Assembly: GCA_028279595.1 (NCBI GenBank)
Contig: JANQNK010000013.1
Span: forward strand, 1-64,000
From: Thermoplasmatota archaeon
Lineage (GTDB): Archaea; Thermoplasmatota; JAKEGO01
DNA length: 64,000 bases
Direction: 5' to 3'
Shown here: positions 1 through 64,000 of the stretch, piece by piece
How positions within the stretch are numbered: position 1 is the stretch's first letter
Layout of the letters: every line of letters starts with the position of its first letter
The notes under the pieces: model-generated
Seen by the model: the letters and a program-made list of their open reading frames with translations, nothing else
Told to the model about the DNA's origin: nothing
The model's database searches: none
Made by a program: the position numbers and the translations under genes

Positions 1-2
1 GC

Positions 3-3000
3 GTCCGGTCCATCGAGGGCGACTTCGGCTCGGGCAACGACACGCTCATCATCGACACCGGTGTCTACGCGGACGCGACGATCTACGGCGGGGCGGGAAA
101 CGACAAGATGGGCTACTCCGGGTCCGGGGACGTGGTCTTCCATGGCGACGGCAACGATGACGAGCTGACCGTGACCGGGGGAGCGATGTCCGCTCCCTCC
201 AGTGCGACCCTCAACGGTGGAGCCGGCAACGACACGCTCATCTCCGAATCATTGAGCGCCTCTCTCGGCGTCACACTGAACGGCGGCAACGGGAACGACA
301 CCCTCAAGGGAGGGAACGGACCCGACACGCTCAACGGTAACGACGGCGATGACACGCTGGAGGGCCGCGGCGGAAGGGACTCGTCGTACGGCGGTGCTGG
401 CGATGATATCTGCGCAGAGCTCCTCCCGAACCTTGTGAAGGGAGAGACGTACGACGGTGGCTCTGGAAACTACGACAGGTTGGACATCCTGGACGGGTTC
501 ACCCCCGACGATCTGAGGGTGAACCCCTATGGCACCGATTCCGCCAGGATCAGCTCCTACGTCGGTTCGACCGAGAAGGCCTACACCACAGTCAAGAACA
601 TCAATGCCATGGTATTCGAGGGCGGCGGAGGCGCAGACAGGTTCACCTTCACGGGTCATCTCGAACAATCGGGTCTCAGGAGCGTGACCGTCGAGATGGG
701 TACTGACTCATCAGCAGACCACGTGGAGTTGATACTCGACGACGAGGACAACTGGGTCCAGGTATCGGACTCCGGCGGAGGCCCGACCCCGGTCACTATG
801 ACCGCGAACTGGGTAGGCCAGTACGCCGTGAGCGTTCTGGACGGCGACTCGGCCGACGGGGACACGATGGCCATCAGGGCCATGGGCGGCGACGACATCC
901 TCTGTTCCGCGACGGTCTCGAACAACCCGTTCAGCAGGCTCCAGCTGTACGGCGGAGACGACGACGACAAGATCGTCGGTACGCCTGGCCTCGACCACCT
1001 GGACGGCGGCGACGGCGATGACAGGATGACCGGCTTGGGCGGTCTTGACACCTTCGCCGACTCGAGTGGATACGACATCCTGTTCGAGTACAGCCCCGAC
1101 GACTTCGGGCTCCACGGGAACCTGTTCATCATGGGCGACGCATCGGTGACCGGGACGGGTGAGGATCGCGTACTGTCCAACTTCACGAGTGCGACGGCCG
1201 AGGACATCACCGGAATATTCGAGGAGGCCCAGCTCAAGGGCAGCGGCGACGTCAACGTCTTCGCGATCGGTTCCGAGTCCGGGACGGTGACCGTGAACGG
1301 CACATCGATGTCCACCACCCAGTGGGACGGCATAGTCAACATCAACAGCATGGGCGGCGACGACGAGTACATCGTCGAACTTGCCGGCCTGAACGAGGCC
1401 ACAGTCCAGCTCATCGAGGCCGACCTCTACAACGGCGACGAGTTGATAGAGGAGGCCGGCGGGAACGACACCCTCTACTTCAAGGGCGGTCCCGGAGCCG
1501 ATACCGGCACGGTGGACGTGTCCGGGGACTGGAGCGTCCTCAGGATGCAGAAGCCCGGCGAGTCGGCGAGCGAGGTCTGGTCGACGACGACCATCGAGAC
1601 CAACAACGTCCACATGCTGGGCGGCGACGACACGCTCACACTCTACAATACTGATGTAAACACGATAATCAGCGGCGGCGATGGGGACGACCTCTTCATC
1701 GTCATGACAGGCGACTTCGACGCCGAGGTCATCGGCGGCCCGGACTACGACACCATCGACGGCCCGGACCAGGACAACATGTGGGTCATGACCGGGGACA
1801 GCGAGGGTACGCTCAATACCTACCTGGAGTTCTCCGAGATCGAACTTCTGAACGGGAACACATACCACGATACCATCGTGGGGACGGACACTGACGACTC
1901 CTTCGCCCTCACCGGGGACAACGAGGGAACCATGAACGGTGTCCTGGACTTCACGTCCATGGAACACGTCGACGGCGGCGTCGGGTCCGACGAGCTCGTC
2001 GGACACTATCGGGAGAACGTATTCAACATACTCGGCTGGAACGAGGGCGACCTGAACGTGGTCCTCACGTTGGAGTCGGTGGAGAACCTCACTGGTAACG
2101 ACGATAACGACGTCTTCGTGTTCTCGGACCAGCAGGGCATCGACGGCATCATCGACGGTGAGCCGGACGTCGACACGCTCGACTACTCGGCATACACGAC
2201 CGACCTGGACGTCAGGCTCGAGGACAACGAGGCCACCGGCACCGGCGGCGTGTTCGACATCGAGAACGTCATCGGCGGTTCCGGCGACGATTACATAGTC
2301 GGCAACGAGTGGGACAACGAACTGATCGGAAACGACGGCAACGATGAGATCCACGGTCGCGCGGGCAATGACGTCATATTCGGGAACACCGGCGAGGACC
2401 TCCTGGCGGGCGGTGACGACGACGACTGGCTCGAGGGCAACGAGGACGACGACGTGATCTTCGGCGACAACGCCGAGTTCAACTTCGACGATGACGACGT
2501 CCTTGTGGAGGCCGTGTCGGTCGAGACCGACAGCGGCGGTGACGACTACCTCCTGGGCCATGTCGGCGACGACATCCTTGTCGGCGGTCCGGGCGACGAT
2601 GACATCTTCGGCAACGAGGGCGACGACATCGGCCTCGGCGACAATGGTATCATACGGTTCCTCCTTGGCGAACCTGACGAGATCGAGGCCATCGATCCCG
2701 AGAACGGCGGCGACGACTACCTCAGCGGAGAGCTCGGCGACGACATCCTGATGGGCGGTCCGGCCGACGACTCCCTCGAGGGCGACGACGGCGAGGACAT
2801 ACTCTTCGGCGACGACGGAAAGGTCGAGAAGGCGCATGGTGTGGTGACCGATATCGAGTCCATGCCATTGGAGGTCGGGGACGAGAGCGGCGACGATTAC
2901 ATGGCTGGCTCGATGGATAATGACATCCTCGTGGGAGGTCCAGGCAACGATACCCTGACGGGCGGGGACGGTGACGACATCGGCCTCGGCGACTGCGGAA

Positions 3001-6000
3001 GGATCCACCTGCCCGGCGGCGAGCTGGAGGAGGTCGAGACCCTCTTCCCCGAGGAGGGCGGCGACGATTATCTGACTGGCGAAGATGGAGAGGACATACT
3101 GCTGGGCGGTCCCGGCGACGATACGATCTCCGGCGACGTCGGCGAGGACATCCTCCTCGGAGACGGAGGCTGGGTGTACGTCGAGAACGGCGTTCCACAG
3201 TTCATCGAGACATCACCTGAAGATACGGAATGCGACGATCTCATGGAGGGCGGTGAGGGCGACGACGTCCTGATGGGCGGTCTGGCCGATGACGAGATCC
3301 ATGGAGGGAGCGGCAACGACGTGATCGTCGGCGACGGTGGATCTGTGGAATTCGTGACGGGAACGGCCATGAGGGCGCAGATCGAGTCCACCGGTGACGA
3401 CGACGAGGACACGGGCGGAGACGATACCATCTACGGCAACGACGGTGACGATATCATCATAGGCGGGACGAACGATGATACGGTCTTCGGCAACACAGGT
3501 GTCGACATCCTTATCGGGGACGGCGGACGGCTGACATACGAGAATGGCATCATCGTGCTCATCGAGACCACCTCCCCCGACTCCGGGGGCGACGATTCCC
3601 TCAATGGAGATTCCGGTGACGACATCATCATGGGCGGACCGGAGGACGATACGATCTACGGAGGCGACGGCGACGACGTGTGCATCGGCGACGGCGGACA
3701 ACTAGTGTTCGTCGACGGCGTGCTCGTGAGACTGGAGGGCGTTTCACCCGGGGAAGGCGGCGACGATATCATCTATGCCGGCGACGGCGAGGACACTGTC
3801 TATGGCGGCTACGGTAACGACACCCTGGACACCGGCGACGACGACTCCGATGACATGGTCTTCGGCGACAGCGGAGGCATGACCTTCGGCGGTACCGGAG
3901 AGCAGGAGGACGATTCATCCATCCTGAGCTTCAACTTCGGAGCGGATGCGGGCAGCGGCTGCTGGGACGACGACGATGACGACGACTGGTGGTGGCAGTC
4001 CTCGCAGACGGATGTGACCGGAGTGGCCGGTGCGGGCGACGCTCGCGCCGGGAACTGGAACAACCTGAAGGGCAAGGGCCACTCGATCTTCGGTAACGAG
4101 CCCGGAGAGTTCATCCGGGACGACGACGGGGACACAGTCCCCGGAGTGACCGTCGAATGGGGGCGGAACATCGACTCCTACTGCTCGAAGAGCCTTTCAT
4201 CCGACACGCACAGCGAGATATGTCCCGAGGACGACCAGGACAAGCGTCTCTTCGAGGGATACCTGTACACGAGCAAGGGTTACACGCTCGGTGTCGACAT
4301 CTCGGGACTGGGTTGGCTCTACGAGGAGTACGATGTCTACGTCTATCTCGACGCCGACAACGGCAAGTCGAAGTACGGAAGGTCCGTCCGGACCATAACC
4401 GACGGTTCCACGACATATTACCTGGACGACCCGGACCATCACAACTTTGATGGAACGTATTCGCAGGTCACATCCACGAACAGCGGCTCTCCGCAGCGGG
4501 GGAACTACGTGGTGTTCGACGGCCTATCCTCTGACACAGTGTCGATCAGGATCGCCAGCCATACATGGACCTCGTACAACAGACCGGCGATAACTGCGAT
4601 ACAGATCGTGGGCGACCACCATCCGGTGGACGTCATCGGATCCTCCGATGACGACCTCGGCGGAGACGACACGATATCGACAGGAGGCGGCAACGACATC
4701 GTGATCGGCGGCGGCGGTGATGACGACATCAACACATCGGGCGACTCCCGATACGGCGGGAACGATGACGACATCGTGATCGGCGACGGAGGGCGGTTGA
4801 CCTTCGCTCTCGGCGAGCTAAGGGCGGTGGAGACCACCTCGCCCGAGACCGAGGACCGCGGAACCGACAACGACACGATCGTGACCGGCAACGGAGCCGA
4901 CCTGGTCTTCGGAGGCAATGGCGGGGACGATATCGATGCTGGCTCGCCTGATCAATACGATCACGGCGACCTGAAGGTCCTGAGCGTCAACTTCAACGGC
5001 GGCGTGGACAACGGTTACGTCGATGGGGTGGCCGGTGCCGTAGCCGTCGGCAACTGGAACAACGTCAATGCCGGATCCTGCGCCCATTCCCACTGCGATG
5101 ACGATGACGACGACGATGATGACTGGTGGTGGTGGTGCGATACAGAGTACGACGACGACCTTGTGTTCGACGACGGCACCGACGCCACGGACGTCACCGT
5201 CGAATGGGGATACAACCTCGATTCATGGAACTCTAAGAAATTGAGCAGGGACAGTCACAGCGAGATCGAACCGGACACTCAGAACGAGAGGCTGTTCGAG
5301 GGTTATCTGTACACTTCCAAGAGCAAGACCCTGGGCGTCGACATCACCGGTCTGGAGGACCACTTCGACTCGTTCGATGTCTACGTGTACCTCGATGCCG
5401 ACGACAAGAGGTCGCGGTCCGACAGCTCGATCCGGAGGATATCCGACGGCTCGACCGACTTCTACCTGGACGATCCCGACGGGAACGAGTTCAAGGGCGA
5501 GTTCGTGGAGGTCACTGCGACCGATCCGAGCGACGCGGCGACCGGGAACTACGTCGTCTTCAGGGACGTGTCCGGGGATTCGTTCGAGATAAGGATCGAC
5601 GACTACACAGGCTGTTACAGCAGTTCGCAGAACTATCCGGCGATAACTGCCCTGCAGATAGTCGGAGGTGACGACAAGGACGATGTCGTAATCACCGGAG
5701 ATCTGGACAAGGACATGGTCCTGGGCGACAACGGAGCGGCCCTCATTCACGAGGGCGACATCTATGAACTTTACACCACCGATGGAATGAACGGTGTCGA
5801 ACCGTTCCAGGGTGATACGATATCCACCGGACCCGATGCAGACATCGCCGTCGGAGGAAACGGCAGCGATACGATCGACGGAGGTTCCGGCGACGACCTG
5901 ATCCTGGGGGACAACGTACACCTGCTCTTCTTCGAAGGACGTCTCATCGACACCTGTACAGACCGTCACTGCTGCGGACACGATGACGATGACTGCGACG

Positions 6001-7259
6001 ACGACGATGATGACGACGATGACGATGATGATGACGATGATGACGACCAGGACGATGGTGACTGGCAGTGCCATTCTTGCTGGTGGTGGTGCTGGAGACA
6101 TCATCATCATTCCGAACCGTACCGTGTCCTCGGCATCCGGCTCGGTGATGACGAGATCGGCGGGAACGACAGCCTCGAGGGAGGCCGGGACAACGATCTC
6201 ATCTACGGTCAGTACGGGAACGACACCTACGTCTTCGATGGACTCGGACTGGGCCACGATCGTCTTGTCGAGGCCGGCGACTGCAATGATCCCCCGAACG
6301 ATCCACTGGACACGCTGGACTTCAGCATGTTCGGAGCCTCGGTCTGGATAGACCTCGACAGGTCCTGCGAGCAGACCGTGAACGGCGGGAGGACCTACAC
6401 CGATAGGAACCTGTCCTTGGCGCTCTTCTATCCGAGCGGGTTCGAGGGAGTCATCGGGAGCAAGTACGACGACGAGATCGAGGGGAACCATCGCGACAAC
6501 ACCCTCATGGGCATGGACGGCGACGACGAGATCGACGGCGAGTCGGGCGACGACACCATCGGCGGCGGTGACGGCAACGACGAGCTCGAGGGCGATTGTG
6601 GCGATGACACCATCGACGGTGGCGACGGGCACGACGACATCGAAGGGGACTCGGGCCACGACTCCATCAGCGGAGGTGACGGGAACGACTGCATCGACGG
6701 CGGATCCGGCGACGACTCGATCGAAGGCGGCGACGGCCATGACGACATCGACGGCGGGTCCGGCGACGACGACCTCATAGGCGGCGACGGCAACGACGAC
6801 ATCTACGGCGCTTCCGGCGACGATCACATCGAGGGAGGCGCTGGCCACGACGACCTCTGCGGAGGTTCCGGCGACGATACGATGGAGGGCGGCGACGACA
6901 ACGACGACATGTGGGGCGGCTCGGGCGACGATACCATGGAGGGCGGAGCCGGCGACGACGACATGGACGGCGACTCCGGCGACGACTCGATGTACGGTGA
7001 CGAGGGCGACGACGACATGTACGGCGACTCCGGACACGACCACATGGAGGGCGGCGATGGCGACGACGATATGTGGGGCGGTTCCGGCAACGACACGATG
7101 TTCGGCGACGATGGAGATGACGTCCTCTACGGCAACAGCGGATCGGACGATATCGACGGCGGCGAGGGTAATGATTACGTGTGTCTCGGAGGCAGTAAAC
7201 CGTGGTGGTGGTGCAACTGGGACGACGACGATGATGACGACGACGATGACGACGACTGA
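3..7259 (+). CDS. Giant RTX-like (hemolysin-type Ca-binding repeat) extracellular protein, 5'-truncated by the window edge (>2400 aa)
   Basis: The frame is open from position 3 (VRSIEGDFGSGNDTL...) through ORF 108..7259. It carries dozens of GGxGxDxL/I nonapeptides and GDxG-type repeats, two duplicated ~230-aa globular domains and a poly-Asp C-terminus. Confidence 0.9.
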   Translation, partial: VRSIEGDFGSGNDTLIIDTGVYADATIYGGAGNDKMGYSGSGDVVFHGDGNDDELTVTGGAMSAPSSATLNGGAGNDTLISESLSASLGVTLNGGNGNDTLKGGNGPDTLNGNDGDDTLEGRGGRDSSYGGAGDDICAELLPNLVKGETYDGGSGNYDRLDILDGFTPDDLRVNPYGTDSARISSYVGSTEKAYTTVKNINAMVFEGGGGADRFTFTGHLEQSGLRSVTVEMGTDSSADHVELILDDEDNWVQVSDSGGGPTPVTMTANWVGQYAVSVLDGDSADGDTMAIRAMGGDDILCSATVSNNPFSRLQLYGGDDDDKIVGTPGLDHLDGGDGDDRMTGLGGLDTFADSSGYDILFEYSPDDFGLHGNLFIMGDASVTGTGEDRVLSNFTSATAEDITGIFEEAQLKGSGDVNVFAIGSESGTVTVNGTSMSTTQWDGIVNINSMGGDDEYIVELAGLNEATVQLIEADLYNGDELIEEAGGNDTLYFKGGPGADTGTVDVSGDWSVLRMQKPGESASEVWSTTTIETNNVHMLGGDDTLTLYNTDVNTIISGGDGDDLFIVMTGDFDAEVIGGPDYDTIDGPDQDNMWVMTGDSEGTLNTYLEFSEIELLNGNTYHDTIVGTDTDDSFALTGDNEGTMNGVLDFTSMEHVDGGVGSDELVGHYRENVFNILGWNEGDLNVVLTLESVENLTGNDDNDVFVFSDQQGIDGIIDGEPDVDTLDYSAYTTDLDVRLEDNEATGTGGVFDIENVIGGSGDDYIVGNEWDNELIGNDGNDEIHGRAGNDVIFGNTGEDLLAGGDDDDWLEGNEDDDVIFGDNAEFNFDDDDVLVEAVSVETDSGGDDYLLGHVGDDILVGGPGDDDIFGNEGDDIGLGDNGIIRFLLGEPDEIEAIDPENGGDDYLSGELGDDILMGGPADDSLEGDDGEDILFGDDGKVEKAHGVVTDIESMPLEVGDESGDDYMAGSMDNDILVGGPGNDTLTGGDGDDIGLGDCGRIHLPGGELEEVETLFPEEGGDDYLTGEDGEDILLGGPGDDTISGDVGEDILLGDGGWVYVENGVPQFIETSPEDTECDDLMEGGEGDDVLMGGLADDEIHGGSGNDVIVGDGGSVEFVTGTAMRAQIESTGDDDEDTGGDDTIYGNDGDDIIIGGTNDDTVFGNTGVDILIGDGGRLTYENGIIVLIETTSPDSGGDDSLNGDSGDDIIMGGPEDDTIYGGDGDDVCIGDGGQLVFVDGVLVRLEGVSPGEGGDDIIYAGDGEDTVYGGYGNDTLDTGDDDSDDMVFGDSGGMTFGGTGEQEDDSSILSFNFGADAGSGCWDDDDDDDWWWQSSQTDVTGVAGAGDARAGNWNNLKGKGHSIFGNEPGEFIRDDDGDTVPGVTVEWGRNIDSYCSKSLSSDTHSEICPEDDQDKRLFEGYLYTSKGYTLGVDISGLGWLYEEYDVYVYLDADNGKSKYGRSVRTITDGSTTYYLDDPDHHNFDGTYSQVTSTNSGSPQRGNYVVFDGLSSDTVSIRIASHTWTSYNRPAITAIQIVGDHHPVDVIGSSDDDLGGDDTISTGGGNDIVIGGGGDDDINTSGDSRYGGNDDDIVIGDGGRLTFALGELRAVETTSPETEDRGTDNDTIVTGNGADLVFGGNGGDDIDAGSPDQYDHGDLKVLSVNFNGGVDNGYVDGVAGAVAVGNWNNVNAGSCAHSHCDDDDDDDDDWWWWCDTEYDDDLVFDDGTDATDVTVEWGYNLDSWNSKKLSRDSHSEIEPDTQNERLFEGYLYTSKSKTLGVDITGLEDHFDSFDVYVYLDADDKRSRSDSSIRRISDGSTDFYLDDPDGNEFKGEFVEVTATDPSDAATGNYVVFRDVSGDSFEIRIDDYTGCYSSSQNYPAITALQIVGGDDKDDVVITGDLDKDMVLGDNGAALIHEGDIYELYTTDGMNGVEPFQGDTISTGPDADIAVGGNGSDTIDGGSGDDLILGDNVHLLFFEGRLIDTCTDRHCCGHDDDDCDDDDDDDDDDDDDDDDDQDDGDWQCHSCWWWCWRHHHHSEPYRVLGIRLGDDEIGGNDSLEGGRDNDLIYGQYGNDTYVFDGLGLGHDRLVEAGDCNDPPNDPLDTLDFSMFGASVWIDLDRSCEQTVNGGRTYTDRNLSLALFYPSGFEGVIGSKYDDEIEGNHRDNTLMGMDGDDEIDGESGDDTIGGGDGNDELEGDCGDDTIDGGDGHDDIEGDSGHDSISGGDGNDCIDGGSGDDSIEGGDGHDDIDGGSGDDDLIGGDGNDDIYGASGDDHIEGGAGHDDLCGGSGDDTMEGGDDNDDMWGGSGDDTMEGGAGDDDMDGDSGDDSMYGDEGDDDMYGDSGHDHMEGGDGDDDMWGGSGNDTMFGDDGDDVLYGNSGSDDIDGGEGNDYVCLGGSKPWWWCNWDDDDDDDDDDDD
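3916..5668 (+). repeat. Internal duplication of a ~230-aa beta-rich domain in the RTX-like protein (copies ~3916-4613 and ~4971-5668)
   Basis: Both copies share NWNN, VTVEWG-N-DS, HSEI-P, RLFEGYLYTSK..TLGVDI, DVYVYLDAD, YLDDPD, GNYVVF and PAITA-QIVG. Confidence 0.85.
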
Positions 7260-7263
7260 TGAT

Positions 7264-9594
7264 TCAATTGTTCTCCGCAACGATCTCAGGTTCGACGACC
7301 TCTATCTCGGCAGCGGCCGCTTCCGTTTCGAGGACCGCACGATAGTCGTCCGTCAGGTTGATCCCTTCACCGCGGGATGCGTTCACCACGTTCTTGCGCT
7401 TCAACCTCTTGATGTGGTGGGAGACAGTCGAGGGTGACAGTCCTATCTTCGTGGCCAGGTCCTTCTGGGCGATGCCCGGCTCCGCCTGGACGAAGGCAAC
7501 GATCCGCTGCTCCGTCTCGTCGAGCACGAACTCCGGTATCCTGTACCCGTGGGGGTAGAATCGCTTGTAGAAGCCGTCAGAACGAGCCCTCAGGAAACCT
7601 GAGGCTTCGAGGACACGTAAATGATAACCGGCAGAGCCGTTCGGCATCTCCAGGTCCTTCTTGATCATGCTGAAGTGGGCTCCGGGATTGTGCCTGATGT
7701 ACTCGATTATCCGTCCTCTGGTCTTCTGGTCGGCGACCGTCTCCTCCTTCAATTTGGTGTAAAGTGGGAAGAGGAGCCCGAACAGGGAGTAGAATCCGAT
7801 ACCTGTGGCTGCGAAAGCAACGAAACCCCCTGCGACGATTCCGGCAACGATCAGTTGCTCTTCTTCGGAAAGGAATGGTTCGGCGGGGTCCTTCGGAGCC
7901 GGATCGATGCTGTTGTCCACGATAATCGTGATGTTCTCGTAGAATGAGAAATGATGTTCATCCCTAACCCTGACAGTAATGTTGTGGACGCCGTTTGTGA
8001 GGTTCCACGTGTCGTAGGCAAGGCTCCATATCTCGGTTCCATTGGTCCCAAGCCATTGCTCGCCATCTATGCGGATCTGGACGATGATCAGTTCACCATC
8101 CTCGTCCTCGGCCGTACCATTGAACCAGATCCACCCGCTCACGGTAGTTCCGTCGATCGGCCCGGCTATCGACACCTCTGGTCTGACGTTGATCAGGATG
8201 GTTATGGTACTGGATACACCAATGGTACCATTATCATCCTCGATATCGAGGGTGATGTTATGTTCGCCGACCGAAAGGCCATCGGTCGAGAAGTTCGCAT
8301 CAACCCCCGAATGAAGGATACCGTCGCGATCGGATGTCCATGTGTGGGTAATGACACCATCATCCCTGGTCGTCGCATTGAAATGGACCTCTTCGTCCAC
8401 GATAGCCTTTCGGGGGGAGTCGACACGCAGTATCCTCGGTACCTCGTTCCTAATGCGAATCCAATCCAGAACGGGAGCATCATCTGCTGAATCTCCCCCA
8501 TCAATTAGATACGGTGCATCCCCGAATCCGTCATGGTTTGTGTCATTTCCGACATAATCGGACCATTCGTTCCCGACATTACCATAGGACCAATGGTTCC
8601 GACCGGTATTGTCGAATCCCTGCGACGAATGATCCCCGTTGTCGATGAACCGGTTGCGGAAGATCCAGTTATCTACACTCGGGCCATAGGCGGATACGGA
8701 AATACCGTATTCACCGTTGGAGTGTACTAGGTTATTTGTGATATTGTTTAACGAGTTTCTTCCTAGCACTATACCCGATAGATCGTTATTGTGCACATTG
8801 CTGTTCATCAGAATGTTCCCATGTCCCACAGCGAACTGGATACCGGTCTCTCCGAATTCGGAGACCTCGATGTTATCGAAGATGTTGTTATGGGACTCCC
8901 ATGCTTCGATACCTTGCATCGTTCCATTGGTCAACGTGCAATCGGTGAACTCATTGTTCGAACTGAATGATAGGTTGATTCCAATGTAATGGCTGTCATG
9001 GACCGTGACGTTGTGGATCACGTTCCGGTCCGACGAACCCAGGAACAGGGAGTTCATTCCGTTCTTAATGGTAGTATCCGCGATCACGTTCCTGTCGGAG
9101 AGGGTCAGACCGATCGAGCCATTGACAGAGAGATTCTGGATTTCGTTGTCATCGCCTAAGACATCGATTCCGCCAGATACCGTGAGGTTGCTGAGCCGGC
9201 ATTCGGTACCCTGGACCGTCAATCGATATGTCATAATATCCATCTGGGAGACTGTAACAAAATCAGCGTTGATCATGAATTCGTCGGTCGGGCTGCTCGA
9301 ATTCAGCAGCGAAACGTCTGTCCCATTGCCTTCGATATCTACCTGAGTGAAAACTGAGACCGATTCACTGTAATTACCCTTGTAGACCCTGATCGTATCT
9401 CCATCCGAGGACGCATTCAAAGCATCCTGGATCGTGTTGAACTGCGCCCACCACCCCGGATCGTCGTCCACCACGATCTCAACGGACGAGGCCCCCGGCA
9501 GCGAGTACAGGATCGTTAAGGAGATGACGACCGAGGCCGCCAGGAACCCCGTCCTCCAGCTGGAGCGTGAACGTGAAACCGTGTCGTCTACCAT
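7264..9594 (-). CDS. Membrane-anchored transcriptional regulator: signal peptide + parallel beta-helix (NosD-like) + Ig/PKD-like domains + TM + two winged helix-turn-helix domains
   Basis: N-terminal hydrophobic signal, VVDDD..IQDAL, Asn-rich beta-helix ending GNEWSDY..DG.GD, TM segment (LIVAGIVAGGFVAF...), then TRGRIIEYIRHNPGAHFSMIKKDL..YHLRVLE and RIVAFVQAEPGIAQKDLATKIGLSPSTVSHHIKRL. Confidence 0.85.
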   Translation of the reverse strand: MVDDTVSRSRSSWRTGFLAASVVISLTILYSLPGASSVEIVVDDDPGWWAQFNTIQDALNASSDGDTIRVYKGNYSESVSVFTQVDIEGNGTDVSLLNSSSPTDEFMINADFVTVSQMDIMTYRLTVQGTECRLSNLTVSGGIDVLGDDNEIQNLSVNGSIGLTLSDRNVIADTTIKNGMNSLFLGSSDRNVIHNVTVHDSHYIGINLSFSSNNEFTDCTLTNGTMQGIEAWESHNNIFDNIEVSEFGETGIQFAVGHGNILMNSNVHNNDLSGIVLGRNSLNNITNNLVHSNGEYGISVSAYGPSVDNWIFRNRFIDNGDHSSQGFDNTGRNHWSYGNVGNEWSDYVGNDTNHDGFGDAPYLIDGGDSADDAPVLDWIRIRNEVPRILRVDSPRKAIVDEEVHFNATTRDDGVITHTWTSDRDGILHSGVDANFSTDGLSVGEHNITLDIEDDNGTIGVSSTITILINVRPEVSIAGPIDGTTVSGWIWFNGTAEDEDGELIIVQIRIDGEQWLGTNGTEIWSLAYDTWNLTNGVHNITVRVRDEHHFSFYENITIIVDNSIDPAPKDPAEPFLSEEEQLIVAGIVAGGFVAFAATGIGFYSLFGLLFPLYTKLKEETVADQKTRGRIIEYIRHNPGAHFSMIKKDLEMPNGSAGYHLRVLEASGFLRARSDGFYKRFYPHGYRIPEFVLDETEQRIVAFVQAEPGIAQKDLATKIGLSPSTVSHHIKRLKRKNVVNASRGEGINLTDDYRAVLETEAAAAEIEVVEPEIVAENN

Positions 9595-9671
9595 TCCTGG
9601 TCACTCCTCCTGTACGTCGTTCAATCGGTCCGGGTATTTAAGTAAAGATTGGTAAGAGTATCGATGTAAGG

Positions 9672-9757
9672 GAAAAAATAGGGCGGGAGGGCGCGACCAG
9701 GTGAATCGGAGCCGCCCTCCCAGGGTCCCCCGGAGTGAGGGTCGTGTTCCCGGGGGA
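9672..9757 (-). terminator. Two GC-rich hairpins followed by a U-tract downstream of the 9778..10584 gene
   Basis: Stems gggagggcg (9685-9693)/cgccctccc (9713-9721) and tcccccgg (9726-9733)/ccggggga (9750-9757). An A6 run at 9673-9678 reads T6 on the minus strand. Confidence 0.5.
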
Positions 9758-9777
9758 TATCGATGTGTCCGCATGTG

Positions 9778-10584
9778 TCAGTATCTTCTGACCGCGATGA
9801 ATATCGCCGTTGCCATTACGGCGATGGCGAGGACCCCGAACACGATCGGAGGGAATCCCTCCGTCGACCCACCCTCCGAGGTGGTGTTGGTCGTTCCCGA
9901 TCCGTTCGGGGGGTCCGTTCCGGGAGCCGTACCGTTGTCGTCATCAAGGTAGTCGGGGATCCCGTCATCGTCGATATCATTGGCGATGGGCAGTTCCGTG
10001 AAGCTCTCGTTGTTGAGGTGGACCGTCCATTCGTTCTGTCCGACATCCGCCCACCACGCGACCTCGAAGCTGAGGCCGTTGCCGGCGGGGATCACCGTCA
10101 TCTCGGGGATGTGGAATGCGGCGACGTAGATCCCTTCCTCGCTGTAGTTTAGTGGTACCGAGTCGATCTCCTCCCAGGTGTCGTCCGACCGATTGTAGAG
10201 ATTGAAGTAAATCTCGTCAGGAGCTCCCTGCGAGAACTCGATGTGGACCGTCCAGTTCATCGGAGATTCCTCCTCGGCGAAATACAGGTCGGCGTCGAGG
10301 TCCGTGTCGTCGTTCGGACCGTGCCTTACCCAGAAGTTCAGGGTCTCCATGGAGTTTCCAGGCCCCAGTTTGCTCGCATTGTGCATCATGACGGATTCCG
10401 GGTCGGTCTCGTTCACGTTGAGCCAACACACGTACTCCGTCGTCGTCGAATCGCTGTTCTCCTCGTCCATGTGGAAATATACCACAGGCGAATCGTCCGT
10501 CGGTATCGCGCCTTCGCCTGACACCGCGGGCGGCATCATCGTTCCGATCGCTATCGCAAGGACCATCATCATCGTCCATCTCAT
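9778..10584 (-). CDS. Secreted protein with Thr/Gly linker and C-terminal membrane anchor
   Basis: Signal peptide, DxDxDGxPD Ca-binding-like motif, and C-terminal EGF-PPIVFGVLAIAVMATAIFIAVRRY (TM plus basic residues). Confidence 0.75.
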   Translation of the reverse strand: MRWTMMMVLAIAIGTMMPPAVSGEGAIPTDDSPVVYFHMDEENSDSTTTEYVCWLNVNETDPESVMMHNASKLGPGNSMETLNFWVRHGPNDDTDLDADLYFAEEESPMNWTVHIEFSQGAPDEIYFNLYNRSDDTWEEIDSVPLNYSEEGIYVAAFHIPEMTVIPAGNGLSFEVAWWADVGQNEWTVHLNNESFTELPIANDIDDDGIPDYLDDDNGTAPGTDPPNGSGTTNTTSEGGSTEGFPPIVFGVLAIAVMATAIFIAVRRY

Positions 10585-10650
10585 TCCATCATCTCCTGTT
10601 CCTCTTCGTCATCCTGTTAAGTATGAACCGGTAAACTCCGTACATTCCCC

Positions 10651-10941
10651 TCACTGTACGGTCCCCTCCGTGATCCTGTAGACGTATACCCCGCTATGGT
10701 CGATATCGGCCCGGACGCCGTTGCACATCCCCTTCTCGACGTAGTATCTCTTGACGCGTCTGGCGATGTATGGTTCCGACGCCCGGAAGTGCCTGTATGT
10801 CCCACGTCTCCTCCGGACCTTGTGTACGTCGAACAGGGCCATCTCCGGGTCCGATGTGAGGCCGATGTACCATTCCGAGTAGTTGCCGCCATGGTGGCCG
10901 ACGTATGTCGAGATCCGCTGCTTCAGCGATTTCTCGGGCAT
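10651..10941 (-). CDS. Small hypothetical protein with GIY-YIG-like motifs
   Basis: 96 aa with WYIGLTSDP..H and a C-terminal GVYVY. Confidence 0.6.
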   Translation of the reverse strand: MPEKSLKQRISTYVGHHGGNYSEWYIGLTSDPEMALFDVHKVRRRRGTYRHFRASEPYIARRVKRYYVEKGMCNGVRADIDHSGVYVYRITEGTVQ

Positions 10942-11239
10942 GGGAACCTTGCTGATGTCGAACGTCTCCTCGATGTTATCCCCTCTGCAGGTGCGAAGCC
11001 CCGCGGACCCCGTGATAGGTCATAGTTGCGGAGGAGCCCGCGGAATTCTCTTCGCATGATATTTACCCGCCGGGGTCGGTATTAGTAAAATTTGGGACGA
11101 CCGTCGAAATAAGAGGGTCGAAATTAGGACGTGTTTCGAATTAAGGTAAAACCTGACCGGCTTTCGATAATTTCTTGTCGATGGCCCCTGCTATGATACA
11201 TTTCTTATACCGTCTGGCCGTTCTCTGGCCGGTGATCGG

Positions 11240-12886
11240 ATGAATAGAATGCCCATTGTCATATTGCTCGCTTGTGTTGTGATCGCTTTCGCCATCGGAG
11301 CGGTCTCGGGAGCCGACCACATCGTCGACGACGATGCCGGATCCTGGAGAACGCATTCCACAATTCAGGACGCGATCAACGATTCCGCCGAATTCGATAC
11401 CGTTCACGTCTACGCCGGGACCTACCAAGAGAACGTCATCGTCAACCAGACCATCGATCTCATCGGCAATGGGACCGATACGATCATAAACGGTTCATTC
11501 GCCGGGGATACTGTATACATCGATTCCGACAGGGTGAACATGTCATACTTCCACGTCACCGGCGGCTCGTCCCGGGGGATATACATGGACGGCGACTACC
11601 TCTGGGTCCACAACCTGACCGTCAACGACTCGGTCTCGTCCGGAATATATATGAAACGTTTCTGGAGCACTGTGGACAATTGCACCGTCTCCGACACCAG
11701 GTACGGGCTGGAGATCATCTGGACCCAGTGGCATACAGTCAAGGAGAGCCACTTCGAGAACAATGAACGTTCCGGGCTCAATCTCGGCAATGCATTCGAT
11801 ATGGAGCTCTATAACAACACTTTCCTCAACTGCGGCCTTCGGGTGAGCGGCTCAAGCGAGAATGCCTACACGAGCCATATCATCGAGGACTGCTCTGTGG
11901 ACGGAAGACCGATCCTCTACATGTCCGAGGCCGAGAACGTCACGGTACCGGCTGGGGCGGGCCAGGTCATCGTCACCGGAAGTGCCAATGTGACGGTGGA
12001 GGACCAGTACCTCCACAATTCATCATATGGGCTCATTATCGGCTATTCGAAGCACATGACCGTCCGCGATTGCACTCTGGACGACCAGTACATATCCGCG
12101 TGGATCGAGAAGGTCGACAACAGCGTATTCGAGGATGTTCGCATCAACCGGATCGATGACAACGGTCTCTACTTCACACAGTGCGAGCGGATAACGGTGG
12201 AGGACTGCAACGCCACCAACACCTGGGGGGAGCGTCCTCTGTACATATCCACTGATTCCTGGAACTTCCATGTCGTGAACTTCTCTGCCACCGACTTCTG
12301 GGCCGGGATGGTCGTCTACGGTGACGGCACGGTCATCGAGAACTCGACCCTATGGCTCAACTCCTATGGTATCTACATCGGCGATGACAACATAACCATC
12401 AGGAACAACAACGTCTACAACTGCCAGTTCGGGATCTACGGGAGCCTGGTCGAATGGATCAACATCACGAATAACAGTGTTCACGGATGCTCGAACCACG
12501 GCATATGGTTCCAGAGCGTGGAGAACGCCACGATAACGTACAATGAGATCTTCGACAACTCGGGATATGGTATCCGACTCTCGTCAGCCGGGATCTGGAA
12601 CAACCACATCCACCACAACAATTTCGCGGACAACGGCGGCGCCCACGTCGATACGGAAGGGACGCACGACACTTATGATGACGGCGTCTCGGAGGGCAAC
12701 TACTGGGACGACTGGGACGGGAACGGCACGTATGAGGTGGATGGAGGGAACGGGGAGGACAGATACCCACTCTCAGATCCAGTCAACACCACCGCTCCCG
12801 AGAAGATACCAGGTATTCATCTGCTTCTCGGAGTCTCCTCGGTGATGGTCGTCGCGGCCGTATTCCGCAGGCGCTGGAAACCTTGA
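11240..12886 (+). CDS. Secreted parallel beta-helix (NosD/CASH-like) glycoprotein with C-terminal sorting-signal-like anchor
   Basis: Signal peptide, IVDDD..IQDAI, beta-helix repeats, GNYWDDW, and APEKIPGIHL + TM + RRRWK. GGTGAT RBS upstream. Confidence 0.85.
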   Translation: MNRMPIVILLACVVIAFAIGAVSGADHIVDDDAGSWRTHSTIQDAINDSAEFDTVHVYAGTYQENVIVNQTIDLIGNGTDTIINGSFAGDTVYIDSDRVNMSYFHVTGGSSRGIYMDGDYLWVHNLTVNDSVSSGIYMKRFWSTVDNCTVSDTRYGLEIIWTQWHTVKESHFENNERSGLNLGNAFDMELYNNTFLNCGLRVSGSSENAYTSHIIEDCSVDGRPILYMSEAENVTVPAGAGQVIVTGSANVTVEDQYLHNSSYGLIIGYSKHMTVRDCTLDDQYISAWIEKVDNSVFEDVRINRIDDNGLYFTQCERITVEDCNATNTWGERPLYISTDSWNFHVVNFSATDFWAGMVVYGDGTVIENSTLWLNSYGIYIGDDNITIRNNNVYNCQFGIYGSLVEWINITNNSVHGCSNHGIWFQSVENATITYNEIFDNSGYGIRLSSAGIWNNHIHHNNFADNGGAHVDTEGTHDTYDDGVSEGNYWDDWDGNGTYEVDGGNGEDRYPLSDPVNTTAPEKIPGIHLLLGVSSVMVVAAVFRRRWKP

Positions 12887-12948
12887 TCAGCGAACACTGG
12901 CCGTTCCCAATCTATTAATATCGCCCGGCTCATTCAGACTGGGGTAAT

Positions 12949-15900
12949 ATGATGAGTCTATCCAGGGTATCCCTTGTGTTATGTCTGATAGCAGTATTCG
13001 CCATGGTGTTCGTCCCTCATTCGGAGGGACAGGTCCTCGTCGTGGACGATGACTGGGCGGGTGCTGACCACTCGACCATCCAGGACGCCATCAACGCGTC
13101 CTCCTCAGGAGGGATGGTACGGGTCCATGCTGGATGGTACAACGAGTCACTGAACATCAGCAAGCCCCTTTCACTCGTCGGGAACGGAACGGAAGGGAAG
13201 AACTCCACCCGGATGGACATACCATCGAGGTTCTACCCCGACGACGTGGACGATATCGAATTCACCGGCTTCAACGTCACCTCCGGTGGAGAGATCTTCT
13301 ATACGATCAATTGTGATGACATGGTCATCCACAACAATTCGTTCAGGGGGTATCAGACCGCCATCTGGATCATCGCGGGCGACAACGCAAATGTCACCCA
13401 CAATCATTTCCGGGACTTCAGAAACGGCGTCGTCCTGACATCCTCCACCGGAGGGGTGGTCTCCAACAACACATACTCGGGCCAGACCTCCAGCAGCACC
13501 ATGTACGCTGTTTACTTATCGAACGACGGGGCCCTGATCGAGAACAACACCATCAACGGGACCGGGAAGGCGATTTTCCTCGATAATGCGGACGGAGCCA
13601 TCGTAAGGAACAACAATGTCGGGAACACCCACCATGCCTGCCTCGAGATCTTCCAATCGGACAACGTCCTGGTCATGGACAACTCCTTCCATGGGCAGTC
13701 GTACGGGATAAAGTGGGATTCGGGTCAGAACATCAACTTCACCGGGAACGACATGTTCGGCGTCGGATTCTACCTCCAGACAGCACTGTCCCCGATACAC
13801 GGGCTGGTCTTCAACAACAACACCGCGAATGGGAGGCCGGTCGTCCATATAATGAGCTCCAACGACGTTGACATGACCGGCGAGTACGGCCAGGTGATCA
13901 TGGTCAACACCGACACTGCTAGGTTCTACGATATCGAGTTCGCCGACGTGGACATGGGCATCTACACCTCAGGGAGCGATGACGTGACGATAGAGAACTG
14001 CAGTTTCTACAATCACAAGAGGGCCATCGACATGTGGCACGGCGACGGTGTCAGGATCCTCAACTGCACGACGGTCTATCCATCAGAGATCGGTATCGGA
14101 CTGGCGCAGTGCCTGGATGTCGTGATAGACAACCACACGTCGACGGACGGGTTCCGGGGGGTCGTGATGGACAACTGGAACACCGAGGTCGTGGTTTCCA
14201 ACAGTACCTTTGACGGTGCCGACACCGCGCTGTACGGATACGGGGAGAACCTCACGTTCGAGAACCTCGAGATAACGGGCGCCAGCGACGAGGGGCTCTA
14301 TCTGGCCTACAGCCGGAACGTCACCGTCGAGAACTGCAGCTTCATCTTCGAGGCCAGCGACGGCATCTTCCTTTCGGAAACGGACGGAGTCCTCATCAAC
14401 AACTCGTACTTCGAGGCGATGGACCGGGGGATCCAGATATGGGACGCTGGTTCACCCACCTTCTCCGGCAACTACTCGGTCATGACGAACTCGACGTTCC
14501 ACGACTGCTGGATCGGCATATACCTATACGGCCCGGACAACTGCACGATCGCCAACAACACCTTCGATTCCTGCTCGGTGCGGGGCGTCTACCTCGACAG
14601 CGACACCGAGCAGAACAAGGTCTACTGGAACCGGTTCGAGTTCGGGGGCAGCTCCGACGGGCAGGCATACGACGAGGGCGGCAACAACTCCTGGGACAAC
14701 GGGACCGTTGGCAATTTCTGGACCGATTACGAAGGGGAGGACGCGGACGAGGACGGCATAGGCGACACGCCGCACGACATATACGGACCGGCAGGCGCCC
14801 AGGACAGATATCCCATCTTCGAGGAGCGGACCTCGGTAGTGCTGATTGTCGACGACGACTGGGCCGGAGCCGACCACGACAACATCCAGGACGCTGTCAA
14901 TGCTACCTATCCGGGAGACACCATCCTCGTGCATGCCGGTTGGTACAACGAATCCGTGAAGATAGAGTTCCCCATGACGATCGTCGGGAACGGGACGAAC
15001 GAGACCTACATCAATGGCAGTACGGCCTTCGACCTCGACTCATACGGAATTACCCTCCGCGGTATGAACATCAGCGCATCGACCTACTGCGTCCGCGGAT
15101 ACGACGCCCACGATACCATCCTCGAGAACTGCTCGATCAACACCACGGCAACGGGGACCTTCTGGTCTGACTGTGATGACATCCGCATTCGCAACTGCAC
15201 ATACGCCGTCGGCTCTGCCTCGCAGGCAGTGTATATCCTCGGTGGAAGCGGTGCCGTCATCACGAACAACCGGTTCATCGACCAGAGCTGGGGAATATGG
15301 GTGTCCGGGAACAACCTCTCGGTCATCAACAACACGTTCATAGATTGCTACACACCGGTGTACATGTCCGCAACGAACGGCGGCAACTTCTCCTACAACT
15401 ACGTGGAAGGGTGCACCATCGGACCGACGGTGAGCAACTCCGACGGGGACGAGATATGCGGTAACGAGATCCGGGACACGTTCATCGACGGTATCGACGT
15501 GATCACATCGACGAACATCAAGCTCCATGGCAACGAACTTTACGGGAGCGGGATCGACATCAACGGACTCGCGGAGAACAACTTCAACACCCACGAGATC
15601 CTCAGGAACACCGTTAACGGCCTGCCGGCCATCTATGTCGTGAACGAAATGTCAGTCACCATCGAGGGGGACTTCGGGCAGATCATGGTGGTAAGCTGCG
15701 ATGACATCCTCGTCAACGGTACGGAGACGGGCAACACCTCCGTGGGTGTCCTGATCCTGTACAGCTCCAATGTCACACTGGAGTCCTGCTACGTTCACAA
15801 CTGCTACATGGGCATCATCGCCAGATACTCCTCCGACCTCATCCTGATGAACCAGACGCTCAGGTTCAACTCGAACGCCATCCGCCTCGACGGTGTATCC

Positions 15901-18900
15901 CGGCTTCACATCGAGGGGCTCTTCTCCGAGTACGACAGCAGCACCCTCTCCGTGGATTCCCTCCTCGGTCTCGACAACCTCACGGTAATCGATTCGGTCC
16001 TGAAGGACTCGGCCAACGGGCTGAACCCGCGGTACGGCCGAGACGCCCATATCGAGAACGTGACCTTCCATGGGGCCATCGGCGTATACCCGCAGTCGAT
16101 GAGGAACGTCACCGTCGTGGACTGCGAGTTCGACAACTACAACTACGGAGTCTACACACAGGCCTCCGAGGACGTGGTGGTCGAGGACTGCGAGATCGTC
16201 GCCGGCATCACTGGCGTTTACATCTCCTCCTCCGACTGGATAACCATCCGCGGGTGCAACATATCCGAGGGTTCCAACGGCATCTACCCGAGCGGATCGA
16301 CGAACTGCACGTTCGAGGACAACAACATATTCGACACGAGCCAGAGGGGCATCTGGATATGGTATTCCGAGAACTGCACGATCAGGAACAATACCGTCAT
16401 GGACACCAACTACGGCGTTCTGATCAGCGTCACCGCGAACGACAACCTCGCCTATCTGAACCATTTCATGGACTGCAACATCGGGAACGCGTTCGACGAT
16501 GGTACCGACAACGAATGGGACAACGGCATCATCGGGAACTACTGGGACGATTACCAGGGGGTCGACGACAACTGGGACGGCATCGGCGACACACCCCACA
16601 ACGTCAGCGGCCAGGCGAACGCTACCGACAGATATCCGATCTTCATACACATCATCCTGCCCGAGATACGGGCACCGGCCGTGTCACCACAGTCAGGGTA
16701 CGTCGGCACGACGTTCAACTTCACCTTCACATATGCGAGCAACGAGAGCCTCGCCGCGGAGGACGCCATGGTATTCATCGACGACATCCCCTACGATATG
16801 GTACCTGCGAGCGAAGGGAACTGGACCACTGGCTGGGAGTTCTACTACGAGATCGCCCTTGACCGGGACACCCACTGGTACAACTTCACGGTGAACGACG
16901 GATCCGACTGGAACTCGACGGGCAACACCTCCGGTCCTGAGGTCCCCAACCGGGAGCCCGTCCTCTCCGATGCCACCATGTCCCCCTCCGAGGGGAACGA
17001 ATCCACCCTGTTCGTGTTCAACGTCACCTACACTGACGGGGACAACGACTGGCCCGAGTACATGGACGTGGAGTTCAACGGGACCGTGTATTCGATGTCC
17101 AGGAGCGACTCGGGCGATACGGACTTCACCGACGGTGCAGTCTTCACCTACTCGACCTATCTGTCGGTCGGAAACTGGACATATGCTTTCTGGGCATCCG
17201 ACTGGTACGATAGCACGTGGACAGAGCCAGTGGCGTTCATCGTGAACGAGTCCGACGTCCCGATCGTGCCGATCGCATACATCGATTCCGTCTCACCCGA
17301 TCCGGCGAGGTCGACGGACCTCGTGATGATGGAGGGGCATGGGTCGGGAGGCGTGATCCTCGGCTACAACTGGTCATCCGACGTGGACGGGTTCCTCGCG
17401 AACGCTTCCGTTCACAACGCCTCCCTGTCCGGCGGATGGCACAACATCTCGTTCAAGGTCATCAACGACGACGACCTATGGAGCGATCCCGTCGTCGAGA
17501 TGATCAGGGTGAACAACGCCCCGGGGACATTGAACGGATCGGTGAACATCACGGTTGCCCATGAACCGACGGACTTCCTCTTCACGGTCGAGTTCTTCGA
17601 CGACGATCCCGGGGACCACGCCGCCGCTATCGTCGAACTGCTGCTCGGTACCGAGACCTATCGGATGGGACCGATCCCGAACTCGTCGAACGAATACCGT
17701 TACAACCTCACACTCGACTACGGGACCTATCCGTTCTGGTTCAGGGTGGACGACGGACTGGAATCCTTCACCGGCGACACCCTGTGGGTAAGGGTCAACA
17801 AGGCGCCGGAGCTCACTGTACCGACGGTCGATCCGGACGGCGGGAACGAGACCACGCTCTTCACCTTCAATGTGACCTACACGGACCCGGAGAACGATCC
17901 CCCGACCGAGGTGCGCATCTCTATCGGAAACCAGACCTTCTACATGACGGCTGCGGACCCAGGGGACGGCAATTACACGGACGGCGCTGTGTACACGTAC
18001 ACCACACTTCTCGAGGCGGGTAACCACACCTACATCTTCACGGCGAGCGACGGGATCGATACGGGATTCACAGCGGGCTCGGAGCCGATCAGGGTGAACG
18101 AGAGCGACGCACCCGTCCTGCCGATCGCCCACATCGACTCCATAACACCGAACCCGGCGGACGCCTCCGACGTCGTGGATTTCGTCGGTCACGGGAGCGG
18201 CGGCCAGATTCTGGAGTATCGGTGGCTTTCCGACGTGGACGGATTGATCGGGACGTCCGGCGTATTCAACACGTCCGCCCTGTCCGTGGCGTCCCACAAC
18301 ATTACGTTCAGGGTGAGGAACGAGCACGGATGGAGCGACATCGTGAACCGAACGCTGGTGATCGGGACGAGCGTTCCCCTTGCGGACCTGGACATCACGT
18401 CCATCACGTTCTTCCCGCCCAGCCCGACGGTAGGTTCCACCGTGGCGGTCAACATCACCATCAGGAACCGGGGAAGCGTCGATGCCAACATCACCCTCGG
18501 ACTCTACCGGTACCGTGGGTCGAAGTCGTTCACCTCCCCCGACGAACTGAATCACATCGAGTCCTTCTCGATCATCGTCCTCGGGAACACATCGAGGTCG
18601 ATATCCTACGATTGGAAGGCGGTCCTCGGCAACTGGTCGCTGGTGGCCTGGGCCGACCCGGACGGTCTTGTGGACGAGCTCCTCGAGAACAACAATCACG
18701 AGGAGAACGAGATATCGGTCACTGACGCTCCAGAGAAGGACGAGGACGAGGACGCGGTGAACATCCTGTTGCTGGGACTGGTGGTCGTGCTGATCGTCCT
18801 GCTCTTCCTGTTCATCCTGAGGCGCAGGTCCGGTGGCAATGGTCGCCCTACCGAGGACGAGGTCTCCGGCGTCGGAGTCGATGATCACGAGGATGGACCT

Positions 18901-19083
18901 TCTCCTGTAGATGAGGGCTCCGAGGACATTCCAGAAGGACCCGATGATGCCGGCGAGGGACCGAGCGAGCCGGCCGATGACATTTCTGACGGACCAGAGG
19001 CCCCTGGGTCCGAGGATATCGTGACATCCAACGACGACGCCATAAAGGCCGAATCGGGCGGAGGGGAGTTGAACCTTCGATAG
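12949..19083 (+). CDS. 2044-aa cell-surface protein: two tandem beta-helix modules, repeated Ig/PKD-like domains, CARDB-like domain, TM, acidic tail
   Basis: VDDDWAGADH..IQDA occurs twice. FxFNVTYTD.(D/E)ND.P and W.SDVDG repeats, DPDGLVDELLENNN (CARDB-like), LLLGLVVVLIVLLFLFILRRR. Confidence 0.85.
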   Translation: MMSLSRVSLVLCLIAVFAMVFVPHSEGQVLVVDDDWAGADHSTIQDAINASSSGGMVRVHAGWYNESLNISKPLSLVGNGTEGKNSTRMDIPSRFYPDDVDDIEFTGFNVTSGGEIFYTINCDDMVIHNNSFRGYQTAIWIIAGDNANVTHNHFRDFRNGVVLTSSTGGVVSNNTYSGQTSSSTMYAVYLSNDGALIENNTINGTGKAIFLDNADGAIVRNNNVGNTHHACLEIFQSDNVLVMDNSFHGQSYGIKWDSGQNINFTGNDMFGVGFYLQTALSPIHGLVFNNNTANGRPVVHIMSSNDVDMTGEYGQVIMVNTDTARFYDIEFADVDMGIYTSGSDDVTIENCSFYNHKRAIDMWHGDGVRILNCTTVYPSEIGIGLAQCLDVVIDNHTSTDGFRGVVMDNWNTEVVVSNSTFDGADTALYGYGENLTFENLEITGASDEGLYLAYSRNVTVENCSFIFEASDGIFLSETDGVLINNSYFEAMDRGIQIWDAGSPTFSGNYSVMTNSTFHDCWIGIYLYGPDNCTIANNTFDSCSVRGVYLDSDTEQNKVYWNRFEFGGSSDGQAYDEGGNNSWDNGTVGNFWTDYEGEDADEDGIGDTPHDIYGPAGAQDRYPIFEERTSVVLIVDDDWAGADHDNIQDAVNATYPGDTILVHAGWYNESVKIEFPMTIVGNGTNETYINGSTAFDLDSYGITLRGMNISASTYCVRGYDAHDTILENCSINTTATGTFWSDCDDIRIRNCTYAVGSASQAVYILGGSGAVITNNRFIDQSWGIWVSGNNLSVINNTFIDCYTPVYMSATNGGNFSYNYVEGCTIGPTVSNSDGDEICGNEIRDTFIDGIDVITSTNIKLHGNELYGSGIDINGLAENNFNTHEILRNTVNGLPAIYVVNEMSVTIEGDFGQIMVVSCDDILVNGTETGNTSVGVLILYSSNVTLESCYVHNCYMGIIARYSSDLILMNQTLRFNSNAIRLDGVSRLHIEGLFSEYDSSTLSVDSLLGLDNLTVIDSVLKDSANGLNPRYGRDAHIENVTFHGAIGVYPQSMRNVTVVDCEFDNYNYGVYTQASEDVVVEDCEIVAGITGVYISSSDWITIRGCNISEGSNGIYPSGSTNCTFEDNNIFDTSQRGIWIWYSENCTIRNNTVMDTNYGVLISVTANDNLAYLNHFMDCNIGNAFDDGTDNEWDNGIIGNYWDDYQGVDDNWDGIGDTPHNVSGQANATDRYPIFIHIILPEIRAPAVSPQSGYVGTTFNFTFTYASNESLAAEDAMVFIDDIPYDMVPASEGNWTTGWEFYYEIALDRDTHWYNFTVNDGSDWNSTGNTSGPEVPNREPVLSDATMSPSEGNESTLFVFNVTYTDGDNDWPEYMDVEFNGTVYSMSRSDSGDTDFTDGAVFTYSTYLSVGNWTYAFWASDWYDSTWTEPVAFIVNESDVPIVPIAYIDSVSPDPARSTDLVMMEGHGSGGVILGYNWSSDVDGFLANASVHNASLSGGWHNISFKVINDDDLWSDPVVEMIRVNNAPGTLNGSVNITVAHEPTDFLFTVEFFDDDPGDHAAAIVELLLGTETYRMGPIPNSSNEYRYNLTLDYGTYPFWFRVDDGLESFTGDTLWVRVNKAPELTVPTVDPDGGNETTLFTFNVTYTDPENDPPTEVRISIGNQTFYMTAADPGDGNYTDGAVYTYTTLLEAGNHTYIFTASDGIDTGFTAGSEPIRVNESDAPVLPIAHIDSITPNPADASDVVDFVGHGSGGQILEYRWLSDVDGLIGTSGVFNTSALSVASHNITFRVRNEHGWSDIVNRTLVIGTSVPLADLDITSITFFPPSPTVGSTVAVNITIRNRGSVDANITLGLYRYRGSKSFTSPDELNHIESFSIIVLGNTSRSISYDWKAVLGNWSLVAWADPDGLVDELLENNNHEENEISVTDAPEKDEDEDAVNILLLGLVVVLIVLLFLFILRRRSGGNGRPTEDEVSGVGVDDHEDGPSPVDEGSEDIPEGPDDAGEGPSEPADDISDGPEAPGSEDIVTSNDDAIKAESGGGELNLR

Positions 19084-19130
19084 GCGAACTACTAAATACC
19101 GACCTGCGGATTACGAGCACGGTGTTTGCC

Positions 19131-20807
19131 ATGAGGAAGGGATACCTATTCGCATGTTTGTTAGCGTTCGCTCTGTCTTTGATCGTGCTGGCCCCGGCCG
19201 AGGGTGCCGATATCTACGTCGACGATGACGATTCCGGCGGTCAGTGGTCCGACTACACGGACATCCAGGACGCCATCGATAACGCCGGCAGCGGCGATAT
19301 GATATACGTCTACAACGGAACGTATTACGAGAACATCGACATCCTCGAGAACGTCACATTGGTAGGCAACGGTACCGACGACACGGTGATCGACGGTGGG
19401 GACAATGGCGACATCGTGCGGATCACCGAGGACGGCGTCACGATATCCGGGTTCACGATACAGAACGCGTTCGCAGGTCAGGAGGGCATCGACATCGCTG
19501 CCAGCAATGTGGTGGTCGACAACTGCACCCTCCTTGACTGCGCGTACCGCGGAATATATTCAATAAGTCGGTCCAACCTGGCCGTGATGAACGTCAATGT
19601 CACGATCGGGGGCGCAGGGATCACCTTCGCCTATGTGAATTCAGGAAGCATCCAGTGGACGGAGGTCAACGCCGACTCCACTGGCATCGGGATCGATACC
19701 TCCAGGTATCTCGGATTACGGAACATCACCTTCTGGGACTGCGGTTTCATCTGGGTCGGTGGAAGTGCTATCTACTACACCACGAACACCGTCGACAACT
19801 GCACAATCAACGGGGCACCTGTGTTACTGTACACCTCCCATGACAACGAGACCATCACCGGGGACTACGGGCAGCTCATCGTGGGAGACTGCTACGACTT
19901 CACCATAGAGGAGATGGATATCGGCGGTGGCAACAATGGGATCACCATCGGCGCCAGCGAGCGGGTCGTGGTCAGGAACGTATCCATCTCCGAGGTCGGA
20001 TACGGGATCTCCTTGAGAGCCGGGGAGGACATAACGGTCCGGGATTCTGATATCACGGAATACAGCATCCGGGGGATCGATTTCGTGAGCATGGACCATG
20101 TGGACATCATCCAGGTCGATATCCACACCACCTTGAACGGGTACGGTCTATACATCGCCTCGGGCAACACCTGGATAAATGCGACGGAGTGCGATTTCGT
20201 CACCGAGAGGCGGGGCATCAACAATCGCGGTGACGGTGCTGTCTTCACCAACAACACATTGGACACCGGATGGGACTCCATCTGGATGTCGAGCACGGAC
20301 GACTGCGTCATCACTGGCAATGTCCTCGAATCCGATGCCAATGGACTGTATTTCTCCGCTTGCGATGGGAACCTGATAGCGAACAACACGTTCAAGGAGT
20401 GCGGGCAATACGGATTGTACCTTCAGGGCGCCGAGAACAACACCGTCATCTACAATGTGATCTACAACAGTACCAATGAGGGGATCATAGTGAACAGTGC
20501 AAGCTGGAACAACTACATCCACCACAACAACCTCTACGACAACGGCGGCGGCCTCTCCCAGGGCAGGGACGACTCATCCGGAACCAACTACTGGGACGAC
20601 GATATCTCAGAGGGAAACTACTGGGACGACTGGGGCGGAACGGGAACCTACGCTCTCAACGGGGGCGCCGGGGCGGAGGACAACTATCCCCTGGACGATC
20701 CTGCGAAGAACTCCGCACCAGAGAAGGTGCCCGAGTTACATCTGATGGTCTCACTGTCACTCCTTTCTGCATTCCTTCTGATAGTGACGAGGAAAAGGCG
20801 ACAATGA
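19131..20807 (+). CDS. Secreted parallel beta-helix protein, paralog of 11240..12886
   Basis: YVDDDD..IQDAI, HHNN, SEGNYWDDW and APEKVPELHL + TM + RKRR. Start is ATG 19131 or GTG 19122. Confidence 0.85.
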   Translation: MRKGYLFACLLAFALSLIVLAPAEGADIYVDDDDSGGQWSDYTDIQDAIDNAGSGDMIYVYNGTYYENIDILENVTLVGNGTDDTVIDGGDNGDIVRITEDGVTISGFTIQNAFAGQEGIDIAASNVVVDNCTLLDCAYRGIYSISRSNLAVMNVNVTIGGAGITFAYVNSGSIQWTEVNADSTGIGIDTSRYLGLRNITFWDCGFIWVGGSAIYYTTNTVDNCTINGAPVLLYTSHDNETITGDYGQLIVGDCYDFTIEEMDIGGGNNGITIGASERVVVRNVSISEVGYGISLRAGEDITVRDSDITEYSIRGIDFVSMDHVDIIQVDIHTTLNGYGLYIASGNTWINATECDFVTERRGINNRGDGAVFTNNTLDTGWDSIWMSSTDDCVITGNVLESDANGLYFSACDGNLIANNTFKECGQYGLYLQGAENNTVIYNVIYNSTNEGIIVNSASWNNYIHHNNLYDNGGGLSQGRDDSSGTNYWDDDISEGNYWDDWGGTGTYALNGGAGAEDNYPLDDPAKNSAPEKVPELHLMVSLSLLSAFLLIVTRKRRQ

Positions 20808-20868
20808 TCTTGTCGGGAGGATTATTATATCACCAGGCGATAACAACGTCGAGAGAGGTGGATCCGGT

Positions 20869-21543
20869 TTGAAGAACTACCATATCCTGATGGCCGTTGG
20901 ACTGATAATGGCAATTGGTGGCGGAGCCATCGCTGCGGCCTTCGTCATGACCGCCTTCCCGGACCCGTCCGAAAAGGCTGAATGGGAGGGCAACTTCTCT
21001 TACGCTGGAGGGATCGAGAATGTCACACTTGACAGGGGGGACTACGATGTCTGGATCTCCGACAGGGGTGATGACGTCCGCATCAGGATACTCGATGATG
21101 GCCGGGTCATCTTCGACGAGAGCTCGGACGATACTTCAGATTCGATCAACATCAATGGTAAGGACTACTACAAGCTGGGAACCTTCGAAGTGGACGGCGG
21201 GAACTACGAGGTTAGTGCAGATGGCAACGTGGATGTGTACATCACCCCTCCGATCGATATCTTCAGTGAAATGGGTATGATGTGCGCAGGAGGCGCCATC
21301 ATGATCCTGGGCATCGTGCTGTTGATCATCGGCGTCATCATGTCGCTCGTGAAACCCTCGGAAAAAGGTCCATACCAACAGCCCTATCACCCGCCGCCGG
21401 ATGGTCGTGGCACGTACAGGCGCCCATCCAATGGTTACCGCGACCCTTTTGACGACGATTATCGGCCGCCCACTGGTGATTATCCCACCCAGCAGGAGTA
21501 CAGGAGGGAAAGGCGCCCTCCTCCACGAAGGGCCAGAAGGTAG
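20869..21543 (+). CDS. Two-TM membrane protein with extracellular loop and Pro/Arg/Tyr-rich cytoplasmic tail
   Basis: Two hydrophobic segments and a PYQQPYHPPP tail. GAGGTGGA RBS before the TTG start. Confidence 0.7.
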   Translation: MKNYHILMAVGLIMAIGGGAIAAAFVMTAFPDPSEKAEWEGNFSYAGGIENVTLDRGDYDVWISDRGDDVRIRILDDGRVIFDESSDDTSDSININGKDYYKLGTFEVDGGNYEVSADGNVDVYITPPIDIFSEMGMMCAGGAIMILGIVLLIIGVIMSLVKPSEKGPYQQPYHPPPDGRGTYRRPSNGYRDPFDDDYRPPTGDYPTQQEYRRERRPPPRRARR

Positions 21544-21634
21544 CCAGGCATTCCACTCGTTCGCATCAAATCATCAATGCCGCCATGGTGTAAACCAACA
21601 AACGCTTATACCTGACAAGAGAGATTTGGTCTCG

Positions 21635-22192
21635 ATGAAGATCGGTGTCTACGGGAGCTCCTCCCCCCCTTACCCGGATGGGACGGAGGAGAAGGCAAAC
21701 AAGATCGGACGGGAGATCGCCCGGCTGGGCCACACGGTGGTGACGGGCGGTTGCGGAGGTCTGCCTTACGAGGCAGTGATGGGGGCGGCCAGCGAGGGAG
21801 GATGGACGATCGCGTTCTCTCCAGCGGTGGACCACGATGCGCATTCGAGCCTGTTCCACTACCCAGTACAGCATTTCTCGGAGATGGTGTTCATACCCAG
21901 CGACTACGTTCACAAGGACGACAGGATGGTCTGCAAGAAGTACAGGAACGTCGCAGCGGTCGCTGCGGTCGATGTAGCGGTAATAATCGGCGGCCACACC
22001 GGAACCCTGAACGAGTTCACGATCGCATACGACCTCGGCCTTGACATAGGCATCCTCGAGGGGTCGGGCGGGATCACCGAACACACCATCAAGACCTACC
22101 TCAAGGACATGCACGAGGAGGCAGGATCACGGGTCTTCTTCGACCCGGACCCAGCGTCACTCGTCTACCGGATCCAGGGCTGGCGCGGTTGA
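21635..22192 (+). CDS. LOG/TIGR00725-like Rossmann-fold protein
   Basis: MKIGVYGSS, VVTGGCGG, RN..V..VD and GGHTGTLNEF motifs. The real start is the ATG at 21635 inside the longer ORF. Confidence 0.85.
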   Translation: MKIGVYGSSSPPYPDGTEEKANKIGREIARLGHTVVTGGCGGLPYEAVMGAASEGGWTIAFSPAVDHDAHSSLFHYPVQHFSEMVFIPSDYVHKDDRMVCKKYRNVAAVAAVDVAVIIGGHTGTLNEFTIAYDLGLDIGILEGSGGITEHTIKTYLKDMHEEAGSRVFFDPDPASLVYRIQGWRG

Positions 22193-22282
22193 TTTAGGAT
22201 AAAGATAGATATATCCAGGCGCCGTTGCACAACCGACCGACGGTTCCGTTGGTCTGAAGAGATATCACGGAGGTTGATCCAA

Positions 22283-22435
22283 ATGAAGGTGTATCTGTGC
22301 GACAAGGGCGGGTGCTGTCCCGCAGTGGAGTTCGATGGCGACAATGTTAGGATCGGCGAGGATGAGAACACCGCCGTTCTGACAAAGGAACAGTGGAACA
22401 TAATGGTCCGCAAGATCAAGGCCGGCGAGCTTTGA
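22283..22435 (+). CDS. 50-aa small protein (DUF397-like), below the ORF-track size cutoff
   Basis: MKVYLCDKGGCCPAVEFDGDNVRIGEDENTAVLTKEQWNIMVRKIKAGEL, with a strong GGAGGTTGA RBS and host-like codon usage. Confidence 0.75.
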   Translation: MKVYLCDKGGCCPAVEFDGDNVRIGEDENTAVLTKEQWNIMVRKIKAGEL

Positions 22436-22445
22436 TCGGACAGCA

Positions 22446-22530
22446 GACCGGAGTGCCATCAAAGGACCATCCGCACTGCCGGTCGATCCACGGATACGGC
22501 CGCCCTCCGGCGGCCTATCGTATTTTATTT
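22446..22530 (+). terminator. Two hairpins followed by a T-rich tract
   Basis: gaccggagtgc...gcactgccggtc (22446-22484), ggccgcc-ctcc-ggcggcc (22498-22515), then tattttattt. Confidence 0.5.
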
Positions 22531-22570
22531 AACTTCGAAGAGCGATAGCAATGTCGGAAGGGGGAGCATC

Positions 22571-22921
22571 ATGAAATGGAAGAAGGTCTCGCCCGAACTC
22601 GTCGAGGCTCTGGAATCAGCCATGTTCGGATTCAATGCCGAGAAGAGGAAGATGTTCGGTTCGCCGGTCTGGTTCGTGAACGGGAACATGCTGACTGGAG
22701 CTCATCAGGACACGATCTTCGTTCGGGCACCGCGGGACGACAGGGAGGTCGAGCTTTCAGAGGGTGCAACGCCCTTCGAGCCGATGCAGGGTCGAGTGAT
22801 GAAGGATTACGTCGTCGTTCCGGAGACAGCCTATTCGGACAGCAATGAGCTCGGGCGATGGCTCTCTAGGTCATTCGAGTTCACGTCCACCCTCCCCGAG
22901 AAGGAAAAGAAGAAGAAGTGA
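22571..22921 (+). CDS. TfoX/Sxy N-terminal domain family protein
   Basis: KRKMFG..WFVNGNM, F.PM.GRVMKDYVVVP and W...SF.F..TLP motifs. Confidence 0.8.
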   Translation: MKWKKVSPELVEALESAMFGFNAEKRKMFGSPVWFVNGNMLTGAHQDTIFVRAPRDDREVELSEGATPFEPMQGRVMKDYVVVPETAYSDSNELGRWLSRSFEFTSTLPEKEKKKK

Positions 22922-23082
22922 GGGCAGGGCGGATATTCGATCTGGAAGCCGGAATACCTCGGTTTCTCCGGGTAAATGACGTGCCAGGCGTTAGAATTGT
23001 CACCGACGGCATTAATATAGAGGTAGGTCAATTCCCCTAATCCCCAACTCTCAGTGAATGGGTGTACAGGAGGCTGTTTAGC

Positions 23083-23988
23083 ATGGTCCAAACATTCCAC
23101 GTGGTGGGCTTGACCTTCCACATCGTCGACGTTTTCGCCCAGAGGCGGTACGCTGGCAACCAGCTCGCCGTCTTCAGGGGCGCACATCTCCTCTCCGACG
23201 CCGAGATGCAGGCGATAGCCAACGAGATGCACTTCAGCGAGACCACCTTCATTGTCAACGAGGAGGAGGTAGACGGCGGCTACGACATCCGGATTTTCAC
23301 CCCGAACGAGGAGGTCCCGTTCGCCGGCCATCCGGCCATAGGCACTGCCTTCGTCATCCAGCAGGAGATCATCAAGAAACCGGTCGACGAGATCAAGCTC
23401 AACCTAGAGATCGGTCAGGTCCCCGTTTCGATCAAGTACAAGGGGGACGTCCCGGACCTTCTGTGGCTTACTCCCAAGACCGCCAAGTTCGGAACTGTCA
23501 TAGACCCGGGCATGATATCCGCCGGCATGAACCTCAGGAGCGGAGACATCGACCCCTACTATCCGATCGAGGAGGTCTCCACCGGTCTTCCTTTCCTCAT
23601 CGTCCCGATCAAGACCCTCGAGGCATTGAAGAGGGTCAAGATATCCAAGGCAGTGCTCCAGGAACTGATGAGGAACATGAAGGCGAAGTGCATCCTCGCG
23701 TTCACGACGGAGACCTACGACGACGAGAACGACCTCAGCGTCCGCGTCTTCGCCGACGCCCTCGGCATTCCCGAGGACCCCGCGACAGGCAGCGGGAACG
23801 GCTGCCTGGGCGCCTATCTCATCAAGCACAAGGTCCTGGGCGAGGGGTCCATCGATGTCAAGGTCGAACAGGGCCGCGAGATGAACAGGCCTTCACTGAT
23901 CCTTCTGAAGGCCGGTTACCTCGACGACGAGATCCACGTAGAGGTCGGCGGCAACGCTACACTGGTCGCTTCCGGAGAACTGATCTAG
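23083..23988 (+). CDS. PhzF family isomerase/epimerase
   Basis: VDVFA..YAGNQLAVF, FSETTF, RIFTP.EEVPFAGHP, STGLP, EDPATGSGNG and EQGREMNRPS. AGGAGG RBS. Confidence 0.92.
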   Translation: MVQTFHVVGLTFHIVDVFAQRRYAGNQLAVFRGAHLLSDAEMQAIANEMHFSETTFIVNEEEVDGGYDIRIFTPNEEVPFAGHPAIGTAFVIQQEIIKKPVDEIKLNLEIGQVPVSIKYKGDVPDLLWLTPKTAKFGTVIDPGMISAGMNLRSGDIDPYYPIEEVSTGLPFLIVPIKTLEALKRVKISKAVLQELMRNMKAKCILAFTTETYDDENDLSVRVFADALGIPEDPATGSGNGCLGAYLIKHKVLGEGSIDVKVEQGREMNRPSLILLKAGYLDDEIHVEVGGNATLVASGELI

Positions 23989-26900
23989 AGTCCCAATCCA
24001 TCGAAGTCCTCGATGTCATCTTCTATATCGTCACCGTATGGCATCTCGGCGAGTTTGATCTCATCGTCGTTCAGTGCCGAGACCTCTACCGGCATCGTCG
24101 AAGTCCCCTTCTCCTTCAATGCACGCGCGATCCGCACCCTGATACCGTGGGCCTTCTTGATGGCAACAGCGTATTTCCCCTCCATGAAAGCCTTCTTGGC
24201 AACGTTGATCCTCTTTTCTACATCTTCTGAATGTTCGCCGGGTATGATCCCGCGGTTCTCCTCGATGTAGTCGATGCTGTCCCGGGCCTCAAGGAATTCG
24301 TTCCAGACCACCCGGAGGTCCGACATCCCCGTCTGGGCTGCCTTCTCCGCCTCTGGATACTTCTCCTCCTTGAACAGGATCTTCGCCTTCATGATGGGAC
24401 GGCGGTCGAAGACGACGCCCTTCCTACGCATGGTGATCATTGCTGTGGTCAAACGGTAGACAGACCGTTCTGCCTGCTTCCAACGGGTACGGTGTCTGGT
24501 ATAACCTTCGTAGACCGTGATGAACAGGATGGCCAACAGCAGTGAAGAAACACTCAGTATGAACGCTGATGGCAGGTCGATCCAGTCTCCTTTATCCTCT
24601 GACGGTGGCGGTGGGTCATATACACTGATATTGATTCGATCGATCGTCTTGACCGAAGTGACATCATCAGTTATCCCCACGATAGAAATGTTGAAATCAC
24701 TCGAATATGGAAAGGTGACCTCAGCATAATAGGTCATCCCGCGCCAATGGTCAAGACCATGGTAATTGTCCATGTCGTAATCCACTCCATCTATCCGTAC
24801 GAAAAGCTGGTCAGGCGGAGATCCATACCGATGGGAATAGTTGATGGACACTGTAAAGACCGTACCTGTCGACCCGTTGATCGGAGATATCGAGGGTTTG
24901 CGAAGGATCGGATAATCAGCCTTAACGACGGCAAAATTATCCAGGGATGATACTTTCGTGATGTTGCCATCGGATGCCCAAACGTTGTAAGTGTAGGTGC
25001 CGGGATCGAACCTGTGAAGGAATCCATAGGACTTGCCATCCCAGGTGTCCTCATCATTTCGGTCGACCTCCTCCAGAGGAAATGGTCCCAGCGTGACATT
25101 GATCCCCGAGGAGGATCCATTGAATTGGATGGTGATGTTTTCAGGTCGGCCGTTATCCTCGTCGGAGTAATTACAGATGAATACCGTCGGTGTCGAATTG
25201 TCAGAGAACACTGGATAGTGATGGACCAATATGGACGGTTTGCTGGACCTAGTGAATTCACCGACCAGGCTGGAATTCAAAGTTCCGTCGGAAACATCGA
25301 TCCGGTAATAATGTGTCCCCCACGTGAAGTTCCAGGGGAACCAAAATCTAATATCGCCATCGTCGATCGATCCTCGGCTATTGCTAACGATGTCCCATAA
25401 ACTGGTCTCATCGGAGTCATTGAGCCCAAATCGTATACCATCTATTTCGAGGGTAAGAGATTGTAGTGGGTCCTTATCACGGTCATTTATGTCAATATCC
25501 ACCCAATAACTGGTCTCATGATAATGCGGTGGGTCTACATCGAAACGAACGATCCGTGGTGCAGAGTTTACGACAGTAATGTTACCGATTTCGGAGAACA
25601 CGGTGAACGTTCCGTCGGAAGCCTTGACCTGGAACTCGTGTTCCCCTTCCTTCAGGTACAACCAATCATAGTAAGTGATCCCTGATGACGGGGTTCCCGA
25701 TGACCTCGTCCGCATTGAATATGTCCTATTATCTACGAATAGGGTCAAATTCCCTTCAAAGTCATTGTTCGGATATTTATCGATATCATGCGAGTATACG
25801 ACTTGGAATCGATATCGCTCCGAAGAATCACCCGATGCTGGAGTGATGGTCAAATTCGAGAGAGAGGGACGATGTTCGTAGACATTGATCGTATATGTAT
25901 ACCCGGGATAGCTCCAATCCGTGCCGTCGAACAATTTGAAGTGATAACTGTGAAGTCCATTCTCCAGCGGCACCGATACGTTGTACCACACTCCCTGTTC
26001 CCAGTTCGGGGAGCTTTCCGATCGGTTCATAGTGTAATTCGCATCGTCGATGATCAACCGAACATCTACAGCCGGATCACCTTCGTAATCCCTGTACCTT
26101 ACCTCGAACACCCAGTACGGAAGGTCCTCGTCGACGTCGTAGGTCGCTAGTTCTGGTCTTGTATTCGAGACAGTGAAATTGACATTTTCCGTACTCACGA
26201 ATGTATGGTCATCCCGGAACTCGAATCGGTACCAATGGTCCCCACGGTCAAGGGTGATATTGAAAGAATACCTATCGTAATCGCCAAGAGTGCCGTTCGG
26301 TGTCATCTGATGGACATCGTTGTCAATGACCACGTTGTGTTTACTGGGTTCATCTTCGTTTTCATCCTGATAATACGCCGTGAAATGGACCCTTTTGTTA
26401 GAACGGATAGGCAGCTGATTGTGAATGTCCCCATGGATCTCAGGTGGAGAGTTCAGAACAAGGGTAACGAGTCCAGTCGCTGATGGATTGATGTTCTTCT
26501 GATATTCCTTTGATCCATTCATTATATGGACCCGTGTCACGTTGGAGATCGCTCCGTAATGACGGATGAACAGATATGGCAGAGTGAGGGAATATACACG
26601 TCCGATGTCGTCCGTTCTGTTGTCCCAACCACCGAAGGCCTGGGTCTCGTAGAAGACACCCTCGCTATTTTCCACCTCCACATCCGCTTTGGGCACCGGT
26701 TCGTTCACCATTAGGACCTCGAGATCGATGGTGTTCTTTATTGATATCCAGGAATCACCTGTGACTTCCGTATCATGGTACGTCCAATTGGGGTGCTCAG
26801 GGTTGAATAGGACAATATGCGATGATCCCTCCGCTCTGTATGAGATGTTCTGGCAAGTTTCATCGGCTGACAGATTGGTGACCGTTATATTCGAATATTC

Positions 26901-28010
26901 ATCAAGCCATAGAGCGGTACCCATACCCTCGAACTTGATATTGTCTGCTATCACATTCGATCCATTCCATAGGAATATCCCAGCAACGTGGTCCTCCATA
27001 TCTCTCGATCTAACTGTCAACCAGTTAATTCCAATATCGCTGGAGTCACGGATATCGAAGCATCTACCTCCGGACCCGACCGATCCCGATACAGTTATGG
27101 ATTCACTCTTGTAGATGTAGAATCCGTTTCCCGTGTTATTGATAATATCAATATCGATGATTGAGTTCAAGACCTCGTACAATGATATACCAATGCCTGT
27201 ACAGTTATCAACTGAACCGTTGACCGATAGATCATGTACGGAATCGATCTCAATGCCGTTCCCCGATGCTTTTTCAATGACAACATTGATCTCAGCAATG
27301 ACAGCGTCATACATGAGGAATCCACGATCACGACTGCCTTTGATCGAACAGTTGATCAAGAAATTATGTCCAGAATCGACAATGATACCATCGTAAGTTC
27401 CATTGATAATGGTCTCACGATCGACCGATCTGTCGATAGTGGCGACCTGTGCATCGAAGAGTGAGATGGCGACGTCCGTGGTGTTCGTTAGAATCAGCCC
27501 TTTCATGATCGAGTTGACACAGCCCTGCTGTCTGATACCATAATAATGGCCATCAAAATCGGAATCATATATGCCCAGGCGTGAACAATTACGGGCAAAT
27601 ATACCGATTTCGTTATCACTGAAGGTACAGTTCCTGATGGTGACATCATTAACAGCTAGCACCCTCACACCATCGTCAGCCCGCGTGAATTCCAATTCCA
27701 TTAGTGTCACGCGGTCCGAGAGGACCCTGCCCATGTCGTATGCCATCTGACCGTCGATGATGACATTTCCAGTCACACCTCCTTCAATTGTGATACCTTC
27801 GGTATCCACTTCGAACGGATCATAATACGTACCATTATGAACCTGGATAACATCGCCGTCGGTCGCGTTGTCGATAGCGTCCTGGATCGTCAAATACGTC
27901 TCGGAACCGTCGTGGTCAACGGTCAGGATCGCTCCTTCCGTGGATTGGAACAAGGCTATGCACAACACCGAGATCAACGCTAACCTTAGGACGGTCCCTG
28001 CGATCGACAT
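23985..28010 (-). CDS. 1341-aa surface protein: beta-helix + multiple Ig-like domains + TM + cytoplasmic helical-repeat tail
   Basis: Signal peptide, VDHDG..IQDAIDNA, repeated F...Y.D.(D/E).D.P Ig-like units, TM FILSVSSLLLAILFITV, and tail KAKILFKEEKYPEA / AKKAFMEGKYAVA. Confidence 0.8.
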   Translation of the reverse strand: MSIAGTVLRLALISVLCIALFQSTEGAILTVDHDGSETYLTIQDAIDNATDGDVIQVHNGTYYDPFEVDTEGITIEGGVTGNVIIDGQMAYDMGRVLSDRVTLMELEFTRADDGVRVLAVNDVTIRNCTFSDNEIGIFARNCSRLGIYDSDFDGHYYGIRQQGCVNSIMKGLILTNTTDVAISLFDAQVATIDRSVDRETIINGTYDGIIVDSGHNFLINCSIKGSRDRGFLMYDAVIAEINVVIEKASGNGIEIDSVHDLSVNGSVDNCTGIGISLYEVLNSIIDIDIINNTGNGFYIYKSESITVSGSVGSGGRCFDIRDSSDIGINWLTVRSRDMEDHVAGIFLWNGSNVIADNIKFEGMGTALWLDEYSNITVTNLSADETCQNISYRAEGSSHIVLFNPEHPNWTYHDTEVTGDSWISIKNTIDLEVLMVNEPVPKADVEVENSEGVFYETQAFGGWDNRTDDIGRVYSLTLPYLFIRHYGAISNVTRVHIMNGSKEYQKNINPSATGLVTLVLNSPPEIHGDIHNQLPIRSNKRVHFTAYYQDENEDEPSKHNVVIDNDVHQMTPNGTLGDYDRYSFNITLDRGDHWYRFEFRDDHTFVSTENVNFTVSNTRPELATYDVDEDLPYWVFEVRYRDYEGDPAVDVRLIIDDANYTMNRSESSPNWEQGVWYNVSVPLENGLHSYHFKLFDGTDWSYPGYTYTINVYEHRPSLSNLTITPASGDSSERYRFQVVYSHDIDKYPNNDFEGNLTLFVDNRTYSMRTRSSGTPSSGITYYDWLYLKEGEHEFQVKASDGTFTVFSEIGNITVVNSAPRIVRFDVDPPHYHETSYWVDIDINDRDKDPLQSLTLEIDGIRFGLNDSDETSLWDIVSNSRGSIDDGDIRFWFPWNFTWGTHYYRIDVSDGTLNSSLVGEFTRSSKPSILVHHYPVFSDNSTPTVFICNYSDEDNGRPENITIQFNGSSSGINVTLGPFPLEEVDRNDEDTWDGKSYGFLHRFDPGTYTYNVWASDGNITKVSSLDNFAVVKADYPILRKPSISPINGSTGTVFTVSINYSHRYGSPPDQLFVRIDGVDYDMDNYHGLDHWRGMTYYAEVTFPYSSDFNISIVGITDDVTSVKTIDRINISVYDPPPPSEDKGDWIDLPSAFILSVSSLLLAILFITVYEGYTRHRTRWKQAERSVYRLTTAMITMRRKGVVFDRRPIMKAKILFKEEKYPEAEKAAQTGMSDLRVVWNEFLEARDSIDYIEENRGIIPGEHSEDVEKRINVAKKAFMEGKYAVAIKKAHGIRVRIARALKEKGTSTMPVEVSALNDDEIKLAEMPYGDDIEDDIEDFDGLGL

Positions 28011-28084
28011 TGGCTCCGAACTAGGGTTTCGACTGAATGGACTTAATATTTGTGGTGGATGGGAAACGTTCTGGGTAGGCTGGC

Positions 28085-29983
28085 CTACTCCTCGACGTCC
28101 TTTTCCTCGGACTCCTCGTCCTGATCGTCCTCCGAGTCCTCTTCGGACCCATCTTCCTTCGAGGCATCTTCGGTCAGCTCGTCCGGTCCGTCATCGACCT
28201 CGTCCGACTCCTTCGCTGGAATATCATCTGAACCGATGTCATCCTCGTCAGGGACCTTCTCCTTCTTGACGGTCCTCTTCCTTGTGGAAGTGACGACCTT
28301 CTTCGTCGGTGGCGTCAGAGTGAACGCCAGAAGCGCGCCGATGAGACAGAGAACACCCGCCGGAAGGAATGCCATCGCGAATCCCGCCTCCGTGGAGGAG
28401 GCATATCCGCCGAGGATCGGTCCTACTATCCCGCCAACTCCGTACGAGGAGAAGACGAAACCGTAGTTCTTGCCGACGTTCTCGTTGCCGAAGAAGTCCG
28501 CGGTTATCGTGGGGAACAGCGTGAAGTTGCCGCCGAAGTTGAACCCGATGGCCATGGCGATCACCGTGAAGGTCCACGGGTTCGACCCGGCGTACAGGAA
28601 CACTATCATGAGGATGCCCTGGGTCAGGGACATGAGGAAGATGCTCTTCTGTCTCCCGAGTTTGTCGGAGATAGCTCCCCAGGCGATCCGTCCAAGACCG
28701 TTGGTGATTGCGAAGAGAGCCATCGCGGTCGCCGCGATCTTCGCGGCCTCGGCCTTCTCGAAGTCAGCGTCCTGGAGGGCGTCGATGCCGTAGATCGCGA
28801 TGTTTCCGATGACCATGAGGCCCGCGAGCGCGCCGAACGCGAAGAGTGTCCAGATGGTCCAGAACTGCCTTGTCCTCAGCATCTCGCCGGACTCGAACTC
28901 CACGCCTCCGGTGGCTGCCTTGGTCTTCGCCGTCTGTTTCGGAGGCTTCCATCCCCTCGGCCTATAGCCTTCGGGCGGATTGACCATAACGAGGGATGAC
29001 AGCACGACGAGTATCAGGAAGATAGCGCCGTAGAGCTGGAACACCGCGAGGGTCCCGAGGTCCGCGATGAGCGTTCCCAGATAGCCGTTCCCGAGCTGGA
29101 CCCAGAGGAAGGCGCCGAAGCCGAAGCCAGCCACCCCAAGACCTGTGATCAGCCCCTTCTTGTCAGGGAACCACTTGATGCAGACGGCGATCGGGACGAC
29201 GTATCCCAGACCTATACCGGCGCCACCGATCAATCCAATGAGGAAGAACTGCGCCATGAAGGTCTGACCCGCTGCTCCTGCACCGATGTAGCCGACTCCA
29301 AGGAGCAGTCCGCCGAGCATCGCGGTGAACCGGGGACCTATCTTGGGCATGACGATCTTGCCCGCGACTATTGTCATGAAAGCGAAGGCCGCCAGGCCCG
29401 TCGCGAAGACGATCTGGGTCTGGGTCTTGTCGAAACCGAACTCTCCAGTTATACCTTCGTTTACAAGGAAGTGAGCCGATCCGTCCGAAACGTTGTGGAC
29501 CCCACTCGTTATCAGTATCTCGACGTGCCAGTTGCCGTTGGCCGTGAGGTTGACGTCATGTTCGGTCGATCCGCGAGCATAATCGATCGTGTAGGTGTAC
29601 TTCGTCGCACCGTCCTTGGCGTCGTAGATCGTATCCCCCTTGTCAACGACCTCCTCGATCGGAGCCCCGTCCTCGTCAGTGATGTAAGTGATTATGATGA
29701 TGTCGAGGTCCGCATCCACCGATCGACCGTCCACATCGACGATGCTGATGGTCATCTCCTGCGGATCGGCGTCGACGACGGGATCGTCGTAGACACCACC
29801 CAGTTCGACGGTGTATCCCGTCCCGTTGATCATGACGACGTCGTCGGTCTCGAAACCCTCCTGCTCGAGCGGTAAGGTAAGACCAGGCGTGAAAACGGAC
29901 CACGCATAGATCGCACCGAGGGCGAGCTGAATGAGTATCGCACAGACGACCACTATCCACCTGTTCATGGTTGGCTTGGCCAT
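28085..29983 (-). CDS. OFA (oxalate:formate antiporter / L-lactate) family MFS transporter with an inserted extracellular domain
   Basis: LGAIYAWSVF, KWFPDKKGLITGL..AGFG.G, NGLGRIAWGAISDKLGR and FG..NVGKNYG. AAGGAG RBS supports the ATG at 29983. Confidence 0.9.
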   Translation of the reverse strand: MAKPTMNRWIVVVCAILIQLALGAIYAWSVFTPGLTLPLEQEGFETDDVVMINGTGYTVELGGVYDDPVVDADPQEMTISIVDVDGRSVDADLDIIIITYITDEDGAPIEEVVDKGDTIYDAKDGATKYTYTIDYARGSTEHDVNLTANGNWHVEILITSGVHNVSDGSAHFLVNEGITGEFGFDKTQTQIVFATGLAAFAFMTIVAGKIVMPKIGPRFTAMLGGLLLGVGYIGAGAAGQTFMAQFFLIGLIGGAGIGLGYVVPIAVCIKWFPDKKGLITGLGVAGFGFGAFLWVQLGNGYLGTLIADLGTLAVFQLYGAIFLILVVLSSLVMVNPPEGYRPRGWKPPKQTAKTKAATGGVEFESGEMLRTRQFWTIWTLFAFGALAGLMVIGNIAIYGIDALQDADFEKAEAAKIAATAMALFAITNGLGRIAWGAISDKLGRQKSIFLMSLTQGILMIVFLYAGSNPWTFTVIAMAIGFNFGGNFTLFPTITADFFGNENVGKNYGFVFSSYGVGGIVGPILGGYASSTEAGFAMAFLPAGVLCLIGALLAFTLTPPTKKVVTSTRKRTVKKEKVPDEDDIGSDDIPAKESDEVDDGPDELTEDASKEDGSEEDSEDDQDEESEEKDVEE

Positions 29984-30175
29984 GGCATCCATCTCCTTCG
30001 GACCGTCCCCCCTGAGGGGACGTTCGCCTATCAGGGTGTTATATATAAGGTGTTCGCCCGAAGGTGCGATTGAAATGACTGTTTTCACAACGAAATCGCC
30101 CGGAATTTGTTGAATTGTAACACACAGGGCGCGTACTCTATCCTATTCATGTAATACTGTATCGGCTGGAAAGAT

Positions 30176-30403
30176 TCAGAGTATCACGATCTTGTCGTAG
30201 GCGACCCTGTTCGATTCGAACGCTCTCTCAACCATCTTCCTGTCAGCGACGAAGAAACGGAGGGCGGTCCCGCAGTCGGAACTGAGATGCCTTGGTGTCG
30301 GGATCAGTTTACAATCACATCCAGCCTTCTTCGCGACCTTCTCCGCCCTCAGCGCGAGGCTGGTGGAATAGAACAGGGCGACGCACTGCCTGTCGGGGAT
30401 CAG
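30176..30403 (-). CDS. DUF3343 / putative Se-S carrier small protein (75 aa, CTG start), absent from the ORF track
   Basis: (M)IPDRQCVALFYSTSLALRAEKVAKKAGCDCKLIPTPRHLSSDCGTALRF... matches the F.ST..AL.AEK...LIP.PR.LSS.CG.ALR signature. CTGA overlaps the upstream stop codon. Confidence 0.85.
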   Translation of the reverse strand: MIPDRQCVALFYSTSLALRAEKVAKKAGCDCKLIPTPRHLSSDCGTALRFFVADRKMVERAFESNRVAYDKIVIL

Positions 30404-31542
30404 ACCATCCCCCTAAGGGCGTCGATGACCGTATCGATCTCGTCATCGGTGTTGAAGTATCCCATGGCGAGCCTGACCGTTCCCTCCGGGAACGTTCCCA
30501 GGCTTCTGTGTGCTGACGGTGAACAATGGAGACCTACCCGGCACATGATCCCGTGGTCCTCGTCGAGCGCCAGGCCGACCGACGAAGGCGATCTGTCCTC
30601 TATGTTGATGGACAGTGTCGAGGTCTGTCTAGCCGCCTCCATCGCTCCGTAGATGACGATGTCGTCGGCGCCCCCGAGTCCGTTGATAAGACGTCTAGTT
30701 AGTTCGATGTCCTTTTCGCGGATACTCTCGACGGTCTCGTTGAGGACGAAGTCCACTCCGGCGGCAAGCCCGGCAAGTCCGACCGTGTTCATCGTGCCAG
30801 ACTCGTACTTGTCGGGGAGGAAGTCCGGCTGGACCTCATGCTCAGATCGGCTCCCGGTGCCGCCCGATCTTACGGGTCGGAGGTCGGAGATGTCCACACG
30901 CTCGCTGATCACGAGCCCTCCGGTCCCCTGCGGGCCGTACAGTCCCTTGTGGCCCGTGAATGCGAGGAGGTCGATCCCGTCGCTCTCGATATCGATGGGA
31001 TAGCATCCTCCGGTCTGGGCCGCGTCCACGAGGAACAGGGCGCCTCCGTTGTGGGCTATCCTGCCGATCTGGTCGGTCGGGATGAGGCTCCCTACGACGT
31101 TCGAGGCCTGGTTCATGACGACGAGTCTCGTGTTTGGCTTCATGGCGTGTGAGACGTCGATCGGGTCCACGAATCCCTCGCGGTCCGCCGGAACGATGCT
31201 CAATTCCACACCCTCTCTCTGAAGGTCCCTCAACGGCCTCATGACGGAGTTGTGCTCCATCGCGCCTGTGATGACATGGTCCCCCTTCCGGACGGTCCCG
31301 CGGATCGCGAGGTTGAGGGCATCCGTCGCATTGAGGCCGAACACTACCCTCATGGGGTCCTTCGCTCCGAAAAGGGTGGCGACCTTCTCCCTCGCCTCGA
31401 GGACGACCCTTCCGGCCTCGACGGATAGCCTGTGGCCCGATCTACCCGGATTTGCACCAATGTTGTCCATGAAGTCCGTCATGGCTCTGGCAACGGTCCC
31501 GGGCTTGGGCCATGATGTGGCCGCATTGTCGAGGTATATCAT
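30400..31542 (-). CDS. Cysteine desulfurase / selenocysteine lyase family (class V aminotransferase, TIGR01977-like)
   Basis: IYLDNAATSWPKP, NPGRSGH, EHNSVMRP, DAAQT, FTGHKGLYGPQGTGG and RVGLHCSP. Confidence 0.92.
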   Translation of the reverse strand: MIYLDNAATSWPKPGTVARAMTDFMDNIGANPGRSGHRLSVEAGRVVLEAREKVATLFGAKDPMRVVFGLNATDALNLAIRGTVRKGDHVITGAMEHNSVMRPLRDLQREGVELSIVPADREGFVDPIDVSHAMKPNTRLVVMNQASNVVGSLIPTDQIGRIAHNGGALFLVDAAQTGGCYPIDIESDGIDLLAFTGHKGLYGPQGTGGLVISERVDISDLRPVRSGGTGSRSEHEVQPDFLPDKYESGTMNTVGLAGLAAGVDFVLNETVESIREKDIELTRRLINGLGGADDIVIYGAMEAARQTSTLSINIEDRSPSSVGLALDEDHGIMCRVGLHCSPSAHRSLGTFPEGTVRLAMGYFNTDDEIDTVIDALRGMV

Positions 31543-31572
31543 ATCCAGCCCTCGGTAGGGTCAGGACGTTAA

Positions 31573-31791
31573 TTACTCTTTCGTGAGAGTTATCACGAAA
31601 TCGCAACGGTCCTCAGAGGTCTCCTCCGCGTCCCAGCCCTTCTGCTTCGCCAGCCGGAGTATGTTTGCCCTCGACGTTCCGCAGTCGCTAAGGACCACGA
31701 ACTCGCCCTTCTTGAGCTTCTTCATCTCCTTCTCGACCTTGTAAAGGGGCTGAGGGCAGGAGAGCCCTCTGACATCTAATTCGTCGACCAT
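31573..31791 (-). CDS. TusA/SirA (YedF-like) sulfur/selenium carrier
   Basis: LDVRGLSCPQP motif. GAGGTGAT RBS before ATG 31791. Confidence 0.9.
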   Translation of the reverse strand: MVDELDVRGLSCPQPLYKVEKEMKKLKKGEFVVLSDCGTSRANILRLAKQKGWDAEETSEDRCDFVITLTKE

Positions 31792-31801
31792 ATCGATCAC
31801 C

Positions 31802-33064
31802 TCAGTACTTCTCCCTCATGGTCAGTCCGATGATCACACACACTATCAGGCCCAGTCCCACGACGTTCGGACCCCACACGTTGACCCCGCCCAGGAAGGC
31901 CGGAGCGCTGACCGTTTGGAAGTTGTGGGCGAAAGCACCTGCAGCGATCATCCCGATGACGAAGGTCGCAGCGTCGCTGTCGCCTTCTCCGGAAAGGATC
32001 ACCTGGCGTCCGGGGCATCCGCCGGCGAGGACGAACGCGAGCCCTGCTAGGAGCATCCCAGAGAAGTTCCACAGCCCTTCACTGTGCGCAAGCGGTTGGT
32101 CCTCCCATCCCGGGTTCCACTGATCATATACGAAGTAGTTCGTGAGGAAGGCCGATACGACCAGTGCAATGACCCCGATCAAGAGGTAGTAGTCCCGGAT
32201 CAGTATCGTGTCCCTCATCCCGCCGATCGTGCAGAACCTCGTCCTCTGGGCGAAGAAACCGACCATCAGACCGGCAGCGAGCGAGACGCCGAGGGCGGCG
32301 TGCGCGGCTCCCGGCCCTGCAGCAGATTCCCTGATGACCCTCGCATCCCCTGCCGTTGGATAGTACACCATCATGATCAGGAAACTGAGCATGACCAGCG
32401 GAAGCATCAGCCCGACGTGTGGATACTGTTTCTGAGATCGGCCCATGTTGAAGCCCATCCTGATGAAGATGGCTCCGACCAACACGCCGGAGAACAGGCC
32501 GAGTATTCCGAGGATGGCGTTCCAGTCCCCTCCCGCAAGGCGGAGGAACGCGCGCCACGGGCAGCCAAGGAAGACAAGGGCGCCCATCATGGCGAAGAAC
32601 CCTAGAACGAACCGGATCATCGGTGCTGACCCTCCTCGGGAGCGCCACTCTCCGAAGATCATTGACGCCACCAGGGATCCCAGAATGATACCGATTATTT
32701 CAGGTCTCATGTATTGCACTGGAGCGGCGTTGTGAAGTCCAAGGGCACCTGCGATGTCCCGCTCGAAACAGGCGATGCAGAAGCCCATGTTACCGGGATT
32801 CCCCTCCTTCTGGAGGAACGTCGCGATCACGCCGATGAAGGCACCGGTGAAGATTATCCCGAGGTACGAGCTGAAGAACCAGTTCAGCCGTCCCTTCACC
32901 TCCACGAGTGGATTCGCCTTTGGTGGGGGAGCCTTCCTGGATACCTTCTTCCTGGGTGCACTCGAGGGCTTTCCCTTCGGAACCTTCTCCACAGGCTCCT
33001 CGTCGTCAATAATCGATTCCTCTTCATTATCGATTATTTCCTTATCTTTATCATCTATTACCAT
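31802..33064 (-). CDS. yedE: YedE/YeeE family putative selenium-metabolism transporter
   Basis: GNPGNMGFCIACFERDIAGALGLH, QYMRPEIIG, FLGCPWR, AQRTRFC and GGCPGRQ motifs, preceded by a charged N-terminal extension. Confidence 0.88.
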   Translation of the reverse strand: MVIDDKDKEIIDNEEESIIDDEEPVEKVPKGKPSSAPRKKVSRKAPPPKANPLVEVKGRLNWFFSSYLGIIFTGAFIGVIATFLQKEGNPGNMGFCIACFERDIAGALGLHNAAPVQYMRPEIIGIILGSLVASMIFGEWRSRGGSAPMIRFVLGFFAMMGALVFLGCPWRAFLRLAGGDWNAILGILGLFSGVLVGAIFIRMGFNMGRSQKQYPHVGLMLPLVMLSFLIMMVYYPTAGDARVIRESAAGPGAAHAALGVSLAAGLMVGFFAQRTRFCTIGGMRDTILIRDYYLLIGVIALVVSAFLTNYFVYDQWNPGWEDQPLAHSEGLWNFSGMLLAGLAFVLAGGCPGRQVILSGEGDSDAATFVIGMIAAGAFAHNFQTVSAPAFLGGVNVWGPNVVGLGLIVCVIIGLTMREKY

Positions 33065-33273
33065 TTTAGCACCATTCGTTAGCAGATGATTCCGTAAAGG
33101 GCGTTTCGCTTATAATTCTTTCGCGAAAAACCGGTTTCAAGGCCGATCGAGCCACGGACCCGATTGTTATCGTTACGTTAGTCGCAGAATCTTTATATCT
33201 CCAGAAGTCTTGTTTGCGTGCGGGAGGACCCGTATCCGTACGGAGATCCCGAGAGCGGAACGGAGTGATCGAG

Positions 33274-34590
33274 TTGGATCCGAAGATCCCGGCAGCGGCC
33301 ATCGTCGTCATCATGCTCATGGGTGCCCTGTACTTCGTCGGAGACGAGGATGACAGCAAGACCAAGAGAACGACCATCCCTGACGAGTATCCTGAATATC
33401 CATTCCAGGACATCCGCGAGTTCACCATCCAGGACCCTTCAGGGAATGTGACGCTAGGCGAGCTCCCGTGGGCAGTCTTCAACAGGAGCCACGGCGGGAA
33501 CTGCTGCGAGCACTATCTCGCCACCACCGAGTACGGGTGGATCACGAACCTCGGAGGCGAGTATCCGACCTGGAGCGAGGACGGCGGGATCACATGGCAG
33601 GATTACAGACCGATCACCGAACCGTTCGACGGTCTCGGCGAGGGTGCTATCATCCAGGCCCCCAACGGGGACATCCTCTCGATGAGCTGGTTCCCTTACT
33701 CAGGAGACCGTTTCATTTCCTTCTTCTACGACTACGCCCAGGAGGAGTGGTCCTATCTCGAGAACCACTGGGGATACGCACCATTCTACGACAGGCCATG
33801 GATAGTGGCGGTCCAGGGACCGATCAGCTTCCTCGGTGGGACCTATCCCTGGGCGAGCGTCGTGGTCTCGAACTTCTGGCAGGACGCCGTCATCAGCATC
33901 GACGGATTGACCTATGTCCAGCTGGCAGAACCCGACTCCGCAACCGGTGTCGTCGAGTTCGACCTTGACTACGAACCAGGACCGGAATACGATTATCAGG
34001 CTCCCCATCGGGAGATCCGTGGACATCCACTGCCCGACGGCGGTCTCCTGCTGCCGAGATACTTCGGCGACGACAACGCCCTGCTCCAGACCGACCTGAC
34101 CTGGACAAGGCACAGGCCCGTCGAGGGTGATCCGATACCGGCCGAGCATCTGGTCATCGACAGCACGGGGACCCTTCACTCGTGCGAGGTGGTCAGCGGC
34201 ATCATGACCTGGCACATGAGCATCGACGGGGGCCGGACATGGTCAGAGCAGGACATCGCACTGCCCGAGGGCGGCAGCCTCGAGGAGTGGGAGTTCCAGG
34301 CGGACGGCGCCAACGACGTCGCCTTCGCTTATATGAGGGCCGAGGTCAACGGGACCGACGTGGACTACCTTTGGCACATAATCGATTACTCCGAGAACCA
34401 GGAGCCCGATTGGATGACCCTGATAGGCCAGGGCGACCTCGATGCCACCTCCGGTGCCGGGAACGACGTCCGGTTCGATTTCGCGAGCCTGGCGATACTC
34501 CCCGACGGGAGCGCGGTCGTCTCCTACATGGACACGACCGACAGGAACCCGCTCTTCGGCCTCGAGATCGCGAGACCCGAGATCGTCTGA
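33274..34590 (+). CDS. Membrane-anchored Asp-box (BNR) beta-propeller-like extracellular protein
   Basis: N-terminal TM, SEDGGITW and SIDGGRTW Asp-boxes, GGNCCEHYL. TTG start after GGAGTGAT. Confidence 0.75.
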   Translation: MDPKIPAAAIVVIMLMGALYFVGDEDDSKTKRTTIPDEYPEYPFQDIREFTIQDPSGNVTLGELPWAVFNRSHGGNCCEHYLATTEYGWITNLGGEYPTWSEDGGITWQDYRPITEPFDGLGEGAIIQAPNGDILSMSWFPYSGDRFISFFYDYAQEEWSYLENHWGYAPFYDRPWIVAVQGPISFLGGTYPWASVVVSNFWQDAVISIDGLTYVQLAEPDSATGVVEFDLDYEPGPEYDYQAPHREIRGHPLPDGGLLLPRYFGDDNALLQTDLTWTRHRPVEGDPIPAEHLVIDSTGTLHSCEVVSGIMTWHMSIDGGRTWSEQDIALPEGGSLEEWEFQADGANDVAFAYMRAEVNGTDVDYLWHIIDYSENQEPDWMTLIGQGDLDATSGAGNDVRFDFASLAILPDGSAVVSYMDTTDRNPLFGLEIARPEIV

Positions 34591-34710
34591 TAATGGAAAG
34601 GAATTCCTTCGGAACCAGGGTTTGGAAAAACTTTATATCGACCAAATAACACTGGTCGTACGGGACGATACGGACCACGCACCGCATCGATGGACCGCGG
34701 AGTGAAGAAG

Positions 34711-36093
34711 ATGCGATATCGGAAATGGACCATAACTGTCGTTATACTGGTACTGTTCATGTCGAACACCCTCTGTTTCGAGTCGGATGATGACGGAGAT
34801 GGCGGAGTTGCCGATACCAACGGCGGGGATACCATCGATCCGAATAACAACGGAACGACGGGACCTCCCGATCCCAACGGGACCATCCCGGACCAGAACC
34901 AGACCTTCCCGAATCATGATGTCAGATGGTACTCGGTACTTGATCCAGTCACAAGCGAGGAGATGTATCGGTCGGCATGGGCCATCTACAACGTCTCCCA
35001 CGGCGGAAACATGAACGAGCATTACCTCGCAACGACGAGGGAGGGGTGGATAACGAACCTCGGCGGCGAGATACCGTTCTGGACTACGGACAACGGTCTC
35101 ACCTGGGACAGTTACCAGCCTCCCACGGTGATGTCCCAGAGCGGTGAGGGCTCGATCACATACACTCCGGACGGGGACATCGTCTCCATGACATGGGACC
35201 CCTGGACCGGAGACCGGTTCATTGCATATCACTACGACTCCGCCTCCGGAGACTGGACATCTTTCGACAACAGGATGCACATGGCGTTCTACGACCGCCC
35301 GTGGCAGGTGACGGTTCCGGGACCGATTGACATCCCAGGTGGACCATTCCCGTGGGCGACGATAGTCATGTCCAACTACTGGGATGACATGGTGATCAGC
35401 GTGGACGGTCTCGTCTACAGTCAGCTCAACGAGCCATCTGCTGCCAGCAATGTCGAGTGGGACCTGGACTTCACCGACGTGGGCCGCGAGTTCGACTTCA
35501 TGACCCCCCACAGGAAGATGCTCGCAACTCCCCTTCCGGGTGGTGGAATGCTGATACCCCGTGCATTCGGCGACAGCGACGCCATCCTCACGAACGACCT
35601 CACCTGGGAGGCTCGTGCTCCGATCGAGGGCCAGCCAATCCCTGCAGAACACCTGGTCATCGATTCGTCGGGTGCGCTGCACAGCGTGGACGTCCAGGGT
35701 AGTGTGTTGATCTACTACCTGAGCCTGGATGGAGGCAGGACCTGGAATTCGGAACAGTTCTCGTGGGAGGACAAACAGATAGAGGATTGGGATTTCCAGG
35801 CCGACGGCCATCACGGTCTCGCTGTGATAAACATCATTGCGGGCGCGGGCGGTGAGCCGAACGAACACCTGATCTACCACATTCGGGACTACCGCGATAG
35901 CCAGAAGGCGGATTCCCTGACCTATGTCGGCCTGGGAGATGTCGATACGATCGCGGCGGTATCAGGCGGTGACGACAGGTTCGATTTCGCCAGCCTGGCG
36001 ATCCAGCCGGATGGTTCCGTTGTACTTGCATTCTGCGACAGCACGCACATCGATCCTATGATCGCAATAGAACTGCAGGCACCTTACGATTGA
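34711..36093 (+). CDS. Tandem paralog of 33274..34590 (Asp-box protein, possible lipoprotein)
   Basis: TTDNGLTW and SLDGGRTW Asp-boxes, plus shared FYDRPW, EHLVIDS.G.LH and RFDFASLAI.PDGS. Confidence 0.75.
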   Translation: MRYRKWTITVVILVLFMSNTLCFESDDDGDGGVADTNGGDTIDPNNNGTTGPPDPNGTIPDQNQTFPNHDVRWYSVLDPVTSEEMYRSAWAIYNVSHGGNMNEHYLATTREGWITNLGGEIPFWTTDNGLTWDSYQPPTVMSQSGEGSITYTPDGDIVSMTWDPWTGDRFIAYHYDSASGDWTSFDNRMHMAFYDRPWQVTVPGPIDIPGGPFPWATIVMSNYWDDMVISVDGLVYSQLNEPSAASNVEWDLDFTDVGREFDFMTPHRKMLATPLPGGGMLIPRAFGDSDAILTNDLTWEARAPIEGQPIPAEHLVIDSSGALHSVDVQGSVLIYYLSLDGGRTWNSEQFSWEDKQIEDWDFQADGHHGLAVINIIAGAGGEPNEHLIYHIRDYRDSQKADSLTYVGLGDVDTIAAVSGGDDRFDFASLAIQPDGSVVLAFCDSTHIDPMIAIELQAPYD

Positions 36094-36197
36094 ATATGGA
36101 AGTATCGAGGGTCCACTATCCCCCTTGTTCCTTCATTAGCCTCGGTTGCAGTCAATCTTATAACAATCGGTGGGATTCCAGGTGTGAGGGAAATGGA

Positions 36198-36677
36198 ATG
36201 ACCGAATACCACACCAGACATCCCGAGAAGACCATCGAGGACGAGGCCGAGATCCTCGAGGTCATCGATTCGCAGCGATTGCTCACCATGGCGATGTCCT
36301 CCGACGATGAGCCGTACCTTGTCACGGTCAACTACGCATTCGATCCAGATACCCGAGAGTTCTACTTCCACTGTGCCACATCGGGCAAGAAGATAGATAT
36401 CATCAGGGCGAACCCCTCCGTCTGGTGCCAGATCACCGAGGACAGGGGATATGTCCAGACCGAGTGCGAGCACCACTTCCGGACGGTCCATTTCCCTGGA
36501 GAGGCGACGGTCATCGAGGACATCGACGAGATCAGACGAACGATATCGATGCTCATCCATCAGCAGGAGGACGAACCCGATCCCGTCAGGGAGCGCCTCC
36601 TGGCCAAGGTCAAGCCTGGAAAGCTCTACATGGTCAGGATAAAGGCCGGCGAGTTCTCCGGAAAGAAGAACGGCTAG
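36198..36677 (+). CDS. Pyridoxamine 5'-phosphate oxidase-like (NimA-like) FMN-binding protein
   Basis: PYLVTVNY, FYFHCATSGKKIDIIRANPSV and a C-terminal SGK. Confidence 0.85.
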   Translation: MTEYHTRHPEKTIEDEAEILEVIDSQRLLTMAMSSDDEPYLVTVNYAFDPDTREFYFHCATSGKKIDIIRANPSVWCQITEDRGYVQTECEHHFRTVHFPGEATVIEDIDEIRRTISMLIHQQEDEPDPVRERLLAKVKPGKLYMVRIKAGEFSGKKNG

Positions 36678-37903
36678 GCCTCGTGTTCGGCGCTCAACTT
36701 CGCGATCTCGATTATCACATCGACCGCCTTCTCCATCGAACTTACCGGAATGAACTCCTTCACGCCGTGGAAGTTGATGCCTCCGGAGAATATATTCGGT
36801 GTCGGGAGTCCCATGTAGCACAGCCTCGAGCCGTCGGTCCCTCCCCTGATGTTGTGGACGTTCGGCTCGATCCCGACGTTCGTGCAGGCCTGCTTCGCGA
36901 TCTCCATCACATGGGGATGCTGATCGAGAACGGATTTCATGTTCTTGTACGAATCCTTGATCTCGAGCTTGACCGAGACCTTCGGATAGGTCTCCTGGAC
37001 CTTGGACCGGATGGCCTTCAGCACGAGTGCTTTCTCGGCCATTCCCTCGTCGGTGAAGTCGCGGATCAGTACCTTGAGGTTGCTGACGTCCACCGACCCG
37101 TCGAAATGGTGCGGGTGGAGGTATCCGTCATAGCCGTCCGTGGTCTCGGGAGCGACGTCCTCGGGAAGGAGCGTGACGAGGTACCCCATTGCCCGCATCG
37201 AGTTGACCATCTTGTCCCGGGCGTAACCGGGATGGACGTTGTATCCTGTAAGTGTAAATATCCCGGTCGCGGCGTTGAAGTTCTCCTCCTCGACCTGGCC
37301 GATCTCCCCGCCGTCGATGGTGTAGGCGAAATCGGCACCGAACTTCTCGACATCGAAGAAAGCGGTCCCTTTCGCGACCTCCTCGTCCGGAGTGAATCCG
37401 ATCCTTATCTTGCCGTGCGGAGTGCCGTCCTCGATCATCCTCTCGACAGCGGTCATTATCTCGGCGACCCCGGACTTGTCGTCCGCACCAAGTAGTGACG
37501 AACCGTTCGACGTGATGATGTCGTGACCGATGTAGTTCTTCAGTTCCGGGTTCTCCTCCGGTGAGATGACCACGTCGCCCTCCGGAAGCTCGATGTTCCC
37601 GCCGTCGTAGTTCTCATGGATGATCGGCGTCGCCTTCCCCTCAGCCTCCGGCGATGTGTCCATATGTGCGATCAATCCCAGCACGGGAGCGTTCTCCATC
37701 CCCACCGTGGCCGGCACCGTGGCCATCACGTAGGCGTGCTCATCGACCTCCGCATCGTCCAGTCCCATCGCCTTGAGTTCGTCGGCCAGCAGCCTGGCCA
37801 GGTCGAACTGCTTCTCCGTCGACGGGACCTGCTCGACATCCTCCTTCGACTGGGTATCTATCTGAACGTATCTCAGGAACTTTTCCGTGACAGATTCTGC
37901 CAT
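36674..37903 (-). CDS. pepT: Peptidase T (tripeptide aminopeptidase, M20B)
   Basis: FLRYVQIDTQS, AHMDTSP, LGADDKSG, FTPDEE, IRGGTDG and NFHG. Confidence 0.95.
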   Translation of the reverse strand: MAESVTEKFLRYVQIDTQSKEDVEQVPSTEKQFDLARLLADELKAMGLDDAEVDEHAYVMATVPATVGMENAPVLGLIAHMDTSPEAEGKATPIIHENYDGGNIELPEGDVVISPEENPELKNYIGHDIITSNGSSLLGADDKSGVAEIMTAVERMIEDGTPHGKIRIGFTPDEEVAKGTAFFDVEKFGADFAYTIDGGEIGQVEEENFNAATGIFTLTGYNVHPGYARDKMVNSMRAMGYLVTLLPEDVAPETTDGYDGYLHPHHFDGSVDVSNLKVLIRDFTDEGMAEKALVLKAIRSKVQETYPKVSVKLEIKDSYKNMKSVLDQHPHVMEIAKQACTNVGIEPNVHNIRGGTDGSRLCYMGLPTPNIFSGGINFHGVKEFIPVSSMEKAVDVIIEIAKLSAEHEA

Positions 37904-38031
37904 ATCATATCCCCCTTCACCCTGGAATCGAGGTCAAGGATTAATAGGTTGTCCCGTGAATCCGATCCCTGGCGTTGATAAGGATTATATCTCGATAACG
38001 GATATCCTTGACCATGAGGGACCGATCCAAC

Positions 38032-38541
38032 ATGCAAGGGAGGAATCCAGACCCTCCACCACCCGATGATCTAGAAAAGACGATTTTCAAGGAAAAGGCC
38101 AGGTTGTTTAGAACCAACGTGTATGGTATGATATCCTCGGTCTGGTTCTTCATGTCCCTGATCGTCCTCTCGGGCATCTATATCCCTACATCAGGAAATG
38201 CCCTGCGGATCCTTGCCATCCTGGTCCTCATCTCATTACTTCTGACTTTCTCACCGACCCGGTACCCCCATCTCGGGAAGTTCGCCTTGTTGTCCATCGT
38301 TGCGATAACGATCTCGATCCTGGTGTTGCTGGCGACCATCCCGAATAAGAACGATATGAGGGATTACACTAACTTGGCTTTCCATCTGTGCTCGGCACTC
38401 ATCTTCTATATCGTGTTGCTTGTCATGGTACGGAGGAAGGTCCGTACCATATCCAGGATCGATGGCCTACGGCGGATCAAGCGGATACACAGGCGTGGTG
38501 GGAACCGATCGGACGTAAATCCAACGCTGGAGAATCACTAA
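38032..38541 (+). CDS. Hypothetical 4-TM membrane protein
   Basis: Four hydrophobic segments and a basic C-tail. Start uncertain (38008, 38014 or 38032). Confidence 0.6.
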   Translation: MQGRNPDPPPPDDLEKTIFKEKARLFRTNVYGMISSVWFFMSLIVLSGIYIPTSGNALRILAILVLISLLLTFSPTRYPHLGKFALLSIVAITISILVLLATIPNKNDMRDYTNLAFHLCSALIFYIVLLVMVRRKVRTISRIDGLRRIKRIHRRGGNRSDVNPTLENH

Positions 38542-38563
38542 ATACCCTCGATACGATATTGAT

Positions 38564-41500
38564 ATGATGGAAGACGGGGGGAAGTGGCGTTTCTGGATCG
38601 ATCGCGGCGGTACTTTCACTGATGTCGTTGCTGTGGGGCCCAAGGGCAAGGTCGTGGTCAGGAAACTTCTCTCCGAGGACCCTGAAAGGTACGAGGATGC
38701 CGCGATCCAGGGTATCCGCGAGGTTCTCGATGTCGGTCCCGGCAAGGCGGTCCCGGGAAAGGTCATCGACTCGATCAGGATGGGCACGACGGTAGGCACC
38801 AACGCGCTCCTGGAAAGGCGCGGGGAACCCACCGTTCTTGTCATAACGAAGGGATTCGGCGATGCCCTCAGGATCGGATATCAGGACAGGCCGAGGCTGT
38901 TCGACCTCAATATCGTCAAGCCCGAGCCGATATACGAGCGGGTCGTCGAGGCCATGGAACGGGTCGACGCCAGGGGTGGCATGCTCATCCCCCTTGACAA
39001 GGATCCCCTCAGGAGGGACCTCGAAGCGGCGTACAAGGAGGGTTACCGGTCCGTCGCGATCGCCTTCATGCACGGTTACAGGTACACCGACCACGAGGAG
39101 GATGCCGCCTGGATCGCCGCCGACGTGGGATTCACCCAGGTATCGGTCTCGAACGAGGTCAGTCCCTCCATGAGGCTGGTCAGCAGGGCCGGGACGGCCG
39201 TCGCCGACGCTTACACATCTCCGCTGCTCAGGCGGTACGTCGATGGTGTTCGGTCCGGTCTGGCTTCCCGGTCCATCGATCTCAAGTTCATGCAGTCCAA
39301 CGGCGGGCTGACGGACGCGACGTCCTTCAGGGGCAAGGACAGCCTGCTCTCCGGACCGGCAGGAGGAGTGGTCGGTGCGGTCTCTGCCGCCTCACGGACT
39401 GGACTGAAGGATATCATCAGTTTCGACATGGGAGGTACCTCCACCGACGTCGCCCATTACTCCGGTGAGCTGGAAAGGACGACAGAGGTCGAGGTCGGCG
39501 GTGTTGTCCTCCGTGTCCCTATGATGAGAATCAACACCGTGGCCGCGGGCGGCGGTTCCATATTACATTTCGACGGTATGCGCTTCAGGGTCGGTCCGGA
39601 TTCCGCAGGTGCCGATCCCGGACCGGCATGCTACAGGAAGGATGGACCGTTGACGGTCACCGACGCCAATGTCATGCTGGGCAGGATACAGCCGCACCAT
39701 TTCCCGCGGGTGTTCGGGTCCGGTGCCGATCAGCCGATCGACGTCGGGGTGGTGAGGGAACGGTTCGCCGGACTCGCCGATGACGTCTCTCGTGCTGCCG
39801 GCAGGGACGTATCCCCCGAGGAGGTCGCCGAGGGATTCCTCGAGGTGGCCGTCCAGAACATGGCGAGGGCGATCCTCAAGATATCGGTCCAGAGGGGTCA
39901 TGACATCGAGGGACATTCCCTAATCTGCTTCGGCGGTGCGGGTGGTCAGCACGCCTGCCGCGTCGCCGACGCGATCGGCGTCTCCCGGGTCGTGGTCCAT
40001 CCCCTCGCTGGTGTACTGTCCGCCTACGGCATCGGGCTTGCCGACGTGAGGGACATACGCGAGTCTCCGATCGAAGCAAAGCTCGACGGAGCAACGGTCA
40101 AACGATGCATATCCGAGCTCGACAGGCTTTCAGCGGAGGGTGCCAGAACACTGCGCGAGCAGGGGATGTCAGAAAGGGAAGTAAAGGTCCTCCGACGGGT
40201 CAATGTCAGGTACGTCGGTACCGACACGCCACTCGCCGTGAAGGCGGAGACCGTGGAAGGTATCAGGGTCGGATTCGTCTCCAAACACAGGTCGCTCTTC
40301 GGATTCGTGATGGACAGACCCTTGGTCGTATCCTCCGTGGTCGCGGAGACCATCGGCTCCACGGATCCTCCCGAGGTCAAAAGATGGACCCGTACCGGAC
40401 TGGATGCGCTCCCTGAGCACGTCCGGATGCACGTGAACGGTTCCACCGTCGAGGTGCCTCTCTACCTGAGGGAAGGTCTCTCTCCAGGCTACAACATCAG
40501 CGGTCCCGCGATCGTGGTCGAGGAGACCGGGACCAACATTATCGAACCCGGATGGACCGCATCCATCGATGAGATGGGCAACCTCGTACTGGAAAGGGCT
40601 GGAGCTGTTATCAGCGAAGCGTCCCCCACCGACCTTTCATTTCCGGACCCCGTCCGCCTGGAGGTCTTCAACAATCTCTTCATGTCCGTCGCGGAGCAGA
40701 TGGGCGAGACCCTGAGGAGGACGGCATACTCCGTGAACATCAAGGAGCGTCTGGACTTCTCCTGCGCAGTCTTCGACGATCAGGGCAGGCTGGTCGCGAA
40801 CGCTCCGCACATTCCCGTCCACCTAGGTTCGATGGGCGAATGCGTCAGGTCCCTCGTGGACAAGGTCGGGACGCCTGGACGTGGAGAGGTGTATCTCGTC
40901 AATTCACCGTACGGAGGCGGCACCCATCTGCCTGATATCACGATCATATCACCTGTGTACCTCGCCGGTTCCGATACTCCGAGCTTCTACGTCGCATCAC
41001 GTGGCCATCACGCCGACGTGGGCGGCATCACCCCGGGTTCGATGCCTCCAGGCGGCAGGACCCTGGACGAGGAGGGCGTCCACACCGACGGTCTTCTGGT
41101 AGTAAGGGACGGAGCGTTCCTCGAGGACGCCCTGAGGGCGTGGCTCGGCTCCGGACCCCATCCCGCGAGGTCTCCCGACACGAACATCGCCGACATCCAG
41201 GCCCAGATCGCAGCGGTCGAGCGGGGCTCGGCAGCGTTGAGGGCTTTGGTGGAGAGATACTCTCAGGAGACCGTCACCGCATACATGTCATTCGTCAGGG
41301 ACAACGCGGCGGAATCCGTCAGGAGGACCCTCGCGACGCTCCCCGGCGGGACCGCGACCATTGAGATGGACGACGGGAGCGATATCGTCGTGAACGTGTC
41401 CGTGAACCGTCAGATACGGACGGCAAGGATCGATTTCACTGGTACCTCGCCCCGGCGCGAGGACAACTTCAACGCGCCTCTTCCTGTGACCACCGCTTGC

Positions 41501-42169
41501 GTGCTGTATGTCCTCAGGACGCTGGTCGACGACGAGATCCCACTCAATGCAGGCTGCCTCGAACCGATCGAGCTCATCGTCCCTGAGGGCTCGATGCTCA
41601 ATCCCGCACCTCCGGCAGCGGTCGCGGCCGGGAACGTCGAGACCTCCCAGCACATCGTCGATGCCCTCCTCAGGGCGGTCGGTGCCCAGGCCGGGTCGCA
41701 CGGCACCATGAACAACCTGGCCTTCGGAAACGACGAGCACCAGTACTACGAGACCATCTGCGGCGGGACGGGCGCAGGACCCTCCTTCGATGGCGCGGAC
41801 GCGGTCCACTCCCACATGACCAACACGAGGATAACGGACCCCGAGGTGATCGAGTGGCGTCACCCGGTCATGGTAGAGGAGTTCTCTGTCAGGGAGGACA
41901 GCGGCGGCATGGGCAAGTTCAAGGGTGGGAACGGTGCTGTCCGGCGGATCAGAGCCCTTGAGCCGATGACGGCAACGATAGTCTCAAGCCACCGAGAGGT
42001 CGCGCCGGACGGACTCGAGGGCGGACCGGATGGTTCGAGGGGTCTGAACTACATACTGCGTGAGAACGGGAAGACTGTGGCCCTCAAGGGATGTGACATG
42101 GCCGAGATGGAGCCCGGTGACACCCTCGTGATCGAGACGCCCGGCGGCGGCGGATTCGGAAAGCCCTGA
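38564..42169 (+). CDS. oplA: 5-oxoprolinase (ATP-hydrolysing), fused hydantoinase A/B type
   Basis: IDRGGTFTD, SGPAGG, DMGGTSTD, SVNIKERLDFSCA, HIPVHLGSM, GGTHLPD, HSHMTNT and ETPGGGG. Confidence 0.92.
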   Translation: MMEDGGKWRFWIDRGGTFTDVVAVGPKGKVVVRKLLSEDPERYEDAAIQGIREVLDVGPGKAVPGKVIDSIRMGTTVGTNALLERRGEPTVLVITKGFGDALRIGYQDRPRLFDLNIVKPEPIYERVVEAMERVDARGGMLIPLDKDPLRRDLEAAYKEGYRSVAIAFMHGYRYTDHEEDAAWIAADVGFTQVSVSNEVSPSMRLVSRAGTAVADAYTSPLLRRYVDGVRSGLASRSIDLKFMQSNGGLTDATSFRGKDSLLSGPAGGVVGAVSAASRTGLKDIISFDMGGTSTDVAHYSGELERTTEVEVGGVVLRVPMMRINTVAAGGGSILHFDGMRFRVGPDSAGADPGPACYRKDGPLTVTDANVMLGRIQPHHFPRVFGSGADQPIDVGVVRERFAGLADDVSRAAGRDVSPEEVAEGFLEVAVQNMARAILKISVQRGHDIEGHSLICFGGAGGQHACRVADAIGVSRVVVHPLAGVLSAYGIGLADVRDIRESPIEAKLDGATVKRCISELDRLSAEGARTLREQGMSEREVKVLRRVNVRYVGTDTPLAVKAETVEGIRVGFVSKHRSLFGFVMDRPLVVSSVVAETIGSTDPPEVKRWTRTGLDALPEHVRMHVNGSTVEVPLYLREGLSPGYNISGPAIVVEETGTNIIEPGWTASIDEMGNLVLERAGAVISEASPTDLSFPDPVRLEVFNNLFMSVAEQMGETLRRTAYSVNIKERLDFSCAVFDDQGRLVANAPHIPVHLGSMGECVRSLVDKVGTPGRGEVYLVNSPYGGGTHLPDITIISPVYLAGSDTPSFYVASRGHHADVGGITPGSMPPGGRTLDEEGVHTDGLLVVRDGAFLEDALRAWLGSGPHPARSPDTNIADIQAQIAAVERGSAALRALVERYSQETVTAYMSFVRDNAAESVRRTLATLPGGTATIEMDDGSDIVVNVSVNRQIRTARIDFTGTSPRREDNFNAPLPVTTACVLYVLRTLVDDEIPLNAGCLEPIELIVPEGSMLNPAPPAAVAAGNVETSQHIVDALLRAVGAQAGSHGTMNNLAFGNDEHQYYETICGGTGAGPSFDGADAVHSHMTNTRITDPEVIEWRHPVMVEEFSVREDSGGMGKFKGGNGAVRRIRALEPMTATIVSSHREVAPDGLEGGPDGSRGLNYILRENGKTVALKGCDMAEMEPGDTLVIETPGGGGFGKP

Positions 42170-42227
42170 TGTTGGCTAAACCGTTATCAACGTGATTGTC
42201 ATACACGACCTGTCAGGGGGCATACAT

Positions 42228-43931
42228 CTGACGGTTCAAGGTATCCACGAGCACGATGTTGTGATAGTAGGTGCGGGACTCGCCGGACTCAGGGCGGCTG
42301 TCGAGGCCACCCGGGCCGGAAAGGACGTTGCCGTGATCTCCAAGGTCCATCCTCTGCGCTCCCACTCCGTCGCGGCCCAGGGCGGTATCAACGCGGCCCT
42401 GGGCAACGCTCCCGACGCCGGGGACGATCGCTGGGAGGACCATGCGTTCGACACCGTCAAGGGGTCGGACTATCTTGCAGACCAGGACGCGGTCGACATA
42501 CTGACCAGCAGGGCTCCAGAAGCGGTATACGAGATGGAGCACATGGGCACCGTCTTCTCCAGGTTCGAGGACGGGAGGATCGCCCAGCGCCCCTTCGGCG
42601 GCGCCGGTTTCCCGCGGACCTGCTACGCGGCTGACCGGACTGGCCACAACCTTCTCCACACGCTGTTCGAGCAGGCGATGGGGACCAATGGGACGTTCTA
42701 CGACGAGTTCTTCGTGACGTCACTGGTGGTCGAGGAAGGCAGGTGCGTCGGTTGCGTGGCCATGGACATCGCCACAGGTGGGCTCCAAGGTTTCTCTGCC
42801 GGAGCGGTGCTGCTTGCGACGGGCGGATACGGCCGTATCTTCAACCGGTCAACGAACGCTCTCATCAACCAGGGTGACGGTGCAGCGCTGGCCCTCGGGG
42901 CCGGAGCGCCGCTGAAGGACATGGAGTTCGTCCAGTTCCACCCGACGACCCTGTATGGAACGAACATCCTGATCACCGAGGGGGCCAGGGGAGAGGGCGG
43001 CCAGCTCTTCAACAGCGAGGGCGAGCGGTTCATGGTCAAATACGCACCGAAGGCAAAGGACCTCGCTCCCAGGGACATCGTCGCCAGGTCGATACAGACC
43101 GAGGTCGACGAGGGCCGGGGATTCGAGGGGGAGTACGTCCACCTCGACCTGACCCATCTTGGGGCAGAGAGGATAAAGGAACGCCTGCCGGGCATCAGAC
43201 AGATATCCATGGACTTCGCAGGCGTCGATCCGGTTGAAGCCCCGATGCCTGTCCAGCCGGGACAGCACTATTCCATGGGCGGGATCTCGGTGGACAACGA
43301 GTGTGCGACGCCCATTCCAGGATTGTACGCGGCCGGCGAGGCCGCCTGCGTGAGCGTGCACGGAGCGAACAGGCTCGGAGGCAACTCCCTCCTCGAGGCC
43401 GTGGTCTTCGGAAAGGTGGCCGGAACGACCCTCGGAAGGGACGGAGGCCCAGGGCTGGCACCTGACGCGGTCGGGGCTGCCGTCTCATCGGAGTCCGAGA
43501 GGATCGCGTCCTTCCTCGGTCGTGATACCGACACGAGCATGTCAGGGATCCGCGAGGAGCTGAAGAGGACGATGTTCGACGGTTTCGGTGTGTACAGGAC
43601 CGCCGAGCCGATGGATGCCGGTCTCAAGAAGGTGCGGGAATTGCGGGTACAGTGTTCTTCCGCCTCCATCACGGCAAAGGCCGGTCCGTTCAACCAGGCG
43701 CTCATCCGGGGGCTCGAGCTCGAGTTCATGCTGCTAGTCGCCGAGGCGGTCGCGATGGGTGCGGTCGAGAGGAGGGAGAGCCGCGGTTCCCACTCGCGGA
43801 AGGACTTCCCTGACCGCGATGACGAGAAATTCCTCCATCATACCATGGTCAGGATGGCAGACGGCGGACTCCAACTGTATACTGAACAGGTCCGGCTTGG
43901 CCGGTTCGAGGTAAAGGAGCGTGTGTACTGA
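42228..43931 (+). CDS. sdhA: Succinate dehydrogenase/fumarate reductase flavoprotein subunit
   Basis: [36 protein letters not shown] and [11 protein letters not shown]. Start is GTG 42192 or CTG 42228. Confidence 0.92.
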
Positions 43932-44710
43932 TGAGGCTCATCGTCAAGAGGTTCGACCCGGAGACCGGTATCGAGAGCTTCAACATCTTCGAGGTCGAGC
44001 AGAGGCCTGGCATGACCGTGCTCGACGCCCTCTTCGTCGTCCAGGACACGATGGACGACACGCTTTCGTTCAGGTATTCCTGCCGCGGAGCGGTATGCGG
44101 CTCCTGCGCGATGCTCATCGACAAGGTACCGAGGCTCGCGTGCCGGACCCAGATAGCAGACCTGCTCAGCGGTGAGGACGGACCGGAATTGAAGCACTAT
44201 CCGGCACTCGATCCGATCGTTCCGCTGAACAGGGCCGAGGAGATACTCATCGAGCCTCTGCCGCATCTTCCCGTCATCAAGGACCTCGTTGTTGACATGG
44301 AGGACTTCTATCGGAAGTACCGTTCGCTGCAGCCATTGTTCAGGCCGGAGGGCGAAGGGCCAGAGAAGGAGAGGCTCATGGACCCGTCGGACGTCACGAA
44401 GCTCGAGATGTTCACTAACTGCATCCTGTGCGCATCATGCTACGGTTCATGTCCGGTGGATGCCGAGGACCCCGAATACCTCGGGCCCGCGGCACTGGCG
44501 AAACTGTACCGATACCACATCGATCCCCGCGAGGGGGACGACATCTCGCGATTGCTGCTCGCACACTCTCCCGAGGGATGGTGGGCCTGCGACTTCCACG
44601 GCAACTGCCGGACCGTGTGTCCCAAGGGAGTTCCGCCGATCTTCGCTATTGGAAAGGCGAAGAAGGAGCTGGAATCTTCGGGATTCAGGGACCCGTCCGG
44701 AGGGCGCTGA
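43931..44710 (+). CDS. sdhB: Succinate dehydrogenase/fumarate reductase Fe-S subunit
   Basis: SCRGAVCGSC..LAC, CILCASCYGSCP and CDFHGNCRTVCP. TGATG overlap with sdhA. Confidence 0.92.
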   Translation: MRLIVKRFDPETGIESFNIFEVEQRPGMTVLDALFVVQDTMDDTLSFRYSCRGAVCGSCAMLIDKVPRLACRTQIADLLSGEDGPELKHYPALDPIVPLNRAEEILIEPLPHLPVIKDLVVDMEDFYRKYRSLQPLFRPEGEGPEKERLMDPSDVTKLEMFTNCILCASCYGSCPVDAEDPEYLGPAALAKLYRYHIDPREGDDISRLLLAHSPEGWWACDFHGNCRTVCPKGVPPIFAIGKAKKELESSGFRDPSGGR

Positions 44711-44711
44711 C

Positions 44712-45203
44712 ATGAAGACGAAGGCCGAGAGGGCATATGACATCGGATACAGGTACGAGGCTGAGTACAGCTCCTGCTCCCAGTGCGTCCTCGCGGCAGT
44801 GAACGACGTCATCGGCGGTATCGACGACGAGGTCTTCAGGGCGAGCCACAGCCTCTCGGGGGGCGCAGCCTTCAGTACAAAGGGGACCTGCGGTTCCCTT
44901 TCCGGCGGTATCATGGCCATCGGTACCCGCTACGGGCGAAAGCGAGATGAGTTCGAGACCGTCAGGGATGTCCCGGCCCACGACCTGTCCAAGAGGTTGT
45001 ACGACCGTTTCATCGAGGAGTACGGGAGCCCGATATGCAGTTGCGTCCACGAACGTATCTTCGGCCGCACGTTCGACTTCTGGGACGACGAGGAGACCCA
45101 ACTGTTCCTTGACATGGGCGGGCATGAAGACAAGTGTCCAGCAGTGGTGGCGAACGTGGCCAAATGGACCGTCGAGATACTCGAGGAGACCGATACCACT
45201 TAA
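44712..45203 (+). CDS. C_GCAxxG_C_C family putative redox-active protein
   Basis: CSQCVL, GTCGSLSGG, F.EEYGSPIC and a terminal KC. Confidence 0.85.
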   Translation: MKTKAERAYDIGYRYEAEYSSCSQCVLAAVNDVIGGIDDEVFRASHSLSGGAAFSTKGTCGSLSGGIMAIGTRYGRKRDEFETVRDVPAHDLSKRLYDRFIEEYGSPICSCVHERIFGRTFDFWDDEETQLFLDMGGHEDKCPAVVANVAKWTVEILEETDTT

Positions 45204-45270
45204 GTAGAGCCAAGCCATCATCCGTCCGGACGCTACTGGATGAGCGCGTTCTTGCAGGTGATCCGAACTG

Positions 45271-46191
45271 ATGGACTTCCCCCTGGGCGAATCGGCCGCA
45301 CTGACGACGGCCATACTCTGGACCGCATGCTCCATCTTCTTCGCCTCGGCAGGAAGGAGGATAGGTGCACTGAGCCTGAACGCATGGCGCATTCTCATGG
45401 CCGTTTGTTTCCTGGGGACCGCACACATCCTTCTCTTCGGAACGATCGTTCCCGCCGCCAATCAGGAACAGTACGGCTGGATGGCTCTGAGCGGGATCAT
45501 CGGACTGGCGATAGGGGATTTCGGTTATTTCGGATGCCTCGTCTGCATGGGTCCGCGGCGCGGTGTCCTGTTGATGTCGATGCATCCCATCTTCACGGCC
45601 ATACTCGCCTGGATATGGCTTCACGAGTACCTATCCCAGTGGACCGTCATCGGGATAGCCATGGTCCTAACTGGTGTGATCATAGCCATCCTGGAGCAAG
45701 GCCACGTCCACGACGAGCCGATCACGCGTGAAAGGTTGATGCTCGGAGGCTTCTTCGGTCTGGTAGGTTCAGCGGGCCAGGGCATCGGGATCGTTGTTGC
45801 GAAGTACGGGATGGTCGAGGCGGCAAGTCCGGGCGCGGACTCCCTGGACCCACTCTCTGCGACCCTGATCAGGATGGTCGCCGCTTGCATATTCGTCTGG
45901 CTGGCAGTGTTGGTGACGAAGAACCTGGCCTCCGTGCTCAAGGCACGCAAGGACATCTATGCCATGAAGCGTACCTTCGCCGGAGCCCTTAGTGGACCAT
46001 TCCTCGGCGTCTGGATGTCGATGATCGCTGTTACGTACGCCCTCGCCGGGGTCGCAGCCACACTGATGTCCCTCATGCCGATACTGATAATACCCGTGGT
46101 TTACGTCCTCTACAAGGAGAAGACCTCGATGCGTGGTATAATGGGAGCCGTTATCGCCTTCATCGGAGTGGCCGTCCTTTTCCTGATGTGA
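45271..46191 (+). CDS. DMT/EamA family transporter
   Basis: About 10 TMs with LSGIIGLAIGD and GPFLGVW motifs. Confidence 0.88.
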   Translation: MDFPLGESAALTTAILWTACSIFFASAGRRIGALSLNAWRILMAVCFLGTAHILLFGTIVPAANQEQYGWMALSGIIGLAIGDFGYFGCLVCMGPRRGVLLMSMHPIFTAILAWIWLHEYLSQWTVIGIAMVLTGVIIAILEQGHVHDEPITRERLMLGGFFGLVGSAGQGIGIVVAKYGMVEAASPGADSLDPLSATLIRMVAACIFVWLAVLVTKNLASVLKARKDIYAMKRTFAGALSGPFLGVWMSMIAVTYALAGVAATLMSLMPILIIPVVYVLYKEKTSMRGIMGAVIAFIGVAVLFLM

Positions 46192-46263
46192 AGTTCACTT
46201 TCATTCCTCTCTCGGGATAACATAGTTAAATCATAAACGAATGAAATATCGGAGGTGCAGAGA

Positions 46264-46623
46264 ATGCCAAGAATCACGCATTTTGAGATAAGCGCAGACG
46301 ACCCCGAGGGCCTGACGAAGTTCTACGAGGAGACCTTCGGGTGGAAGTTCGAGAAGTGGGACGGCCCCATGCCCTACTGGATGATCCGGACGGGGGAGGG
46401 AGCTGGCATCGACGGTGGCCTGTCGCAAAGACAGCCAGAGACCATGGACATCAACACCATGGACGTTGACGACCTCGACGCCTACGTGGATATGGTCCAA
46501 TCGAACGGCGGGAAGATAATAATGCCCAAGATGGCCATCCCCGGGATCGGATGGTGGGCCATCTTCGAGGACACCGAGGGCAATAAGCTCGGCATGATGC
46601 AGGAAGATCCGAACGCCCAGTGA
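46264..46623 (+). CDS. VOC/glyoxalase family protein
   Basis: ITHFEI.ADDP..FY..FGW, GIDGG, GGKII.PK..IPG.G and DTEGN. Confidence 0.9.
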   Translation: MPRITHFEISADDPEGLTKFYEETFGWKFEKWDGPMPYWMIRTGEGAGIDGGLSQRQPETMDINTMDVDDLDAYVDMVQSNGGKIIMPKMAIPGIGWWAIFEDTEGNKLGMMQEDPNAQ

Positions 46624-46656
46624 GCGTATACACTATCTGTTGGTCAGTGACTAGCA

Positions 46657-46887
46657 TCAATCCCTACTGGACAGTTCGTCGGCGACGCCGATGGCGTTCT
46701 GAAGGCAGGACAGAAGATCGTTGAGTGCGTTCCTCGTTTCACCGAGGGAGCCCTCCACTCGGAAGACCATGCAGTCATCGACCATGGAACCCTCGACATA
46801 TCCCTGGTTGTCCACCTGAAGGGCTTTGAAGATCGGTCCAAGGTCCCTTCCACCGCCGGGAACGGTCAGCTGACAGAGGATCCTCAT
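46657..46887 (-). CDS. pcc1: KEOPS complex subunit Pcc1-like
   Basis: 76 aa with IFKALQVDN...RNALNDLLSCL pattern typical of archaeal Pcc1. Confidence 0.7.
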   Translation of the reverse strand: MRILCQLTVPGGGRDLGPIFKALQVDNQGYVEGSMVDDCMVFRVEGSLGETRNALNDLLSCLQNAIGVADELSSRD

Positions 46888-46944
46888 CTGGAATGAAATA
46901 AGGCTAAGGGTGATAAGACCTTCCATTTACTGCACGTTCTGACT

Positions 46945-46958
46945 CAACCTTTATATGG
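46945..46958 (+). promoter_or_regulatory. Archaeal TATA box for the SRP RNA
   Basis: CTTTATAT about 30 nt upstream of the SRP RNA 5' helix. Confidence 0.6.
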
Positions 46959-46988
46959 CCGAGCCTTATTGCAATGACCGCGACGATA

Positions 46989-47314
46989 GGTCCAGGATAG
47001 GCGGGAAATTAGGCGTGTCCTTGCGCTTCGGCGCACCCGAAACCGTCTATATGCGGGGCTGACGTCGGGAGGCGGCGGTCCGATCGGGGCTGGAGCCTTG
47101 GTCTGACTATGAGGCATCGGCCATTGGGATCGGTGCAGGTCCTCGGGCCCATCCGGAGGGATGGGTCGTGTGCCTTCATCGTGGGGAACGGGCCAGGCCC
47201 GGAAGGGAGCAGTCCAACCATGAGCTTCCGATGCTCGGTGGGTCCCGGTGCCGAGGATGGCCAGGGACCTTACTCCATCTCTTGTCGGCCCGTCCACTCC
47301 CGGCTTCCTGGACC
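46989..47314 (+). ncRNA. ffs: Archaeal signal recognition particle (7S) RNA
   Basis: Helix-8 signature GCCAGGCCCGGAAGGGAGCA, helix 6 with GGAG tetraloop (cccatccGGAGggatggg), terminal helix ggtccagga/tcctggacc, and Alu loop-loop complementarity taggcg/cgtcta. Confidence 0.93.
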
Positions 47315-47339
47315 CGTCAAACATTAAAGGTGATCACGC

Positions 47340-48755
47340 ATGGCAAGTGGGGGCAAGAAGAAGAAGACCAAGTTGGACATGGAGACCAGGTGGATCTGGG
47401 AGAAGGTCACGCCGAAGCAGCGGACCGAGATAATGGATTTCTCCGAGGGCTACAAGTCATTCCTCGACAGGGCGAAGACCGAGAGGCTGGCGGTCGAGAC
47501 CATCATCGAACGGGCCGAGGCGAAGGGCTTCGTTCACGTCTCCGATGTCGAGAACCCGGAGCAGGGAACCAGGTTCTACATGGTAAATCGCGACAAGTGC
47601 GTCGCGCTCATAGTCCTTGGCAAGGGATCCATCGAGGAGGGAGCGAACATCGTCGCGTCCCACATCGACGCTCCGCGCCTCGACCTCAAGGGAAAGCCCC
47701 TCTACGAGGACGGCGAGACCCAGCTCGCCCTGCTCAAGACACATTACTACGGCGGAATCAAGAAGTACCAGTGGGTATCCAGGCCGCTGGCCATTCACGG
47801 CATCGTCGTCAAGGAGAACGGCACATCGGTCGAGGTCCACATGGGCGACGAGGACGGGGATCCGGTCTTCACCATTCCTGACCTGCTCCCACACCTGTGG
47901 GGAAAGACCCAGGCCAAGAAATCGATGTCCGAGGGGATCAAGGGCGAGAACCTGAACGTCCTCGTCGGAGGGATCCCCCTGAAGAAGGAGAAGAAGGACA
48001 AGGTCAAGATGGCCATCCTGTCGATGCTCCACAAGAAGTACGGCATCCTGGAGGAGGACTTCATCTCGGCGGAGCTTGAGATAGTCCCCGCCGGCAAGGC
48101 GCTCGACGTCGGGTTCGACAGGGCCTTCGTCGGAGCCTACGGACAGGACGACCGCGCCTGCGCCTACCCTCAGATGGAGGCTACCATCGGCATCAAGAAG
48201 CCGACCAGGACCTGCATCTCGCTATTCGTCGACAAGGAGGAGATCGGTTCCGACACGAACACTGGCATCAAGTCCAGGTTCATCGAGTCGGTCTTCGGTG
48301 CAATTGCCGAACTGACCGCCGAGGACACGAACAAGATCGTCAGGAACGCTCTCGAGAACACCCGCGCGATCTCGTCCGACGTGAACGCCGGCGTGAACCC
48401 GATGTTCAAGGAAGTGCATGAACCGATGAACGCCGCCCACATCGGATGCGGCATCGTCCTGACGAAGTTCACGGGGTCCGGCGGAAAGTACAGGTCGAAC
48501 GACGCCCACGCGGAGTTCGTCGCTCTCATCAGGAAGACGTTCAACCAGAAGAAGGTCTACTGGCAGGCTGCGGAACTCGGAAAGGTCGACGAGGGCGGAG
48601 GCGGAACGATCGCCATGTTCCTCGCCATGCACAACATGGACGTCATCGACGCGGGCGTACCGCTGCTCGCGATGCATTCACCGTTCGAGATATCCAGCAA
48701 GGGCGACATCTGGTCCGCCTACAAGGCGTACGGAGCGTTCTTCGGGACGAAGTAG
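47340..48755 (+). CDS. M18 family aminopeptidase (aminopeptidase I)
   Basis: SHIDAPRLDLK, KTHYYGGIKKYQW, GQDDR, DKEEIGS, GKVDEGGGGT and MHSPFE. Confidence 0.93.
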   Translation: MASGGKKKKTKLDMETRWIWEKVTPKQRTEIMDFSEGYKSFLDRAKTERLAVETIIERAEAKGFVHVSDVENPEQGTRFYMVNRDKCVALIVLGKGSIEEGANIVASHIDAPRLDLKGKPLYEDGETQLALLKTHYYGGIKKYQWVSRPLAIHGIVVKENGTSVEVHMGDEDGDPVFTIPDLLPHLWGKTQAKKSMSEGIKGENLNVLVGGIPLKKEKKDKVKMAILSMLHKKYGILEEDFISAELEIVPAGKALDVGFDRAFVGAYGQDDRACAYPQMEATIGIKKPTRTCISLFVDKEEIGSDTNTGIKSRFIESVFGAIAELTAEDTNKIVRNALENTRAISSDVNAGVNPMFKEVHEPMNAAHIGCGIVLTKFTGSGGKYRSNDAHAEFVALIRKTFNQKKVYWQAAELGKVDEGGGGTIAMFLAMHNMDVIDAGVPLLAMHSPFEISSKGDIWSAYKAYGAFFGTK

Positions 48756-48860
48756 ATCGACGACCTTGGGAATTCCCCGCTTTCGTCCGTTCTGAAAGCT
48801 CCCGACCCACCCATAGTTACCTATGTTGTAGTGTTACGTCCTGTTCGGTCGGGCGATCGG

Positions 48861-50330
48861 TCACTCGACCTTGTCCGGCCATTCGCCTGTCTCGAGGTAC
48901 TCCTCGATCCCTGCCGCAGCAACCCTTCCGTCGCCCATTGCGAGGATGACCGTCGCGGCACCGCGGACGATGTCGCCTCCGGAGAAGACGCCCTTCTTCG
49001 AGGTCCGTCCCTTGTCGTCGACGATTATGTTGTTCCAACGATTCAGTTCAAGTCCGGGAGTGGACTTCGTCAGCAGAGGATTCGCCGATGTTCCGACGGA
49101 CACGACCACGGCGTCCACGTCGAGGGTGAACTCGCTTCCCTCGATGGGCACAGGCCTCCTCCGACCTGAGTCGTCCGGCTCGCCGAGCTCCATCTGGATG
49201 CACTCCATCGCGCGGACCCAGCCGTTCTCGTCACCCAGGTATCGGATCGGGTTCGTGAGGTTGTGGAACTCCACGCCCTCCTCCTCGGCGTGGTGGATCT
49301 CCTCGTCCCTGGCGGGCATCTCCACACGGGAGCGCCGGTACACGAGGTAGGCGTTCTCAGCGCCAAGTCTCTTGGCCGTCCTCACTGAGTCCATCGCTAC
49401 GTTGCCGCCGCCGATGACGGCGACGTTCCTTCCCCGGTAGATCGGCGTATCGTAGGTCGGGAACTCGTAACCCTTCATCAGGTTGTTCCTCGTCAGGTAC
49501 TCGTTCGCAGAGAAGATGCCGTTCAGCGACTCCCCCTCGATGTTCATGAAGCGCGGGAGTCCCGCACCCACTCCGAGGTAGACCGCGTCGAATCCCCGCT
49601 CGTCGAGCATCTCGTCGACGGTGAATATCCTGCCGATGACGTGATTGTAGTGGAACTGCACTCCCATCTGCTTGAGGTTGTCGACCTCGTAGAAGACGAG
49701 CTCCTTCGGAAGGCGGAACTCGGGGATACCGTAGATCAGCACACCTCCGGGTTTCTGCAAGGCCTCGTACACGTGGACCTCGTGACCGCTCCTGGCGAGG
49801 TCTGCGGCCACCGTCAGTCCGGAGGGTCCGGCTCCTACGATAGCCACCTTCCTCCCGGTGGGTTCGGCGGTCTCGACAGGGAGTTTCTCACTGGAATACC
49901 GCTCCAGGTCGGCCACGAAACGCTCCAGGTGGCCGATGCCGACCGACTCCCGCTTGGCCTTTACATGCGTGCACTTCCCCTCGCACTGGATCTCCTGCGG
50001 GCAGACACGTCCGGTGACCGCCGGGAGCGCGTTGTCCTCCTTTACGATCCTCAGCGCCTCGAGGAAATCGCCCTCGACGATGGCGCTCAGGAACTCCGGG
50101 ATCTTGATCCTGACGGGGCAGCCCTGGACGCATCCCGGCACAGGACATAGAAGACAGCGTTTCGCCTCCTCCTGCGCGGTCTCGATCGAGTAACCGAGGT
50201 TGACCTCCTCGAAGTTCCTCGACCTGACGATCGCGTCCTGTTCTGTCATGGCATGCCTGGACGAGGCTATGGCCGCCTTCATCTCGTCGGGCGTCAGCCT
50301 CTTTCCGGCGTACTTGTAGATATCCTCCAT
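48861..50330 (-). CDS. nfnB: NfnB/SudA (GltD-like large subunit of NADH-dependent ferredoxin:NADP+ oxidoreductase)
   Basis: RCLLC...C..GCP, GRVCPQEIQCE, GAGPSG, YGIPEFRLPK, GGGNVAMD, YRR and GGDIVRGAATVILAM. Confidence 0.9.
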   Translation of the reverse strand: MEDIYKYAGKRLTPDEMKAAIASSRHAMTEQDAIVRSRNFEEVNLGYSIETAQEEAKRCLLCPVPGCVQGCPVRIKIPEFLSAIVEGDFLEALRIVKEDNALPAVTGRVCPQEIQCEGKCTHVKAKRESVGIGHLERFVADLERYSSEKLPVETAEPTGRKVAIVGAGPSGLTVAADLARSGHEVHVYEALQKPGGVLIYGIPEFRLPKELVFYEVDNLKQMGVQFHYNHVIGRIFTVDEMLDERGFDAVYLGVGAGLPRFMNIEGESLNGIFSANEYLTRNNLMKGYEFPTYDTPIYRGRNVAVIGGGNVAMDSVRTAKRLGAENAYLVYRRSRVEMPARDEEIHHAEEEGVEFHNLTNPIRYLGDENGWVRAMECIQMELGEPDDSGRRRPVPIEGSEFTLDVDAVVVSVGTSANPLLTKSTPGLELNRWNNIIVDDKGRTSKKGVFSGGDIVRGAATVILAMGDGRVAAAGIEEYLETGEWPDKVE

Positions 50331-50332
50331 GA

Positions 50333-51175
50333 TCACACCCCCCCGCAGTGGTCTATGTCGCATTTCTTGTGCTGATAGGCGAGCGTCTGATGCGGAACGT
50401 ACTGGGCGCTCCGTTTGAAGAGCTGCTCCCAGTCCACGTCGGCACCGTCGAACTCGGGTCCATCGACGCAGGCGAACTTGGTCTCGCCCCCGACGTCGCA
50501 GCGGCACACGCCGCACATGCCCGTGGCGTCGACCATAAGTGGGTTCAGGTAGACCTTGGACGGTATGCCGAGCTCCTTGGCCATCCTCGCATTCCGCATC
50601 ATCATGAACGTGCAGCCCATGATGTAGGCCCTGTCGAAATGCCGTCCGCCGTCGACGAGGTCCTTCATGACGGTCTGGGCCTTGCCCTTCGTTCCATGGG
50701 ACCCGTCGGATGTCGCCGTGTAGATCTCGTCGGAGTCCCTTGCGAGCACCTCCTCGTTGTAGAGGAGGTACTTGGCGCGTGCCTCGATGATGGTGACCAC
50801 GGTGTTGCCTGCCTCCTTGAGAGCCTTGACGATCGGGTAGATCGCACCGACGCCGTAGCAACCGCCGCAGACGACCACTGTGCCGTAGTTGTCGATCTCC
50901 GACTCGCGGCCCAGGGGCGCCATCATGTCGATCTCGTCACCCGCGACCTTTCGCGCGAGCTTCATCGTCGAGACGCCGACCTCGAGGAAGTAGATCGTAA
51001 CAGTTCCCGCATCCTCGTCCCAGTCGGCGATGCTGAGCGGTATCCGCTCGCTCTGTTCGTCAGGGATGACGATGGCGAAATGACCCGGTTTGCACTTCTT
51101 TGCGACGTCCGGTGCATCGATGACCATCTTGTGGACGTTCGGGACCTCCTCCTCGATCGTGATGATCCTGTTCAT
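50333..51175 (-). CDS. nfnA: NfnA/SudB (small subunit, FAD/NAD-binding with [2Fe-2S])
   Basis: PGHF, ERIPLSIAD and LNPLMVDATGMCGVCR..FACVDGPEFD. Confidence 0.9.
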   Translation of the reverse strand: MNRIITIEEEVPNVHKMVIDAPDVAKKCKPGHFAIVIPDEQSERIPLSIADWDEDAGTVTIYFLEVGVSTMKLARKVAGDEIDMMAPLGRESEIDNYGTVVVCGGCYGVGAIYPIVKALKEAGNTVVTIIEARAKYLLYNEEVLARDSDEIYTATSDGSHGTKGKAQTVMKDLVDGGRHFDRAYIMGCTFMMMRNARMAKELGIPSKVYLNPLMVDATGMCGVCRCDVGGETKFACVDGPEFDGADVDWEQLFKRSAQYVPHQTLAYQHKKCDIDHCGGV

Positions 51176-53364
51176 TCGTCCCACCCCCATGAAGCGGCGA
51201 CCTCAAGGAAGTCCTCCACATCCTCCGCGATCTCGCGTCCGCGATATCTCGTGGCGGAGCAGGGCCACGGTCCGACCGGATTGACGGCGTCGTCAACCCG
51301 AACCGCTCGGTCACCCTCTGGCAGCGGCTCTCCGGGCGGGAGGTGGGTCCCGGGTTCGAGGGGCAGACCGACCGCCTCCGTGATATCGGCAACAGCCTCG
51401 AAATCGAACCCATCCAGTCCCAGCGCCCTGCCCATGTCGATGAAGACCTTCCAGTCCGGCTTTGCCATGTTCGGGAGTCGCGCGTCGCTCGTTATCGAAC
51501 CGACGCGGCCGTCGAGCGAGATCACGGTGCCCTCCGTCTCCGAGAACATCGACGACGGAAGTATGACGTCCGCCCTCTCAGAGACCTGCGAGCCGAACGG
51601 ACCCTGGTAGACGACGAACTCGACGCCCTCCGGAATCTCCGGAACTGGGTGTGTGAGGTACAGGGCCTTGATCCCCTCTCCGAGAGGGTTCCTTCCTGAC
51701 GAGTACTTGCCGGAATCCTGCTCGATGCACTGTCCGGGCGTGAGGCAGCGGGAAGCCCCGGCCTCGAGGACGCCCTGGACGTTGCCTCCGTCCCAGAGGG
51801 GCAGGAGTACCGTGCCGTTGACAGCCTCGAACAGCTCCAGTGCGAGTTTCGCAACCTGGGTCCCCTCCGCAGCGTCCCGGAAGGCACCCGGCCCGACCAG
51901 TATGGCGGTCTTGTCGGCATCCTTCAGGGCGCTGGCGATCCTCCCTGCGGCGTCGCGGTCCGGGGTATGGGGTTGCTGTCCAGGGGCCTTGACCTCCTCG
52001 AGCAGAATATCCATGAATGGACCGTACGCATCGGGTTCGATCACATCGGCATGCCTGTATCCCTTCCTGGGATCGATCTTGACATTGAACACGCTTGCGC
52101 CGTCCTTCCAGGCAGCGTGAACGTGTACCTGGGTGACGGCCGCCGTCAGGCTTAGGTCCGTGCCGACGATCAGTACGGCATCGCAGTCCCGTATGTCGGT
52201 CATCGTCCCGATGCCGGCGACGCGGTCCATCGCACCGCCCCATGCCTTCTGCATCGGGCCGGCCATGTTGGACGCTATCGCGATGTTGTCGCTTCCCAGC
52301 CCGCGCATGATTCGCTGCGCCAGGAACGCCTCCTCGACGGTCAGCGACGGGCTCACGATCATGCCGATCTCCTCGGGAGCGAACCCCTTCAGTCCCTCGA
52401 CCGCCGTCTCGAGCGCTGTCTCCCACTTCACGGGTCTCAGGACCCCATCGGTCGTCACGCGCGGATATTCCAGCCTGTCCTTCGAGTTTGTTAATGGAAC
52501 TGTGCAGTAGCGTCCCTTGAGGCAGGCCTGGGCCACGTTCTCGCCCTCCTCCGACGGCTCCGTGATCGTCATCCTGCCCCACTTGAAGCCGACGTCCATG
52601 GCGCATCCCGCCGGGCACATTACACATGTGCTCTTCCCGGTTACCTCGGGGATGCTGACCCACCTGGTCATCTTCGAGGAGATCGAGCCTGTGGGACACA
52701 CGTCCTCGCAGGCGCCGCAGAAGACGCACGAGCTGTCGACCAGCGGACCCTGGAACGCGGTGCCGATCGTGGCGTCATGGCTCCGTTCGGTGAACGCGAT
52801 GGCGGAGACACCCCTGATCTCGGCGCATACCCTGACGCACCTGCCGCAGAGTATGCAGAGGTTGTAATCCCTGTGGATGAACGGGTCCCTGCGGTACAGG
52901 GGTACGTCCTTGTACTCCGTCTCCACCCAGATGTCGTCCACCCCGAGCGCCTTCACCACGTCGAAGAGGTCGCACTCGTTCCTGTTGGGACAGAACCGGC
53001 AGCCTGTAACGCGTCCAGCCTTGGTCGGGTCCGGATGCAGGTCGAGGCACTCCTCCCTGTCGGCGCAGATGATGCACGCGCTCGGGTGCTCGGATAGTAT
53101 AAGCTGGAGGATCCTCCTCCTCAGGTCGTCCAGGTCCTCCTCGGTCGTCTCGATGACCATGTCATCCTGGACTGGGGTTGCACACGCAGGGACGAACGCC
53201 CTGAAGCCCTCCACCTTGACCAGGCAGAGGCGGCAACCGCCGAAGGCCGAGAGGTCCGGGTGGTTGCAGAGCGTCGGTATGTAGATGTCGTTCCGCCTTG
53301 CGATGTCGAGGATGGTCTCACCCTCGATGATGTCGTAATCCTTGCCGTCTATCCTCGCGGTCAT
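51172..53364 (-). CDS. NuoG/FdhA-like Fe-S subunit with a degenerate molybdopterin-fold domain (BfuA-like)
   Basis: IPTLC..CRLC..AC [2Fe-2S], HxxxCxxCxxxxxC, two CxxCxxCxxxC, and CxxCxxxC...C. No recognisable Cys/Sec metal ligand. ATGA overlaps at both ends. Confidence 0.85.
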   Translation of the reverse strand: MTARIDGKDYDIIEGETILDIARRNDIYIPTLCNHPDLSAFGGCRLCLVKVEGFRAFVPACATPVQDDMVIETTEEDLDDLRRRILQLILSEHPSACIICADREECLDLHPDPTKAGRVTGCRFCPNRNECDLFDVVKALGVDDIWVETEYKDVPLYRRDPFIHRDYNLCILCGRCVRVCAEIRGVSAIAFTERSHDATIGTAFQGPLVDSSCVFCGACEDVCPTGSISSKMTRWVSIPEVTGKSTCVMCPAGCAMDVGFKWGRMTITEPSEEGENVAQACLKGRYCTVPLTNSKDRLEYPRVTTDGVLRPVKWETALETAVEGLKGFAPEEIGMIVSPSLTVEEAFLAQRIMRGLGSDNIAIASNMAGPMQKAWGGAMDRVAGIGTMTDIRDCDAVLIVGTDLSLTAAVTQVHVHAAWKDGASVFNVKIDPRKGYRHADVIEPDAYGPFMDILLEEVKAPGQQPHTPDRDAAGRIASALKDADKTAILVGPGAFRDAAEGTQVAKLALELFEAVNGTVLLPLWDGGNVQGVLEAGASRCLTPGQCIEQDSGKYSSGRNPLGEGIKALYLTHPVPEIPEGVEFVVYQGPFGSQVSERADVILPSSMFSETEGTVISLDGRVGSITSDARLPNMAKPDWKVFIDMGRALGLDGFDFEAVADITEAVGLPLEPGTHLPPGEPLPEGDRAVRVDDAVNPVGPWPCSATRYRGREIAEDVEDFLEVAASWGWDE

Positions 53365-55235
53365 TCGACCACCTCCTTCCTTCCGGGAGAGGTCTTCTTG
53401 ACCGCGTCCTTCGGACAGATCGAATGGCACATGCCGCACTTCACGCACTGGTGCTGGTCGATGACGTGCGCTTCCTTCGGAGCGCCTGCAATGCAGCTGA
53501 CCGGGCAGTTCTTGGCGCAGAGGGTACAACCGATGCACTCGTCCGGTTCGATCGTGTATGTGACCAGTGGCTTGCACACCGCCGCCGGACATCGTCCATC
53601 AGAGATGTGCGCCTCGTACTCCTCCCTGAAGTACTTGATCGTGGAGAGGACTGGATTGGGAGCGGTCCCTCCCAGCTGACAGAGCGACCCCATCCTCACG
53701 GTGCTGCCGATCTCCTCGAGGACCTCTATGTCCCCGGGATCGCCGTTCCCGTCGCAGATCCTCTCGAGAATGTCCTTCATCTTCTTGGTGCCGATGCGGC
53801 ACGGAGGACATTTCCCGCACGACTCGTACTGTGTGAAACTAATGAAGTAGCGGGCGACGTCGACCATGCACGTCTCCTCGTCCATGACGACCATCCCGCC
53901 GGAGCCCATTATGGCCCCCGCCTGCTGGAGTGATTCGAAGTCCACGGGCAGATCGAGCATTGATTCCGGGATGCAGCCCCCGGACGGCCCCCCGGTCTGG
54001 ACGGCCTTCAGCTTCCCTCCGTCGGGGACGCCGCCGCCTATGCCTTCGACGATCTCCCTTATCGTGGTCCCCATCGGGACCTCGACGAGCCCTGGATACT
54101 TCACCTTCCCGGTGAGCGCGAAGACGGCCGTGCCCTTGGTCCCTTCCGATCCGATGGACGCGAAGTGCTCCGCGCCGAGCCTCATGATCGCGGGGACGCT
54201 GGCGAGCGACTTCACGTTGTTGATGACCGTCGGTTTTCCCCAGAGCCCTTCCTGGGCGGGATACGGAGGCCTGGGACGGGGCATTCCCCGCTTCCCCTCG
54301 ATCGAGGCCAGCAGGGCGGTCTCCTCCCCGCAGACGAACGCCCCTGCTCCCTCCTTGATGTGGATGCTGAGGCTGAAACCGCTGCCCATGATGTCCTCTC
54401 CGAGGAATCCGACCTCCTCCAGCTTCGCGATGGCGATCCTGAGCCTCTTGATCGCGAGGGGGTATTCGGCCCTCGCATAGATGTAGGCCTCGTCGGCCCC
54501 GATGGCGTAGGAGGCTGTCGTGAGTCCCTCGAGCAGTCGGTAGGGATCTCCCTCGAGGATGCTCCTGTCCATGAACGCCCCCGGGTCGCCCTCGTCGGCG
54601 TTGCACACCATGTAGCTCTTGTCGGTCCTGTTCTGCCTGCACATCTGCCATTTCCTTCCGCTAGGGAATCCGGCACCGCCGCGCCCCCTCAATCCGGACT
54701 CGAGGACGGTCTCGATGACCTCATCGGGGGTCATCGCCAGGGCCTTCTTCAGTCCCTCGAAGCCGCCCTGGGAGATGTAGTGTTCGAGCTCGACAGGGTC
54801 GATTATCCCGTTGTTCTCGGTGATTATCCTCTTCTGGGTCGCGGTGACCGGATGGTCCCAGATGCTGGGGACGTCGCCAAATGCGTCGCCTATCGAACCG
54901 AGCAGGGCCTCGGTGGGATATCTCTTGTGAGTTATGATCGAGTCAAGGAGCCCGCCCATGGTCCTGCCTTCCACCGGTCCGTAGGCCACCGGGGGATTGC
55001 CGTGGACCTGGATGGACACCAGCGGCTCGAAGCAGCATGTGCCTATGCATCCGACCTCCGAGAGCCTCAGGTCCGCACCGTTCTCGGCCATCCATCGCTC
55101 CGTCTCGCGCTTCACCTCGCCGATGCCCGCGGCGATCCCGCAGGACGCGGTCCCCAGATAGACCACCCCATCGGTCGACTGGAGGTCGTCCCAGACCTTA
55201 TCGGCCTCGGCCTTGAGCACGTCGAAATCCGTCAT
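53361..55235 (-). CDS. NuoF/HydB-like FMN/NADH-binding subunit (BfuB-like)
   Basis: N-terminal thioredoxin-like Cys domain, GLRGRGGAGF, NADEGDPGAFMDRS, FVCGEET, SCGKCPPCR, H....C....C, and a C-terminal 2x[4Fe-4S] ferredoxin. Confidence 0.92.
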   Translation of the reverse strand: MTDFDVLKAEADKVWDDLQSTDGVVYLGTASCGIAAGIGEVKRETERWMAENGADLRLSEVGCIGTCCFEPLVSIQVHGNPPVAYGPVEGRTMGGLLDSIITHKRYPTEALLGSIGDAFGDVPSIWDHPVTATQKRIITENNGIIDPVELEHYISQGGFEGLKKALAMTPDEVIETVLESGLRGRGGAGFPSGRKWQMCRQNRTDKSYMVCNADEGDPGAFMDRSILEGDPYRLLEGLTTASYAIGADEAYIYARAEYPLAIKRLRIAIAKLEEVGFLGEDIMGSGFSLSIHIKEGAGAFVCGEETALLASIEGKRGMPRPRPPYPAQEGLWGKPTVINNVKSLASVPAIMRLGAEHFASIGSEGTKGTAVFALTGKVKYPGLVEVPMGTTIREIVEGIGGGVPDGGKLKAVQTGGPSGGCIPESMLDLPVDFESLQQAGAIMGSGGMVVMDEETCMVDVARYFISFTQYESCGKCPPCRIGTKKMKDILERICDGNGDPGDIEVLEEIGSTVRMGSLCQLGGTAPNPVLSTIKYFREEYEAHISDGRCPAAVCKPLVTYTIEPDECIGCTLCAKNCPVSCIAGAPKEAHVIDQHQCVKCGMCHSICPKDAVKKTSPGRKEVVE

Positions 55236-55699
55236 TCCGACACCCCCTTCGAGACCGTCCTGTCGACGATCTCCTTGGCAGTGCCGGGAGCCATCTTCCC
55301 GTGGATCTCGTCATCGACGACGATCACCGGTGCGACAGCGCAGCATCCCATGCATGCCACCCTCTCGAGGGTGAACTTACCGTCGGGTGTGGTCCCGCCG
55401 GCCTTGACCCCGAGGTCATCCTCGATGATGTCCATTATGGCCGCGCCTCCCTTGACGTGGCACGCGGTTCCCAGACAAACCTTGACCTCGTGCTCCCCGG
55501 GCTTCGAGAACCTGAACTGTGAATAGAACGTGGCAACACCATACGCTTCGTTCCGGGAAATCCCGAGGACGTCCTCGATGGTCACGAGTGATTCTGGCGA
55601 GATGTACCCCTGTGCTTCCTGGACCGCCTGGAGAGCGGGTATTATCGCGCCCTTCCGGTCCTTGAACGATTCGATTATCTTCCTGATGTCAGTTACCAT
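55232..55699 (-). CDS. NuoE/HydC-like [2Fe-2S] subunit (BfuC-like)
   Basis: GVATFYSQF, VCLGTACHVKG and ACMGCCAVAP. Confidence 0.92.
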   Translation of the reverse strand: MVTDIRKIIESFKDRKGAIIPALQAVQEAQGYISPESLVTIEDVLGISRNEAYGVATFYSQFRFSKPGEHEVKVCLGTACHVKGGAAIMDIIEDDLGVKAGGTTPDGKFTLERVACMGCCAVAPVIVVDDEIHGKMAPGTAKEIVDRTVSKGVSE

Positions 55700-55870
55700 C
55701 CTTCAAACCCCTCCCAGCAGCTCCTCTTCGCTTGCGAGTAGAACGATTTTATAGATAAGGATTGTGGGTCTCGCACGCCCCATCCGACCGGTCATCGGCG
55801 GCTGTCACCGTCCCCTCGTTGTATCGGTAGAGCCATCGCTGTTCGTTAGCATTATGATAACAGATGCCCG

Positions 55871-57004
55871 TCAGATCTCGAACTCTTCCTGGGGCATCTC
55901 CTTCTTCTGCTCACCCGCCTCGTAGTCCTTCACGGTCTTCTCCGAGTCCTCGTCGAGCTCCTTGATCTCGAAGTCCTCGTCGTGCTGGACGTGGAGTTCC
56001 TCCACCTTGTCGTCGAAGATGACGCCCTCGGGTTCGAAATCGACGGTATCGTCGGATTCGGTCTTGAACTCCATCTCCTCGTCAGGTTCGAACTCCATCT
56101 CCTCCTCGGTCTCGAACTCCATCTCTTCCTCGGGTTCGAACTCGGTCTCCTCGTCATCAGCCTTGAACTCCATCTCCTTTTCTGGTTCGAATTCCATTTC
56201 GGCACCCTCCGGCTCGAACTCCGTATCCCCCGACTCGAAATCGACCTGGTCGGGGATGATCTCCATCTTCTCGCCCTCCTTTTCCCTCGTCTTCTTGACG
56301 ACCCTCTCAAGGGCCACCGCCGACTGCTTGTAACGAGCATCCTGCTCGGTGATCGTGTGGTGATACTCCGCGGGCCTCTTGTCCGTGGTACCCATGTATA
56401 TCGAGAAATCGAAGGCGTCCGGATCGAGGCATCCCTCGGCCACGGCCGCGACGATGAGCCCGAAGAAGAAGATAGCGATCAGGAGGAACGGTATACCGAA
56501 GGCGATCGGCGGAAAGAAGGACAATACGGTCGGGATGAGGATGGCGCCCGAGGCCAACCGGAACATATGATTGCTCTTGTCGAACTCGTTTATCGCCGTG
56601 TAACTCAATCCCATGATAGCCATTATCAGGATGATGAAGAGGAGGAGTATCAGAAGGCTCCGCGCATAGAATGGGAGGAAGTAGAAGAGGGCTAGGGGGA
56701 CGGTGATCGCGATCAATGCCCCGATCATCATCATGAAGACCGCACCTAGGAACAGGGCCGACCCCTTCCTGCTCACCTGCAGCGAGGTCTCGATGCGTCT
56801 GCCCATACCACCTATCTTGATGTACAAGGGTTCGATGCGCCTCCATATCGGATCGAGGAGCATCTCTATCTTCAACCATACGAAATTGAACCTGATTCGG
56901 ATGGGGGCGAGCTTTGCCCACACTCTCGAGAGAGCCTCCCAGATGGTCAACACGACCTTGGCGAAGAGAACGGCGGTCTTCGTCATGCCATCGGAAGCTC
57001 CCAT
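55871..57004 (-). CDS. Hypothetical 4-TM membrane protein with a long acidic repeat tail
   Basis: Four hydrophobic helices, then EFEPEEEM-type repeats. Confidence 0.7.
   Translation of the reverse strand: MGASDGMTKTAVLFAKVVLTIWEALSRVWAKLAPIRIRFNFVWLKIEMLLDPIWRRIEPLYIKIGGMGRRIETSLQVSRKGSALFLGAVFMMMIGALIAITVPLALFYFLPFYARSLLILLLFIILIMAIMGLSYTAINEFDKSNHMFRLASGAILIPTVLSFFPPIAFGIPFLLIAIFFFGLIVAAVAEGCLDPDAFDFSIYMGTTDKRPAEYHHTITEQDARYKQSAVALERVVKKTREKEGEKMEIIPDQVDFESGDTEFEPEGAEMEFEPEKEMEFKADDEETEFEPEEEMEFETEEEMEFEPDEEMEFKTESDDTVDFEPEGVIFDDKVEELHVQHDEDFEIKELDEDSEKTVKDYEAGEQKKEMPQEEFEI
56030..56245 (-). repeat. Imperfect 24-bp (8-aa) coding tandem repeat
   Basis: gaactccatctc recurs at about 24-nt spacing, encoding EFEPEEEM/EFETEEEM/EFEPDEEM. 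Confidence 0.75.
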
Positions 57005-57485
57005 CACGACCCACCCCGAGTTTCATGGGGATTGCCCTCAGTATATAAAACGATTGCCCAATGGTCATCTGATGGACGGTTTTCCGGTAATGGGAATGAC
57101 CGCTCCACCGCCGATGAATTATCTGTTTCTCAAGGAAGGTAGGATCAGTGAACGCCCGGAATTTTAATCAGAAAAAACCGACGGATCCGTCGACTCACTT
57201 TATTCCGCTTTTTTTCCAGAACCTGCTAGCCCGGAAACCGGAAAATCGTCCTGCCAAAATGAAATTTTTTTCCCGCAGGCCGCAGGAAAACAACAGGCAC
57301 TGGCTATCAGAAAAACAGTTGAGTTTCTCAGTTTTCATCCCGTGGATATATCCTGTGATGACCGAAATAAAAACCTCGAAAATCCGATGATTATCACCTT
57401 CGGTTTTTTGGTGTTTTCCCAGTTATCTTTAAATATCATCCAGACAATCTGCCGTAGGGTGGTCGGAATCGTCGACAAACGGCGG

Positions 57486-60400
57486 ATGGCGGTAGAACGG
57501 ATAACCTATTCGAGGGATCTCATACAGGGATTCCAGAAGAAGGGTGTTGTGTTACCGTCATCGCTCAAGCTCCTCAAGGAGGCTGACGAGGAGCTGTCGT
57601 CGCGGCATTTTGAGAAGGCTATCGAATTGGCGAAGAGTTCGCAGGATGACGCCAAGGCGATCTATCGGGACCACCTCCGTTCCGAGGACCTCAAGAAGAA
57701 GATCAAGAACATCCGGAAGAGCGCTCCGACCGATGTATCGGACACGATCGATGCCTCCATGGACGAGTACGGCAAGCACCTTAAGGCGGGCAAGTACAAG
57801 GAGTTCAACAGGGAGGCCGAGGACCTCATCCGTCAGCTCAAGTCCGGAGCGGACGCGGGCGTCAAGAAGCGCCCCGCGATCAAGAGGAAGAAGAGCGTGA
57901 CCCGCGAGGATGCGGCTTCCTACCTGCAGGCCATCGCGCTCGAGACCCTCGAAGCGCAGAAGTCCGGACTTCCGACATCGGACATCGAGGAGATGCTCCG
58001 GGATTCACGGGACCTGATCGAGGGCGGTTTCTTCCGAGAATCGATGAACACGGGCAAGGAGGCCATGGCCCGGATCGACGAGCTCCGCAAGCAGCACGAG
58101 GAGTACGTCCATCAGGTGGCCGCAGCGACCGAGGCGATACAGTCGCTCAAGGCCCAGGGACTGAAGACCGGAAGCCTCGAGAAGCTGCTTGCCAAGGCGA
58201 GGAAGGCCCTTGACGGAGTGAACTACCCCCAGATGACCGAGCACCTCAACCGGCTCTACGAGAAGATGGAGGACTCGAAGGACCATCACGGGGAGTCGCT
58301 CGAGATCATCGCATCCACCGAGACGCTCATCAAGGAGGCGGGACAGGCGGGCGCATCGCTCGGCTTCGCCACCTCCCTGCTGGAGGAGGCCAAACAGCTG
58401 GCCGACAAGGGCGACTACGCCCAGGCAAAGAAGATCGGCAAGGAGGCCCACGACGAGGCCGTCAAGTCGATACAGATATCACTGGAGAAGATCAAGCGTG
58501 AGGAGGCGGACGTAAATCAGATCAAGACCCTCATGGACGAGGCCCGCGAGGCGATCGCCGAGACCACGCAGTACGTACCCATCCCCGCCGCGGGCGAGAT
58601 GCTCGAGAAGGCGGAGGACCTTCTGAAGGACCACGACTCCATAGACGAGGCGAGAAGGCTCGCCACGGACGCGAAGGCGATGGCCCTGGAGACGAAGAAG
58701 CAGTACATCGAGACCACCGAGAAGGTCCAGGAGGCGAACAAGATCCTGTCGAGGCTTCGGGAGGCGGGTCTGCGACCCCAGTCGCAACAGGACATGCTCG
58801 TGCAGGCCCTGGGCGCCATAGACGAGAACAATTACCTCGAGGCACTCAGGCTCTCGAAGAAGGTCCTGAAGGACCTCAGCGCGATGGACAACGAGCGGAT
58901 GAACGCCGAGGAGTCCCTGAAGAAGGCCCGCGGAATGGTCAACGACGTCGTGGGTATCCTCGAGACCGAGGAGATCGACGAGATGAACTCGACCCTCGAC
59001 AGGGCCGACTCATCCGCTGCCAACGGTTCGTTCAAGGAGGCCTCCACCGCGGCCGGAAAGGTCATCGAGAAGCTCGAGGACATGGTCTCGACCAATCGGG
59101 ACGAGTTCATCAAGGCCAAGGAGAAGCTCTCCGAGGTGAAGATGGCGGTTCAGCTCCTCAAGAAGGAGGGCGTCGTAACCGACCAGCTCACCGAGATACT
59201 TGCCTCTGCCGAGGACGAGCTCCGCGGCAAGGAGTTCAAGAAGGCAATGGATGCCCTCGGGATACTAGACGAGCTCATCTCGGCCCTGAGGGACGCCTAT
59301 GACAGGTCCAAGACGATGCTCACGGCCGTGCAGATGGTCCTTGACGGGATGAAGGAACGCGGCCTCGATGTCACAAGGTTCGAGGAGACCTACAAGCAGG
59401 CCAAGGAACTCTTCGACAAGGGAGATTACGAGTCTGCCTTCGGGATCGCCGAAGGAATACAGAAGGAGAGCATGCCCGACCTCGCGAGCTATGAGACGAT
59501 CGAGGACGCAAGCGCCTACATCGCAGAGATCAGGCGCAACATGCACATGATCCGGGAGGGTCTTCCCGAGGTCGTCGACGTCGAGGAGAAGCTCGGGATC
59601 TCTGGGATCTTCAAGGAGTACTACAGGCGCCTGCTCTACAGTGTGATAGACGGCGCGCTGCGCGACGTCGAGAGGGCTGACGGACTCATCGCCGAGGGCA
59701 AGACCGGCGAGGCGAAGGACCTCGCTGAAAAGGCCATGAAGATGTCGGAGAACGTCGGCGCCCGCTACCGCGACGCGCTCGAGTTCCTCTATCAGGCGAA
59801 GACGATCATAAACGAGGTCGAGGGCCCGGAGCTCTCGAAGCTCGAATCCATATACAAGCAGGCGAAGGCCGCGATGGAACAGGCCGACTACGACAGGACC
59901 ATGCGCCTGTCCGAGGACGTCGTGAAGAGAGCCGAACCGCTCATCGAGAAGTTCGGGTCCTCCGTCAAGCCGCTTGACGGTTCCGATGTGGCCATCAAGC
60001 CGCTGGACGCGGACGGGGACATCCCCGTCGCAACACCGGTCCCGGAAGAGTCCCCTGACGAGGACGCGAGGGCAACGGTCGACTCGTCCTGGGCAATACT
60101 CAGGGAGTTCGAGAAGATCGGACTGGACATCAGGGAGGAGAAGGAGCTCATGCAGGCCGCCGAGGACGCTGTCCAGGCAGGTCAATACATCGAGGCCATG
60201 AACCTCTCTGAGCAGGCCAAGCTATCGGTCGTCCTGAAGGGCGAGACCCTGCTCAGCTCCGAGGCCGAGGCGGATCCCGAGGCCACGGTCGCCCGAGACA
60301 CGCTCGACAAGTGTCAGGTGCTGGTCGAACACATGGCCGAGAACGAGATCACCCACAAGTCGGTCGACCTGCTGATGTCACGTGGCGAGGAGGCCTTCGA

Positions 60401-61040
60401 CGAGGGCCGGTTCTCCGCCGCCATCACTTTCGCCGAGGAGGCCATCAACAAGGCCGACCGGGTCATCGAGGACTGGCAGAAGGCCGAGTTCCTCCTCAAG
60501 ATCGCGGACGAGGAGTCCTCGAAGTCCGACAAGGACGTATCAACCCTCATGCAGAGCGCGGTCACGGAGTTCGAGTCACGGAACTTCAGGTACGCCATGC
60601 GGCTGACCGAGCGGATATTCGACATGCTCGGCACACCGTCGGAAAGGTACGAGTTCTCGCCCACCCCCGTTCCCGGAACGGGATCGCCAAGGCCGGCTCC
60701 CGCCGAGGCCGAGACGGAGGTCGCTCCTGCGCCCGCGCCCGAACCGGAACCTGTGCCGGCACCGGAACCCGAACCGGTCGCCGAGGAGCCCGCAGAGGAC
60801 TTCGAGAAGGACTGGGACTCCTTCGAGAGCGAGGGCGGGACCGAGTGGATGGACGGAGAACCGGCCGAGGAGCCCGCACCGGAGCCGGAGCCAGTTCCGG
60901 AGCCCGAACCGGAACCGCTGCCAGTGGCCAAGACGGCACCCGTCGGAGAGGACGGCGTCAGCAAGGAGGAGTGGATGGAGGAACAGAAGGACGTCACCGA
61001 CACCCTCATGCGGCTCAAGCAGATGTACCTGAACAAGTGA
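57486..61040 (+). CDS. Large cytoplasmic alpha-helical repeat protein (~1180 aa) with a Pro/Glu linker
   Basis: More than 10 repeats of L..A...(L/F)..G.(Y/F)..A...A..A and an EPEPEP linker. The ATG at 57486 follows a TTTAAATA box. Confidence 0.75.
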   Translation: MAVERITYSRDLIQGFQKKGVVLPSSLKLLKEADEELSSRHFEKAIELAKSSQDDAKAIYRDHLRSEDLKKKIKNIRKSAPTDVSDTIDASMDEYGKHLKAGKYKEFNREAEDLIRQLKSGADAGVKKRPAIKRKKSVTREDAASYLQAIALETLEAQKSGLPTSDIEEMLRDSRDLIEGGFFRESMNTGKEAMARIDELRKQHEEYVHQVAAATEAIQSLKAQGLKTGSLEKLLAKARKALDGVNYPQMTEHLNRLYEKMEDSKDHHGESLEIIASTETLIKEAGQAGASLGFATSLLEEAKQLADKGDYAQAKKIGKEAHDEAVKSIQISLEKIKREEADVNQIKTLMDEAREAIAETTQYVPIPAAGEMLEKAEDLLKDHDSIDEARRLATDAKAMALETKKQYIETTEKVQEANKILSRLREAGLRPQSQQDMLVQALGAIDENNYLEALRLSKKVLKDLSAMDNERMNAEESLKKARGMVNDVVGILETEEIDEMNSTLDRADSSAANGSFKEASTAAGKVIEKLEDMVSTNRDEFIKAKEKLSEVKMAVQLLKKEGVVTDQLTEILASAEDELRGKEFKKAMDALGILDELISALRDAYDRSKTMLTAVQMVLDGMKERGLDVTRFEETYKQAKELFDKGDYESAFGIAEGIQKESMPDLASYETIEDASAYIAEIRRNMHMIREGLPEVVDVEEKLGISGIFKEYYRRLLYSVIDGALRDVERADGLIAEGKTGEAKDLAEKAMKMSENVGARYRDALEFLYQAKTIINEVEGPELSKLESIYKQAKAAMEQADYDRTMRLSEDVVKRAEPLIEKFGSSVKPLDGSDVAIKPLDADGDIPVATPVPEESPDEDARATVDSSWAILREFEKIGLDIREEKELMQAAEDAVQAGQYIEAMNLSEQAKLSVVLKGETLLSSEAEADPEATVARDTLDKCQVLVEHMAENEITHKSVDLLMSRGEEAFDEGRFSAAITFAEEAINKADRVIEDWQKAEFLLKIADEESSKSDKDVSTLMQSAVTEFESRNFRYAMRLTERIFDMLGTPSERYEFSPTPVPGTGSPRPAPAEAETEVAPAPAPEPEPVPAPEPEPVAEEPAEDFEKDWDSFESEGGTEWMDGEPAEEPAPEPEPVPEPEPEPLPVAKTAPVGEDGVSKEEWMEEQKDVTDTLMRLKQMYLNK

Positions 61041-61100
61041 GCCCGATCCCTACCTTAAAACGAATTCTTAGCGAGGTCCAGTGAGTTTTACGCGTCCGCC

Positions 61101-62963
61101 TCAGTCCTCGGAATGGTCGTTCTTGCTGTCGGGCGCACCGATACCGTCCCTGACCTTCACGACGATCCCCTTCCCGAACCGCGGAAGCTCCTCCCCGGTC
61201 AGAATGGTCCGTCCGACGGCCATAACCTCGTCGTTGCAATTGACGACGATGGTCTCCTCCATCACACCAAGTCCCGGGTCGGCGTCGATGACGAACTGGG
61301 CGAACACGTTCCTTCCGAGCCGATTGTTCTCCGCGGAATCGTCGTTTACTATGACCCGCATCGTCGGAGCCTCCGTACCGGCCTGGATACGCCGTGCACC
61401 CGCGACCTTCAGGCTGAAGAACCCGTCGTTCCGCATCGACAGCACGTGGTCGCCGTCGGCGTGAACGGTCCTGATCCTTCCCGTCTTGCTGGACGTGACT
61501 ATCGACAGCCTGCCTGCGAGGACGAGGTCCGCGATCACGGGTCCGAACTGATATGCGGCTACGGTCCTCACGCGCCTCTCGTCAGGGTCCTCGATGGGGT
61601 CCCCCCTCTCTATCGTCACCGACCTGTCCACGGCCTTCCGCCAGAGGGACATCTCTCCGGACGTGTGCACCAGGCCAGCCGGATAGATCTGGTCCAGCGA
61701 ATCCGGTATGAACCCGATCGGGTGATGGAAGATGACACGGTCCCTCTCCTGCTGGTTGTCGAAGGGACTCCCCTCCTTGAGCTGGACCACTGACCAGTCG
61801 CCCTTCAGGACGACCCTCTCCTTGAGCCGTTTCCGGTACCTGACGAAGGCGGGCCTCTGGACATCCACCAGGTTCGTGACGAACTCGCTGGTCCTCGATA
61901 GCGGTTCGAACCTCTCCATCTTGTCAGACCATTCGAGCAGATGCCTGTAGGCGGCGTAGAGGTCCGGATGGCACGACGTCCTCATGGCCACGAACTCCCA
62001 GAGACTGCCCTCCGCGATCGCCTGGTGGATGGCCTTGATCTCCTGGAACGACGTCCAGAGGTTGTGTCGCGCAAGGGCCTCCTGCCTCACATCGGGCTTC
62101 TGCTGCATAAGTTCCTTGGGGGTGTACCTGCTGCAGGTCTCGCACGAGCAGGGGAAGGCTGACAGTTCCTTGAGATGCCTTGTCCCCCACGGGAACATTA
62201 TCCTGTCGTCGATGGCGTACTTCGCATACGCCGATGAATCGAAGAGGTCCATTCCCATGAGTGTCGCGAGCCCGAACACCATGGGATGTCCGGCGCCGAA
62301 CAGATGTGTCGGCCTCTCCGGAGGGAGGTTGAGCACCGAGGACATCACGACGTCCACGAGCTCGACGTACCTGTAGTCCTCCATCAGCGGGACGACCCCG
62401 CCGATCGGATGGACCTGGAGGTCCATGTCGCGGTAGGCCCTAGCACACCTGGCCCTCTGGTCGGGGAAGATGGATCCCTGGACGGGCGCTGCGATGGCAC
62501 GCCCCTTGCGCCCCTTCGCCGCCTCGCCGGCCCTCTTGACGGTCTCGTCGACCATCGAAATGACTTCCTTCCTCTCCGTGTCGGGCTCGGTGAAGAGGTC
62601 GAGGATCGTCGAGATGTCCGAACCGATCTTCGCCTGGAACCTCATTATATCCTTGGGCTTCACATCGACATGGCCGTAGACGTGGGCCTGGAACGTCCCG
62701 GAATCTGTCATGATCGGGCCGTCGAAGTTGAGGACCGTGTGGAGCCCGTGCTTCTCGAACGCCTTCCTGTGACGCGCCGATCTGAGGATTATGTAAGCGT
62801 TGGTGATGAGGCCGTCGGCTCCCATCTTCTTGAAGTCCTCTGGCTTGATGATGAGCTTCAGCGGGTTGACCACGGGCAGCAGCGTCGGCGTGTTGAGCAC
62901 GCCGTGCTCGGTGTGGAATGTGCCAAGCCTGGCCAGGCCGTCCCGCTTCTTTATCTCGAACAT
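61101..62963 (-). CDS. tgtA: Archaeosine tRNA-guanine(15) transglycosylase with C-terminal PUA domain
   Basis: MFEIKKRDGLAR, TPTLLPVVNP, IMTDSGTFQ, HPIGGVVPLME, HLFGAGHP, FDSSAY and the PUA motif GRNVFAQFV..D. Confidence 0.95.
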   Translation of the reverse strand: MFEIKKRDGLARLGTFHTEHGVLNTPTLLPVVNPLKLIIKPEDFKKMGADGLITNAYIILRSARHRKAFEKHGLHTVLNFDGPIMTDSGTFQAHVYGHVDVKPKDIMRFQAKIGSDISTILDLFTEPDTERKEVISMVDETVKRAGEAAKGRKGRAIAAPVQGSIFPDQRARCARAYRDMDLQVHPIGGVVPLMEDYRYVELVDVVMSSVLNLPPERPTHLFGAGHPMVFGLATLMGMDLFDSSAYAKYAIDDRIMFPWGTRHLKELSAFPCSCETCSRYTPKELMQQKPDVRQEALARHNLWTSFQEIKAIHQAIAEGSLWEFVAMRTSCHPDLYAAYRHLLEWSDKMERFEPLSRTSEFVTNLVDVQRPAFVRYRKRLKERVVLKGDWSVVQLKEGSPFDNQQERDRVIFHHPIGFIPDSLDQIYPAGLVHTSGEMSLWRKAVDRSVTIERGDPIEDPDERRVRTVAAYQFGPVIADLVLAGRLSIVTSSKTGRIRTVHADGDHVLSMRNDGFFSLKVAGARRIQAGTEAPTMRVIVNDDSAENNRLGRNVFAQFVIDADPGLGVMEETIVVNCNDEVMAVGRTILTGEELPRFGKGIVVKVRDGIGAPDSKNDHSED

Positions 62964-63201
62964 CGGACGTGGATTGACCTGCCTGTATAAATAAGGGAAC
63001 GGCGGGGACCTGCCCGATACCCATCCCGGAGCCATCCTCCCCAAGCCGACCGAATGATATGCGAACGGTCCACGGACCCGCTCGATCCAGGGACGGTCAA
63101 AGGATCGACGCGTCTCGCTGGCGTCGATGTGATGGGTCGGGTTGTATTTTCACTCCGCTCCCCGGAAAGGTTAAAATGGACGGTCGGCCTATCACCGACC
63201 G

Positions 63202-64000
63202 ATGTCAGGCGTCACCGTTGCGAAGTACATAATCGAGGCGGCGCTCTTCTCGGCAGGCAAGTCCATAACGGTCGAGGAGCTGAGCGAAGCCACAGGACTG
63301 GACAGGCGGACCGTTCGCAAGGCCGCCAAGGAGCTCATCGATGAGTATTCCGGCAGGGACACCTCCCTGGTGGTGACGAAGACCGCCACCGGGTTCGCCC
63401 TCGAGGTCAGGGCGAAGTACGCCAGGTACACGATGAAGCTGGCCGAACAGGAGATCCCGAGGATGGCCCTGAAGACCCTCGCCATCATAGCGTTCCACCA
63501 GCCGATCAAGCAGAGCAAGCTCAAGATGATGATAGGCGGCCGAGCCTACGAGGACGTCAAGGTCCTCCGGGAGATGGGATTGATAACCGTCAAACCGGAC
63601 GGGCGGTCCTTCAGGCTCGAGACGTCAGGAAGATTCCCCGATTACTTCGGGATCGACCCCGATCCCGCCGAGATCAAGAAACACCTCGCCGACCTCGTCG
63701 GTGTCACCCTACAGGTCGTTCCCGAGGGGGACGATGAGGAGGATGAGGCCGCGGAGGCCGAGGAAGAGGCCGCAGAAGCCGAGGACGGAACGGCCGGGGC
63801 TGCTGACGAGAAGGCCGCCGAACAGGAGGTCCAGGACGGAGAACCAGCGGAACCGGTGGTCGACGGGCCTGTTGACGAGCCCGAGGCCATTGTAGAGGGA
63901 CCGGAAGACGAACCCGGGGATGAGCCAGACGATGAGGGGCCCGATGACCTACCCGATGAGGAACCGGCGGACGACCTTGACGACGAGGACGCCAAGTACG
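63202..64000 (+). CDS. scpB: SMC-Scp complex subunit ScpB with acidic tail, 3'-truncated by the window edge
   Basis: IIEAALFSAG, LKTLAIIAFHQPIKQSKL and F.DYFG. No stop codon before the window end. Confidence 0.9.
   Translation, partial: MSGVTVAKYIIEAALFSAGKSITVEELSEATGLDRRTVRKAAKELIDEYSGRDTSLVVTKTATGFALEVRAKYARYTMKLAEQEIPRMALKTLAIIAFHQPIKQSKLKMMIGGRAYEDVKVLREMGLITVKPDGRSFRLETSGRFPDYFGIDPDPAEIKKHLADLVGVTLQVVPEGDDEEDEAAEAEEEAAEAEDGTAGAADEKAAEQEVQDGEPAEPVVDGPVDEPEAIVEGPEDEPGDEPDDEGPDDLPDEEPADDLDDEDAKY

Follow-up and report, generated by a model that had tools for sequence, protein, structure and literature searches.

Asp-, Cys- and Trp-rich cassettes in a giant archaeal RTX-repeat protein may be the lineage-specific form of a family-wide loop trait

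A giant RTX-repeat protein encoded at the start of the stretch of Thermoplasmatota archaeon DNA analysed here (64,000 nucleotides, the window) carries four cassettes that combine runs of Asp with clusters of Trp and with Cys. Judged from the same sites in its homologues, Asp/His-rich, ligand-type low-complexity tracts appear to occupy the same three to four loop or linker positions throughout the family, and the cassettes would be the Thermoplasmata-lineage Asp/Cys/Trp flavour of these hot-spot loops and not a free-standing motif family. We tentatively interpret the cassettes as genuine, selectively maintained disordered surface loops and tails that may act as multivalent cation- or surface-binding 'stickers', a reading that we regard as possible, though not yet as probable.

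Few genes of environmental genomes are as large and as poorly understood as those of giant RTX-type proteins. A whole family of them appears to keep ligand-type low-complexity tracts, which are Asp/His-rich in mostly bacterial-labelled members and Asp/Cys/Trp-rich in the archaeal lineage. Provided that they bind cations or surfaces, the tracts would equip uncultured sediment microbes with simple, tunable particle attachment or metal capture, and binding could easily be assayed in vitro with short peptides. Moreover, three to four Trp residues beside 7 to 17 Asp residues are extremely rare, so that a selected function, if true, would be of interest to peptide and materials chemistry.

Results

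The original prediction had located four cassettes, and by translation all four indeed lie on a single frame, the host ORF at 3..7259 of the forward strand (Table 1); only the Asp run of the terminal cassette, formerly counted as 11 residues, has to be corrected to 12. The 5' end of the gene is open, as the window begins at base 1 of the contig, and a second contig-end RTX ORF, a candidate for its N-terminal half, is absent from the assembly. The stop codon occupies 7257-7259, 4 nt from a convergent neighbour. Tandem GGxGxDxUx nonapeptide repeats identify the host as an RTX-repeat protein, and PF00353 HemolysinCabind, the only Pfam family found on it, matches 22 stretches (E 7.5e-85, 278.7 bits against a cut-off of 23). 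A parallel beta-roll is predicted by AF2 for the last 260 aa, built of 26 short strands that recur every 9 residues. Based on the models, the host is probably a giant RTX beta-roll protein that also contains a pair of paralogous beta-sandwich domains, A and B, of malectin/CBM-like type.

Table 1. Features of the host gene (positions in the window)
Feature	Position	Strand	Remarks
Giant RTX-repeat protein gene	3..7259	+	2418 codons present; 5' end cut by contig start
Beta-sandwich domain A (malectin/CBM-like, predicted)	3918..4613	+	paralogue of domain B, 44% identity
Cassette 1, CWD7WWW	3960..3995	+	aa 1320-1331; 17-residue insert in domain A, site 1
Beta-sandwich domain B (malectin/CBM-like, predicted)	4989..5666	+	AF2 pLDDT 85, pTM 0.84
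Cassette 2, CAHSHCD9WWWWC	5079..5138	+	aa 1693-1712; insert directly after NWNN of domain B, site 2
Cassette 3, CTDRHCCGHD4CD17QDDGDWQCHSCWWWCWRHHHH	5955..6110	+	aa 1985-2036; beta-roll linker, site 3
C-terminal RTX beta-roll, ~26 strands (predicted)	6477..7187	+	AF2 model pLDDT 81-93 over residues 1-237
Cassette 4, PWWWCNW-D12-stop	7200..7259	+	aa 2400-2418; C-terminal tail

The host protein is presumably extracellular and Ca2+-dependent, but since its N-terminus is missing and neither an export signal nor a T1SS was found, the extracellular location is an assumption. In the genome, which is 86% complete, the best match to HlyD-type components (TIGR01843) reaches 18.6 bits against a cut-off of 208.65, and the best match to HlyB-type components (TIGR01846), in the ATPase domain only, 127.8 bits against 725.55. 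Several genes neighbouring the host gene encode pectate-lyase-fold beta-helix surface proteins, and a TM helix and a basic end occur in surface proteins of the neighbourhood. Metal-uptake genes were not found near the host gene, and neither was synteny downstream of it with a same-family archaeal relative.

The family of the beta-sandwich domains comprises 227 representative matches. Sequence searches of Pfam, NCBIfam and the PDB with domain B gave no match, and a Foldseek search of its model against the PDB yielded nothing at E<=0.001, the best hits having only E>=1.3e-3. In VIA-align, the model superposes on the FERONIA malectin-like domain (6a5e_B; Z 11.4, rmsd 3.4, 164 aligned), the GUS C-terminal domain (6d50_A; Z 11.2), YxiM (2o14_A; Z 9.9) and malectin (2k46; Z 8.2), which suggests a malectin/CBM-type beta-sandwich, and an Atlas lead points to the galactose-binding-like family PF21254 (0.82). 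In the alignment of domains A and B, cassette 1 is inserted into the loop that connects the first strand (..LSFNF) to the VTGxAG...NWNN segment, ~20 aa ahead of the NWNN motif, and cassette 2 follows this motif at a distance of ~9 aa. The first two cassettes thus occupy different loops of paralogous domains, and their placement is independent of the domain duplication, as originally proposed.

Together, the cassettes comprise 103 residues (4.3% of the host protein), which include 17 of its 37 Trp (19-fold enriched, p=1e-14), 12 of its 26 Cys (19-fold enriched, p=1e-10) and 9 of its 44 His residues (5.8-fold enriched), an enrichment well beyond chance. Cassette 3, in the linker between two beta-roll blocks, is 52 residues long and combines 7 Cys and 7 His with a D4 run, a D17 run and the cluster CWWWCW; the tail of the protein reads ...GGSKPWWWCNWDDDDDDDDDDDD-stop. 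In a six-frame translation of the entire 2.29-Mb genome, WWW adjoins an Asp run exclusively in the host ORF. In the domain B model, cassette 2 (model residues 63-72) has pLDDT <50, i.e. it is predicted to be a disordered surface loop, and in the model of the last 260 aa, which is based on an alignment of only 2 sequences, residues 239-256, the tail with cassette 4, are predicted to be disordered as well (pLDDT <50).

The alignment of homologous domains, which the original prediction had suggested as a check, reveals the cassettes as variable inserts: sites 1 and 2 are empty in most family members, and both length and sequence of the inserts are highly variable. An orthologue of the same archaeal family, from an independent MAG (P0112, i.e. 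G001:C93, 'Thermoplasmata archaeon'; 53% identity over 770 aa), contains a Cys-bracketed Asp-rich/Trp insert at site 2 (...SHRSCDDGDDGCGDDDDDGCGGGQGHRCWWCDDD), an 81-residue C/G/W/D/H block at site 3 and a Trp-rich C-terminus (...GSGWSWGWP-stop, stop verified) that aligns with the end of the host protein. Loss of the W/C/H residues in orthologues had been named as an argument against the cassettes; in this orthologue the inserts at site 2 as well as site 3 still contain Cys, Asp, Trp and His, and the C-terminus likewise remains rich in Trp.

D/H(/W/C)-rich tracts at the cassette sites are found in many, mostly bacterial-labelled homologues (HD8GH, NNDDHHRDYRHHRHHRHHNHHHD, ADDDDDDDHYHH, GCAWDDLHHHHHDHHDYPHHC), as are long W-containing (H/D)n blocks. 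Site 1 is filled by HDDDDWWDN in P0003, HD8GH in P0113 and DDHHDDDHHDDKD in P0132, and site 3 is expanded by H/D/W/C-rich tracts in ~12 of 22 homologues. Related tracts containing Trp occur, among 248 family proteins, only in P0003, P0012, P0013, P0093 and P0112. Four of the 248 possess a Trp-rich C-terminal tail (0.14 expected), two of them following a different preceding domain. P0012 and P0013 end with ..HGHYHGYCTPWWWWLC and ..HNHHHDQDWPWWWTW (...CTPWWWWLC and ...DWPWWWTW, respectively), and three proteins have P-W-W-W among their final 19 residues (KPWWWCNW, TPWWWWLC, WPWWWTW). In a quick tree of 68 homologues with many forks open, the proteins ending in this way fall into one weakly supported neighbourhood. 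The idea of a motif widespread in RTX proteins was rejected, as exact matches to a D5W3 DNA pattern (5 in 185,579 species genomes, 61 in metagenome contigs) never lie within an RTX protein; those from metagenomes are mostly short ORFs resembling simple-sequence DNA.

The Asp tracts are encoded by 33 GAC and 19 GAT codons that are finely interspersed; in each of the four tracts the same codon is repeated at most 3 times in a row (p ~0.02 under random mixing), and GAT is enriched as compared to the rest of the host gene (p=0.035). Glu, Asn, Ala and Val do not occur, and only 3 of 55 positions are interrupted. The crude ratio of non-synonymous to synonymous changes corresponds to ~0.03-0.06 of the neutral expectation, an analytic estimate which presupposes that point mutation, rather than slippage of mixed units, brought about the mixture of GAC and GAT. 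This pattern argues against a young microsatellite, the Asp tracts not being pure repeats. On the level of composition, the tracts follow codon neighbourhoods, i.e. D/H/N/Y for NAY codons and, at site 3 of the orthologue, TGG with the one-step neighbours C/G/R/S, the hallmark of triplets that expanded first and then acquired point mutations.

Discussion

The stickers are probably selected, as the related archaeon keeps loops at two of the same spots as well as a Trp-rich C-terminal end. In such a sticker, the Asp runs would chelate Ca2+ or other hard cations, whether dissolved or part of a surface, the flanking CxxC/Cx3-4C/His clusters may bind softer metals or staple the loop via disulfides, and the adjacent Trp cluster may establish aromatic contacts; the combination of Asp, Cys/His and Trp would then let an adhesin-like protein bind particles or polymers with greater avidity. 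The His/Asp-rich tracts of bacterial relatives, which resemble metal ligands and are located at the same sites, would fit ion binding. The variable presence, length and sequence of the inserts, however, are as expected of weakly constrained low-complexity DNA and count against selection.

Its GGxGxD repeats, predicted beta-roll, giant size and interspersed beta-sandwich domains of a ligand-binding type place the host next to RTX beta-roll proteins and giant adhesins (PF00353; MpIBP-, LapA-type, CyaA). It differs from T1SS-type RTX proteins in that it is encoded by an archaeon in whose genome HlyB/HlyD-type exporters stay below cut-off, and in that its C-terminus consists of a Trp cluster and 12 Asp residues instead of a T1SS-type signal. 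A literature search yielded no description of Asp/Trp(/Cys) or His/Asp cassettes in RTX proteins. Flexible metal-binding segments rich in His/Asp(/Cys) are known from the ZnuA/ZnuD loops, the C-terminal tail of SlyD, Hpn and the (HD)n loop of RcnA. Just like these, the cassettes are exposed, length-variable tracts rich in metal ligands at fixed positions of a scaffold, with disorder being predicted, and the bacterial homologues of the host carry exactly this type of H/D tract at the same sites. In contrast to ZnuA/SlyD-type loops, the host cassettes are dominated by Asp, with His being minor and Cys-bracketed W3-4 runs being added, and the scaffold is an RTX giant and neither a transporter nor a chaperone.

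Poly-Asp stretches that bind Ca2+ or minerals are found in the calsequestrin tail, in osteopontin and in molluscan Aspein/Asprich, and thrombospondin type 3 repeats are disulfide-stapled, Asp-rich Ca2+ 'wires'. Disordered Ca2+-binding motifs have been covered in the literature (PMC8391695). The cassettes share with these poly-Asp and thrombospondin-type binders the long Asp runs, the strict preference of Asp over Glu, the Cys framing and the extracellular context, which is assumed for the host. There is no sequence relationship, however, only the host cassettes contain Trp clusters, and Ca2+/mineral binding by the host is putative; the peptides of cassettes 2 and 3 match no Pfam family at E<=1, including TSP_3 (PF02412).

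Alternatively, the tracts may have arisen by neutral or near-neutral (GAY)n and (TGG)n slippage at permissive loops, linkers and the C-terminus and be harmless and functionless. The strong variability of the inserts among homologues at every site is in line with this, as are the compositions that track single-step codon neighbourhoods (D/H/N/Y, and W/C/G/R/S in the orthologue), the simple-sequence-like character of most D5W3 matches in metagenomes and the fact that termini and loops usually tolerate low-complexity tracts. Nevertheless, we consider neutral slippage unlikely: an orthologue with 53% identity retains the residue types at both site 2 and site 3 as well as at its C-terminus, Trp-rich C-termini are found in four family proteins, two of which have a different preceding domain, and the motif occurs again in another giant protein of this genome, which is unrelated to the host. 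Moreover, GAC and GAT are interspersed with hardly any non-synonymous interruption and without Glu, and the Trp clusters are consistently bracketed by Cys (CWWWC, CWWC, CTPWWWWLC).

The mineral nucleation or sediment attachment envisaged in the original prediction is putative, and since the domains that bear the loops are malectin/CBM-like, binding to glycans seems no less plausible than binding to minerals. Taken to its end, this would make the cassettes extensions of a glycan site, with Trp stacking on sugar rings and Asp-held Ca2+ bridging the carboxylates of acidic polysaccharides (pectin-, alginate- or EPS-like), i.e. the protein would capture polymers and not bind minerals or metals. CBM36 and CBM35 bind their ligands via Ca2+, and CBMs use Trp platforms. 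The predicted malectin/CBM-type fold of domain B (Z 8-11) with its PF21254 lead (0.82), the pectate-lyase-fold beta-helix surface proteins encoded next door and the second giant protein, in which Cys/Trp/poly-Asp blocks adjoin a DUF642 beta-sandwich, would agree with such a role. Type A CBMs contain planar aromatic strips, with the aromatic residues spaced on a folded face; the cassettes likewise position a small Trp cluster on or beside a beta-sandwich and could provide a flat aromatic contact surface, but their Trp residues are contiguous and located in a loop predicted to be disordered. As, moreover, cassettes 3 and 4 lie outside the beta-sandwich domains and the His-rich versions in homologues resemble ligands of metals and not of sugars, an exclusive role in glycan binding seems rather improbable.

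The sticker reading might also be extended. Cys-bracketed Asp(n)-Trp(n) would then be a selected, portable sticker of surface proteins in sediment Thermoplasmata, in which thiol/disulfide state and Ca2+ jointly switch an aromatic patch for attachment to mineral or organic particles, and the C-terminal P-W3-4 would be an undescribed tag that some bacterial RTX giants have as well. We offer this as speculation with little prospect of being right in full.

Finally, a structural or trafficking role is conceivable for cassette 4 and possibly also for the Trp portion of cassette 3, P-W3-4 capping the beta-roll or serving as export, anchoring or sorting signal and poly-Asp as spacer or solubiliser. 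RTX blocks require a C-terminal capping structure for folding, e.g. block V of CyaA, and P-W-W-W is found near the end of three proteins that group in one weakly supported neighbourhood of the quick tree, GWSWGWP being the end of the archaeal orthologue. In the AF2 model, however, residues 239-256 are unpacked (pLDDT <50, from a shallow alignment of 2 sequences), which lends the cap no support; the tail contains neither the hydrophobic helix nor the basic end of archaeosortase/exosortase signals (PGF-, PEF-, PEP-CTERM) but has an acidic end; all T1SS components are below cut-off in the genome; and cassettes 1 and 2 would be left unexplained. Thus, we regard such a role as very unlikely. That the tracts are assembly or sequencing artefacts is hardly conceivable. 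Errors are frequent in low-complexity sequence and at contig ends, and a contig end cuts the host gene, but none of the four tracts interrupts the reading frame, their flanks can be aligned in frame to homologues, and an independently assembled relative has inserts of this kind at sites 2 and 3 together with a Trp-rich C-terminus.

The second giant protein of the genome is a signal-peptide/TM-anchored surface protein of 13,752 aa. Its Cys/Asp block gave no match to TSP_3 (PF02412) and was not found in the 20 relatives searched. Among the ORFs of at least 150 aa in the genome, 7 of the 11 runs of at least six Asp residues are located in this protein and the host protein.

Cassettes of a giant RTX-repeat protein

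A single long ORF of 2418 codons spans the region (Table) and is open at its 5' end, as the window starts at base 1 of the contig; a search of the other contigs of the assembly for the missing N-terminus was negative. Pfam recognizes RTX nonapeptide repeats alone in the encoded protein (22 stretches, E 7.5e-85), and the last 260 residues are modelled by AlphaFold2 as an unbroken 26-strand beta-roll (pLDDT 81-93), i.e. by sequence and predicted fold the host is an RTX-repeat protein. It is not classed with the T1SS-secreted RTX adhesins because the exporter that is part of their system was sought and not found, no HlyB/HlyD-type protein scoring above the cut-off in the genome of this uncultured Thermoplasmata archaeon (21 contigs, 2.29 Mb, 86% complete).

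Table. Host ORF, paralogous domains and Asp/Trp/Cys/His cassettes
Feature	Position (nt)	Strand	Residues	Composition	Source
Host ORF	3..7259	+			
Domain A	3918..4613				
Domain B	4989..5666				
Cassette 1	3960..3995	+	1320-1331	CWD7WWW	translation of ORF
Cassette 2	5079..5138	+	1693-1712	CAHSHCD9WWWWC	translation of ORF
Cassette 3	5955..6110	+	1985-2036	52-residue block with 7 Cys, 7 His, D4, D17, CWWWCW	translation
Cassette 4	7200..7259	+	2400-2418	tail PWWWCNW-D12-stop	translation

All four cassettes lie where the original prediction had placed them, except that the Asp run of the tail comprises 12 rather than 11 residues. Their 103 residues hold 17 of the 37 Trp (19-fold enrichment, p=1e-14) and 12 of the 26 Cys (19-fold, p=1e-10) of the protein, and nowhere else in the six-frame translated genome does a WWW cluster adjoin an Asp run.

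The paralogous domains A and B (~200 residues each, 44% identity) have no sequence match in Pfam, NCBIfam or PDB. Domain B is modelled as a confident beta-sandwich (AlphaFold2; pLDDT 85, pTM 0.84) that superimposes on malectin-like/CBM-type structures (Z 11.4 for 6a5e_B, 11.2 for 6d50_A, 9.9 for YxiM 2o14 and 8.2 for malectin 2k46); Foldseek gives weak matches of the same fold class, and Atlas hints at a galactose-binding-like family (0.82). In the alignment of the two domains cassette 1 is a 17-residue insert ahead of the NWNN motif and cassette 2 an insert behind it, so that both were placed independently of the domain duplication, as predicted. The D9W4 loop of cassette 2 is the sole stretch of domain B with pLDDT <50 and thus a disordered surface loop in the model. 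Cassette 3 fills the linker between two beta-roll blocks, the preceding one ending in ..LILGDNVHLLFFEGRLID and the next one beginning with PYRVLGIRLGDDEIGGNDSLEGG.., and cassette 4, likewise disordered in the AlphaFold2 model, comes after the last RTX repeat. A PGF-/PEP-CTERM-type signal was ruled out for this tail as it lacks a helix and its end is acidic.

Conservation in the archaeal orthologue and the homologue family

The host gene is present in 2 of the 61 Thermoplasmatota genomes searched, the lone relative among the 60 others being a MAG of the same family (G001). Its protein (P0112; MCI0497836.1, 'Thermoplasmata archaeon'), the closest archaeal homologue, is 53% identical to the host protein across 770 residues, and the comparison covers sites 2 and 3 and the C-terminus, the region of site 1 being outside the partial contig. 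P0112 carries NWNNLPGDSHRSCDDGDDGCGDDDDDGCGGGQGHRCWWCDDD at site 2 (domain B, after NWNN), a Cys/Gly/Trp/Asp/His block of 81 residues at site 3 (the linker) and a C-terminus ...CDIVKQGSGWSWGWP followed by a verified stop. Cys adjoins a Trp cluster in both proteins (CWWWC and WWWWC in the host protein, CWWC in P0112).

A search with the domain gave 227 representative hits, those with a named organism being mostly bacterial (Planctomycetota, Thermodesulfobacteriota, Fibrobacter and others). Anchor-based extraction from 248 homologues reveals the cassette positions as hot spots for ligand-type low-complexity tracts, which differ in length and sequence at the same positions. Site 1 (the domain A loop before NWNN) holds e.g. 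HD8GH, DDHHDDDHHDDKD, SHGGCCHGS or, in P0003, HDDDDWWDN, and site 2 NNDDHHRDYRHHRHHRHHNHHHD, HSHGPHHWGGHGHHHGGGH or SGDDDDDDG. Site 3 is expanded from 18 to ~90 residues in ~12 of 22 sequences, its (H/D)n blocks regularly including Trp (DWHHDHDHDDDHGHHDW, HGHWYHHHDHHGHWHHHH, GCAWDDLHHHHHDHHDYPHHC), and a fourth hot spot lies behind ..VEAG (HDHHHGHHDGHDDHHHHHHHHHDHG, DNHGDDCWNWGHDFWEWGHDYGNH). A Trp-rich C-terminus, defined as at least three Trp within the last 20 residues, occurs in 4 of the 248 proteins, with 0.14 expected from composition (e.g. ...HGHYHGYCTPWWWWLC in P0012 and ...HNHHHDQDWPWWWTW in P0013). The Cys/Asp/Trp inserts and Trp-rich end of P0112 and the Trp tracts of P0003, P0012 and P0013 thus speak against a lack of W/C/H conservation in orthologues, the outcome named beforehand as refuting the sticker idea. 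As Asp, Cys and Trp in the archaeal pair take the place of the His and Asp seen in most bacterial members, the cassettes are, at the level of sequence, a lineage flavour of a family-wide trait. A further Trp-rich low-complexity flavour of the wider family, judged likewise, is the Trp/Gly/Pro-rich stretch ..NWPWWWGGVWWGSWGPWPGWDDDYWHGHGPW.. at residues ~1810-1870 of the distant RTX homologue P0093, a 2875-aa protein from a JGI metagenome.

In a quick, poorly resolved tree the host gene lies near a Thermodesulfobacteriota protein. The nearest organism-named homologues are bacterial, which, together with the sparse presence in Thermoplasmatota, suggests inter-domain transfer of the gene into this archaeal family.

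Origin and maintenance of the tracts

The composition of the tracts mirrors codon neighbourhoods: D, H, N and Y all have NAY codons, and GWRGGGWWGWRGWHSGC of P0112 consists of TGG plus its one-step neighbours. This leaves no doubt that the tracts arose through triplet expansion combined with point mutation, and the same pattern is what neutral low-complexity expansion at permissive sites would produce, a reading that is unlikely but has to be taken seriously. Against it stands the fine interspersion of 33 GAC and 19 GAT codons in the Asp tracts. In each of the four tracts the longest same-codon run is three (p ~0.02 under random mixing), and the GAT share is 36% as compared to 20% in the rest of the gene (p=0.035), i.e. 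they are not the clean GAY microsatellites that had been considered as a refuting option. Neutral point mutation at a GAC/GAT codon yields 2.75-5 non-synonymous changes per synonymous one, so that 50-95 replacements would be expected from the 19 minor-codon positions; only three interruptions (C, Q, G) occur in 55 positions, and Glu is absent. The resulting crude ratio, 0.03-0.06 of the neutral expectation, assumes codon mixing by point mutation and is indicative only. The Asp/Trp/Cys chemistry of the cassettes appears to be maintained by selection.

Possible function of the cassettes

The existence of the tracts is established, as is their conservation in position and residue type, and the models show them as exposed or disordered. 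We tentatively favour the view that they are multivalent cation- and surface-binding stickers. The Asp runs would hold hard cations such as Ca2+, the CxxC, Cx3C and Cx4C patterns might together with His serve as ligands of softer metals or be linked into stapling disulfide bonds, and the Trp clusters could provide aromatic contact. In this predicted working they are closest to the flexible metal loops, rich in His and Asp, of ZnuA, ZnuD or SlyD and to poly-Asp Ca2+-binding segments. The mineral nucleation proposed originally is conceivable, but nothing in the present data favours minerals over metals or glycans. It is rather doubtful that the cassettes form a Ca2+-bridged, Trp-stacking extension of a putative glycan-binding site on the CBM-like domains, and a role of the C-terminal Trp tag as cap or in sorting is improbable. 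That the tracts are an artefact can practically be dismissed, since the independently assembled relative G001 has the same kind of inserts.

Disordered loops rich in acidic or ligand residues are already known from extracellular scaffolds; what is unusual in the proposed stickers is the Asp/Trp/Cys chemistry. In agreement with the original prediction the cassettes belong to no named family, as they match nothing in Pfam at E<=1, and no description of such cassettes was found in the literature searched.

Similar tracts in other proteins

A second giant surface protein is encoded on another contig of this genome (C18, 210352-251607; open frame of 13,752 codons). Besides DUF7507/DUF11/CARDB repeats and two DUF642-like beta-sandwiches, the protein carries a signal peptide and, at its C-terminus, a TM helix with a basic end (RKKRRY). 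About 500 residues before this end a ~115-residue Cys/Asp(/Trp) block, ...SSCWDKYMKWCKWWKYRSC-D9-CGSCDDDDNGCDDDC... (..KWCKWWKYRSC-D9-CGSCDDDD..), directly precedes a DUF642 beta-sandwich; a second block reads CCWKYKLCGKHTSCCEGG-D8. The Cys/Asp block was not found in 20 relatives searched with that query. As the two giants also account for 7 of the genome's 11 runs of at least six Asp in ORFs of at least 150 aa, Cys-framed poly-Asp with nearby Trp is, by sequence, a trait that this organism's giant proteins of surface type have in common, located next to a galactose-binding-like beta-sandwich in both cases.

The exact D5W3 DNA pattern has five matches among 185,579 species (one genome each), all in frame. 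In three unrelated bacterial proteins (3 of 4 complete ORFs) it lies within the last 13 residues, and an Asp(n)Trp(n) tail may thus recur at bacterial C-termini. The three are a small secreted-type protein of Streptomyces (L001:5885-5908; ..NGDDDDDWWWWWDLP), a Verrucomicrobiales protein (L003:5513-5536; ..LDDDDDWWW) and an alphaproteobacterial protein (L004:3415-3438; ..GDDDDDDDWWWDD). The 61 matches in 241 million metagenome records are mostly short ORFs resembling simple-sequence DNA, with no RTX protein among them. Five marine metagenome contigs (L014:3569-3727, L009, L028, L045, L050) share a conserved 51-52-aa ORF, MSITP..LFEEPC.LYDDDDDWWW[HS]CRL[RK]YDY.., which has no Pfam match and whose Cys-bracketed acidic loop followed by C-R-x-x-Y-D may resemble CP12. 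On L014 its neighbours are a transaldolase gene (PF00923) on one side and an alternative-oxidase/PTOX-like gene (PF01786) on the other, an arrangement reminiscent of cyanophages. Five further marine contigs (L057, L059, L068, L017, L026) repeatedly contain ..WCRSDDDDDDWWWWCHWYDDDY.. in a short, candidate coding frame and look eukaryotic, with Rab-type GTPase and kinase-like ORFs and many overlapping ORFs.

Next to the host gene, positions 7264-28010 of the window encode clustered surface proteins that have Sec signals and a right-handed beta-helix of the pectate-lyase type (hits to NosD, Beta_helix and Pectinesterase). In several of them a TM helix plus a basic tail forms the C-terminal end. 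One of the genes, 7264-9594 (-), encodes a beta-helix ectodomain fused to HVO_0163-type and MarR-type HTH domains.

Follow-up and report, generated by a model that had tools for sequence, protein, structure and literature searches.

A BfuABC–NfnSL Gene Cluster Predicted to Encode a Five-Subunit Bfu-Family Enzyme in Thermoplasmatota and Other Anaerobes

Introduction

Five genes in series on the minus strand of the window (the whole stretch of DNA analysed here, 64,000 nucleotides from a Thermoplasmatota archaeon) probably specify the five subunits of a single soluble Bfu-family enzyme, the physical assembly of which we infer. Electron bifurcation is the route by which energy-starved anaerobes arrive at low-potential ferredoxin without ATP. 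The literature treats NfnSL and Bfu enzymes as unrelated solutions to one transhydrogenase problem, and no description of an enzyme combining BfuABC with NfnSL was found in the literature searched. The original prediction had called the arrangement distinct, and indeed no such type figures in the Bfu classification of Schut 2022 or in later papers. Judged from sequence, the cluster is a variant of the Bfu family that is common in uncultured anaerobes. In Thermoplasmatota, Asgard archaea, Desulfobacterota, Zixibacteria and other groups, where its genes presently carry the separate annotations 'NADH dehydrogenase' and 'glutamate synthase/sulfide dehydrogenase', it alters the reconstructed metabolism. 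A Bfu-NfnSL operon would extend the Bfu classification by a new subunit type and would provide a simple, purely soluble system for asking whether bifurcation modules stack.

Results and Discussion

Operon layout

The features of the operon are as follows:

55747..55758, minus strand: TATA-like box TTATCTATAAAA, read directly, upstream of BfuC at a distance of about 50 nt from its start
55232..55699, minus strand: BfuC, NuoE/HydC-like, 155 aa (PF01257, 163 bits; NuoE/HoxE-type NCBIfam matches)
53361..55235, minus strand: BfuB, long NuoF/HydB-like subunit, 624 aa (Pfam/NCBIfam domains; full-length matches to solved chains)
51172..53364, minus strand: BfuA, NuoG/Fdh-like scaffold, 730 aa (Pfam/NCBIfam domains; cluster ligands)
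50333..51175, minus strand: NfnS (= NfnA), Bfu-linked clade, 280 aa (PRK06222; motifs; clade)
48861..50330, minus strand: NfnL (= NfnB), 489 aa, canonical (TIGR01316, 610 bits; 554 bits to 4ylf_B)

Direct reading of the junctions in the window bears out the originally predicted chain of five genes, with ATGA overlaps at BfuC/BfuB, BfuB/BfuA and BfuA/NfnA and a 2-nt gap between NfnA and NfnB (NfnA stop, TC, NfnB ATG). The overlap of NfnA with BfuA depends on the second ATG, at 51175, a start backed by an end-to-end match to NCBIfam PRK06222; an alternative open ATG lies upstream at 51190. The TATA-like box, which is followed by a GGAGG-like ribosome site ahead of BfuC, is the probable operon promoter. 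The five-gene arrangement is not a chance one, the same order being conserved in dozens of genomes. An M18 aminopeptidase gene adjoins the operon, and subtilase and AOR genes are found elsewhere in the same genome; the link to peptide fermentation that had been drawn earlier comes down to this context and, as worded, is not supported.

Bifurcating core and pterin-less scaffold

BfuC is a thioredoxin-like [2Fe-2S] subunit (domain 2Fe-2S_thioredx), single copy by tblastn in its own genome, which holds one BfuBC pair. BfuB opens with about 145 extra, Cys-bearing residues, whose counterpart in solved BfuB/HydB chains is the N-terminal domain by alignment; the Pfam domains Complex1_51K, SLBB and NADH_4Fe-4S follow, and the C-terminus holds a 2x[4Fe-4S]. 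Its FMN/NADH domain contains GAFMDR and is accompanied by the B1 cluster motif, H-x5-C-x4-C (Zn/B2) and the tail dicluster; GAFMDR, H-x5-C-x4-C and the tail dicluster match T. sibiricus NfnB and A. mobile HydB residue for residue. Full-length matches were obtained to 9n5u_B (T. sibiricus NfnB, 735 bits), 7t2r_B, 9bov_B and 8oh5_B, and all motifs on which the NuoF-like subunit had been assigned to the bifurcating HydB/BfuB type are conserved against 9n5u_B and 7t2r_B. The sequence hallmarks of a Bfu enzyme are present: the FMN/NADH domain, B1 and the extra B2–B5 sites in BfuB (by Pfam and alignment), the [2Fe-2S] of BfuC, and a NuoG-like BfuA with A1–A5 in which every ligand column is conserved. 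The activity expected of the family, in which a third substrate reduces NAD+ and ferredoxin in tight coupling, is predicted here.

BfuA contains Fer2_4, NADH-G_4Fe-4S_3, Fer4_Nqo3, Molybdop_Fe4S4 and Molybdopterin domains, and the Pfam search returned neither PF01568, the last pterin-binding domain (domain IV), nor a Fer4_20 or Pyr_redox_2 domain. The ligands of clusters A1–A5 are complete. The Sec/Cys and His of formate dehydrogenases are absent, as predicted, the active-site VCHSP of R. capsulatus FdsA aligning to NMA-GP, and the description of the ABC module as 'headless' is apt in that a full bifurcating-type BfuBC is joined to a BfuA that lacks a catalytic head. Among solved proteins, BfuA finds its best relative in the portion of C. 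saccharolyticus NfnA that resembles Fdh/NuoG (9bov_A residues 560-808); Type 1 Nfn-Bfu enzymes have three subunits with an NfnL/GltD-like domain inside BfuA, and here NfnL and NfnS are separate genes. The A5 ligands are all retained in every BfuA from loci with NfnAB (Nfn+) that covers this region, including forms of 520-560 aa devoid of most of the pterin-like domain. An extra triad C-x2-C-x5-C (C122, C125, C131) was considered as a marker of an NfnSL-specific port and rejected, since Sec-containing Fdh-type relatives share it.

The genome to which the window belongs is 86% complete and a partner gene could be missing from it. Within this 86%, searches for a PF01568 protein, an Fdh, an [FeFe] hydrogenase and NuoH or NuoD (PF00146, PF00346) gave no match. 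A hydrogenase partner was discarded, in keeping with the predicted lack of an H-cluster or NiFe partner, as no [FeFe] enzyme was found and the sole [NiFe] hydrogenase, group-3b-like and encoded about 36 kb away, has its own Fer4/FAD/NAD subunit. Three AOR genes lie elsewhere in the genome. The reading of BfuA as a working formate dehydrogenase, or of the NuoEFG-like genes as the NADH input of a membrane complex I-like enzyme, draws on weak, sub-cut-off NCBIfam matches to Fdh-alpha and NuoG and on Sec-containing Fdh-type relatives in Dehalococcoidia and Bacillota, but is highly improbable: BfuA has no Cys/Sec-His and no PF01568, a pterin-binding-domain protein is not encountered in the genome, nor is a membrane arm in either operon or genome at 86% completeness, and BfuB carries the extra domains of bifurcating enzymes.

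Canonical NfnL and a specialised NfnS

NfnL exceeds the cut-off of TIGR01316 with 610 bits, scores 554 bits against T. maritima NfnB (4ylf_B) and has the motifs that mark an NfnSL large subunit, namely both [4Fe-4S] clusters, the EFRLP Arg at N5 of the bifurcating FAD, and the Arg pair of the YRRS motif for NADPH. A specialised NfnL clade was ruled out, there being no discriminating columns, and a single clade of free copies is rejected (AU p = 0.00014).

NfnS retains the FAD motif ERxPxS/T and the Asp/Cys3 [2Fe-2S] motif expected of an NfnSL small subunit, and has a Cys/His in its C-terminal tail. The NAD(H)-pocket motifs of T. maritima and P. furiosus (GGGVGxA, xGPxxMM) are absent from it, the corresponding motifs in the window being GGCYGVG, GCTFMM, SDWD and IEARA. 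Across linked NfnS the pocket changes are GGGxGxAP to GGC[YF]GxG, GP to GC and AD[FYK]D to DWD, together with a conserved Trp, and the columns that discriminate linked from free copies are N13, W52, C106, G110, E131, C188 and T189. The linked proteins fall on one side of a branch separating them from free copies (SH-aLRT 99). We describe Bfu-linked NfnS as a separate clade with a remodelled NAD(H) pocket, which is new here; of the 'complete NfnAB' claimed originally, the canonical NfnL stands, whereas NfnS belongs to this distinct clade. In a survey of 401 Thermoplasmatota genomes seeded from NfnS, the remodelled signature coincided with BfuA adjacency in 15 of the 15 assessable cases, and none of 40 canonical NfnS lay directly behind a BfuA of the pterin-less type. 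In the sample examined the clade occurs behind BfuA only, never free-standing. The linked NfnS of two loci (L050 and L055) keep canonical motifs, and their BfuA keep the Cys-His site.

Distribution, fusions and the case for one complex

The synteny survey proposed with the original prediction finds the five-gene order to recur widely. Among 83 loci fetched through BfuA, which are mutually related so that counts overstate independence, the order BfuC-B-A-NfnA-NfnB is found in 40, a BfuA-NfnA fusion in 6 and a permuted order in 1, about 47 of 83 in total. The Nfn+ loci span more than 12 phyla, with Thermoplasmatota, Asgard archaea, Desulfobacterota, Zixibacteria, Bacteroidota, Ignavibacteria, Omnitrophota, WOR-3, Clostridia and others represented. 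Loss of the Fdh active site in BfuA correlates with an NfnAB neighbour: the site is absent in 44 and present in 3 Nfn+ loci, and in loci without NfnAB the Sec/Cys-His is present in 19 and absent in 5. One apparent headless BfuA without NfnAB (L027) was set aside because a 100-N scaffold gap falls exactly after BfuA.

In the six fusions NfnS sits at the BfuA C-terminus; five are confirmed by Pfam (L032, L094, L039, L054, L069) and the sixth (L061) was called from the ORF and tblastn alone. That BfuA and NfnA form a single protein in six loci makes one complex likely and, with the linkage across many phyla, backs the direct wiring originally suggested. The translational coupling of all five genes in the window favours the same reading. 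Synteny and fusions together indicate a functional link, not a mechanism.

Set against this is the view that two enzymes are merely co-transcribed, an ordinary NfnSL and an orphan BfuABC with its catalytic partner elsewhere (for instance an AOR, of which the genome has three, after the manner of WorABCSL), sharing an operon because both manage NAD(P)H and ferredoxin pools. Canonical NfnAB pairs do adjoin Bfu genes in some genomes, and do so directly in many Thermoplasmatota, an observation that fits co-regulated separate transhydrogenases as well as distinct functions; moreover, NfnL is indistinguishable from free copies, the genome has AOR genes of its own, and Schut 2022 cautions that gene adjacency can mislead. 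We nevertheless consider co-transcription alone improbable in view of the six fusions, the confinement of the NfnS clade and its rebuilt pocket to positions behind BfuA, the tracking of pterin-site loss with NfnAB presence, and the finding of no AOR or hydrogenase gene adjacent in the Nfn+ loci inspected.

Proposed enzyme and its wiring

In the favoured single complex, BfuB and BfuC would form the NAD(H)- and ferredoxin-reactive core, of the FMN 'flavobicluster' type, and BfuA an iron-sulfur scaffold derived from an Fdh by loss of the pterin site, with the NfnS-NfnL pair taking the place of the former catalytic head. From this position we propose NADP(H) as the third substrate, with the NfnL FAD as its binding site. 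NfnS would serve as adaptor and, its own NAD(H) pocket being rebuilt, NAD(H) is probably handled at BfuB; an NfnS that has given up NAD has a precedent in P. furiosus NfnII, whose NADH domain is altered and which shows no activity with NAD. The complex would thereby interconvert NADPH, NADH and reduced ferredoxin. Cluster contacts, any bifurcation at the NfnL flavin and the stoichiometry are all putative. The port on BfuA is ambiguous, as the fusions involve NfnS, yet the solved NfnABC/Stn enzymes feed BfuA via the NfnL-like cluster pair.

The NfnL FAD and the FMN-cluster site of BfuBC might operate as two bifurcation sites in series, as the originally predicted 'double' bifurcating complex would require, a suggestion we put forward tentatively. 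Wiring via the low-potential arm of NfnL would possibly give 4 NADPH + 3 NAD+ + Fd(ox, 2 e-) = 4 NADP+ + 3 NADH + Fd(red), and wiring via NfnS into BfuA possibly 4 NADP+ + NADH + 3 Fd(red, 2 e-) -> 4 NADPH, both of these non-canonical stoichiometries being our own arithmetic with the working potentials quoted in Schut 2022. Either, if true, would bring ferredoxin or NADPH potentials beyond the reach of ordinary Nfn, and the two-site enzyme would be widespread among anaerobes of sediments, Asgard archaea among them.

A sub-variant of this favoured explanation, still a one-complex reading, is that the enzyme is a split Nfn-Bfu, equivalent to NfnABC/Stn, with both exits from a non-bifurcating NfnL flavin leading into the BfuA chain and bifurcation at BfuBC only (2 NADPH + NAD+ + Fd(ox) = 2 NADP+ + NADH + Fd(red)). 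C. saccharolyticus NfnA and S. ovata StnA are, in their Fdh/NuoG-like part, the proteins most similar to BfuA, the NfnL-like FAD in the NfnABC/Stn enzymes is a plain NADPH site, and the lost NAD site on NfnS would fit, with NAD(H) binding at BfuB. It is, however, somewhat doubtful: NfnL retains the EFRLP Arg, the mark of the NfnSL bifurcating FAD, the canonical NfnSL adjacent in many relatives would be redundant, and Thermococcaceae are reported to have either NfnABC or NfnSL, not both.

Comparison with known systems

The Nfn-Bfu/NfnABC/StnABC enzymes (S. ovata 8oh5, C. saccharolyticus 9bov, T. sibiricus 9n5u; Type 1 Bfu, Schut 2022) have the same BfuB-BfuC core, the window BfuB scoring 710-735 bits against their solved B subunits, and share with the window cluster an NfnL-type FAD module and NADP(H) as the likely third substrate. 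Bacterial NfnA/StnA possess the same dead, pterin-less Fdh/NuoG-like scaffold, fused to the NfnL-like domain, which in these enzymes is inserted inside BfuA, without NfnS. In the window, by contrast, NfnL is a separate canonical subunit with the bifurcating-FAD Arg, and there is a specialised NfnS, fused to the BfuA C-terminus in some lineages. The A subunit of NfnABC/Stn corresponds to an Fdh-type BfuA that lost its pterin and had NfnL fused in, and Bfu-NfnSL could plausibly represent an intermediate, or else a side branch, in the evolution that led to these enzymes. The Type 1 Fdh-Bfu of Dehalococcoidia and Bacillota (L066-L097) have a homologous BfuA with A1–A5, the same BfuC-B-A order and, in most but not all, the extra Cys triad; they keep the CARL-U/C-H active site, mostly without NfnAB, whereas the window BfuA has lost the active site and gained NfnSL.

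Compared with NfnSL, the window NfnL shares all cluster, FAD and NADPH motifs with the T. maritima enzyme (4ylf), and NfnS shares the FAD and [2Fe-2S] motifs with P. furiosus NfnI (244 bits to 5jca_S, 5jca), but differs from both in GGC[YF]G, GC and DWD and in forming its own clade. The class II benzoyl-CoA reductase BamB-I (bioRxiv 10.64898/2026.04.10.717634) combines a HydBC/Bfu-type module and a second flavin-based bifurcation module sequentially in one complex, and the enzyme proposed here, if two-site coupling is true, would be the second known to couple two such modules. BamB-I has an HdrA-like second module and reduces an aromatic ring as its end reaction, whereas in the window the second module would be NfnSL, with pyridine nucleotides and ferredoxin as the only substrates.

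Results and Discussion

The operon and the protein directly ahead of it map to the following positions:

48861–55699, minus strand: five-gene cluster encoding BfuC, BfuB, BfuA, NfnA (NfnS) and NfnB (NfnL)
55871–57007, minus strand, the same strand as the operon: 378-aa protein directly upstream

As originally predicted, ATGA overlaps are seen at three junctions (BfuC/BfuB, BfuB/BfuA and BfuA/NfnA) and only 2 nt separate the NfnA stop from the NfnB start. The reading of the BfuA/NfnA overlap takes the second NfnA ATG, at 51175, from which NfnA matches NCBIfam PRK06222 end to end. A TATA-like box and a GGAGG site lie ahead of BfuC. The upstream protein, an acidic membrane protein for which no Pfam match was found, has N-terminal hydrophobic segments and a long acidic tail with EEMEFE-like repeats, and on the other flank of the operon lies a convergent M18 aminopeptidase gene; the unit therefore comprises exactly five genes.

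BfuC is a thioredoxin-like [2Fe-2S] protein. BfuB (624 aa) gives full-length matches to the B subunits of solved bifurcating enzymes, namely T. sibiricus NfnABC (735 bits), A. mobile NiFe-HydABCSL, C. saccharolyticus NfnABC, S. ovata Stn and HydABC, whereas respiratory NuoF aligns with only about 390 bits and over the core region alone. The marks that had been read from the sequence are all kept in the BfuB alignment: the N-terminal Cys domain, the GAFMDR stretch, the H-x5-C-x4-C site after the domain of cluster B1 and the two C-terminal [4Fe-4S] motifs. Measured against the sequence criteria of Schut 2022, BfuB is of the bifurcating type. BfuA (730 aa) carries ligands for the Fe-S clusters A1 ([2Fe-2S]), A2 (His/Cys3), A3/A4 and A5, with two further elements:

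52972–53001: extra C-x2-C-x5-C triad, BfuA residues 122–131
51241–51277: C-terminal motif [FY]RG-x4-E-x-V-x-D[LF], region of BfuA residues 697–708

The triad follows the A2 motif, which it resembles as a duplicate without the His, and its position is the insertion site of the NfnL-like domain in bacterial NfnA/StnA. It is kept in all BfuA proteins with an NfnAB neighbor (Nfn+) and also in many formate dehydrogenase (Fdh)-type relatives. The C-terminal motif is found about 25 residues from the BfuA end or, in fusions, where BfuA passes into NfnS, and may serve for docking. It is present in the clade of archaeal, Desulfobacterota and Asgard proteins and was not seen in the Bacteroidota/Zixibacteria clade. 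In the molybdopterin-like domain PF00384 is recognized and PF01568 was not found, and the VCHSP of R. capsulatus FdsA, with its Mo-ligand Cys and catalytic His, aligns to NMA-GP, which agrees with the predicted lack of the Fdh Cys/Sec ligand. The closest solved match of BfuA is the Fdh/NuoG-like part of C. saccharolyticus NfnA, in which, according to the cryo-EM authors, the pterin site is incomplete and pterin density absent.

The original prediction of a complete NfnAB holds for NfnL, in which all motifs are kept, and fails for NfnS, whose NAD-pocket motifs are altered. NfnL scores 554 bits against T. maritima NfnB and 518 bits against P. furiosus NfnI-L, and retains both [4Fe-4S] motifs, the YRRS NADPH motif and the EFRLP Arg, which in NfnSL contacts N5 of the bifurcating FAD. 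NfnS (244 bits to P. furiosus NfnI-S) retains the ERIPLS flavin motif and the D/C/C/C [2Fe-2S] motif. We aligned 47 NfnS copies encoded beside BfuA ("linked") with 10 copies from the same loci that have no direct BfuA link. In place of the GGGxGxA seen in the free copies, in T. maritima NfnA and in P. furiosus NfnI-S, linked NfnS reads GGC[YF]GxG; it also has GC(T)FMM versus GPxxMM in the free copies, SDWD versus AD[FYK]D and IEARS versus xGARS, and about three-quarters of the linked copies bear a C-terminal tail Cys. Numbered as in the window, the positions that tell the two groups apart are N13, W52, C106, G110, E131, C188 and T189. One of the 10 (L063), lying 5 kb downstream of its BfuA, shows the linked signature and falls among the linked copies, and a branch with SH-aLRT 99 separates the other nine from the remaining 48. 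Canonical motifs are kept by two linked NfnS (L050 and L055), and these are the ones whose BfuA retains CARLCH. For NfnL, no column separates linked from free copies, and a single clade of the free copies is rejected (AU test, p = 0.00014). Judged by these sequence patterns, NfnS is a specialized piece of the cluster.

Loss of the pterin site was set against the presence of NfnAB. The active site is missing in 44 and present in 3 of the Nfn+ loci, and present in 19 and missing in 5 of the loci without an NfnAB neighbor (Nfn−); these counts are descriptive, with no statistical test, because the loci are mutually related. The Nfn− BfuA relatives, mostly from Dehalococcoidia and Bacillota, either halt at a TGA inside CARL-U-H(A/S)PTV, which is the classical active site with selenocysteine, or have CARLCH. 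In Dehalococcoidia and Bacillota loci from L066 to L097 this in-frame TGA splits the ORFs under standard translation, and by sequence their BfuA proteins are selenocysteine Fdh-type Bfu enzymes. Among the Nfn− loci without an active site, L063 is the one with signature-positive NfnAB 5 kb downstream. L027, from a Thermoplasmatales MAG "chromosome" (CP070724.1), was rejected as a BfuA without both pterin site and NfnAB: 100 N at ~10.2–10.6 kb of the locus, right after BfuA, precede DNA of 31–38% G+C and are a scaffold join hiding what follows. The A5 ligands are kept in every Nfn+ BfuA reaching that region, including forms of 520–560 aa from which most of the pterin-like domain is gone, a retention consistent with A5 being in use; in the solved bacterial NfnA, the A2-A4-A5 branch was read as a dead end in the cryo-EM paper.

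From the side of NfnS, 401 Thermoplasmatota genomes were searched with the window's protein and 57 neighborhoods fetched. All 17 signature-positive NfnS score at least 300 bits, 15 being directly downstream of BfuA and 2 at contig ends. None of the 40 canonical NfnS sampled in Thermoplasmatota is directly preceded by a pterin-less BfuA, and a few have other Bfu-type genes some kb off. Each of the best 120 database relatives of the window's NfnS has at least one signature motif in a rough pattern scan, which missed some motifs by position, and the whole set appears to belong to the linked type. A second, canonical NfnAB stands beside the five-gene cluster in many Thermoplasmatota (L099, L100, L102, L103 in family f38; L108–L111, L114 in f16; L016, L017 in f12), immediately after it in one family and upstream or divergent in others; in genome G012 the upstream pair is one fused ORF of 788 aa.

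The gene order itself recurs in G002, of the same taxonomic order, and in G012 and G022, of another family in which a second NfnAB lies ahead of the cluster. A BfuA alignment, run against a single genome of each prokaryotic species, gave 594 relatives, and the best 80, together with the window and two loci from a related-genome search, make up 83 loci. Here the predicted order BfuC-BfuB-BfuA-NfnA-NfnB is found on one strand in 40, a single BfuA + NfnA ORF followed by NfnB in 6 and a permuted order in 1, with 12 cut by contig ends. Pfam confirms five of these fusions (Promethearchaeota, Ca. Deferrimicrobium and Omnitrophota), with NuoG-type domains and Molybdopterin in front and DHODB_Fe-S_bind at the end; the sixth (L061, Hodarchaeota) was called from its ORF and by tblastn. 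Hosts of the cluster are Thermoplasmatota, Asgard archaea, Desulfobacterota, Thermodesulfobacteriaceae, Zixibacteria and Ignavibacteria, and also Bacteroidota, Terriglobia, Clostridia, Omnitrophota, WOR-3 and Dehalococcoidales. Domains are intermixed in the BfuB tree, with for example Thermoplasmatales beside Desulfobacterota, which suggests that the five genes travel together as a block. In Methanothrix harundinacea (L064) BfuC-B-A is followed by signature-type NfnS with no NfnL hit, and in one Promethearchaeota locus (L047) a 2x[4Fe-4S] domain takes the place of NfnS at the BfuA C-terminus.

Other partners for the Bfu module were sought in the genome of the window (G000; 2.29 Mb, 21 contigs, 86% complete), in which the window is C10:1–64000 and three loci deserve mention:

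C10:90.1–95.0 kb (L098:6111–11017), beyond the window: sole [NiFe] hydrogenase
C4:199.5–202.1 kb (L001:7510–10077): second BfuA-like protein, ORF of 855 aa
C21:68.8–75.2 kb (L002:6848–13198): flavoprotein trio

BfuC and BfuB each occur once (tblastn), and neither a second BfuBC pair nor a free canonical NfnSL was found in G000. PF01568, Fe_hyd_lg_C, NuoH and NuoD have no match in this 86% complete genome. The [NiFe] hydrogenase locus encodes large and small subunits, a HycI-type protease and a 644-aa Fer4_22 + FAD_binding_6 + NAD_binding_1 + DHODB Fe-S subunit; the enzyme resembles the NAD(P)-linked hydrogenases of group 3b. With this subunit of its own and with no Fe_hyd_lg_C match in the 86% complete genome, the view that the NuoG-like subunit has no H-cluster or NiFe partner stands. 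None of the three AOR genes adjoins the operon. In the second BfuA-like protein, N-terminal Fe-S domains of the NuoG type precede a GltD/NfnL-like FAD domain; its gene sits immediately behind those for an HgdB-like protein and two BcrAD/BadFG ATPases (a 2-hydroxyacyl-CoA-dehydratase-like set), with metallo-beta-lactamase, Sir2 and AOR nearby. The uncharacterized trio comprises a 1037-aa protein (GltD-like FAD domain, 2x[4Fe-4S], weak CCG-domain match), a Fer2_4/Pyr_redox_2/BFD protein and a DAO-family oxidase.

The comparative evidence gives good support to a single complex of the five subunits, which we consider probable; stacked bifurcation within it is possible, though less likely than not. 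Such a complex would be expected to hold one FMN, two FAD and roughly 11–12 Fe-S clusters, and no Mo, W or pterin. NfnSL would dock on pterin-less BfuA via NfnS, with NADP(H) reacting at the NfnL FAD and NAD(H) and ferredoxin (Fd) at BfuBC. Three wirings are conceivable, with ratios from our own arithmetic on working potentials quoted in Schut 2022. Both exits of a non-bifurcating NfnL flavin could enter BfuA, giving the ordinary reaction (2 NADPH : 1 NADH : 1 Fd); BfuA could take its electrons from the NfnL cluster pair, on the pattern of NfnABC/Stn, with NfnS still serving a high-potential partner (4 NADPH : 3 NADH : 1 Fd); or the NfnS flavin could feed BfuA (4 NADPH : 1 NADH : 3 Fd). The fusions and the rebuilt NAD pocket favor an NfnS–BfuA contact, homology with Stn favors an NfnL–BfuA contact, and both may exist at once. 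That canonical NfnSL is often next door argues mildly for a reaction other than the simple canonical one.

Coupled bifurcation modules have been shown in class II benzoyl-CoA reductase and suggested for HdrA-NfnB fusions of ANME-1, and in two cryo-EM papers of 2025 NfnSL and NfnABC figure as alternatives with no relation to each other. In several of the Dehalococcoidales loci L050, L067, L081, L084 and L085, a GltD/NfnL-like coding stretch (~40% identity to NfnL) lies right behind BfuB, at most a small gap away, and precedes a Cys-His or Sec-His (Fdh-type) BfuA; this has the look of a further Bfu layout linked to NADP(H). The classification of Schut 2022 (Types 1–4) enters Nfn-Bfu only as a BfuA fusion, and full-text literature searches returned no description of a BfuABC + NfnSL cluster, in keeping with the distinct arrangement first proposed. 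We place the cluster in the Bfu family as a new variant: in solved Nfn-Bfu/Stn the NfnL-like domain is fused inside BfuA, whereas in the window NfnL and NfnS are separate genes. The NfnS signature and specialization are also new here.
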